NCBI GenBank assembly: GCA_964057225.1
Contig: OZ059899.1
Location: forward strand, 4,774,001-4,838,000
Source: Auanema rhodensis
Lineage: Eukaryota > Animalia > Nematoda
Direction: 5' to 3'
Length of the DNA stretch: 64,000 bases
The first letter of the stretch is position 1. Every line of letters starts with the position of its first letter. The notes beneath the pieces are model-generated. The model was not told the DNA's origin. It worked only from the letters and a program-made list of their open reading frames with translations, and ran no database searches. Positions 1-64,000 of this stretch are shown here, one piece after another. The position numbers were made by a program, and so were the translations under genes.

Positions 1-930
1 AAGATGCTTATGCATCTTCTCTTCACCACATCATTCATTGGAACAATACGTTCGCAACTCTAAAATACAAGAAAACTATTCAGAAAATTAAAAAATTTCT
101 TCTTAGCAAGTGCATGATGTCTTTATGAAAAGATGATAAATGGCGTTTTGTCTTTTATTTCATCCACTTTAAATGAAATCGTTTCTAACAGGAAGAAAAA
201 AATTGAAAACGTTTGTCTAAGTACATATTTAGCTTTGTAAACTTTGACTAAATGAATAGTTTGAACTTAAAAATTTTTTATAAATTATTATAAATTTCTG
301 AAAGCCAGGTTCTCTTGTCAGATTTTTAACTTTAGTTTATTTCATTATTGTTCCACATAATCAACTTTCATGACTAAATATGAGAAAATACTTTTCATAT
401 TCATTGTATCCAACATGTTCTTTGAAACGAATGTCGGAAAAAGCATCCATGTACTAGCTGATTTGTATTTATTATAATCATGAGAACTCAGAAAATAATA
501 AAATTCACATATGTTACTATTACAGCAAGGTTATTATAATCATATTTATGAAGATTTTAGCTGTCTGAATTCGTTTAAGAGGACAGATTCTGTGCAGAAA
601 AGATAGATTTCTTTACCTGTTTATGATTTCTTTAAGTCTGTTCTTTATTAGTTTACCCTATTCTTTATATATCTCATTTCTTTGATATTTAATGATGATG
701 TTTAATCTATAGTTCTTAAATTGTTTTTTCATTCCTCATATCTTTTTTGTTTGAATCAAACCAATACATTCAAAATAAGCGAATATCCTTTTTATCTTTT
801 CGATTTCATCGTTAGTCAATCAAACTTTAATAATCAATAAGTATAATCTCTGATAAGTTACTTTTTTTTTCAAAGCTTTATCCCATGTATGTTCAAATAA
901 GACAAATATAGCAATTTTTTTATTTTATTC

Positions 931-950
931 ATATATATATATATATATAT
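931..950. repeat. (AT)n microsatellite
   Basis: Perfect (AT)10. Similar tracts occur at about 29795-29813, 31938-31958, 46042-46062 and 46592-46616. Confidence 0.9.
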
Positions 951-3900
951 TAGATTGTTTAATACATATGTGGATCATGTTTCAAGTTTACCTAACTAAT
1001 TGACTTATAAGCTTAACATTTATTTTTTTTATAAAATGTCTTTCTAAATTATCTTATTAGAAATAGAATTAGTAGTGAACGTGGACGAAAGTAAAAAACA
1101 GAAAGTATTAGATTGTATGACCAATTGATGCTCACTTTCACTAGTAAGATGCTTCTTGTAGGTATGTCTGAATATTTTGGATTCAGAACACCCGTATCAT
1201 TTTCTTTTTTTTCAATAGAAAGAAAAAATTAAAGTATTATATGTATATGTATGTAGCTATAGATATACAGATAAAACATAAAAACATAAAAGTTCCAATA
1301 TTAAAATGGAGATGTAAAAATTTTGATTAATGCACCTGATTGATCGAAGTTCAATCTCTACTCCGCCCAACCGATATATTATATTTCTTATCAAGCAGTT
1401 CCAAATTTCTGCAGCCTAATGTTCGACTTTTGTAGTTTATTTAAATGTCTTTCATGCTGAGTTTAGCTAAATATATAATGTAAATAATACAACATCTAGA
1501 GGCTTTGATGCTATTTCCAAGTTGTTGTTTCAATTTTAAAATGTAAGTTTAATTCTTTCATGCTTTCCGGGACTTGTAAAGACTTTGTAAGTCACTTTAA
1601 CAGCTTGTAACACATCTTTTCGTTTGTTTGTGATGTTTTCTTTTTTTTCGCTTTTATCTAAGTTAATTACCAGTTGATTGAATGTTTAACTATGATAGGT
1701 AATTCTAACAACTTTTGAGTGAACTGATTAAAACAAACTATTTCTGAATTTCCTTTTTTTTTGTTTTATATAATCTATACAAAACTAAAGAGTTAAGAAA
1801 TCAAATTACTTTGTTTTTCCAGCATTTTCTAGGACATACAGATGAGAGGGCATAACAAAATAAATAGTAGAGAGGGAGAGAGAGAGAGAAAGAGGGGGAG
1901 GAGAAAAGAGAAATGAGATAAATCCTTCTTAGGTACATGTAAATCCAACTCCTAAATTTACTAAAAATCCTTGCTATACCTACAAATCCTATGGGAAAAT
2001 CAAGGAAAACTGCCAAGATCACCCACCAATTGTCAGGAAAGAAGTGAATTAGGATTTCAGTTTTAAATCATGCCATAAACTTTGTTTTTCTTTTCAATTT
2101 CTTACTTAAAAAAAACCTTTTTAAATAGATTGTTTTAATTATATATATAGATATGTATATATATGTATATATGTGTATTCATTTGAATTTACAAATATTT
2201 CAATCAAGATAATAGTATTCAATTTTAGTGAAATGCATATATCCTGTTTGATCTGACTAAGATATGTTTTTTTTTATAATTAAAACATTGAATTACTCAG
2301 ATAATCTGAATTTGAAAAGTTCATCTTCGATTTTAAACAGGAAACTCATTTTACTTCATAGAAAATACACTATTCAAAAAATGAAAACTTTTTTTAATTG
2401 TATGTGGATGCCTGACTTCGTTTATTCTAAGTTCAAGACAAATAATGATTCTGAATCTGAAAAAAAATGAATGAAAAGAGGAGAATAGAGAGAAAATGAT
2501 TTAAATGACCTTTAATAGGTGCGTTAAGATGCAGGTTTAATCAGTGATTGAAAGAAATAATAATTGTTTTTCTTTGAATATCTAAGATTATAGATGTGAA
2601 AAACTACTTGAATTGTAAGCACCTTCATTTGCTCAGCTTTTCAGTCAGACTCATCTAATACTAGTCTTGAACCAATTGAAACTGCCGAACAACAGCAGTT
2701 TGGTAGCCGGTGAAGCATAAGAAGAAGAGTAATGACGTTAGCAGGAAAGATTTGAAATGTAAGAAAAATAGTCATTGATACTGTGTTTATTGAAAACCAA
2801 TCAAAAATTTTATTATAAAATAAAAAAATATCTTTGAAGAATTGTTTTTTGGTAAATGGTTATGTATAGTACTATGTTGCGAGCCTTCATGGTGATGTTG
2901 TGCAACTATGTATATATCATTAAAAGCTTTAAAGACCATTTTTTCTAAGCAGCAATTCAATTTCATTACAAGTTCAATCAGTTCACAATGGGTCAGTTTA
3001 GCTGTATGAAAAAATCTATTCAAATGAACGCTATAGTTATATTTTAAGCTTAATCCTGTTAAAGATAGAGCAAAAAACAGATGTACACGCATCTTTATGA
3101 ATATTTTTAAATGTTTTTCCTTTCATCTTAATGTTCCAATATTTCAATGACATCCGCATTTTATACATTGTACAAGTACATTGATATGGCTAACATACAT
3201 ACATATGTACTTTATTTATTCATATATACAATCTTTTATATCAAATATTATATATATTTTAATATTATATATAATAATTATTATTATAATAGATATTTAA
3301 TATATTTTATTAATCATTATTTATCATAAATTTCCTTATTCAACTTGAGTAAAATCTACAATAATAGTGATGATGTATGAGTTATATCTTAATTCAAGAG
3401 ATTTATGAAATGTGAGAATTTTTTTTTAATATTTCTTTCAGTAATATTATCTGAAATATTATTCAATTTGCAGACTATTGTTTCGAGGATGATTTTCTTT
3501 TTCATTAACTATGCCTCGACATGAAAAATGCGAGAGCACAACTGTAGAATAGCAAGAATTGCATACTTTAGGTTTTCCAGTATTGAACTTTGAAAAAATC
3601 TTTCTGTCCCTATTCATATTTGTTCAAACAAATATATTATAATATAAATAACATCTTCTTTTGTTACATGTATATGTATATCTTAACCATTTTTAGAATT
3701 ATATTTTTAATATTAATTTTTAAAATTCCATTATTTATCAAAATATAGATTTTTATTTAAGCCACTAAACTCATTTTTAATAATCTATAAATTATTTATA
3801 AATTATTTAACAATTTAATTTCTTTTTCTTTAATTATATTTGATTTGTAATTTCTTAATAAAACAAATACAGTTATATCTATCATATCAAAAGTTTAACT

Positions 3901-6498
3901 ATAATATTATTATTTTGTATTTCTGTTTTTATATTTTGTTAGAATAGTTCATTTTTGTTTTTCTCAATCTTCCTATATGATTTATGTCATTACATCATAT
4001 ACATATATGTATTTATCTTAGTATAATTTTAGAATGTTGACACAGAAAAAAAATATTTATTTCCTCATCGGATTTTTTTTTTCAAAAATAAGATTATGGT
4101 CGTTTGAATGAGAGTAGTAGTATAACCTTATACGGTGCAATGTTCATGAGAAGATACTAAAAAAAAATTAAAAAACATATACTATCAGTATGAATTAAAA
4201 ACTACAAGAGAAAAACCACTTAAATATATTTATATGAAGATATATAGAATAAGAAAAAGACATAGATATATCCATATATAATATATTTATTTATTTAAAG
4301 CAAAAAAATGGCTATGTGTCTCTGATATTCATAGCTTCCCTAGAGCAAATCAGCATTAAGCATCAGACATCCCTCGCTCAATCTTACTTTTCTCATCTTT
4401 TCTCGTCTCGATATAATTTTAATTCTAGACAAACCACATCATAGTATGCATGGTAGTATATTATATATTATATAAATTTGTGTATATCAAACTGAATAAT
4501 TGATTTATATATTAGATGTAACTTAGGATAATGATGATTTAAAAAACATATAATTTCCAATAAATTACTAACAGAAGTGTATGGCCCTCTCCCTTTAATG
4601 TTTCCTTCCTCACACTTTTACAACATTTTCTGGTTTTTTTTTATTATTTCGGATTTTTGTTTTACCAAAATATCCTCATTTACTCAAAATGGAAGACACT
4701 TTTAAATCATGTAAGTAATAATTGATTGAAATATAATTTGCATTTTTTAATGAAATTTGTCTCAAAATTTAGTGTTTGTATCAGAAAACAATGTTTAACA
4801 ATATCATTTTGAGAATCAATTTTTCTAGGGTTTGAAAAGAAAAATTTATTGATAAGTCTTTCCCTTATTTTTATAATGTCCCTCAGATTTTTGCAAGCTT
4901 TTTTTTTCCAAAAATTGAATAAAGTCTTTCTTTCCGACAACTTGACCTAAAGCAACTTCAAACACTTCTTGCATAACATCTAGGCATGTATCTTTAATAA
5001 AGCTGAGAATTTTCTTTTATGTTGAAAATTCTTTTTTTACTATTTATTCGTTTTGAATATTCGTTATATCGAGCCATTATTAGGCCAAAAGAAATTTTAT
5101 ACTTATTAAGCTTGTTGCCTGTCGAAAGTTTACGAATCTTCGAATTTACAAACTAAAACTTATTCTGCTTCATGTTTTGAGTTCATTAATTACCCAATAT
5201 CAATCCCACACACCATATGATGAACATTCTTGACAATAATCTAAAAATTTCTGGGGAGCTCATCTCTTTTTGTTGTTTCACTAAAAATTTTTTTGTTCCT
5301 CGTTCCAAATTTTGAATTGAGAAGATCTACGAAATATTCTATTTATTCAACATGTTTGTTTATACAAGTATTCATTCTACATTTTCATATCAAAAAATCT
5401 TTTTTTTTGCGAAATTTTCTGAGAAAACGGAGGTTTTACTGATATTATACATAAGCATATGTGAACATTTCAAGAAGAGAATGAAAAAAATCGAAAACTT
5501 CTTGAAATTTGTAAGTTGAACAGTGAAAACATAGATTTTCTTTTAATTCTTAATTTGTAGGAAGTTTTCCAAAAATAAAGAATAAAAAAAGGATCCTTTC
5601 ATATTCCGTGTGTTTTAAAAGCTGATTTTCTAGAAACGATAAAAAAATGTATTTTTCTCTTGATGCTTCACTTTCCGATTAACTCTAAATGATTCATGAA
5701 AATGTTTTTTGATCATAAAAGATATAATTACAGATAATTAAAGAACTATACAGAAGAAAGTATTTCTTCTGTTTTTATTCACTATTAGCTTTTCAACTTT
5801 TTCTTTTATTTAATTAACTTAGGACATTCTTTTAAAACATTTGTTCTAAAAACAGAATATAACTGGAAAATGTTTTCGAGATTAAGAAGCGAGGCAGTTT
5901 AGGCAGCTTAACTTCATTTTGGAAAAAAAAAAAACTCATGATGTTGCTAACGAACATCAAAATGTTCGTTAAATGTACCCCAGTATATCATTCGATTACT
6001 CTCAAAATAAATAAGTTCATTGAATATCATAATCAAAATATAATAATTTTATAATGAAACAATATAATAAAAACTACACACATACATATATTTGAATTAT
6101 TTATTATATCATCACAAATTATGAAAATGATTTTAAATCAAAGTGAATATTTCAGATTTTAATATTTTAGTCAAATTTGAGCAAATAAGATCTTCTTATG
6201 TTTTTTTTATATTTAAGAATTAGAACAGAATTCGAACTCTCCTCATTTCAATTTTGTTTCAAAATTAATTCTTAGCTTCATTCCTTTTCAATATTACATC
6301 ATTTGTATAATATTATATTTCATTTTGTTTAGATTTCTCTATTTTCTGATTAAAATGGAATAGTTATTATTCTTTTTTTGAAAATATTACATATCTTATA
6401 ATTTCATAATACATTTACAAACTCGTACTTGAATTCATACTTCAGATGACCTTTTAAACTTGTTTACTCTTTCTTCTTTTCATTTGCAACAATGTATA

Positions 6499-6556
6499 TA
6501 GTAGTAGTAGTAGTAGAAGAAGAAGAACATGAAGAAGAAGAAAAAAAGGAAGAAGG
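6499..6556. repeat. Compound (TAG)n/(GAA)n low-complexity repeat
   Basis: tagtagtagtagtagtag followed by gaagaagaa...gaagaagaag. Confidence 0.8.
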
Positions 6557-9500
6557 GAAACACTTAGCACTTATCACTTATACTAGTATTTTCACTATTA
6601 TCCAACATTTTTTATTGTCATTCTTTCTCAAATACAATCTCTTTTTCTAAATTTATCTTCAATTCACTCTGTAATAAGTATTTGATTTAAGTATACAAAG
6701 TACGAAAAGTCATGATTTAGGCATCATATATCTTTCTCCTTTCTGGAAGAAGCTTTTTTTCCCCCGAAAATCAGGTTGTCGAGAGTTCCTTACTTTCTGC
6801 ATCTTCAAAGTCACCCTCCCCCCCTTTTTCGTCATCATCTTCCGTCTCATTCTTTCTCTTATTCGTCTATTGCAGATCTGTTTTCGTTCTTTTATCTGTT
6901 CTCAAGCTCTTGATGTTTATACTTGTGAACATGTTGGCATACTATGATTTTATTCAAATTTTATTTGACAGTAAATGAATATATGTCTCTATTTAAAATA
7001 ATTTTATTTTATATTATTGTATTGTTCTTGTATATATTTCAAATTAATTAACAAATTATAAAACAATACAACTTTATAAGAATCCTTACTTGACTAATTA
7101 CCTTTTTGCTTACGTGAAATATGATAATCCATTCAATTTTTATTTTTAACATTTGAAATATTATATTAAAAGATTATCATTAAATTCCTTTTCTTTCTAC
7201 TAAATCCCCGTGATGCTACTCGTCCTTCAATCATATAGCATCCATCATCTAGCGACACTCAATGATAACTTCATAAAATTTAGTAATTTCTGAATGAATT
7301 AGATTGGATTGGATACATTTCCACTATGGGAGGCTTCATTCTTCATTTTCTTTCTATAATTATTTCATATTAGCTGATATTCATTGCAGTATCCTTCTTT
7401 ATTTTTTAATGTGTTTCAGCAAAAAAAGCAGTTTTTCAATTATGGCATACGTTTTTAATTATTTTTTATTATGATCAAAACTCTAAAGAATATGGAATGA
7501 AACTAAAAAAAATTCTGTTAAATATGAAAGAAAAGCTTTAGTTAAGCGATCACCATCAACACCTGTTCCCTAATTAAGCTTGTGCATCGTTCGATTTAAA
7601 TTCATTTATTTGTAGTTTGACAAATATAATTTGAAAAAGTTACACATTGAAAATTCAACCAATCTACCATACTTATATTCATGATTTTTTTTCTTTATAT
7701 TTAAAAAAAAAAGCCCGTCATGTCGAAAACATTCTTATACTTTGTCCAGTAAATTTTATTAGACTATATATTATAAGACGGAGAGTAAATTTAAGGAAAT
7801 CATTTGTATCTTTTCTTCTGTTATTATTTTGCTATCCGATTAAATTTCCTACATCGAAAGGAAGGAAGCCACTGCAATAGCAGTGACAGCAGTTTTGACA
7901 TGGAAGATCGACCAATCAACTATGTTCGAACTCAGAGATAACAAGTATTGAAATTGAAGTGCAACATCTATTAGAATACATCACTCTTATTACTATACTC
8001 CTTCTATGTGTTTCGATGAATGAATAAACTTTTCTTAAAAGCCAGTTTATCAGCTACTTTATATGTTCTAGCTCACCATGAGATCATATAACAACTATTA
8101 CCACTGATTAAATCGAAATTTGGAAGAAATTCGGAAAGATTCTCTTGAAAAACTATCAATCTGTTATATATTAAGGTTTCTTCAATGAATCCTTTTTTTT
8201 ATTTCATTCTCAAGGAACCCAAAAATTGAAAAGGTTTAATCTATTATATAAATATTATTCATTATATATTTCATATATATAATGTAAAAAAATATTGAAA
8301 CACATATTAAACCTTATAATATATTGTGGTTAAATATAAAATAATATATACTTATAGTTTAAAAAACTAAAAATCTTCTTATTATTACTTTGAGTTGTTT
8401 TTTATTTTATTTATGTTTTCTTATTCATATATATAATTGTTCATATAATAATACTTTTCTTTATAAGAAAATCAAATATCAAAAACTGTTTCTTGAGTTT
8501 TAGAAACGTATTCATAATGTATTTACCAAAAAAAGAAAATATAGTAGAAATTAGAAGAAAAACGTAATTTTATTTTTTGTTATCATCATATATATACGTA
8601 TTTCTATTTAAATATATACATACCTCCCTTATCATTTTATTTGCTTCTCAACATTACTACTTATACAACATGTTTATGTATACATTTCGTTTGTTGTATT
8701 TCTGATGTTGTAGGCATGAGCATGTGAATATCTCAAACATAATCCGTTCTGATATTATCCTTAATGACGGAAATGATATAGAAAACCCGAAATTTATAAA
8801 AAAAACTCTGATCGTATCTGTTTTTTTAATTATTAATCTATATGTGGATTAACTGAATAGTTTAGAATGTTCTTGTTTAAGCTTTTGATTATTGGCAGTA
8901 ACGATATCTCCTTCATGTTCTAATTTGATTTCAATTAGTATATGAACTTATTTTGTTTTTTTTTAAATCTTACTTTGTCACTTATTTCTTCCTTTTCTTT
9001 TTTTTTCCTTGTTCTTCCAAATAGTTGACAACTTTGAACTGAATATCCTTGTTATTTTTCATTTTATAACAATTATTTGTTTGTTGTTATTGTCAACTGT
9101 AACTAATATATTTTACGAATTTAATTATAAGAAAAATAGTAAAAGGGCAGGATGTATTACTCAATACGTATATAGCCATTTTTTCTATTAAATCGCTTAA
9201 GTACAAAAGATATTAAAATTCTATTTTTATCCTGCTTACTACCATTTTTTCAATTTGGTAAGAAGATTTAAAGGAAAAAAACGTAAATAAGATTTCCGGT
9301 ATATATTTCAAGGAAGCATCGACTCTTGATTTAGCTACAAAAAATATGAAAATGAATGAACTTATAATGAAAATTCATTCGTTTTTTTTTAAATTAATAT
9401 TTGTTTAAATTTTACGTTTTGCTTTATTACATAAACAACGATTCAAATAATAATTGTAATTTTAAGATTAAAGTTGATGTCAATCGAGCCAAACTATTCT

Positions 9501-10178
9501 TGTTTTTTCTCATGACAACCATGTGAACTTTTGCTAGCGATGAAATAACAGTTTTTCATTTAATTAGAAGATATCTGTCCTGCTTTTTCATTTTTTCAAA
9601 TTCAATTTGGCTTAAAGACATACTAAAGTTGAAGTCAACGAAATAGGAAAAGTTGTTTGTGAATTGAACGAAATTATTTCAATTAATTTGAAAGAAAAGG
9701 CAACTTTTCTACGATCGGACTGAGCAGTCATCTCACATTCGTTCTTTTCTTTATTTCACTTTTATCCTTGCAAACGGTGCTTGAGCTCAACAAACATATT
9801 TATCATAGAAATTATATTTTTTCCTCTTTTAAAATGCTTAATGTTTTGTGTTGTTCTTATTTCAGTTTTAGTTCTTTGTTACCTATTCTGGATTATCAGA
9901 AGTATAAGTGATTTAGTTCACTTGTAGCTCCATATCCATGTCAAATTATGTGTGTTCCTCTTTTTCATTTATTATAATCAAATTGAATGAAGCTTTTGCT
10001 TACACATGTATGATTACATTTTTTCTTTATAAATCTAGAAAATTCATTTTCTTTTTCATTAATTTGTCTTTTCTACTTTTCTATAATTTTTGTGTTTTGT
10101 TCCAGATTTTCAAATAGTTCAACAATACTGTGGATGATCTGTGTGCGTTGTAGCCATATGTGCTAGTCAGTTGGCATC

Positions 10179-11829
10179 ATGCCTGTCTTTCACAGCCTGT
10201 CTTTATACATTCTCATGCAAATGAGTTTACATATAGAATCTAAAACTTATTCAATATTATCATCTGCTATAACACCAGCTCACTTGTTAGAAACAGCTAC
10301 AGCTAGTGGTCAGGTAATATCACCATCTACAGTCAACAGAACAATAAGCAATGGCGTAAGTTTAAAGCTTATAGCTATATATTTCATTTTTAAGAATTTA
10401 TAGTTAATCTTTATTTTATTCCAGATGTCTGAGTATTTGATGATACTATTTGGATGTGTTTTCTGTTTTCTTACAATTCTCGGTATTCTTGGCAACCTTA
10501 TTGTAATGATTGTCATAGCTGGTGATGCTAAAATGCGGCAATCTGTCATGAATATTCTGTTATTGAACCTGGTAAGCTTTTATTTAAATTTATTATATAT
10601 TTACTTATTTTCAAATAAAGTATTTCGAAATATTCAGGCTGTTGCTGACGGTTCAAACCTTCTGCTAACTGTTTGGGAATGGGTACCCACAGTAACTCAT
10701 GGCAGGTAATTATTATGATACTAGTAGTGGAGAAATAAGACAGCAATTATTACATTTCAGCAAAGTTTGGATGTTACCATCATTCATGTGTGCTATTTGC
10801 CGATATTTAGAATATGTGTTTCTTTTCACTTCAATTTCGACACAACTGATCGTTTGCATTGAAAGGTAGAAATTATAAGATTTCATGTTACATATAATTC
10901 TAATGTTCACAATAGGGAATATTCAAACATCATTTCGAAATTTACTTTTATATTTTTTTATAGATACATCGCTATAATACATCCAATGAAAGCTCGAATA
11001 CTGTGTAATCGTCAAAATGTGGGCATTGCAGTAGCTTGTGCTTGGGGCTTTGCAGCACTGTTTGCATTTCCTTATTTAAATTACCACACAGTCACCAAAT
11101 CAGGTAAGAAAATGCAAACAATCAGCAACATATGATAATAAAAAAGAATGTGATTTCCAGGAATCTGCTCTAATTTGGCACATTATTTTTCTTGGTGGCC
11201 ACATTACAAAACTGCCGAATTCTTATTTTTCTATCTATTTCCATGTATCGCTATTATCTGTGTATATTCACGGGTTGCTATTGCTTTATGGGCCAATAAT
11301 CAGTTAGGAGAAAGTACGTGCTCTTCATTTCCATGAAATTAATGCGAAAAAATCTTATTTGTAGCTCAAAAATGTTTGAAACATAGTAACCATCGAAATG
11401 ATACCCTGAGGACACGGCGAAATGTTGTTAAGATGTTAATAGCATGTGGAGCTGTCTATTTCGTATGCTATTCTCCAATACAGATTTTATTTGTAACAAA
11501 GTAAGAAAAAAATTAGAAACTTATCTAAGTTTCAATTTTTTACAGTTATTTACTACAAATGAACTTCAATCCGCCATATGCTTTGAGGTTAATCATGAAC
11601 GCTATGACAATGACATGTTCAGCATCAAATCCACTGTTGTATACGTTATTCTCTTTGAAATTTAGACAAAGATTAAAAAATCTTTTGTTCTGCAATTCGT
11701 GAGTTTTTTCTTCTGTATAATCATATAACGAAGAAACATGATTTATTAATATAATTTTCCAGAATGCGCTTATCTACCAATCGGTCAGAAAAACAAAGTC
11801 GTCTGGATGTGTATTATAACATAAAATGA
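10179..11829 (+). CDS. Rhodopsin-family (class A) GPCR, neuropeptide-receptor-like; 9 exons; start ATG uncertain (10179, 10215 or 10221)
   Basis: Spliced reading through 8 GT-AG introns gives TM1 GILGNLIV, TM2 LLNLAVAD, TM3 CIERYIAIIHP, TM6 RRNVVKMLIACGAVYFVCYSPIQ and TM7 SNPLLYTLFSLKFR; TGA at 11827-11829. Confidence 0.9.
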
Positions 11830-12549
11830 TCAACGGGATTCTTTCTAAGTGCATATTAATATAAATGAATATTCAGTCACAATTTCTAAAGTTCACATTT
11901 GAGAAAGAAGCTCAAACTTCTGCATTATGTTAATAATTCAAGTAAAATATGTTTTGTGAGCACGACTTATTCGACAACAAAAATAAGAAAAAGCACATCA
12001 CTGCAATATTTATTTTTATAATATAAAAGGATTATAAGAAGTTAAAACCACAACTCTATGAACTTTCACTTCTAAATATCACAATAAATACAAATAAATA
12101 CCAATAATAAAATAACAGTTATTAACATTATTTAGCCTAAAACTGTACGATATAAAAACTAGAAACCTATCATTGAGATTTCCGTTCACATGTATTTAAT
12201 TTAAATGAAAAGAATATTATAAATAAATATAAATATCATTCATATGCTAATACAGCACAGAACCGATTGGAGCAAATTTGATGTTCGTATAAGACAGTAA
12301 GGTGGATAACAAAGTTGTCAGTCAAAAACTATACCAATATGAGGAACGTTGCTATTGAATCACCCGATATAAAGATAACAACACAATCAACTATCACATG
12401 TAACTTAAACTCGTTAACATAGTAAGCAGAATGATGGAAAAGTAATATCATAGTTCGCATATTCAATAATAAAATATTGCTATATAATTGGGAATGACAG
12501 CTTTTAAAATAAACCGAAGAAATAAGCCATATTGTCTGTTCAGAAAGTC

Positions 12550-27802
<15,253 letters not shown>

Positions 27803-27832
27803 CTACCCAAGTAAAAAAGAGGTGATAAATAA

Positions 27833-27840
27833 CTGAAAAA
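27833..27840 (-). promoter_or_regulatory. Probable SL trans-splice acceptor (TTTTTCAG) upstream of the sel-2 ATG
   Basis: Nematode consensus acceptor 30 nt before the ATG. Similar ATG-proximal acceptors precede the ShKT gene (ATTTCAG 41471-41477), the thioredoxin (TTTAG|ATG), dgk-3 and emb-5. Confidence 0.55.
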
Positions 27841-30800
27841 TTAATCCATATAAACAGTTATGAAGTTAGGTCGCCGTAAGTATTAGAATAGAATAAACTA
27901 ATTTTTATATATTTCCAACCGTCAAAGAAAGCTGCAAACATATAACTGATAAAATTCGTGAAATTGTATTTTTAAAACATGAAATTAATCAAAACAGCGG
28001 AACTGGTTGCCAACAGTGGTCAATTTGTCAAAAGCCCAGCAGGTAGAGGAGCAGAGACGCAGAGCATACGTCCTTGTCATGCAGTTAGCAGCCAGAGAGT
28101 AAAGAGCGTCTCTCGTTCTCTTCTTCTCTCCCTCTTTTTTTTCTCTTTGTGAGCACATAAAAACGGGTGAATATTCCTTATATGGCCTATCCTTTTTAGT
28201 GTAGCTCCATTGTGGCCATTTCTCCCGGCATAACAAGATCCCCTAATTTATTGCCTATTCTTGAGCATAATCATGAAATAGCAACTATTCTTGCCAATCA
28301 TCACCGAACAAACTTTATTTTCCAGATGTATGCAAGCAACTCTATCTATATTTAATGATCGAAAGATGGTTATGTTATTATAATCATTTATGTAAGCAGA
28401 TTTACGTGCTATAATTGAATTAATCAAAGAATTTATGATTTCTTTGATGATGCATTTCATTCCAAATATGGGAATTAAAGCTGTTTCCAGGCTTTCTTCA
28501 GTTGGTTTTTTTCATGTTGAGGAAACATCAAGTATCGGCATATAAAGAGCTAAACAATTTATCGGGACTCAAAAGAATCTTTTATTTTTGAAGAAAGAGG
28601 AAATCTACTCGAATAAACTGGAAGTCAAGACTTTTTTTTTGAAAAGTAGCAATATTCATCTTCCATATTCTCCTCTTAATACGCAATTAGAAAAAAAGAT
28701 GAAGGAAAGTCATATAATGGATAAATGTCATTAACGCAACAAAATTCGATGAACGAACAGCTTTACATTGCAAAAAAAACAAAAAACAAAAGGCTCTTAT
28801 TCGTATCAATTTTTCAATTAGGCATGCTAGACTATTGACCGTTCGTTTTCGTAAATAGCACTAAGGAACTGATTTCATTATTATTCGCAAGAATTTAAAA
28901 AAGAAGAATATTTTGAGTGATATTAGAGCAATAGAATATCAATGCTAGCTAACGAATCGTCAAAAACACATTTCGCTGATATTTTAATTTGACGCTGAAA
29001 AGTGAGGCTGCCAGTATTCATGCTAATTAATCAGGAAAATAGTAACATGAGATATATCAAGAGTCACTTTGCAGCATACAATAATTATGTTTTAGCTAGG
29101 AATTAAAAATTATGCTATATACTGTTTACAAACTTTAAAAAAACATACCTCTAGGGTAAAAACTATATTATTTGACACATAGCTCGGTTGAGCGCGTTTA
29201 TAGTTTTAATAAAATTTACTTTTACGTGCATTTCCACGTAAAATGAACAATTGTAGTTTATTTTCATGAGTTTAAATTACTTGTCCCATTTTTTTATTGT
29301 ATGACAATGATTTTGGACACGTTGAATATTTTTAGTTAAGAAGTAGACCGTGCTTATTCATCAATAAATTATGCTTACTTTTGTTCTAGAAGAGTAAAAA
29401 ATGAGTGATATTAAAAGAATAGTTACCAATCTGTCGTCTTTCTTCTCTCTCTATTATACTAATAAGGATTGTCTCATCTGAATCCAGGTCAGTTAAAGTT
29501 GCGCAATTGTCATGTTGTGTGTGCAAATGTTTTCCCCAGTTTTGTGGTCCTTATCAAGCCATAGATTCATTCAAATTCACTGTCTTACGCCTTCTGTTCT
29601 TATTTATATGTATCTTGAAAACCTATTCACTAGCCATTCAAATTCTTGGTTACATTTTTTCTCTTAGTTTTTATTATCTGCAAAGGGTCACCATGAGTCT
29701 TATCTTTTTTGTTCATTCTGTTACTCTTTTTCTACAACAACTTTCATTCGGTAGTTAACCTCGATTTCAAAAAGTAAAATTGCAGAAGTTTGTCTATATA
29801 TATATATATATATTGGTAGCATTTCTATTAATACTAATGAAGTGAATATACTGTGATGTGTAATGTATAAGCTTTTCGTTACCGAACATAAAATTTGAGC
29901 AAAAAAAAACAGTATATGAGGATAAATATATATTATTTTTTTACAGATAATCTAGATTTTCTAGATCTGCCTAACAAAGTGCATAATTATTTTCAGCGTA
30001 TGCTGTAATATAATTGTAGACATATGTTGTTCGTTTTTAAATTCTTTTCTCACTGCCCCTCTTGAGCCTTTTGTGTTATGCATTAGAGGTTATGTGAGAG
30101 ATACGGTTCATTTCTTCTATATTATATACTTTTTCCATTACTCCATTAGTCTTAAAATGATGAAAATGAGAATGCTTGTCATTCGAGTACCTCTTTTGAG
30201 TTTAAGACTCAAGTCACCAATCAAAATGACCTTGTGGATTTGACAGTAACAACTCATCTGCTTATCTAAACATCGTATCTTCTCTCTTCATCCTCGTCAG
30301 CATTAAAATCTTTGTCACGTAACACTTTATTGTTCAATTCTTCTCAAATAGTGATGAATTTAACGACTTCTCATGGGTGTATGTAGTGTTTCATACTAGG
30401 CAGTTTTCTAATTCATTACAACGCTTTATATTTTTTTAGACGTATCGCAAAGTTTCAATCTCCTCAAATTATGTTTGTACCAAAAAAAGAGTACTGCATA
30501 TAAAGCAACCAATCGCCAGATGCTTATACGTATCAACTATTGATTTAGAAACCTTTTATAATTGCTGCATCTGTATTTGTTTTACTTGGCATTTATATAT
30601 GACATAGGATAACCTTCCTAAAGTGAATAAACATATCCTGTCATGTTGTCAATTTTTGATCCATCATGACTTTCACTACCCTTTCATCTAGTTTCATTGC
30701 TTCACATTGTGCTCATCATCATAATTCTATAATCGTCACTTTATACTTTTTTGTTTTGTATATTATATTTGTAAAGATTTATCAACTTACTTGAGTACGC

Positions 30801-33800
30801 ATATATACTTGATTCATTTCTCTATTATATCTGCCAAGCTGGAGAGCAATAATAAGCTGTCTGCACGACACCTTACGATGACCCTTCTGATGAGCAGAGA
30901 AGGTTTTCCCTTCGGCGCATCTGTGCTACACCTGCCTTCCCATTTTCAATTTTGTTGTCTAAATAGCCTTGCTGGAAGCAAACATCCTATCGGCAAGAGA
31001 TTTTGAATTTTATACATGACTTAATGAGTCATTCTATAATTTAATGTATCTATAATTTATGGTTATGTAATATAATATATAGGAAATCATTTTATTCTCA
31101 ATTTCCCATTTATTTGATTCATCATTCAAGTAAACTAACTGTTGCTTTAGAATAGGTATCTAGAGATTTGTGAGGATAATTCCCATTATTACTGAAGTGT
31201 CAGTTAAAGCATAAATTATGGTCTTATGATGGATTGACGACCTCATTCATTGCTCCACACTATGCTATTTACGATCTCCGCCTGTTTCCTGCGTTATATG
31301 AGCAGAATGCTGTTACATTTAGATCATAAAATTTTCAAAATTTATTTTTCCGTTTGATTATTAATGTAGTTCATATTTTCCAACTTATGCTTTCTTACTC
31401 TACTCCGTTTTAATAGTAAGAAGTTTCTCCTTCTCTTAAATAATTTTTTGAACATTTCTGTCAGTAACAGGTATGCTCTGATATCTTTTCTGCTGATATG
31501 AACTAGATATAGGATTTTTTTTTTAAATTTTGGCTGAGCTCTCATCATTAAGATTTAGAGGACATGTTCTGTGTTGCTGCGCCCCATTGACCCTGATCAC
31601 TGTCTGTGCCCTCTTCTTGCACACACTCTTGTACTTGCATCTTACCCACGCCGATTCAAATTCGCAGTGGTTCAGCTGGCCTATCGCGTTTGAATGTATG
31701 CTTTACCGGCACTGTCACCTACAGTCTGATATTATTCATCTAGAACTTTTTTCATTATCCCAAATAAATAATTTATTATATGTATATTCCTTTCTTTAAA
31801 ATTAATGTACCATTGCGCATACCGTTATTATGTTGCAAAGCTCTTTTCAGTTAATGTAAGTCTTCTAAAATGAGTTGGAGTAGTTAGATATTTGATTTTG
31901 TTATACTTCTAAAATTGAGAAAATTGGCTGTCGTGCGATATATATATATATATATATAGTAATTAGAAATACTTTATGTAACATAACAAGATTTGGTTTA
32001 CCTTATTTGCCATACTGTGCGCGCACAAGTGAGCCTGTTTCTTTCAAATTCCTCTAATCGCCCTTGACATAGCTGACACTGCTCGTCTTTTGAATCGCGA
32101 CTGATGCTGGCTGAGGACCACCTACGGTGCCTGCTGAGGGTTTCAAACAATTCCCATGAGCGAATTATAATTAAATAGGCGTGCCAACTATTAAGTGACT
32201 GTCCAAGCTACCAAGCCATTTATTATAAATTTATATTATTTTGTGTACATGGACTGTACAATTCAAATAGCTGTTCCCTCCCTTATTTATGAAAATTTTT
32301 TGAAATACTATTATCATGTGGCTTTCGCATTTTTTCTTTTTGATTTACTTCATTCAAACCATAACCAGCTGTGAGAGTCTTTGCTGGATACATATTTTCC
32401 CCATACTATGCTATGAACTTCATTGTACTGAAGATTTCATACTAGATACTAGATACTTGATCAAATTTCAAATTTTCTTTGTTTAAAAATTTGAATCTTT
32501 TGTAGATATACTCTTACTAAATACTATTTTCTGTTAGTATTGTTTATTTTTGAGTTGTATTATTATATACATCTATCATTATTTGTTCATTTCTATGCTC
32601 ATTCATCCGTTTCTCTTGCTCATACTGCGTGCGTAATCTATTGGGTAAGTAATATACGCAAGAGATCACTGTGTTCTATTTATTTTTGTCTTATTAGCCA
32701 TTTTTTGTTCATGCTGAGGTCTATCGTTCCACCCATCAAGTCTTCAGTCTACTCAATCGTTGTGATTGATTAGTTCAAGTTGTTGACATATGCTGTCGTT
32801 ACATCTAATTTGAGATAAACTCTATTGTATACTGTTTCTTTTGCAGATCAAAATTATTTGGTTATCAAAATAACTATCTAAACAAATTAATGATGGTTTA
32901 CATCACTAATTTTCTTACCTTGTTTTCTTTTCATTTTTAATTTTCCCAGCTTGTTTTCTGTTTGCATTCTTCAGCTAGGTGAACTTGTCTCGTCATCCAT
33001 CTTTAGAAAATACATGTCATCTTACCTTAATGATACGGATTAGTGTCTAATGTGCTCGAAATCTGATTGTCCTCCATTCATAGTGACACTTTTGTGGCGT
33101 TCTCTACTTGCTCTACATGAATAAGAATGACAGGGGCGCTATAGGCGGATAGGCAGATGTTCTATTCTCTACTCATTTGTTATCTGCTCCTTCCCGTTCA
33201 TGTAATTAGCACTATTTCGGTTTCCAGTCAGTCTTTCTTACCAATTGGGATGAATGATTTGTTCTGTAGAACCACCTATCAAGAATTTAGAGCTAATCTA
33301 ATACAATTTAAATTATCCTGGTTTCCTATATTTCATTCAGCTACCATGAGCTAATTCAATTATGAGCACGAGTGAAATGTCCAATGTCAAACTCATATAT
33401 CTTAAACTAAATTCGCTTTTAATCATTCGTATCTACATTTTCCCTTTTCATTAATTCGTTAAAAGCTTTTTATTTTATTTTGCTATTTATGCTTTATAAT
33501 TAAAAATACAGTACAATTCTTTGTGATGGAACTTGGCAGTTCTCACGCACTGCGCCTCATTGATGAGTAAGTGCCATTTAAATTCTTTTACTATTTTTGA
33601 ATGTGATTAATCATATTTTTTTTCAATACGTATAACTAAACTCAACTACTTGTGCGAGTGAGGCTATCTCACATTGAACTCCAATACCTCAGTTTTAATT
33701 ACAATACAAATTGACTGTCAGAGTTTGCTGGCAAAGTGGAAGACATAGAAATAAGATACTACTTCATAGGCAACAGATGTCCCACATGTTTGTATGTCTT

Positions 33801-35386
33801 ACCTTCTGCTGTTGCTGGTCCTGCTGGTGAATTGTCTGACCTTCTTTTCTGTCAGTGGAGGTGAGGTGCGATTAAGTGCACATTGCTTGAGTTCTCATAG
33901 CATAATCGTTCTGAACTTATAAACTGTTCTCGAGTTATTTTCATGTATATATATATTAATTTGTATATTTTCAAACTATATACTTAGTGAAGTTTTGATC
34001 GGGATATATAATTTTATGACTTAGATTTCAAATTTATTTAAGTGACCATTTTAATGCTGTTTGCAAAAAAATCTATGTATATTTTTTAAACAGCGTTTTT
34101 ACAATTTTTATTCCACGAAAAAGTAAAACTGTGTTATAGAATATATTCAGAATTATTTCTACTCACGGTTAGCCATGTTTAGTAATTTGATAGCATGCTC
34201 AGTTGGGGCAATTGCGCAATGGCGATCATATTGGCACTTGAGTATGCAATCATTGCTCAAATTGGAAGCTATATACAGACGCTCGTACTATCCGTCTTAA
34301 TATGAGCAATGTACGAGAATCTCTTTTTACTTTCTTTTTTTACCTTTAAAATTTCAAGTCATATTGTTGATCAGAATGCGTGGTTTCCTGATTCCATTAT
34401 ATATTGCAGACGAGATGAACATCCTTCTTTTTATATTTCAAAAATAGCCTTAATTTCCTGATTCAGACTGAAATTTTAGAGTCTTCAAACTCAAGGAAAA
34501 TTTCTATTTTAATTATATGGAAAAATTTAAAAAGTTGAAACTTCTTGCTTGTTCTCATAGTTGATCTGTTTCGTATATTTTCCCGCCAGCTTTATTCTAA
34601 TTGTGTATATTTCATCTTCAAGTTTGCTATTCAAATCAAATGCATTGGACAATTAAGGTAAAATGTTAGAAAACTAATGCACATGTAATGCCGAATTAGA
34701 TGTATGTTTAATCATAAATCGTTTTTGGCATCATCAATCGACTATAATCGATTTTCAGTCATTTTGTAGTTATCCGGACACAATTATAATTAACCCAATT
34801 GGAGTACTTAATTCAACTATAATTTTAAGAAATTTATTTTATCCTTATTTGAATGTAAGCTGTAACCTTCCATTCAAGGTTATAATTCATTTCTTAGCTT
34901 TACGCGACCTCGAACATAAAAACTTTTGTTATATATTGTAATTTTTCATTTTTCTGATATCTTGGCATAACATCTTTCTCAACCCTCTTTTTTAACTGTG
35001 TTTGTATTTGTTACCTAAGTATGATATTCAAACATTGTTGTTGTTTACTCTGCTCAAATTAATTCTGAGAGCCAATTCTCTGTGTGAGTTAAGACTATAG
35101 CTATCTATCAATTCTAAGAGTTGTTAACTATTGGCAATGACCCACTTCATTTTCGTTGACTCCCCTTACCAATATTGTCACCTATATGGTCTGTGGCATC
35201 ATCCAGCAGCATTAAAAACACCCATTGGGTATTTGCTTAGGAATCATGACCTTTTGCTCGTTATTCTCATGTAGATTTATCCGTGATTCACTACTGTTTC
35301 TCACAAATATCCGTATATGTTAAAGAATTTCTCTGTGTTTTAATAATCTATTTTTAGCTTCAAAGAAAAAGTGGACCGAAGCTCAG

Positions 35387-38260
35387 ATGAATTCTATGTA
35401 TGATCAGCAAGTACCGTCCACTTCTAATGGTTCAAATTTACTGACACCTCCTAACATGATGTATGTTTCAAGTTTCCTTGTTCTTGTCATATTCTTATTT
35501 GATTGATATGCTTGAGATCGAACTAGAATAGAATGTTTTTGTTCGATTCCTAAACTGAGCGTTTTAATACAGATTGTTTTAATGATAACAAGCATTCATC
35601 GTAGTGCAAAAATGTGTGCAAATACAGGGAATAGCAAAATCAAAAAATGTTGCTAGGAGTTTATCCAAAGTTTGCAGGCCTCATCCGTCACCTTTCCGAG
35701 TAGCTAATGCTGGTCCTGTGCAGAAAATCCGAGATAGTTGTGGAATCAGAAATCCTTCTTATTTCAACCAATGGATGACTGAAAATCCTGCCATGTGTGG
35801 AAGTTATCGCCAGGATGGAAGTAGACCTGGCAGCACGGCTGGAAGTATTGTATGTTTTGGGATTTTCAAACATATTTTTTTAAATTTGTAATGTTTAGGC
35901 TGGATCAGTAGCAACCGGGCTTTCAGGAAACATGTCGGAAATGTCAATTGGTCAAATGAGCACGCTTACTGTTGACACCCAAGTAACTGCAGTAGCGTAT
36001 TCATATCCAGTTAGTTGGATGGTATCATATAGTGAATAATATATATTTTACAGCAACCCCCAATGATGCCTACATCCTCTTCTAGCATTGAAAATTATGA
36101 TTTTAACCAGCTATACTCTGAGATTGACCAAAACGTTGATCATGTTTTACACGCTTTTGCCATGAGAAATTCGGTTAGTTTGCGCTGACAAAAAATGTTA
36201 TATTTGAATTTCTAGATATACCGAAGAAAAGCAACAAACTCTATTATGGATATGGCTAACAGAAAATATTTATCGTACGTACAACCGAAAAAAATGAAGA
36301 GACTTTTGAGTGTCATGTTTGACGTGATTGCGGACAGAGAAGCTGAACCTGAGGTTGGTATACTTATTAAATTTCTAATTTATTTTTCTAATTTAAGACT
36401 GTTGCTCATTTATTAAAAATTATCTGTTTGATTCACAATGATCCTATGATTGAAGAACTTATGACTGAACAAAAAGGAAGACCAATTCTTGCAGCTTGGT
36501 CTAGAATACAGTAAGAAAGTTTCGTAGTTATGAATTATATAATCGTTATATTAGAGCAAATATGGTATACACTCAAAATGCCTTGACAGCTGTTTGGTTA
36601 ATGCTGTGCCATAAGAACACTAGACGACGAAGATATGTTCGGTACGCCACAGAAACTATATGAAATTTCAATTTTGATTTATTATAGATCTAAGGAATCT
36701 ATTAACCAACTAATGCAGATAGCTTTGATTGATGATATGAACTACACAGTGAAGGCTCTTGCTATAGGAAGCACGCGACTGTTGCTTTCGAAGTATCCTG
36801 TTATGAAAGAACACTTCAATCAACATATTGGAATGTATCGAATCTTACCATTCCTGGACATGGGAATGGATGAGAAAGTGATTGCTGAAACTGCTAAGTT
36901 GTGTCTCTCACTAATTTGCTCTTCATCCAAAGAGTACGCTCTCTCTTTTTTGAATTATGGAGGTGTGGAGGTTTGATTTCATTTTTTTTTCCGAGGAAAT
37001 CATTTTGTTACAGAGAACAACTAATCTCTTATCACACGGGTCTCCACGTGTATTAACAGACTGTCTACATTGTTTGTCGGCAGTGAGTGATTTACCAGAA
37101 ATGCGTATGCTGGATCTGGCACCAACAATTTTAGCTGTCATTAGGTTGTTCGGATCAGAAGATCCTCGAACTGCCCAATATGGGACAGCTTTTATTTTAA
37201 ACGTGTCAGCACTTTCATCCACACATAAGGTTTGATCAAATTTCGTGATTGTTCTTATGTTCGTTTTACAGAAATTTATCACTGAAGCCCGAGGACCAGC
37301 ATTAATAATGTCAGTGTTGTCTATGGTTCGAGAATATGTGAAGTATCCATTGCCAACTATTCGGCAAATTGTTGATTCGATATTGGCCAATGCGCTAGGC
37401 TGCTTAGCTAACTTGACTCTTGGAGGTCCGGGGGATGAAGAATGGTTAATGCAAGCAAGACAGCAAGTATCTCAGCATGACCCCCGGTTTTTATTGAATA
37501 CATTAGCAAATCGGAACGTTGTTGAACTACGAGCAAAAATTCTGTTAATTCTTGAACGGTATGTTAGATTCGTTATAATACTGTAACAAGATTGTTTTAT
37601 AGAGTTTTCACTTCTGTACCGGATTATATGAAGCTTTTCATTGATCTTCGTGATGATTGCCATCAACAAACATTAGCTACTATTGTAATGCAGTTAGTAT
37701 TTGATCTCCTGAACAGATACGTATGTTTTCATTTAATTTTTCATGATCATAGCGGATGTTTCAGCCTCAGTGCTTCAATGCATCACCAAATGAAAAGAAA
37801 CAAATAAACGATCTTGTACGACGTGGTATGAAGTTATTGTGTGTACTCTCTAGTTATCCTGATATAGCTCATGGAATTGCCCATACACTTCAGCAAGAGT
37901 AATCTAACTTTAATCTTAATCTTATGATTATTTTATGTTTTTAGGCGTCTAAATCCTCTTCAATATTTGAGAATTATTCGGGACTTTAATGATGAAGTAA
38001 CAAACGTTTTACGTTGTTGCATGCTTCGCTTTATTGATGAATTAACATCAGCTGATGAACGAAAACGCCTGTTATTTAATTGGCTTCATGATGATGTTGA
38101 ATGTGCCAAAATAGTTCATCATTCTACAGCTCTACAGGGTATGGAAATTCGAAAATACGCTATGAATTTAATAAGTAGATTTGAATCTTTGTTTAATCCC
38201 ATGGAGCCAATTCCCAATAACTTGAATTATGCGCAAGCTATGCATCCAGAATATTTGTAG
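35387..38260 (+). CDS. wrm-1: Divergent armadillo-repeat beta-catenin, WRM-1-like; about 13 exons
   Basis: The spliced N-terminus SPFRVANAGPVQKIRDSCGIRNPSYFNQWM...SRPGSTAGS...TSSSSIENYD resembles recalled C. elegans WRM-1 (SPF...RVQELREAAGVKRSYTNDWM...SSIEN). ARM-repeat-like helices follow (LLSHGSPRVLTDCLHCLSAVSD, AQYGTAFILNVS, ALGCLANLT). Confidence 0.75.
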
Positions 38261-38328
38261 CTCTTATAACACAAATATAATTTGATTGTTTGCTAGTTGC
38301 CTGAGATACTGGTCTTGTCCAGCTACTA

Positions 38329-38336
38329 CCCGGTGA
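38329..38336 (+). promoter_or_regulatory. miR-35-family 8-mer seed site (CCCGGTGA) in the wrm-1 3'UTR
   Basis: Exact reverse complement of the miR-35-family 5' end UCACCGGG, about 70 nt after the stop codon. Confidence 0.45.
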
Positions 38337-39058
38337 AAGAATGAATGTACATAGAGATCTAATTTTTGTTTTTAAATCAGTCTTTACTAACTATTATTGT
38401 TTCTTAATATTAGCTAGATATTTTTTGTTCACATAATTATGGAATACTCTGCCATTTGAGATCTCAAAAAATGATTGCTCAGTCTTCATCAGTTTTAGGA
38501 ACTGATTTAGTGGAACTTAGATGAGATCCGAATTCTTCATCTTTTTTTTTTACTTTCTTCCATCCCTCACTATCCAATCTATCTCTCATATTATGCCAGG
38601 TTTTCAACAAATGGTTCTCCCGCTCAGTATAATCAGTATCTTCATTTCTATGTTATTGATGTTATGTATATCATTAGATTCTGTGATGATTACAGTTCAG
38701 AAAGTTTTATATGAATGCTTCATTCCTAATATGTTCGATAATATCATTTGGAGTTACTGAAATGAAACAAGAATCTTAGTGAAAATAATTTTATAATTTC
38801 AAGATGCCATCGAATATAAAAGCGATATTACTTACATAGATATGTGTTTACCCACCGAAAACAAGTTTTACACCTTAATAAAAAAAATACCATCAGGCTG
38901 TAAATCATAAGAATGAGCACGTTCATACTGGTTAGTTATGCTTATACACTCTTTTACTTAAAAATATACATTTCCCCATTTCTTATATACATATAAATAG
39001 AAATTATTAATATACAATGTACAAATGAGTGGATAAAGTACACAAGAAAACAATTTGA

Positions 39059-39968
39059 TCAATGATGAATGCAACGGTTTTCGTATGTTGGGCAAAAGCG
39101 AAGAATTTGATCACGGCTAGCTGCAGGAATATCAGCAAAAAAATCCATACAGTAGTTCTCATACTGCTTCCGATTCACGGCACAAAAAGAGCTTGGTGAT
39201 GAAGGTACAAATGTTGATTTATCTACAGAAGCGGATGGCGCATCGGGTACAACTGCAGTGTTTTCTATACTGCTCAAATCACGTTTCTCCTAAAATAAGT
39301 AGATTGTACCAAAATACTTTACTATATTATTAATTGTTTGCACTCTGGATTCTTTTTCAACAATGTATAACCTTGTTATACAATGCCACATCAAACCATT
39401 CGTTTTAGATAGGGACCTATTGCATGAATTATAAACTGGCTTACAGATCAAGCTGTACTGTTCACATGATGCTATGCATGGTTCTCATCCCCTTAGTTAT
39501 TCAACATCTTTTTTCGTCAAAAGAAGAGATATCACTATTGTGATTATCCCTACCAGCTAATAACATAATGAAAAAAGCTAATGGAAATAACCAGTTTTAG
39601 ACTAACTCTGATGGTAAAATTTTATAAAACTTCAGGTTGAACCTAGCATACTTCTTCGCGTCGCTTCATGGCCTTTTCAGCTTTTCTTTGCAAATGAGGC
39701 ATCGGAGCAATAAGTTGGGGCTCTTTTTGAAGCGGTCCTTCAAAAACCATACCTAAACGATATTTTCTTTATTATCGGTTTCATTTTTTTTTCTTTGATT
39801 CAAAAGGTTAAATATTGAATACTAACCTTGTGGCTCTCGAATAGCAATCATTTCAGGTAAAGCAAGAATATTGGGAAGTTTATATGATATGAGAACTGAA
39901 ATAAATTATTTTGCTGGTATACAACATGGTCGCAACCAACCTGAAAAGATAATAAAATATTGAACCAT
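39059..39968 (-). CDS. Small secreted protein (~142 aa): signal peptide, dibasic sites, C-terminal 4-cysteine module; 4 exons
   Basis: Three GT-AG introns join MVQYFIIFSVLISYKLPNILA-LPEMIAIREPQGMVFEGPLQKEPQLIAPMPHLQRKAEKAMKRREEEKRDLSS...FCAVNRKQYENYC...RFCPTYENRCIHH*. All exon phases are compatible. Confidence 0.75.
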
Positions 39969-41479
39969 AGTTAATTTTGTATAGCAAGATGTGGCTTTGC
40001 GTACGAGTTTTTGCAGATTCCTAGTCGATCCAACACTAATTTAATAAAGTCTTAGAGTGTTTAATTCGAAGTACAGAATAAGAGTATCAATGTTTTTCTT
40101 ATATATATATAGTAATCAGTCGTCCGATGTCGAAAACATTACAACAAATTGTCAACTTCGTTATGGCATACGTCATCATACTCATCATCGCTATCATAAT
40201 AACCGTTATCACGAGCACCGCCTTAGCTCTAACTGTTTTTTGTACCTTAAGTGAATAATTTTGTGTGTGAAGGAAGTGCAAGCGATTGATCTGGAGGAAG
40301 ACAACGAGACTATCTAGTTATGTGAGGAATTTTCACAGTTAGGACAATCTTTTTCTGTCACCAATCAAGGATAAGAACAGAAAACAACATTATGACGAGC
40401 AAGTAAAATTATAATGAATGTAGAGAATATTTAAACCATTGATTTTATATTTTGTTTGTATTTTTTTGCATGTTAGCCTAGAGTGAAAAAAAGTGAATTA
40501 GGTGGAAGATTGTATCAAAGATCATTGTTCTATCAATGTTTTTTTGCAAACTTTTTTGGTAAAATACATTAGTTAAAAAAATGTAATATACATCATTAAT
40601 ATAATTTCAGAGATCACGGATAGGGAATTGTTGATATTGTGTTCTTCAGTAGTGTAGTATTAACATATTTATTTTTTTAATGTCTCTTTTCACACTTTTT
40701 CTGCTATTAATATATGCAAGGATTCCTGCGAGGGTTTCATGAACAATCTTTTCAAGCATTAATGCTTATATTATTAGAAAAATCGTATAGAAAAACTTAA
40801 AGTTAGTAAAATTCTGACACAGCATTGCCTAAAGACAAGAAACAAAAAGCTATAAAAGTCAGAACAGGCGTAATTATCAACAATGGAATCAATTTATTCA
40901 CGTCATTCAAAGAAATCTTCAAAATGATTTCATCCCAAATAACAGATGTTTTCTCTGTTTATCAAAGTATGACTAAAAAAGAAGACAACAAAAAGCTCTG
41001 GAAGAACATGCTGCGACTTCTACATGTTGAATAGGCGACATTAAGGCGTCGATCATTTGTCTGCATCATGCTTAGTTGTATAAGCGTCACAACCGACTAA
41101 AGGGGGAATAAAGCTTATAGGGCGATGACGATGTGTATGCATCTTCATCATCTTCATGAACACATATCGTCCTCGGAACGAGTTCCCCGTTTAATCCCGT
41201 TCGTGAACGGCTCTCCGGCCTCAACCACGCCCGTCAGGCTCGATCATTCGCTATCTTTTCAGTTTGACCAAGTCAATTGAAACGTTATATCACCTCACCT
41301 TTGATATTTGATAAATTTATTTTAATCTAGTTTTTAGTAGAAATTTTCATTCATCCAATAATTAATTTAAATCGAAATACAGTAAGACTTTTGTCCAAAT
41401 TTATTGTATTTTCTATTATTTATTATTGCATAATTTTCTATCTTTGCATTATAAACCTTATATATAACTTATTTCAGCA

Positions 41480-43767
41480 ATGAACACTAATTTAATTATT
41501 TTAACGATCCTATTAATTCAAGAGCAGAATCTGTTCACAACTGCTAGATCTTCATCAGATTGTCGAGATACTGATATGAACTGTGCCGTTTGGGTAAGAA
41601 AACAAATCTTACCTGAAACATTTCAGAACCATGTTAAATATGTTTTATATCCTAATAAAGAACTATAAAATTAGTTTAACTATTACGAAAACAAACATCT
41701 TTCATTGTCAGATCAAAATATGCCATTTCCCATTGCCGCTTTCCCCACCTCTCCCTACCCATCATCATATTTTCTGATAGTTGACTGTTGGAAAGTGTGT
41801 GAGATCTAGTTTTGCTAGTTGATGCTCGTAGTTCGCAGTATCTATCTTTGTCTATATTTTGATAAAGCATCATCATACTTTATTACAAAAGCATGACAAC
41901 TAAATCAATTAAATGAAATTTTAATAATAACAACAATAAAACCGAATTCTCGTTAGTGTTCAGCTAATAGAAGAATAATTTTATAGGATATTTCAGTTAA
42001 AATTGAAATGAAATTAAACAAACGTAATATTTTTTACATGCACTGTAAGTTCATGTGCACAAAACACCAATATGTGTTCTGAACTTTTCATATAAACTAA
42101 ATATTGACGTGAATATTTGCTTTTTAAATTAGTTTTATCATGGCGTTCACTTGAACCACAATTATATTATTTCCAATTTCTCTTTATTAATTTAATATAA
42201 TCTTTCAGTGAAGATTTTATATAGTTTAATTTCATATGAATAACTGATTTTTAAATTTTTTTTTAATATTGTTGTTTATTTTAAGATCTCTACTAATGCT
42301 TCTCAATGTTTGGAAACGCAATTAGTAATGGAACACTGTCAAAGGACATGTCAGCTTTGTGGAGAACCTATAGACCCACGTGAGCTGTTTTTCTTTTTCT
42401 TTATCCACTTTTTCAAACCTGATCTTATCTTTCTACGTCACATTTACGACTGCGAAGGATACATTTGTCCTATACGTTTAAATTCGTTTTCATATTATCT
42501 AACACAATACGATTTTCATTCTGTATCATTATTTTCGTTTCAATCATTGTGTTGTTTTTTCAATATAAAAAAAGATACAGAACAAGATTTAATTGGAACA
42601 CGTTATGCTTAAAAACTATAATTGAAACAAACGCTTCAGACATTTACGGCATTTTCGTAAAAATTTAGTTCCATTTTCACTAAAGTTTGAAATTAATTTA
42701 TCCGGAATATCACAGTACACAATCAGCCGGTTTTTTGATTTCATGAAAGACAATGATAGTTAAATAAAATAAAATATGGTATATTGCTTATCAAAATTCC
42801 AAAGTTCAAATGACGTTCTCACTTTACCTGAAAGAAGTTCTTTGATTTTGGTTAGTACTGGTTTTTGATGATCATATCTAATATAAGTAACACTATTCCT
42901 TAAAATAGCTATTTAGCTAATACCGGAGTGTAAAGTGCTTTTATAAAATCTACAATTGTTTCTAGTATACGACGTAGCACGAATACCTCAACAGCTAAGA
43001 CCAATTTCTTGGTTAGTTGGTAAATGGCGATCAGGTAAACTGAGTGAAATAATTCAAAGATTTTGTGAACACAATTTTTCAGAATTTGGAGGAAAAGCTT
43101 TCTTTCCCACAATTCCTAAATTCACGTATGGTGAGCAATTGGATATATCAATCAGCAACTTTGATAACAAAACTGGTGCCCATCCTAGCTTGAACTATAC
43201 GTAAGTATAATCCTTTTCGTTTCATATATGGCTTATTAATTTCACTATAGAGCTTTTGCTTGGGATATCAATATGCCAGAGGGTGATCCTGTCGAAATTC
43301 ACAGTGAAAATGGTTACATTACCGTAAAGCATGATGATAAAGACGATATTGATATTGTTAGTTTGACAACTGCCATGAGCAACGGTTAGTTTTATCTATA
43401 TTTTTTATTTAATTCTTCAATATTAAATTATTTTGAAAATTAACATGATATTTGAATTAATCATGTATGCATAGGATTCATGACTGTGGAAGAAGGCCAA
43501 CCTGGAACAAATGAGATCCGATTTAAACTTATCCGCATTGGCCGAATTAGTTTCTCTCATGACTCAGCTGTACGATTGGTAAGTTAAAGCTTACCGTTTT
43601 TTAAATTATTGTCAATATTATTAAATAAAAATATTACTTTTAAGATGTTCCGTGAATGGACAATGCTGGATGAAACAAAACTCGAAGCTCGGCTTTTGAT
43701 GACAACTACCGTTACTAAACGCCTTATGGAGCATACTTCAATTATATATAAGAAAATATACCCTTAA
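41480..43767 (+). CDS. Secreted ShKT domain + nitrobindin/THAP4-like (DUF1794) beta-barrel protein, MAB-7-like architecture; 7 exons
   Basis: Signal peptide MNTNLIILTILLI; ShKT CRDTDMNCAVW...C...HCQRTCQLC; nitrobindin motifs LRPISWLVGKW, FPTIPKFTYGE, IHSENGY, NGFMTVEEG, LMEHTSIIYKK; TAA at 43765-43767. Confidence 0.88.
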
Positions 43768-44394
43768 AGAAAATTAATTTATCTTTCTATTTAAACAGGT
43801 TGTTGTTAATGAAAACTATTTAACATTTAACCTATTTAAGTTATTTATTACGTGTTAAATTATATTTTTGTTTTTTCTTCAATACTTCTCTTGAAATACG
43901 TGTTTAAATTAATTTATTTTTGTATCTAATCATATCTATATGTTATCAAAAACTATTTATTATTAACTAATTCATGGAAAGAAATCTGCGATAAAAAATT
44001 TTAGAACTTGTTGAGTAAAGGGCCACAAAGAATATGATTATAGTTAACATATACCTAAATTTTCAAATATTAAAACAAAGTTTTCAAGCTTAAGGAAAGT
44101 GCGAATTTCTTTTATAATTCTTTATTCAATTCAATTAACGGTTCTGCTTTAAAAAAAGTTAATGAACACATATATTATTCAGTATTTCATTTCATATAAT
44201 ATTTGTACAATAATGAGAATTGCTAGTATTCCTTAAAAAATATTTTTTGAATGAACGCGTAAAAGCATGCTAAATACGGTAATTGATTGTACGTAATCTT
44301 CTTATGGGGTTCTAGTTTTGTCCGTCTTCATATTGACAGCGTTTGTTTTTATTTTTTTCAATAGAAATAAATTTGTTGAAAATTCAAAGTTTAG

Positions 44395-44943
44395 ATGCCT
44401 CTTAGAACCACAATTGTTGACGGCTTTGACGCTTTAAAAAAGGAACTTCAGAGTGTTGGCGAGAAACGTGTATTCGTATTTTTCTCTGGTTCTCATGTTG
44501 ATGGAAAAAGCTGGTGCCCTGATTGTGTATCAGGTAAATTTCAAGCGTTGTGTTAATGTAAAATAAGTTGTATTCGTAGCTGAACCAGTAGTTCAACATG
44601 TTCTGAGCAAGCCTGAGGTTAAGCAGATCGATGCGATTTTCATCTCTTGCTTTGTAGGACAGAGGGATTAGTAAGTTGAATGTTTCTGCTCGAAACATTT
44701 TTGAATTGGGATGACCAAGTTAATTTGTAATTTTTTAAGTTGGAAGGATTCTCAATGTCCATTCCGTACGGAAGAAGATTTCAAATTGAACTGCATCCCC
44801 ACTTTAATTGAATACGGAAAGGTTTTACAAACTTTAATTAGACATCGGAGTTTGTACTTTTTTGTTTTCAGTCTCTTCGTATTGTTGATGATCAAGTATC
44901 TAACGAAAAAGCTGTCTTTGACTTTGTTACTTCAAGCCATTAA
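44395..44943 (+). CDS. Thioredoxin domain-containing protein 17 (TRP14/TXNDC17-like); 4 exons; absent from the ORF track on this strand
   Basis: MPLRTTIVDGFDAL...FFSGSHVDGKSWCPDCVSAEPVV...VGQRDYWKDSQCPFR...IPTLIEYG; WCPDC active site; three GT-AG introns. Confidence 0.92.
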
Positions 44944-47301
44944 AGCTCATATATGTAACAGTCATTGCGTTATGAGATATAGTCGGAATTATGTTCCTTT
45001 GTGATATGTAACATGTGATAAACGTATTTATAAATTTTCTACTTTTTATTATAGGATATTCCACTCATTAAATTGTTCTCTGAATCCTTTGAGAAAGAGA
45101 AAAGCAGCTTTTGTAAAAAATTAAATGTTTATTCTGATTTTGAAAAAATATGAACATAAACAGTCGTTTATTAGGAAGCAAGGAGGTTATCGCAAAAAAA
45201 TGATTTGTACTGGTCCACTTCGATGATGTTAATATATTAATATTTCTATTTTTAGTTTTGAAGGGCTAATATTTCGGATCATATGCTTATACGAGTTTAA
45301 GAGTGTCCACTTTAGAAGACTTGACAACCCTGAAATCAAATCATGATATTGAATGAAGTTAAAATATGTTATACCAACGAAATGCTTTTACATTTTTTTT
45401 GGTTTGACTTTCTTTTTCTGAGTTATGTTTCCATTGCCTGATTCTTGAGGTTGCTTCCGTCACCATCGTATTATCAACTTGACGCCCCTTCCCAGTAACC
45501 AATTTTTGCTTTCGTGTCTTCTGCTTCCCGGTGCTATTTGTTTAATCTTACTTTTCTTTGTCTTCTAATCTCCCGATTATCAGTAATCTGGATGTATATA
45601 GTTCATAGCTGACTCCGTTTTTAGCAATGCATATCCGGAATTTACCTGCTCAGATCTGTGCCAGTTTTTTTTAATATTTTGTAAATTTAGTAAGAAATTT
45701 ATTCTTGGTTTGTCCCATATGCTAAAAGCTTTTGTCTTGAAAGGCTTCGCTGTTTCCATCTATATCCGTAACACACGGCTTCATTTTGACATCAACGAAC
45801 AATTTTTAGCAGTCATGGATAAAGCCTCATAGTAAGGGTATAACGCTTATGAGATGATAAGTCTCATGTTTTCTTTTTCTTAATCACTTTCTCTATATCC
45901 TTATTTCTCTCTATCGTTCTCATATTCTGACCATTATTCTTTTCACCTCTCTCTTTCTCTCATCCCTTCATTCTCATCTCTAGTTTCTTTTTTTATGCAT
46001 ATGTCTATTCTCTTCTTTTTAATCTAACATGCAAATACTTGTATATATATATATATATATATTCCGTTATCTCTCTAAGTAACATGCGTAAAATTATATT
46101 TTTCTTTTCATTCCTTTTCTTATATGCTCGTTCTATCCAATTATTGGCTATGAGCAACTTCTAATTACATTTCGATTTTGATCTGACCAAAGTACAAAAT
46201 AACGCAGGTGCTTGCATTATTTTAATTCAATATTAAAACTTATTCTCATATTAAGATTTTAGTTTTCTATTTCAATATTGACATTGATAATATTTTGTTG
46301 CATTAGAAAGTTATTTTCGTTTTCAGCTATGTCCTCAACATGATTATCTAATAGCTTATCACAAGTCTTTGTGTCGACAAAATAGAAAAAAAGATTAAGC
46401 ATTTGAGCCTTCTCTTAAATAGTTTATATGTATATATCAATTTATCTGTCACTATTCCACAAAGATAATCGGAGGAAGTCGAATTTCCGCTTGGTTCCAG
46501 AAAAGCTTGTAGCTGATTTTATATCGTCGTCAGCAATCTTTCCATCTGATTCTATTTTCCGCTTCCCATCCCTCTTCTTCTCTCTTAATAAATATATATA
46601 TATATATATATATATAATAGTCGGATCTCTCTATAAATTCCATTTTTCCCTCATCCTACTTTTTGTTTCAATGCCTGCAGAAGGTTTATAACAAATTTTC
46701 ATTTGATTTGAGAAATCTTTCAATTCATCTTCTTTTAGACCAGCACAAAAGGCTTATTTTTGTGAGTTCTTATATGATTTTATGTACTTTTAATTATTTT
46801 ATATATATTTTGAGAGTAATTGATGTAGTCGTATTTTACATAGAAATATAAAGAGATATGTGATGAAAAAAAAGAAAACTATGAGAAAGATAAAATTTTA
46901 TAAACGAAGGAGATTAAAAAGTGTAGAGAAGGAGGATAAATGTAAGAATCTTCACGTGATAACTGATTATACATCATTTGTTCCATTTATGGATTACATA
47001 TTGAAAATATTTTTTCTCAGTTTTTATATCTTCAATCAATAGCTTTATATAGGGTTAAATAACTTATTCGTATTAGATTGAACTTTATTGAATTAATCAG
47101 CTTTCACCATATTTTTCGAACAAAAATATACGAAGTTCGAACATATCAGAATCGGCTTCCATTAGAAGTTTAGTAGAAAACGTTTAATAAGCTGCTTTTG
47201 AATTTCAAATTAGTTTCTTCAAATTATTGTTCAGTATATTTGTATTTTTGATTCTGTTATGCTTCATCCTATTATCATTCTACATTTTTTTATAGGTTAA
47301 A

Positions 47302-50300
47302 ATGAGTATGCTGTTATCACCTCAACAGTTCACCAGATTAAGTGAATATGCAGCTCGTAGGTAGAATATAATTCGGTCTGAATACTTTTTTTTTGAGATT
47401 CAACGCAAAAAGTGAAAGAGATGCTTTGTGAATTTCAAAGGGATGGACGATTTGTTCCTTATTTACAGGAAGATGTCCAGGTGCTTCATTTTTTATTAGT
47501 TTTATTAGGACTAAATATTTTCAATATTTTAGGAAGGACAATCCATTAGCTTTGAAGGAGTTAGGTTGTTTTTGCAGGATTACTTTGAAGATGAACTACC
47601 AGCTGAGATGTTAGAACAGCTTTTCTTGTCTTTTTGTAAGCCGGGGGGGAAAGGTGAAACTCACACAATTAGCAAAAAAAGAATAAAAACATTTCAGAAC
47701 GACGTACCAGTCTCCTAGAAGATGCGTTTCAGTCTATGCGTTATCGTTTTAGCGAAAATCTCCATTCATTAGCCGGGCGTTTAGAACGTTTTAGTCTTCT
47801 TCACTTAGACAGCTCGGGGTCAAGCAGCTCAGGAATTGGACCTGGCTCTTGCAGTCAAACTTCAGGAAGATCACCTTCATCCGTACCATCACGACTTGCT
47901 AAACGTTTAGCAAGTACTGTCGGACAGAGCAAAGGAGCTTCAGTCAAGTCATCAATGGGAATGACTGGATCAGTTACTGATACTGCTCGAATGGTGGCAG
48001 TCTATTCTGATTTGAGAATTCCGTTAAAACCACTCATTTGTACATTATCTTTATTAGAAGCTGATACACCAGAAAATAAGTTGGAGGGTTTGTTTTATTT
48101 AGTTAAAGGAGACATAGAGATATAAGGGTTGTTTTAGTTGTTTTTCATGTTTATGATTCTGATGGAAACGGATACTTGGATAAAGCCGAAATTGACAGCA
48201 TTATTGGCCAGATGATGACAGTAGCACGATATAAGCAATGGGATACAACCGAACTAGAAGAGGTTCCTTACTTTTTGTATTATCATTTTTATTCGTTTTG
48301 AAATTGTTTATTAAGCAATAATTTAGATTTTGCGACAAATGATGACAGATATTGATTATGATAGTGATGGGATTGTTTCGTTAGAAGAATGGAAAAGAGG
48401 TGGAATGACAAACATACCACTTCTAGTCCTTTTGGGTCTTGATACGGTATTAATAAAAATATCTTTTGCATAGTGTTATTTGAATATTCAGTCATTGCAA
48501 TTTGCTGAAATGAAAGAAGATGGTAATCATGTGTGGCGATTAAGGCATTTCTCAAAGCCAAATTATTGTAATGCTTGTTGTTCACTATTAGTTGGCTGGG
48601 GAGGTAAGCAAGGATTGAGCTGCTCACGTATGTTTTATTTTTTAAAATTTGTATAAGATTATCAAATAATGATGAAGAAATATCATATGTTACAGTTTGC
48701 AAGTATACCGTTCATGAACGATGTGTAAGAACAGCTGCTAGTAACTGTATAAAAACCTTTTCAGTGCGTACATCCACAGTAGGTAAACTCATTTATAACT
48801 TTCTTAAGTTTAAAACACAATTTATTGTTCAGAAAAATTGTATCATCATTGGCAAGATGCAAATACAACATCTAAATGTATTAAATGTCATGGAACTGTT
48901 GGAGCCTTTCAAGGAAAACGATGTCGTTGGTGTCATAATTATGTGAGTTATTTGAACTTATTTTTCTCCTTTTTCAGCTTTTTCAATTTTTAAATTAAAA
49001 TTAAATTAGGTTCATCACCGCTGTATGTCTTCTTTGCCACAAGAATGTAACATGGGTACTTTGGCTTATCACATTTTACCTCCAACTCACATTTTTCCTG
49101 CATTTCTTGAAAGAAAATCTTGTTCACATAAAAGTTTTCAACCACATTGTAATAGTTTATTGCAGGTTTCATGTGACTTTGTTTAATCATTCTATATTTC
49201 AATTTTTAGGCGATATCTCCAGGTCCAAATGTTCGTCCTTTACTAGTTTTGGTTAATCCAAAAAGTGGAGGAAAACAAGGAATACGAATTTTACAAAAGT
49301 TTGCCCATATGTTGAACCCGCGCCAGGTTTATGATTTGAGCAAGTTTGGTCCTGAACCAGGGTAGCCATAAAATCGTGAAACTTCAATGATTTTGCTGCC
49401 ATAGATTGGATCTTTTCTCTGCAATTCCGCATTGTAATGTACTAGTTTGTGGAGGTGATGGTACAATAGGATGGGTACTTGAATCAATGGGTATTAAAAA
49501 TATAGAAATTTGAAGACAATTGGTTTTAGATAAAATAAATTTTCCTCACGGTAGACCTCCTGTGGCTATTTTACCATTAGGAACTGGAAATGATCTAGCA
49601 CGGTTTGTATTTTCTGCTTTCTAAGCCGAATTTCATAAATTTTCTGTTTAGTTGTTTAAGATGGGGTGGTGGATATGAAAATGAAAGTCTTCATAAAATT
49701 CTGCATCAAATTGAGCATGCTACAACAGTAAAAACAAGAATTTTCTTAATTGATGATTGCTAATTTCTTTAGATTCATATGGATAGGTGGCAAATTAAAA
49801 TTGAACCTACTGAAAATACTAATAATGCAGATGAAAAGTGGGAACAACCACCGTATACTATAATTAACAATTATTTTTCAATTGGAGTGGTAATATTTAC
49901 TGCAGAAAATTCAATTATCAATTAACACATATTTTGGGATGCTTCGATTGCCCACCGATTTCATGTTATGAGAGAACGATATCCAGAGAAATTCAACAGC
50001 CGCATGAGAAATAAGCTTTGGTATTTCGAATTAGGTACAAGTGAAACATTAAGTGGATCATGTAAAAACCTTCATGAACAAATCGACATTTTGGTTATTC
50101 ATAATGATATTGCGGCTAATTTATAAAAAATATTTCAACAGTGTGATGGAGAATCTATTGATCTTGGTCAGGATGCAAGTTTAGAAGGAATTGCACTGCT
50201 TAATATACATTCAATTTATGGGGGATCTAATTTGTGGGGTAGCAGCAGAAAGGCAAGCTCTATAGGCTTTAATATATTAGAATTAATACCGTAATAGAAA

Positions 50301-50789
50301 CGATTACCTGGATTGTTTCCTATTACAAGGCGAAATTCCGATCATTTACATAATCGAGTTCAAGATGTAGGAGATGGATTAATAGAGGTAATTAACGATA
50401 TACAGGTCATAAATATAGAGAAAAATATTTCCAATTTAGGTAGTTGGATTAGAATCCGCTATCCAAATGGGACAAATAAAAGCTGGAGTTCGAGATGCAC
50501 GTCGTTTGTCGCAATGTGCCACCGTTGTAATCCAGTAAGCATGATTGCTTTATCAATTTTTAAAAAAAATAACTCGATTTAGAACTCATAAAGCGTTTCC
50601 AATGCAAATAGACGGAGAGCCATGGATGCAACCTCCTTGTATTATTCAGATAACTCATAAAAACCAGGTTAAAATGCTTATGGGTAATTATAGCTCTAAC
50701 TCATATCGAAATATTTCATCTTTCCAGCTCCAAAAAAAAGAAACTCATGGTGGAATATAAATCATCAAACTCAATCTGAAGATAATTAA
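47302..50789 (+). CDS. dgk-3: Type I diacylglycerol kinase (EF-hands, two C1 domains, catalytic domain); about 21 exons
   Basis: [97 protein letters not shown]|[23 protein letters not shown]; closely matches recalled C. elegans DGK-3. Confidence 0.94.
49890..49937 (+). other. dgk-3: Non-canonical GT-GG intron in dgk-3 (48 nt)
   Basis: ...ATT GGA GTG|gtaatatttactgcagaaaattcaattatcaattaacacatattttgg|GAT GCT TCG... restores the conserved SIGV-DASIAH. The intron contains an in-frame TAA. Confidence 0.7.
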
Positions 50790-51423
50790 ATTATGAGATT
50801 CGGATACACTATGAATTGCTCAATTACAGATCTCCGAAAGACAAAACATTAATATAATTTAAATTCCATTAGCCATTTCATATAAACTGTTTACCACTGT
50901 TCTTGTTAAATGTCATGCCAAGTATCTCTAATATCTACCATTTGCGAACAATTTATGAAATAACACTTTTCGCGCTCTTTTAATTTTTATGATTCATGAA
51001 CAAATTGAATTAATTATCATTGTAAACGATTGTCAAGTGATTATACGTTAACAAAATTCAAAGAATAACATAAAAACAAAGGAGCATATGAAAACATAAG
51101 TTTGAAGAATTAAGACGTTCAAAGTATCAAAGTAATCAATTATTGGAAAACTGAAATCATTAAACTATTGTGGGAATACTGTAATGGAACTTAGAAAGAA
51201 ATAAAACATGGTTTTTTTGATCCATTACTGGATTATCCTTAAACGAAAGTCCGTAAGTAAGTGACGTATTCATTTTTTATACTTAAATGATTATATGATG
51301 AAAACATAATGATTACTAAATTCAAAAGATTTTATTTAACAAAATATAAGAAATTGACGTTAAATTATAGTTAACATTACGTATTGAACCCCGCCCCTTT
51401 TTGCGCCGGCAGTGCAGGGAGTG

Positions 51424-54400
51424 TTATTTACGTACTTTCTCCTTATAATGCACTTTAAACCAGGCTAATAGCCTATTAAGAGATTCAAACATGATATAGC
51501 GAAACCGCAAACCTTCAGGAGTAACTGTAACAAGATGAATAAGAATTCGAAAACCCTTTAGATGTTTACCTGTGATATACTCGTGCTTAGGTCTACCTGT
51601 GAAATATGACAATACAAATTTACCGGCCCATTCGTTTACTGCTGGGGTGAAAGAGTATCTTAATCAGAATCATATTTTTATATAAACACTGCATTCACTT
51701 ACGGAAATCGTGATGGAGCTTTTCGTTTTTCTTCAGCTAGATGCTTTACAATGGCTTCCATATTATCACCGTATATGTTCTCAACGAAGCACTAAACAAC
51801 AAAATCATGATGGAAGAATTGTCCAACATACCTTGTGTTGAATGATTTCACGAGCATTGGCGGCCATAGGCTGAATCCATCGCGCAAGAATTTCGTTGAG
51901 ATCTTCAAATTCTTCTCTTCTAAATTAACATGTTTATTTATATATTAGTGAAAAGATTATACCTATCCCTCGTTTCAATATAAAGTTTTTTACCAAGCGT
52001 GAATGGTTGTTCCTTTTCTTCCTCGAACACGTCAATGTTCTGTAGGACACCTTCAGCAACTTTCCAAGTTATCGTTAAACGATCAGTTCCCTTGGATGAA
52101 GGACGAATAACTACATCACCCTAAAAAGTAAAATAATGCTTTCGATCAAAAAATTCGAAGCATACTTGTTCCATCTTACTTAACAATCTTTCAGCATCAG
52201 CAAAAGTAATATTATAAAAATTAGGATGTTGAATAACCCGCTTCACCCATTTCGTTTCTCTTTGCTGAAAAAAAAAGATAGATCTTTTATGATCATATAG
52301 CAAACCTTCTTCATTTGTTGCTTCAATAGCTCATCCTGTTGAATGTCTTCTTGTTCTGCATCATTATCCCAGTTAGGATCCTTTTGGTCGTTAGTATCTT
52401 TGTTAAGATCAGACGTTCGGCTAGAAAGTGAGCAAGACATCTTTATGGGATCAATTTTGATTATTCGACACCAAATAAGACCATTTTTCTAGAACATTTA
52501 TATTTTTCAATCAACTTGACCGTTTGAATTACCTGCACTTTCTCAAGGGGGTTTTTGAAAGAATCTGGATTATCACTGAGCATTTTATTATGAATAAACC
52601 CAGTTACATCGTTTTCCAATCGAACTCTAACACCAACTGGAACACCTGGGCAACCACCAAACCGAACATCCTAGAAAATATGCAAATATAAGAAGTATGA
52701 CAATATGATATTTACTTTAGTAGAAGTGTGATTCCATAATTCTTTCATCTCGTGGAATGATGTATGACAATGCTTACATACCAGCATATTCGCGGAATTG
52801 CGATTCTAAAAACAAACTTTAGAAATTATATTTACTAAAACTTCTTACGTGAGACTCATCCATTCGTTCCTCATCGGAAAGTTTTTTATATTGGACACCA
52901 ATAACTGTTCCCAATACTCTCCGACCTTCAGCAAAATACTTAGAACCACCACACAGTAAGGAAAACAGATCCCAAAATTATAATTATAAAAAATATTCAC
53001 CCAATTTAAAATCAACAAACCTCTTGAGAAGGGGGAAAGAAAGGAGCTCTAGTATCCTTGTACCTCTGATTGAGTTCGGCAGCAATGTCGTAAAGAGTGT
53101 CTTTTTTCTCTCCAAATCCTTGTCGTTTCAATTCTTCTGCAAAAGCATCAAGATCAAGATCTCTCAAACGATCAGGTGTTTGAAGAATTTCCTCCAAAGC
53201 AGCGGTTGGATCAGTGTTATCATCTGCCTATTAAAAGTAACATGTTATTCTTCACTTAATTTGAACATTTACTTCAATAGCATCAACTGCCATTTTTCTG
53301 GCCCACTCATATGTTTCGGGGTGAACTCTAGAGCCATCTAATACCTCAACATAAGCATCAGTCTTCTCGGCAACCTAAATTAAGCTTTTTTTCTTCGAAT
53401 TTTTACGAGTATGGTACCTTATGTGCATCTATTTTGATAAAACCTGCACAATTCATGAATACTTTTGGGCCCATTTTACAAAGAGTGACGAGCTTTGTAC
53501 GACTTTCCAACAAATTATCATGCTGTTTAAGAGTTTTCAAGAGGAACCCTGATTTTCTGGGCCCCAAACCAGCAACAAATTGCAATAAATTAGATGAATG
53601 ATTATGTTCTAGGCATTTGTTAACATCGACTCCTACTTCATTGACTTTAGAAATAAGTTCATGACTGAGATACTCAGCGAGCTCGTCCTAAAACGATTAT
53701 AGAACGGAATCTTGACAGTGTAGCACACCTTGTTGATCTCCTTTTGCAGAGGATGAAACGACAAGCACATAAGATCTTCTTCGTGATTACACATATGAGC
53801 TATTTCTATTAATGGATCAAGTAAGAAGCGAGCAAGTGACACAGATTGTCGCAACAAAGGAGGGTAATCTGGATGTTCAGCCTAAGAAAACCAATAAATA
53901 TCCGTCAACTATTCTAAAACTTACAAAAGCTTGTCTGGAATGCATATAAACCTTAGCAGCTTCGTTATTCAAAATCACCACATTTGGTCTACGAGTGATT
54001 GAATCAGATTCCATAAGTTGACGAAGAGCTTCCTAAAGCATGAATCAGTAATCACATAATTCAAAACAAGATCAAAATTAAGAAAAAAAAGCACCTCGAT
54101 ATCTCGTTGAAGTCGGATGGCGTCCATATTTTCTGCAGATAATCCTATGACATGAGGCCGTTTTCGTTCAATAAATTTTTTTAAATTAACAATACAATCC
54201 TACAAAAATAAATTTCTTGAAATAATATGGAGCATAAAAACCTTTTCTCTAGTCATAGAATCAGGAGGAGGACCTCGCTGTGTGAAATTAACTAATCTAA
54301 CATAATCTACAACAGCACCATTTCGATCAACCATAACACCAAAAGAAGCCTCATTAGGATCTGTTGGGTATGATATTGCCATTACTCGCGTTTCACTCTT

Positions 54401-57400
54401 AATCAAATGAATGTGTAAAGACAATTAAGACTTTCATACATACCATTTTACTGAATTCTTCATCCTCTTCTTCGATCTCTTCATCTGATGGTTTAAATGC
54501 AGCATGCTCTAAACTTTCGGCGAGCTTTTTCATGCATTTCTTAAACGAAAAAAAGAAATAGAAAACAGAACAGACTATATACCATAATAACGCTCCTTCT
54601 GGACTCCTCTAACAAACGATCAGAAAGTTCTTTCTCGAAATAAGGGATTAACATGCCTTCCAAGGCTAATCTTACAGCCCGTTCACGAATTTCATTCCAA
54701 CCTTCAACAAGCTCACTGTATTCGTCCTAAAATTGCAAAATGATTCTGATATAATAGCTGGTAAACAAACCTTTTTAAAAGGTCCATCGGATAAAATTCT
54801 ATCAACCAGTGTGCCATTCGACTCTTTGTCATATGCAGTGTCACAAGAAAGGGTGTATAGCATGTTGCCCTGATCTTTCATGAGTTTAAAATATAAAAAA
54901 TCTTCATATTCCAGATCACGTATATCTTTTTCTTTCAAATATCTGGAACAAAATCAAGCTAATTTGTATATGCGAAACGATAGTTAAACCTATGATTCCA
55001 CAATTGATGAGTATCATCCATTTGCTCCCTACCCTGTTTAGTAGGTCTGGCATTAATCTTTACTCGCCGCCGATATAAAGTTCGTACTCTACTTCGAACC
55101 TTAAAGAATTCAATAAATCAGATAAAATCGGTACACAATAGCAACAAACCAATGGCTCACAACTAATTTCTTTAGCCATCATATACACAGCACCGTTAAC
55201 AACATCATCAATAGATGGAAACGCATTTGTGATATAATCCTCTGCAGCTTTGAGCACCGGTGTCTACAGAAAGTTGGAATTAGCTATGAAATAAGATGCA
55301 TCAAATAATACCGGATCCTGATTAACATCATGCTTTTTCCAATCAAGATTTTCAGCAAACTGACGCGAAGTCAAACCAAACCGAGAAACCATATCTCCAA
55401 TACCGCATTCAATACATAGCTATTAATACTAATAATGACTTAATAAGCAATCAATACGATTACCTGGTATTTATCACTACGTAAGCATTGTTTGAAGCGA
55501 GTTGCAAGTGTTCCTATCTCATCTCCCTCAGTCTGAATTAGTGGTTAAGATGAATACTTTAATGTTATGGAGTATACCTGTCGACTTCTTTCCCATTCTT
55601 GCATTCTAGCAATGTCTGGGCCATAATAAAGTTGGAACTTAGAATGAGCATCCGCTAAAGCTTCAGAAGTATCCACAGAATATACCCTGCATATTAGAGC
55701 ATGATTAAAACCATTTTTAAAGAAAAGTGTGAATACTCAATGATGTCAGCTTCAGTTAGTGGTCTTCTGGACAAAGGTTCTCCATCCAATAAATAGCTCT
55801 GCATACGTTTCATCAATTCAATAAGCTAAGATAGAGATTTAACTTAATGCTTTGAAACCTTTTAAGAAAATACCTTCTCTTTTCTTCCCTGCAGATGGCA
55901 CCATTTTTCATCATATTCATAAATTCTCCAAAGTTCTCTTATATCAAAGACAGAGCCCACAGATTCTTTACGATAGAAAGCTATGAAAGGAACCTAATGA
56001 AGTGAAACAGAAATAAGTAGTATATAAAGAAAAAACCCTACTTCGAACAACTGATTTCTGATAAATTTGAGAACTTCTTTAATTGTATAAATAGATTTCT
56101 CCTCCCTTTCAACTCGCTCCATTTCATTTATATCTTTCAAATAAGAAGGAGTTTTTGGTTCCTCAACAAATCAAAAAAGTTTAATTGTAAAAAATATGTA
56201 ACAAAAATACCTGTCTTGATAGCATATCTTCATCTGTGAATGCATAACGGAATATCCACTTGGCTTCTAGTTCTAATTCCGTTTCTGTAGCTTCAGTAAC
56301 AGGAGTTTTACGAAGTTGGAATCTAAAATTTAAAAAAAAACGTTGTGAAGTTCCAGAACAAAGCAATAATACCTCTCAGGTTTATCTTCTAATTGAATTT
56401 TTTTGTCCCGAGGAGCCAAAAATCCTTTCTCTAATTCAACAGGCTCCATTGTATCAAGTAAAGTACTTTTTTTCGTTTCTTTACGAACTCTTCGTATCTT
56501 TAATAATATAAAAACTTTTTTCAAGAAAAATTAGTAAAGACATACTCTTTCGCCATCTTCATCTACAATTTCGTCTTCTTCATCTTCAAACTGATCTTCA
56601 TCTTCATCGTAAAAATCATCCAAATTAAAATCTTCTACTCCGAAAATTTCACGAGCTTCATCCAAAGCTCTTAAAAATGAAAATAATTAGTGAATAAATA
56701 CTAAATAGAAAAATACTTACCCTTCTGGTACATTCAAATCTCGCCGTTTAGATTTTTTATAAAATGGTTTTTCACCGTCTTCATTTACAATGAAATCATT
56801 TTCTAAAAAAACAAAAATACAAAAACTGAACTAGTTAATAGACTTACCACTCTGTTCAGAGTCGGAATATTCGTCTCTATCTTCATACCGTTCTTCACGT
56901 CGGGGACGAGGATCACTTGAAGGGCCATCATCATACTAACCAAGTTAAATATTAATAAAATTAAACTAAAACGACTACCCCAGAAAAAATATTTTTGCCA
57001 ATTTTAACTTTATCTGAAACATCATTGTCATCCTGTTCATCATCGGACTCTATCCTTGCTTTAACAGTTTTGGATCTCTCCGGAAGATTTAGATTTTCCT
57101 AAATTCAAATGAGTTTACATGGTAGATTTAAATATGTATCCTACATCAATCAAATCTAAATCATCTTGATCTAACTCTTCTTCTTCTTCAGATTTTTCTG
57201 ATTTATCATCTTCTTCTTCTGGTTCGTCCTAAAAACTTTTATATCACGCATATCTTTTTTCTTAATAGCAACCTCATCGGCAATGAACCCCTTCATTTCC
57301 TCATCAACCTCTTCTTCCTCATCATCATCTTCATCACTAAAATTGTTTTTCCCAATCAAAAATTTCAACTTTCCAATTTTCATTTTTCAAAATTTAAATA

Positions 57401-57542
57401 CGTGCCTACTCTGCACAACTCTAGAAGGTTTCCTTTTTTTGTCTTTCTTCTTTTGCATTTTTGCCTTTTTAGCTCTAGGCTGTTGATCATCTGATGAATC
57501 TGATCCGTCAGATTCTATTGCTTGGTGTTGAATAAAGTCCAT
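51424..57542 (-). CDS. emb-5: Transcription elongation factor / histone chaperone SPT6 (EMB-5); more than 30 exons; 3' end possibly alternatively spliced
   Basis: Acidic N-terminus [12 protein letters not shown]; [11 protein letters not shown]; [11 protein letters not shown]; [16 protein letters not shown]; [21 protein letters not shown]; [14 protein letters not shown]; tandem SH2 domains ([33 protein letters not shown]). Confidence 0.95.
52972..53020 (-). other. emb-5: Non-canonical GT-GG intron in emb-5 (49 nt)
   Basis: ...TCT CAA GAG|gtttgttgattttaaattgggtgaatattttttataattataattttgg|GAT CTG TTT TCC TTA CTG...; the intron contains no AG dinucleotide. Confidence 0.6.
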
Positions 57543-57819
57543 TCTATATTAAAAATGTTAAAATAATAAAGGACACAAATTCATAAGTTTAGTGATGATG
57601 AACAGGGTTATATTAGAAATCTTTCGAGCAGCATTGCAGCACTTCATATAAGCAAAGCGCAGACAACGAGGCACTCCTAGAGAGTGTACAGCACGCAGAG
57701 GGTCTAGAGAAGAAGGTTTGGTCGATAGTGGAGCGCGCTCTGCACAACGGGGGAAGGAGAGAGAGCACAAAGTGAGTATCGGAGAGTCGGAGAATTCGTC
57801 GAATACACAACTGGAGTAT
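57543..57819. promoter_or_regulatory. Compact divergent promoter region between emb-5 and acy-1
   Basis: The two start codons face away from each other 277 bp apart. The interval is GC-richer than background and contains GTGGAGCGCGCTCTGCA. Confidence 0.55.
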
Positions 57820-60800
57820 ATGGAGGAAGAGCCTGGTGAGCGGACCCCTGCTTTAGGGGGTCAAAAAGCTCCAGATCGTCCGTCCAGAGTACCGTCCATG
57901 CGTGGATCATCACCTCGACGACTACCACTCTTTGAACGTGCTTCTTCCCGTTGGTGGAATCCGCAATTCCGATCGCCCAGTTTGGAAGCGCAGTATTGGA
58001 AATGCTCCTTTTCACAGCTCAGGGACCGTTTTCGTTCCGGATTAATCTATATTTCCTTCGTCTGCGTAGCCTGGGCTATCTATTTGGCCATATTTAATAG
58101 AGCTAGTATTCATCATTGGGTAAGTGCAAATTTCGATTAAATCTAGCTTCCGTACACTATTAGCCGACGACATGCTTAACGTATTTTGATTGTTATTGAT
58201 AGGACACAGCTGCTTACAATTTGCATCACACATGCATTCTTAGAAGCTGCACAAAAACAAATGCTGACTTAAACTAAATATAAAAGAACAAAACATTACT
58301 GATAAAAATTATATCATAAGTGATTGATATTGAGCAAAATTCAAACATAATACAAATAAATAGTTTGAGACAATATGCTCTATTGATAACCTTCTATGCA
58401 TATAATCCTTTTAAACAGAATACTATAAAAATCTAAAAATAAACTACTCTTATTAATAAGGAATACGATCTATTTTTGATACAAAGCATGTACTAAGCTG
58501 AGTTTCCTAAATCAATATGTTAATAGTATATTATCTATTGTTAAAGTTTTCCTCCAAAAATTAACGGAATATGAATATATAAAAAATAATATAGAATAAA
58601 AGTTATATAAACGTATAATATATTATATAATGGTATACATATTGCAGATAACTGTGGTAGCTTTAATATCAACATGCTGCCTGATGCTTGTATTTACTAT
58701 GTTCTCAACACAATATCAAAGATTCTATATGCCAACTTCTTTTCTCTGTACTTTCATAATATCGTTGGTCACACTACTAATATTTTCGGCAGGGTCGGCT
58801 GATGCCTTTATGACCCCTGTGGCTAGTTTAGTAACAAGTTTCCAGGTTTGTTTCGGCTTAGAACACGATATCAACATAGTTATTCTATAGGTTGTAATGT
58901 TGATTTACACAGTTATACCATTACCTCTCTATCTTTGCATAATTATTGGAATGATATACTCAGTTCTTTTTGAAACCCTTAGTAGTAGTAATCACAGTTT
59001 CGACAACATACCATATATAAAGCTGGTGTTGCATTTTGGAGTTCATCTGCTTGGGGTTCATCTGTTTATTCTGACCCAGGTATAAAAATAGACACAAAAG
59101 AAAAACCTAATTACTTATTTTATAGGTTCGCCAGAGAAAAACATTTTTAAAAGTGGGACAATCACTTTTGGCTCGTAAAGATTTAGAACTTGAAACACAG
59201 TTTAAAGATCATATGATTCAATCTGTTATGCCTAAAAAGGTAATAAAGTATCTTTTTATGTAGTTTTACCATCATATTTGTAGGTTGCTGATGAATTATT
59301 GAAAGATGCTTCTGAACTACGCCGTCCATCTGCAAGTCAAGGATCTCATTGCCGAACAAGTAACGGAACTTCCAATGGTGCAAATGAAGATGCAGGTACA
59401 GAATTATTTGAATATCGTTGTTATTATGTTCAAATTTCTAGGCACAATCGTGTTGCCGAATTCCGTGCCTGGGCATCGTAAATTCCGTCCTTTCACTATG
59501 AATCTAATGACTAATGTGTCCATTCTGTTCGCTGATATTGCTGGATTCACTAAAATGAGTTCAAATAAGAGTGCCGACGAGCTTGTGAATTTGCTAAACG
59601 ACCTCTTCGGAAGGTATAGTGGTGTATCAAGCACATACGTTTATATATATCAATATCGGAATAGGGTCATAATTTCGTGTACATTGTACTTTTTATAGAT
59701 TTGATCATCTTTGTCGCCTTTGTGGTTTAGAAAAGATCAGTACGCTTGGTTTGCGAATAAAAGGAAAAAATAAAAAAACGGTTTCATGTTCAGGCGATTG
59801 TTATTATTGTGTTGCTGGTTGTCCGGAGCCATGTGATGATCATGCAAAGAGGACAGTGGAAATGGGATTAGAGATGATTACAGCTATTCAGCAGTTTGAT
59901 ATAGATAGAGGGCAAGAAGTTAACATGCGAGTTGGTATTCACACGGGAAAGGTATTCATCGTTTTCAAAATATTTGTGAAATCCTAATGATGAACTAATT
60001 TAGGTTATGTGTGGTATGGTTGGAACGAAAAGGTTCAAATTCGATGTGTTCTCAAATGATGTTACACTGGCTAACGAGATGGAATCCAGTGGTTTGTTCC
60101 CATGAGTCAAATAGAGCTTTCAAATTCGTAATTAGGTGTTGCGGGGCGAGTCCATATTTCGGAAGCTACAGCCAAATTTCTGATGGATGGGGATTACATA
60201 CTCGAACAAGCTGATGATTACTCAGGTTTGCCTTTAATATATAGATGTTACAATAAGAATCTTATTGACTTGGTGATGCTCTCGATGTTACTTGAGATTT
60301 ATTGCATTTGGAGAGCGTTTTCTGTTCCAATAGGAATATTTCTATCTAATGTTATGGATTCGAAAAATCTAATTGCGTTTCAGGGCCTTATCGAATGCAA
60401 GTGCAAGGAACGGAGCGAAGAGTTAAACCGGAAAGCATGAAGACTTACTTCATCAAATGTAGAGCATCGGAAGTCGAAGAGCCAGTGAAAGTAACAACTG
60501 TGACTGAAACTCAATCGGGACTCTCCAAAAATGGCTCGTTCAAAAAAATGACACTCAAGCAGGTTGAGATAGTATATGATACTCGTTATAACAAAATACT
60601 TATATAGAAATTGGCTGGAAAACTGAAAATGTCTCATACTAATTCCTACCCCGTTCGAACCAGCAATGGTGGATCTCTCCGGATGAAGTTAGCTGAGAGA
60701 AATCGTTCAACTCAACTTCTGGCCAAGGAGGTTTTTTTCATGGAAGATTCATGAATTATTATGTGTTTGTGTTTAGTCAAATTCAATTTGTGTTATGGAG

Positions 60801-63724
60801 GACAACAGGAAGTCGGCTTCTTTGCAAGCGTTAGCTACAAACGCCTTCCATGGTATTATAGAAGAAAACAATCCATCTTTTGAAAATTCGAAAACTGCAG
60901 GGAGCAACACAGAAACTCGTAACTCATATGCAGAAGATTTGTGCGAAAGAGCCGTTCCTGGAAGCATTAGTGGTAGTAACAGTATGAGAGGTTCTAGAAG
61001 TAGTGGTCTTCAAGTATGTCTTGAAAAGTCAAGAGCTCCATAACTTCAACTATTTTAGGCTTCGATACATGAAGCCAATTCTGATCTCAATAGTGTTGGA
61101 GGCTTAGATACAGCTATTTCTCATCATCATAACGCAGCCTCATTAACAAGGTTCAAATGGCATCTTCAAAAGTTAATATTGTCATATAATTAAAGATTTG
61201 ATACGGATAATAAGGATTTCGATCAACGACTTGCCATGGTTATTTCTCAAGGGGAAAATAGTTTCGACAAAGGTTTCTGGGGGCACCATCACAGTCTAAA
61301 TAAGTGGACCTTGAATTTTAATGAAAAGGTATTCTGTGTTCCAAAGATATAAACTCTTACTTGTTTTTTATTTCAGGAAGTTGAAGATGAATACAGAAAC
61401 CATTTTGCTGATTCTGCTGAACGTGGTAGCGGAATTCAAAACAATTCCATTAGAAGACATCAGGTTTCTTTTTTTAATTTTTTTATTTCATTAATACTTT
61501 ATAGGACCTTGCCCGCATCAATGATTCGTCATCAACACCACAATATAGATATTCAGGAGTTTTTATAGGTTTGAAAAAAATGTATCTGTCTAATAACTTT
61601 CACTGTTTTAGATATAATTGTAGCTTCGATGATTTTCCTTGTAGCTTCAGTTGTTGTATTTATGTCTGCAAGTGAAATAACTGCTCGTTCAGTGATATAC
61701 TTTGGTGTGGCCCTCATGCTTATTATTGCTTCAGTAGGCTTCATTGGTAAGTTTTCACTTATAGGGTTTATTTTCTTTAATTTCAATTCAAGGTATTCCC
61801 TTGCTTAGTCGAAAACCTGTTATGCCGTGGTTGAATTCGTGGAAATCTCGCCATTTAATTGGTAAGACTGACTGACATGCCATTTATTCATAAAGGTGTT
61901 TTTAGGATCTATTTTAATGGGCCTCTCAGTAGGAATTGCTATCTGTATGGTTCCATTATGCATTTATGAAATGTGCTCTTTCGACATTCTTGTTTCGATG
62001 CTCGATCAAAGACTAGTCTTTTCATACATCATCACTCTTTCCTTATTTGCTCACTGCAACTTTTCTCAGTTGGCTGCTTGGCCCAAGACTGTTCAGGTTT
62101 TTATATTATATTCATATAAGTTTAATGAAAACAATTTTTAGTGTGGCATTATTGGTCTTTTCCATGCTGCTGTTGTGTTCTACTGTCAACACAATATCCA
62201 CGAGAATCTGGTAAAAACTTATAAATGATTTATAAGTACAAATGCTTTTCTAGGAAACTGGAGCTTGTACTAACAATACCGTTCCTCTCAACACAGTAAA
62301 CGTGAAAAATGATACTGAACGTCTTCTGTTATCTCCACTTTTCCTGTGGGAAATAATGCTTGATGTTGTGCTTTCAATCATTTTGGTCGGATTTTTGAAT
62401 TATCAGGTTTATTATTCCTATTTTCGTTCTTATTTTTTATTTTTTCAGTTTGAAGCTGCTTTCCGTATGTCTTTCTTCGGTGATATTCAGGCTAAAAGAG
62501 ATACTCACCGAATGCAGGTGATTATGAAAAAAATCAATTTTAACTTGAATTATTTGTTATTTTTTTTAGATTGTGCGTGATCAAGCTGATTGGCTATTAA
62601 ATAACATTATCCCAGCACATGCGGTTGAAACCTTGAAAACTGACACCAAATACAGGTATGTTTTTAAAATTTTTCTCTATAATTTTATAAAATGGTTCCT
62701 AAAATTTGGAAATCTTATGATTTTCTAAAGAAAACGCTAGAATGGCTAAAAATAGCCAGGTGAAGTGACGTGTCAGCTACTTGTTTCTTACGCCTCCTTG
62801 AATAATTTGTTATTTTCGTTTCAAATAAACTTTTTTGCATTTACAATTTTTAGCTATTTTTAACTTTTTTATTCTAGTGAAAATCATGAATCTACTGCAG
62901 TTTTATTTGCTTCAATTACGAATTGGAATGATATGTATGAAGAAAATTTTGAAGGTGGAAGAGAATTTTTGCGTGTTTTGAATGAGGTGAGTTATTAAAG
63001 CATTTGAGGATTTTATAGATGTACTTACTGTACAGGTTATTGGAGACTTCGATGAACTTCTTGATCGTCCTGAGTTTTGTCATATCGAAAAGATTAAGGT
63101 ACATTGTTAAAATGAAATTGTAAAATATTTGTTTGCTTCAGACAATTGGTGCATCTTATATGGCAGCCAGTGGATTGAATCCAGAACAAAAAAGAAATAT
63201 GAAACATCCTAAAGAACATCTGTATCAAGTACTTTTCTCTTGTTATTGTCGTGAAACGATTATTATTCTTTATAGATGGTGGAATTTGCATTAGCTATTC
63301 AGCATGCCTTGAGCGTTTTTAATGAGGATCTTCTCAATTTCGACTTTGTTTGCAAGCTTGGACTGAATATAGGTTTAAGAGATTTCTCTGTAAACTAAAT
63401 TGTAGCATACCTTAATTCAGGTCCTGTCACTGCTGGTGTTATTGGTACAACCAAACTGTATTATGATATTTGGGGTGATACTGTTAACATAGCCTCCCGA
63501 ATGTATAGCACTGGCGTACTGAATCGAATTCAAGTAAATTAACTTCTATATGATAACTTCATAACTTCTATATACACATAAATTTATAGGTTTCACAGCA
63601 CACTAAAGATATATTGATGGATCGTTACGATTTTGAGTATCGAGATCATATAGAAGTTAAAGGTATTGATGGTGGTATGGATACCTACCTATTAGTCGGA
63701 AGAAAGCCCGAACAATCAGCGTAA
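57820..63724 (+). CDS. acy-1: Transmembrane adenylyl cyclase, ADCY9 type; about 30 exons
   Basis: [14 protein letters not shown]...[14 protein letters not shown]; C1 domain [61 protein letters not shown]; C2 domain [42 protein letters not shown]; TAA at 63722-63724. Confidence 0.96.
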
Positions 63725-63875
63725 TACTATGTATTCATTAATAGAAAAATCTAAAACTAATCTTCAAATCTAAACCTAAAACTAATCTTCAAACTTAATA
63801 TGTTTTAATTTGCATAGTTTAGAATGTTTGCATTTTTTTAACGCTTTACGAAATTAAGTTTTGCTTGCCATAGAT

Positions 63876-63886
63876 AGCTACGGGTA
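63876..63886 (+). promoter_or_regulatory. miR-51/miR-100-family site (AGCTACGGGTA) in the acy-1 3'UTR
   Basis: Reverse complement of UACCCGUAGCU; lies about 150 nt after the stop and upstream of AATAAA at 63981. Confidence 0.45.
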
Positions 63887-64000
63887 GAATTTAGCATAAT
63901 TTTGCAAAAAGTTGTATCTCTTGCTGAAGCTTTATTGCATTTCTATTGTGACCTCATAATATAGTACACAGTAGTTCTAAAATAAAAATTTTTATTCTTT

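Follow-up and report, generated by a model that had tools for sequence, protein, structure and literature searches.

The occurrence of a GT-GG intron in the dgk-3 gene of the nematode Auanema rhodensis raises the question of whether an intron end lacking AG can be used naturally, and precisely, in the expression of a conserved gene. GT-AG introns average 98.3% in animals and more flexibility is found at the 3′ than at the 5′ splice site (PMC7072748). The locus was analysed within a window of 64,000 nts (contig OZ059899.1, positions 4,774,001 to 4,838,000 of the forward strand), to which all coordinates below refer. The GC content of the window ranges from 24 to 39%, and both this value and the sizes of the introns are similar to those published for A. 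rhodensis (32.2% GC and a median intron of 47 nts, PMC6469403). Positions 1 to 10000 are much more AT-rich (24-27% GC) than the remainder (31-39%). A first-pass annotation, made from the letters alone, had described a 48-nt insert with an in-frame stop codon in the dgk-3 coding sequence and had proposed that it is an intron with a GG acceptor; the insert, from GTAATA to ATTTTGG, and its TAA are present in the sequence as described (Table 1).

The gene spans positions 47302 to 50789 on the forward strand from ATG to TAA, with 21 exons and 20 introns of 39 to 68 nts. When all donor/acceptor pairs are scored at each junction against the Auanema protein, 18 of the 20 introns are GT-AG, one is GC-AG and one is GT-GG. 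The exons were searched separately, and only short junction peptides were joined, in local scripts. Individual exons match the Pfam families EF-hand, DAGK_cat and DAGK_acc, and the C1 region aligns with the residues bearing PF00130 in DGK-3 of Auanema sp. JU1783 (P0275, 829 aa), with which the whole gene is colinear by tblastn. The gene thus presents the domain order of a type I diacylglycerol kinase, i.e., EF hands, C1 domains, DAGK_cat and DAGK_acc. Its best full-length relatives are named dgk-3 or DGK and include the C. elegans “putative diacylglycerol kinase 3” (P0271). The dgk-3 exon tested has one match at E ≤ 0.001 among the best candidates scored in the 180.9-Mb genome (G000). In addition, the gene order Trx-like, dgk-3, SPT6 (on the opposite strand) and adenylate/guanylate cyclase is common to the window and to Auanema sp. 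JU1783. The single genomic match, the names of the best relatives and the shared gene order together argue for orthology to dgk-3 rather than paralogy, and the name given to the gene in the first-pass annotation is therefore sound. The colinearity extends over positions 44.4 to 61.0 kb of the window and 7.8 to 23.6 kb of the Auanema sp. JU1783 locus (L007), with a conservation so strong that several reading frames match.

For the junction between exons 15 and 16, a homology-guided search of all donor/acceptor pairs returned only the GT-GG intron or its one-base slides, GG-TG and TA-GG, and no GT-AG or GC-AG solution keeping the frame. The AG dinucleotides in the vicinity offer no way out, as the first-pass annotation had correctly noted: the internal one would produce a very short intron and a frameshift, while use of the first in-frame AG downstream (49987-49988) as an acceptor would remove 17 residues. 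In the Pfam DAGK_acc profile, exon 16 enters at position 11, hence the join neither loses nor gains residues. The intron had been assigned to the catalytic domain, and a GT-GG intron does interrupt the catalytic region of dgk-3, although its precise place is the start of the accessory (DAGK_acc) part. At its 5′ end, GTAATA at 49890 is an ordinary GT donor, and the donors of the orthologous introns lie at the same place, after GTG. Its 3′ end, TTTTGG, departs from the AG of U2-type introns, among which it is filed on its remaining features.

Table 1. Features of the dgk-3 and SPT6/emb-5 genes in the window, followed by the dgk-3 introns orthologous to the GT-GG intron in other nematodes (/, exon boundary).
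Feature	Position	Strand	Length (nts)	Details
dgk-3 exon 15	49773-49889	+		ends ...NNYFSIGV (GTG); present in the X10 RNA contig according to depth arithmetic
dgk-3 GT-GG intron	49890-49937	+	48	23% GC; GTAATA...ATTTTGG
Sole AG inside the dgk-3 GT-GG intron	49904-49905	+		unused; its use would shift the frame and leave an intron of 16 nts; RNA contig boundary at 49937
TTAAC, possible branch site (from sequence only)	49922-49926	+		second A 13 nts before the 3′ end; overlaps the in-frame TAA
In-frame TAA inside the dgk-3 GT-GG intron	49923-49925	+		from the sequence
Acceptor TTTTGG	49932-49937	+		TTTT at -6 to -3; G at -2 (49936; A in relatives); G at -1
dgk-3 exon 16	49938-50093	+		starts DASIAHRFH, position 11 of the DAGK_acc profile
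dgk-3 GC-AG intron	50253-50297	+	45	AAG/GCAAGC...GTAATAG; joint 50250 to 50296 (2-nt ambiguity) in both RNA runs
SPT6/emb-5 GT-GG intron	52972-53020	-	49	GTTTGT...AATTTTGG/GAT; ~3 kb from the dgk-3 GT-GG intron
Orthologous dgk-3 intron, Auanema sp. JU1783			55	3′ end TCTTTCAG
Orthologous dgk-3 intron, C. elegans			89	3′ end ATTTCAG
Orthologous dgk-3 intron, Mesorhabditis spiculigera			65	3′ end CTTTTAG
Orthologous dgk-3 intron, strongylid-like record 1			96	3′ end AG
Orthologous dgk-3 intron, strongylid-like record 2			61	3′ end AG

A single erroneous letter would explain everything at this junction, since an assembly or consensus error at 49936 would hide a true acceptor TTTTAG. Logan contigs of four runs were compared with positions 48000 to 53900 (5901 letters), namely the DNA runs X8 (study P3) and X9 (study P2) and the RNA runs X10 and X13 (study P4), and none of the four carries an alternative letter in this interval. 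In X8, a 651-nt contig (record 7) covers 49409 to 50059 with 0 differences. In X9, which comes from a different study, the depth is normal at the site and no other letters appear. The consensus error of which the first-pass annotation had warned hence leaves no trace in the contigs of two DNA runs from two studies, which carry G and not A. The reads are joined into such contigs without recourse to the genome assembly, which makes it highly improbable that the consensus is wrong by an A>G change, with the caveat that the assembly itself may have been made from these DNA runs or that the same laboratory strain may have been sequenced. Moreover, an identical mistake would be required at 52973, in the second GT-GG intron described below, and this explanation can be considered as largely refuted, with a negligible residual probability. 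Run X9 also displays a 2294-nt skip from 48158 to 50453, and loose ends with GATC at 49412, 49482, 49923 and 52284, at a depth of ~1000; the run resembles a proximity-ligation library of the Hi-C type, and the skip would then not be a real deletion.

The attribution of X10 and X13 to RNA is a guess, and both runs behave as cDNA since their contigs skip stretches of 40-49 nts that resolve to GT-AG introns. In X10, the match of record 1 (984 nts, depth 6.74) to the genome begins precisely at 49937, which is position 330 of the record, with 329 letters preceding it. Because the last G of exon 15 is identical to the G at 49937, this boundary fits the junction GTG^GAT. A spliced model running from part of exon 12 through exon 21 has the same length of 984 nts, has exon 16 starting at record position 331 and reproduces seven consecutive bin depths to two decimals (3.52, 5.10, 5.10, 5.20, 4.07, 4.48 and 2.43), whereas retention of the intron predicts a depth of 6.74 in the bin 49773-49969, in which 5.1 was observed. 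The GT-GG intron is uncovered in X10, and its two flanking exons are both present in one contig. The contigs of X10 and X13 were also inspected for another acceptor at this junction and none uses one, while record 1 of X10 and record 3 of X13 cover 49937 to 50092 without other letters. A search of protein collections, in which records of the species itself seem to be missing, gave no protein that crosses the junction. The boundary and the depth arithmetic, from the contigs of one run, thus indicate the exact removal from the transcript that characterizes a U2-type intron, at precisely the junction that the first-pass annotation had predicted. The 15 joints listed, out of 31, do not comprise that from 49889 to 49938, and the dgk-3 junction is read from the boundary of one contig and depth arithmetic in one RNA run (X10, k-mer depth ~6.7).

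Five other nematode records carry a phase-0 intron at the place of the dgk-3 GT-GG intron, where FSIGV meets DASIAHRFH, and in 5 out of 5 it is GT-AG. A short-ORF search for relatives in which TGG (W) precedes DASIAHRFH gave none close enough to be informative.

The SPT6/emb-5 gene, on the opposite strand, contains a second GT-GG intron, which is skipped exactly in both RNA runs (joint 52970 to 53020, depths of 54.9 in X10 and 34.5 in X13). Within an ambiguity of 2 nts, GT-GG is the sole reading with a GT donor, hence the intron is classified as such. The other SPT6 joints among those listed resolve to GT-AG in 12 out of 12 cases. The context of the SPT6 acceptor, TTTTGG/GAT, is identical to that of dgk-3, and in Auanema sp. 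JU1783 the orthologous SPT6 intron, GTATGT...GATTTCAG, ends in AG. The presence of AG in the orthologous introns of both genes implies that the two GG acceptors are derived, by A>G transitions at -2 which occurred after the split from Auanema sp. JU1783. The suggestion of the first-pass annotation that the species may use GG acceptors naturally in conserved genes consequently holds for at least two genes, dgk-3 and SPT6, both of which have AG in the sister species.

A derived transition could also be a slightly harmful one, fixed in an inbred laboratory strain, with only partial splicing and with much of the RNA retaining the intron, ending at the in-frame TAA and being degraded. All the runs may indeed derive from one strain, and in X13 a 192-nt contig (record 3) ends exactly at 49937 and leaves exon 15 uncovered, which may result from low coverage (depth 3.5) or from a branch of the assembly graph created by some unspliced RNA. 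Rare forms are dropped from contigs, which cannot yield a ratio of spliced to retained RNA. However, a harmful change fits poorly with X10, in which the intron is without any coverage between two covered exons, and with the same change having occurred in SPT6, at a high RNA depth and with no retained form among the joints listed. SPT6/emb-5 is essential in C. elegans. A harmful fixed mutation therefore appears unlikely, and the loss-of-function allele envisaged in the first-pass annotation is, judging from the contigs, ruled out by a dgk-3 gene that is intact, conserved and expressed.

U12 introns, which are removed by the minor spliceosome, are able to end in dinucleotides other than AG. An intron of this type tolerates varied 3′ ends chosen by their distance from the branch site, and a TTAAC located 12-16 nts before the 3′ end of the dgk-3 intron is compatible with such a mechanism. 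Nevertheless, the dgk-3 donor GTAATATT does not match RTATCCTT, the SPT6 GG intron is devoid of U12 motifs, and the orthologous introns are ordinary GT-AG introns. When the donors GTAATATT and GTTTGTTG were compared with RTATCCTT and the introns with the branch site TCCTTAAC, neither motif was found, and a bare TTAAC was present in one of the two introns. Searches of G000 for the U12 (RF00007) and U6atac (RF00619) genes returned no match, as compared with 47 matches for the U2 control (RF00004), but with only ~45 candidates scored in each search this absence carries little weight. Donors that are not U12-like, the lack of a scored U12 or U6atac gene and the ordinary orthologous introns point to the major spliceosome, and a U12-type intron is extremely improbable. 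The U2 snRNA genes themselves number at least 47 in G000, with dozens of full-length copies at ~10.96-11.28 Mb of C1 and at ~9.5-10.3 Mb of C8, many of those on C1 being spaced by ~2.1-2.5 kb as if in tandem arrays.

Taken as a whole, the insert at 49890-49937 is very probably a genuine intron of the major (U2-type) spliceosome with a GG 3′ end, derived from an ordinary GT-AG intron by A>G at -2, and its removal joins the mRNA exactly at GTG^GAT.

How the spliceosome would locate such an end can be proposed from the two introns and from the C. elegans literature, on which the mechanism outlined here rests. In C. elegans, the 3′ splice site octamer UUUUCAG/R is bound by U2AF65 and U2AF35 (PMC4889670), and mutated non-AG acceptors are reported, in work of Aroian (1993) and of Zhang and Blumenthal (1996) referred to by PMC4484395 and PMC10946897, to be used at their original place. 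Similarly, the 3′ end of the dgk-3 intron is most likely fixed mainly by U2AF on the short U tract directly upstream, here a perfect TTTT at -6 to -3, with G at both -1 and +1. In an intron as short and AT-rich as this one, with 48 nts, the short distance probably helps to place the 3′ end. Both GG introns lack an AG within 32 nts upstream, the first exonic AG lies 33-35 nts downstream, and GAT directly follows the acceptor in both. With no AG competing within ~30 nts on either side, the second step would take the site ending in G at the usual distance. TTTT occupies -6 to -3 in 2 of the 2 GG introns versus 7 of the 31 canonical acceptors of dgk-3 and SPT6, with a probability of ~0.05 that both would carry it by chance.

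The closest known system is provided by the mutated non-AG acceptors of C. elegans (Aroian 1993; Zhang and Blumenthal 1996), which, as far as the accounts citing them describe, share with the present introns a nematode host, a very short AT-rich intron, a U tract beside the site and the conservation of the original position. According to the same accounts, these are induced mutations, mostly of the -1 G to A or C (PMC10946897) and often associated with a reduced function, whereas in A. rhodensis the change is A to G at -2, is the sole form that the DNA contigs show (two runs, possibly one strain) and concerns two conserved genes. The likeness to the C. elegans consensus UUUUCAG/R (PMC4889670) lies in the U tract at -6 to -3, the purine at +1, a site adjoining the exon and the lack of a long polypyrimidine tract, while the difference lies at -2, occupied by G in spite of an AG there called invariant, and at -3, occupied by U instead of C. 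The U2-type TG 3′ splice sites of humans (PMC2374985) are also natural non-AG sites of the major spliceosome in which the G at -1 is kept. However, they are alternative sites beside a normal AG (PMC2374985), while here no AG is found within ~30 nts and GG is the sole acceptor seen. Meloidogyne graminicola likewise combines a low-GC genome with introns mostly shorter than 60 nts, and a flexible recognition of splice sites was hypothesized by the authors of that study (PMC7593179). The non-canonical sites of M. graminicola are gene predictions without site-by-site checks (PMC7593179), unlike the present cases, each of which was compared with DNA contigs, RNA contigs and orthologues. We found no literature report of GG acceptors in Auanema, and the present cases stand out by a GG acceptor that conserved genes use naturally and apparently to the exclusion of any other, as supported by DNA, RNA and orthologues.

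AG at the 3′ end of introns is among the most constant signals of eukaryotic genes, and in this species it is naturally absent from introns of two conserved genes whose RNA is still joined correctly. With these two introns, the choice of the 3′ end can be tested in a natural setting, for the contribution of U2AF and the U tract versus AG, and of the first versus the second step of splicing. There is a practical side as well: in this species and its relatives, such genes will be broken or read in a wrong frame by gene finders and RNA-seq aligners for which AG is mandatory.

The frequency of non-AG introns was assessed by chaining the conserved exons between positions 44.4 and 61 kb of the window and the Auanema locus, and by checking by hand the junctions without an automatic canonical solution. 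In this 17-kb syntenic block, ~63 introns were resolved (2 in Trx-like, 20 in dgk-3, about 30 in SPT6 and at least 11 in the cyclase), the poorly aligned stretches 57390-56932 and 58240-58645 lying outside the count. The two GG introns are the only ones without AG and one intron is GC-AG, a proportion that is not an unbiased rate because the block was picked on account of the finding. Automatic calling against the Auanema locus had flagged 20 junctions, of which the hand check, the gene model and the RNA joints left only the two GG introns without a canonical solution. Annotation-free counts of non-AG introns, based on ORF continuity or on codon-usage scores, were dropped as far too noisy or insensitive.

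These numbers bear on whether the two GG acceptors are individually tolerated mutations or the product of a species-wide code, in which the splicing machinery of the lineage (e.g., U2AF35, U2AF65 or a second-step factor) would have changed so that A at -2 is no longer needed anywhere. Two RNA-supported GT-GG introns within 3.1 kb, and the general weakness of the donors and acceptors of dgk-3 and SPT6, are in favor of a changed machinery; on the other hand, only 2 of the ~63 introns of the block lack AG, and no change is needed to account for them since mutated sites without AG are already spliced in C. elegans, the machinery of which is normal. We regard a changed machinery as less likely than not. 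A further reading, itself somewhat short of even chances, is that the requirement for A at -2 has been relaxed throughout the genome, such that any U tract followed by NG at the right distance would be a 3′ splice site and at least 1% of the introns of conserved genes would lack AG. If true, A. rhodensis would constitute a natural system for the study of how the spliceosome finds the end of an intron without AG.

The 33 introns of dgk-3 and SPT6 lying between 47357 and 53728 measure 39-68 nts, with 16-39% GC, and their splice signals are weak, with donors that barely extend beyond GT (e.g., GTTCCT, GTAGCC and GTACCA). Several AG acceptors of the two genes are without any U tract, as in GCCATAG, TCAACAG and GTAATAG, the last of which is that of the dgk-3 GC-AG intron.

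What the first reader, a model, noticed from the sequence alone, without database searches (positions are those of the whole stretch)
52972..53020. Second GT-GG intron with the same ATTTTGG|GAT context in essential emb-5/SPT6
Seen: on the minus strand a 49-nt intron with no AG ends ATTTTGG|GAT, the same 10-nt context as the dgk-3 site 3 kb away on the other strand. Splicing at GG gives [21 protein letters not shown], which aligns with the recalled SPT6 segment before the S1 domain (human EEIFNML, C. elegans ELLYDLL). A canonical in-frame AG 33 nt downstream (ttctaag) would delete those 11 residues. TTTTAG|GAT is written normally in acy-1 (~61900), so this is not a blanket miscall of that k-mer. 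Inference: two such sites in 64 kb suggest a recurrent class of GT-GG introns, possibly from a modified U2AF35/UAF-2 or second-step factor. This is the best candidate for an undescribed system in the window.
Basis: partly seen in the sequence, partly recalled or inferred. Interest (0 to 1): 0.75.

Follow-up and report, generated by a model that had tools for sequence, protein, structure and literature searches.

The report
Worm SPT6 intron ending in GG
In this roundworm's only copy of the essential gene SPT6/emb-5, one ordinary short intron ends in GG instead of the near-universal AG, and the coding sequence only makes sense if it is still cut out exactly there, but no RNA or read data could be reached to prove it.

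Summary
On the minus strand, 53020-52972 is a 49-nt GT...GG intron with no AG inside. The next AG (52940-52939) would remove 11 codons in frame.

Evidence that the GG end is used:
- The sister species Auanema sp. JU1783 has an intron at the same codon, ending in canonical TTTCAG|GA.
- The exon starting at 52971 continues at least 8 nematode SPT6 proteins without a gap and fills a block conserved from nematodes to insects and vertebrates.
- Those codons differ from JU1783 at 9 bases but change only 1 of 8 residues (P about 2e-5).
- The bases around GG match the acceptor consensus better than 35 of the gene's 36 normal acceptors. The downstream AG scores below all 36.
- SPT6 is single-copy in this genome.

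The shared 10-mer with dgk-3 is this species' consensus acceptor, TTTTAG|GA, with one A-to-G change. It is not a special motif. The idea of a modified U2AF35 was not tested.

I could reach no RNA or raw reads, so a base-call error or unfixed allele remains possible at roughly 12%.

The scan has already flagged AG-less introns elsewhere in this genome: dgk-3, crld-1, RNA polymerase I and one other window.

The parts
51193..57542 (-). emb-5/SPT6 coding span: 38 exons and 37 introns as aligned to the Auanema sp. JU1783 SPT6 protein P0215
   Evidence: My spliced alignment script found 36 GT/GC-AG introns and one GT-GG intron, with no frameshift needed. It is the only SPT6 locus in the genome.
53021..53227 (-). 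Exon upstream of the site, 69 aa, ending ...[10 protein letters not shown]
   Evidence: It matches human SPT6 residues 1084-1149 at E = 4e-21 to 4e-20. It is 95.7% identical to P0215 residues 1021-1089.
52972..53020 (-). The 49-nt GT-GG intron (donor GTTTGTTG, 3' end ATAATTTTGG)
   Evidence: Read directly. The orthologous 42-nt intron in JU1783 sits at the same codon and phase and ends CTGATTTCAG|GAA. The length fits the gene's range of 40-69 nt, median 45.
52972..52973 (-). GG in place of the acceptor AG. The G at 52973 is the changed base at position -2.
   Evidence: The alignment with JU1783 places it on the A of that species' CAG. The flanking context scores 10.7 bits, above 35 of the 36 canonical acceptors of the gene.
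52939..52971 (-). 33 nt coding [11 protein letters not shown], kept only if the GG end is used
   Evidence: It fills the conserved (E/D)LFxLLTKE block in 18 SPT6 proteins. Against JU1783 it shows 9 nucleotide differences but 1 residue change in 8 alignable codons, P about 2e-5 by simulation.
52849..52971 (-). Exon downstream of the site, 41 aa ([41 protein letters not shown])
   Evidence: It begins at the residue directly after the upstream exon's last residue in P0215 (1089/1090) and in at least 8 other nematode SPT6 proteins.
52939..52940 (-). Nearest downstream AG (ggttctaAG|t), the canonical alternative acceptor. It is also part of a conserved Lys codon.
   Evidence: Its context scores -5.0 bits, below all 36 canonical acceptors. 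The resulting intron would be 82 nt. JU1783 keeps the same AAG as a coding Lys codon.
49890..49937 (+). Second GT-GG intron, in dgk-3 (48 nt, ends CATATTTTGG|gatgct)
   Evidence: Read. JU1783 has CATCTTTCAG|GATGCC at the aligned place. It is the only true non-AG end among 20 dgk-3 introns.
61862..61905 (+). Canonical acy-1 intron ending TTTTTAG|gatcta, used as a comparison

Best explanation
This is an ordinary, ancestral, major-spliceosome (U2-type) short intron of the single-copy essential gene emb-5/SPT6. Its acceptor AG has become GG by one A-to-G transition at position -2 in this lineage. I infer that it is still removed at the old boundary, joining 53021 to 52971.

The likely reason is the way rhabditid nematodes define the 3' end of their roughly 45-nt introns. 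U2AF binds the U-tract that sits directly against the intron end (UUUU[C/U]AG|R), and the end lies at a short, fixed distance from the branch. Here every other position of that signal is close to optimal (TTTT at -6 to -3, G at +1). The last intron base, G at -1, is kept. No better site competes nearby.

Shown here: the sequence, the homology of the intron position, the coding constraint on the 33 nt behind it, the strength of the context, and the single-copy status.

Inferred: that the RNA is really joined there, and the mechanism of tolerance. I expect somewhat lower efficiency, with minor products from the downstream AAG (a 33-nt in-frame loss) or from intron retention (a premature stop, so probably nonsense-mediated decay).
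For: - The sequence is as described.
- JU1783 has an intron at the same codon and phase with a canonical TTTCAG|GA end. Introns at 35 positions match between the two genes in position and phase.
- Taken exon by exon, the upstream exon ends at residue N and the exon starting at 52971 begins at N+1. This holds in JU1783, Heterorhabditis, Necator, Haemonchus, Ancylostoma, Parelaphostrongylus, Angiostrongylus costaricensis, C. remanei and an unnamed metaclust sequence (P0193).
- The 11 residues fill a block present in all 18 SPT6 proteins aligned, from nematodes to insect and vertebrate-like sequences.
- The segment shows 9 nucleotide differences but 1 residue change against JU1783, P about 2e-5.
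- The context outside -2/-1 scores 10.7 bits, above 35 of 36 canonical acceptors. The alternative AG scores -5.0 bits, below all 36.
- A 49-nt intron fits the gene's lengths (40-69 nt, median 45). An 82-nt intron does not.
- There is only one SPT6 locus in the 181-Mb assembly and one copy of this stretch.
- About 85 exons of three genes align with no frameshift, so the assembly is accurate at base level.
- The AG version of the 10-mer is common genome-wide (507 copies), so it is not blanket-miscalled.
- A second case lies 3 kb away, again with AG in JU1783.
- Literature: mutated C. elegans acceptors without AG are still spliced (Aroian et al. 1993 and Zhang & Blumenthal 1996, as cited in PMC10946897 and PMC4484395). 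A natural U2/U12-like non-canonical GT-GG intron is known in vertebrate BANP, with AG in fish (PMC4176328).
Against: - There is no RNA evidence for this junction. Three protein searches found no transcript-derived SPT6 fragment of this species. Those searches did not cover products of about 120-815 aa.
- There was no access to raw reads.
- The published C. elegans cases that I could confirm changed position -1 (G to A or C), not -2.
- From my own knowledge of spliceosome structures, the A at -2 helps dock the 3' splice site for exon ligation, and UGG acceptors are poor second-step substrates in yeast.
- The coding constraint measured over the whole divergence from JU1783 does not date the A-to-G change. 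A very recent or unfixed allele is not excluded.
- ATTTTGGGAT is more enriched over its reversed control (347 vs 78) than the AG version (507 vs 202). I cannot explain this. A context-specific miscall is one possible contributor.
Confidence: 0.72

Rival explanations
1. The G at 52973 is not the worm's fixed sequence. It is either a base-call or polishing error, or a rare or heterozygous allele picked up by the assembly. The real intron would then end in the consensus TTTTAG|G and be spliced normally.
For: - One base separates the site from the commonest acceptor of this species.
- Both GG sites share the same 10-mer, which is what a context-specific miscall would look like.
- ATTTTGGGAT is unexpectedly enriched genome-wide relative to its reversed control, 347 vs 78.
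- No reads could be inspected.
Against: - ATTTTAGGAT is written 507 times in the genome, and TTTTAGGAT is a normal acy-1 acceptor in this window, so any miscall is at most partial.
- About 85 exons of three genes align with no frameshift despite many A/T runs, so this is an accurate 112-contig assembly.
- Two errors landing on the -2 base of acceptors within 3 kb is very unlikely at normal assembly error rates.
- Other agents' unverified notes report RNA-confirmed AG-less introns with other end dinucleotides (CG, AT) in the same genome. One k-mer error cannot give that pattern.
Confidence: 0.12
2. The DNA is right, but the spliceosome mainly uses the next AG (52940-52939). The 82-nt intron is removed and this worm's SPT6 lacks the 11 residues [11 protein letters not shown].
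For: - The AG is in frame, 33 nt downstream.
- AAG acceptors are used elsewhere in the gene, at 7 of 36.
- Canonical spliceosomes strongly prefer AG.
Against: - Its context (GGTGGTTCTAAG|T) scores below all 36 real acceptors of the gene.
- An 82-nt intron would be longer than 35 of the gene's other 36 introns.
- The 33 nt show strong protein-level constraint against JU1783.
- They encode a block present in every SPT6 examined.
- The AAG is a conserved Lys codon that is exonic in JU1783.
- This is the only SPT6 gene.
Confidence: 0.08
3. It is a U12-type (minor spliceosome) GT-GG intron, like human ARAF.
For: GT-GG termini are a known non-canonical U12 class in mammals (PMC1557818).
Against: - The donor is GTTTGTTG, not the U12 GTATCCTT box (my knowledge).
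- The 49 nt hold no U12 TCCTTAAC-like branch box (my knowledge of the motif).
- No U12 introns or U12-specific factors have been found in C. elegans (PMC1557818).
- The orthologous JU1783 intron is an ordinary GT...TTTCAG intron.
Confidence: 0.01

Closest known systems
Natural U2/U12-like non-canonical GT-GG introns in vertebrates (BANP: GG in almost all vertebrates, AG in fish; PMC4176328)
   Same: A normal intron at a conserved position, where the acceptor A at -2 is G in one lineage and A in a relative. In BANP the GG end is seen in transcripts.
   Different: BANP is one of only 184 non-canonical sites found in the whole human transcriptome. Here two such introns lie within 3 kb, in very short nematode introns with a U-tract directly against the junction. 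BANP has RNA proof and this site does not.
AG-independent 3' splice site use in C. elegans mutants (Aroian et al. 1993; Zhang & Blumenthal 1996; cited in PMC10946897 and PMC4484395)
   Same: Rhabditid nematodes, short introns and a YYYNAG-type acceptor. Splicing continues at the old position when the AG is destroyed.
   Different: Those are induced mutations at the last base (AG to AA or AC) with reduced function. This is a natural, apparently fixed change at -2 (AG to GG) in the sole copy of an essential gene.
Canonical C. elegans 3' splice site UUUUCAG|R bound by U2AF (Hollins et al. 2005; PMC4889670)
   Same: The site keeps the U-tract and the +1 purine in near-optimal form. The neighbouring 36 introns of the gene follow the rule.
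   Different: The AG, described as invariant or perfectly conserved in C. elegans, is missing. This species also prefers T over C at -3.
U12-type GT-GG introns (human ARAF, SLC12A7; PMC1557818)
   Same: The same terminal dinucleotides.
   Different: There is no U12 donor or branch box, the host is a nematode, and the ortholog is a plain U2-type intron.

Membership tests
U2-type spliceosomal intron with a non-canonical GG 3' end | GT donor of U2 type, and length and composition like the neighbouring introns | tested here: met
   The donor is GTTTGTTG. The same 8-mer is used at emb-5 intron 55149-55100. The 49-nt length lies within the gene's 40-69 nt range.
U2-type spliceosomal intron with a non-canonical GG 3' end | Positional homology to a canonical intron in a relative | tested here: met
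   JU1783 has an intron at the same codon and phase ending TTTCAG|GA.
U2-type spliceosomal intron with a non-canonical GG 3' end | Nematode acceptor signal (U-tract against the junction, purine at +1) apart from the AG | tested here: met
   It scores 10.7 bits, higher than 35 of 36 canonical acceptors of the gene.
U2-type spliceosomal intron with a non-canonical GG 3' end | The junction is actually formed in mRNA | not testable with these tools
   No transcript-derived protein of this species was found in three searches. There is no read access. Usage is inferred from colinearity and codon-level constraint.
U12-type (minor spliceosome) intron | A GTATCCTT-like donor and a TCCTTAAC-like branch box close to the 3' end (motifs from my own knowledge) | tested here: not met
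   Neither motif occurs in the 49 nt. No U12 introns are known in C. elegans (PMC1557818).
SPT6 / EMB-5 transcription elongation factor gene | Colinear similarity to SPT6 along the whole protein | tested here: met
   The exon at the site hits human SPT6 chains at E = 4e-21. The whole JU1783 SPT6 (1483 aa, with the HTH_44, YqgF, HHH_7, HHH_9 and SH2_2 Pfam families on record) aligns across 38 exons.
SPT6 / EMB-5 transcription elongation factor gene | Single functional copy, so the site cannot be a decaying duplicate | tested here: met
   All 20 matches of P0215 in the 181-Mb genome fall in this one locus. The stretch is unique at DNA level.

The most novel reading that the evidence does not exclude
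This Auanema-like worm has a relaxed requirement for the 3' AG. Roughly 1-2% of its very short introns, including ones in single-copy essential genes, are fixed with non-AG ends and are still removed precisely. The 3' end would be set by the U-tract and by distance, not by the AG. That would make it a natural system for studying AG-independent exon ligation.
Probability: 0.5. Interest if true: 0.8.

Novelty: new member of a known kind. Interest (0 to 1): 0.58.

Why it matters
The terminal AG is one of the most invariant signals in eukaryotic gene expression, and gene predictors assume it.

- If this GG end is real and used, standard annotation of this genome will silently delete or scramble conserved protein segments. 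Here that would be 11 residues just before the S1 domain of SPT6.
- Together with the neighbouring dgk-3 case and the other AG-less introns noted in this genome, it would mark a nematode lineage in which U-tract-driven 3' splice site choice can do without the AG.
- That can be tested with junction reads and with minigenes exchanged with C. elegans.
- On its own, one GT-GG intron is a rare but known kind of exception.

Tried and rejected
- **RNA evidence.** Three homolog searches found SPT6 of many species, including the sister Auanema sp. JU1783, but no transcript-derived product of the window's species. The queries were the upstream exon, C. tropicalis SPT6 residues 1030-1210 and JU1783 SPT6 residues 1000-1200. 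Products of about 120-815 aa were never candidates, so this blank is weak.
- **PDB search with the short exon.** The 41-aa and 30-aa downstream exon pieces gave no SPT6 match (the 30-aa piece had one chance hit). They are too short.
- **Angiostrongylus locus.** The look-up for P0035 found no record.
- **Ab initio rebuilding of the JU1783 dgk-3 model.** Using codon usage and splice matrices, I never reached the annotated 829 aa. A conservation-aided version came within 2-16 aa and served only as an in-script guide. Its extra non-canonical calls were guide artefacts or lay in poorly conserved sequence. On inspection 49607-49637 was an artefact and 62660-62761 belongs to a larger intron; 58124-58177 and 58519-58641 were not resolved.
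- **Annotation-free ORF-join scan of the window.** The scan for non-AG acceptors did not separate signal from background. It counted 120 AG against 708 other ends, and frame-shifted controls gave similar totals. I dropped it.
- **uaf-2 search.** The zf-CCCH Pfam model returned 15 CCCH fingers, none U2AF35-like. This says nothing about whether uaf-2 is present or changed.
- **U12-type intron.** Rejected on the donor and branch motifs.
- **A special CA-to-TG double change.** Both GG sites show TGG where JU1783 has CAG. I rejected this as special because JU1783 CAG corresponds to window TAG in 14 of 23 orthologous emb-5 introns.
- **Literature.** I found no report of AG-less introns in Auanema.
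- **Joined spliced model.** Exons were searched one by one, by reference.

Full report
**What is there.** On the minus strand, the exon 53227-53021 ends ...[10 protein letters not shown]. It is followed by GTTTGTTGATTTTAAATTGGGTGAATATTTTTTATAATTATAATTTTGG (53020-52972, 49 nt, no AG), and then by GATCTGTTTTCC..., which reads [41 protein letters not shown] up to a GTAAGAAG donor. Reading through the intron gives a stop after two codons. The first AG downstream is at 52940-52939. It would make an 82-nt intron and remove 33 nt in frame. ATTTTGGGAT occurs twice in the window, here and at the dgk-3 site at 49931 (+). TTTTAGGAT at 61900 is the acceptor of a normal acy-1 intron.

**The gene and the organism.** The upstream exon matches human SPT6 residues 1084-1149 in solved Pol II elongation complexes, at E = 4e-21 to 4e-20. 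Searches with single exons, or with regions of proteins the tools returned, found SPT6 from many nematodes. They included a 1483-aa protein of Auanema sp. JU1783 (P0215) that is 95.7% identical to the upstream exon and 85% identical to the downstream exon. The window therefore comes from a related but different species. Its assembly is 181 Mb in 112 contigs. The JU1783 locus (L001) has the same gene order, acy-1, emb-5, dgk-3. Exons were searched one at a time by reference, and that joined step is left out.

**The intron is ancestral and its 3' end is homologous to a normal acceptor.** A DNA alignment of the two species shows an intron at the same place in JU1783: GAA|GTATGTAC...CTGATTTCAG|GAATTATTCAGT. 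The window's TTTTGG|GAT lies on JU1783's TTTCAG|GAA. I wrote a protein-to-genome spliced aligner that allows non-canonical ends at a penalty.
- On its own gene, P0215 gives 38 introns, all GT/GC-AG.
- On the window it gives 37 introns, of which 36 are GT/GC-AG. Only 53020-52972 is GT-GG, and no frameshift is needed anywhere.
- Introns at 35 positions agree in protein position and phase between the two species.
- The T at -3 is the local norm. JU1783 CAG corresponds to window TAG in 14 of 23 orthologous pairs.

A single A-to-G change at -2 therefore separates this site from the species' commonest acceptor.

**The 33 nt behind the GG are coding.**
- Taken exon by exon, the upstream exon ends at residue N of the orthologue and the exon starting at 52971 begins at N+1. 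This holds for JU1783 (1089/1090), Heterorhabditis, Necator, Haemonchus, Ancylostoma, Parelaphostrongylus, Angiostrongylus costaricensis, C. remanei and an unnamed metaclust sequence (P0193). The whole-genome six-frame search gives the same boundary.
- When the two exons are added as separate fragments to an alignment of 18 SPT6 proteins, the exon read from GG fills the block (E/D)LFxLLTKE. That block is present in all of them, from Trichinella and Plectus to Bombyx and a vertebrate-like sequence. The version starting after the downstream AG leaves an 11-column hole.
- Against JU1783, the eight alignable codons of the segment carry nine nucleotide differences (CTG/TTA twice, TCC/AGT, TTT/TTC, GAT/GAA) but only one conservative residue change. 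In 100,000 simulations, nine random changes gave one or fewer residue changes only twice, so P is about 2e-5. The segment has been translated for most of the time since the two species split.

**Splice-signal context.** I built a position matrix from the 36 canonical emb-5 acceptors, leaving out positions -2 and -1.
- The GG site scores 10.7 bits, above 35 of the 36 (median 5.1).
- The downstream AAG site (GGTGGTTCTAAG|T) scores -5.0 bits, below all 36.
- Intron lengths in the gene are 40-69 nt, median 45, plus one of 198 nt. So 49 nt is typical and 82 nt is not.
- The downstream AAG is also a Lys codon that is conserved and exonic in JU1783.

**Only one copy.** All 20 matches of P0215 in the genome fall in this locus, and the 451-nt stretch around the site is unique. 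This is therefore not a decaying duplicate. The sole SPT6 gene of the animal carries the GG. SPT6/emb-5 is essential in C. elegans (established knowledge).

**The neighbouring case and the local rate.** The dgk-3 intron 49890-49937 ends CATATTTTGG|GATGCT where JU1783 has CATCTTTCAG|GATGCC. I derived guide translations of the JU1783 dgk-3 and acy-1 genes inside scripts, using cross-species conservation.
- dgk-3 shows 20 introns, with this one GG. A second flagged site was a guide artefact and is a plain GT...TTTAG intron on inspection.
- The well-conserved part of acy-1 shows about 26-28 introns with no non-AG end.

That makes 2 of about 83 homology-supported introns in 16 kb. Both lie in the TTTT_G|GA context, which only about 7% of canonical acceptors here share. 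With two cases this is only suggestive, but it fits tolerance limited to the strongest sites.

**Error or real?** I had no reads.

Against an assembly error:
- The exons of three genes (about 85) stay in frame despite many A/T runs.
- The AG form of the 10-mer is written 507 times in the genome.
- Two hits on the -2 base of acceptors within 3 kb are not expected from random error.

Not resolved:
- ATTTTGGGAT (347 copies, reversed control 78) is more enriched than ATTTTAGGAT (507 copies, control 202). Coding use (ATT-TTG-GGA, TTT-TGG-GAT) may explain this, but I did not test it.

Other agents' notes on this genome report AG-less introns ending in CG, AT, TG and GG, some with transcript support. 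I could not verify those and treat them as leads only.

[quoted passage not shown] Mutated acceptors lacking AG are still used (Aroian 1993 and Zhang & Blumenthal 1996, as cited in PMC10946897). Natural GT-GG introns exist in vertebrates (BANP, PMC4176328). A 49-nt intron with an optimal U-tract, G at +1, a retained G at -1 and no competing site is the most favourable setting for such tolerance. A U12-type reading is excluded by the donor and branch motifs and by the host (PMC1557818).

**Verdict.** The reading that the intron ends at GG and is spliced there is well supported indirectly, at about 0.72, with about 0.12 for an error or unfixed allele and about 0.08 for main use of the downstream AG. 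The idea of a specific GT-GG class defined by the 10-mer is replaced by the consensus acceptor with one transition. The altered-factor hypothesis is untested. As a single site it is a new member of a known rare kind. The larger claim, that this genome tolerates AG-less acceptors at the percent level, remains open and would be of real interest.

Noticed in passing
window 62660-62877 (+), acy-1 intron: This unusually long intron (about 218 nt, GT...TTCTAG) holds blocks conserved with Auanema sp. JU1783, such as GCTAAAAATAG and CGCC..TTGAATAATTTGTT.TTTTCG. That is unlike the other introns, which do not align. It may be a regulatory element or a small RNA.
   Followed up: no
window 57405-57337 (-), first emb-5 intron: The GC-AG intron (gagtag|GCACGTAT) has an identical donor in JU1783 (L001 6138-6211). 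This non-GT donor is conserved between the species.
   Followed up: partly
window about 53120 (-); L001 10356-10397: JU1783 has a 42-nt intron after residue 1056 (AGACAA|GTATGACA...TTACCAG|GG) that the window lacks. This is an intron loss or gain between the two species, inside the exon just upstream of the GG intron.
   Followed up: partly
whole genome G000: ATTTTGGGAT occurs 347 times against 78 for its reversed control (4.4-fold). ATTTTAGGAT occurs 507 times against 202 (2.5-fold). The excess of the GG form is unexplained. In the places listed (first 100 only), matches start at 5.6 Mb of C1 and 3.3 Mb of C3, with none in C2, which hints at very uneven composition or withheld stretches.
   Followed up: no
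protein P0035 (Angiostrongylus cantonensis SPT6 model, UniRef A0A0K0DMN9): This gene model jumps from ...RPFTPL to KKLSRSLL..., skipping the same conserved LFxLL...VLGTV segment. It is either an annotation error or another awkward splice site at this spot. No locus was on record.
   Followed up: partly
window 58100-58650 (+), 5' part of acy-1: This stretch is poorly conserved with JU1783, and my guide-based alignment produced two non-canonical calls here (58124-58177, 58519-58641). They are most likely guide artefacts, but the exon structure here is unresolved.
   Followed up: no
window 50693-50727 and 50253-50297 (+), dgk-3: These are two GC-AG calls in dgk-3. The 35-nt one (attata|GCTCTAAC...TTTCCAG) is shorter than every other intron called in the three genes apart from the guide artefact and may be a mis-call near the C-terminus.
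   Followed up: no
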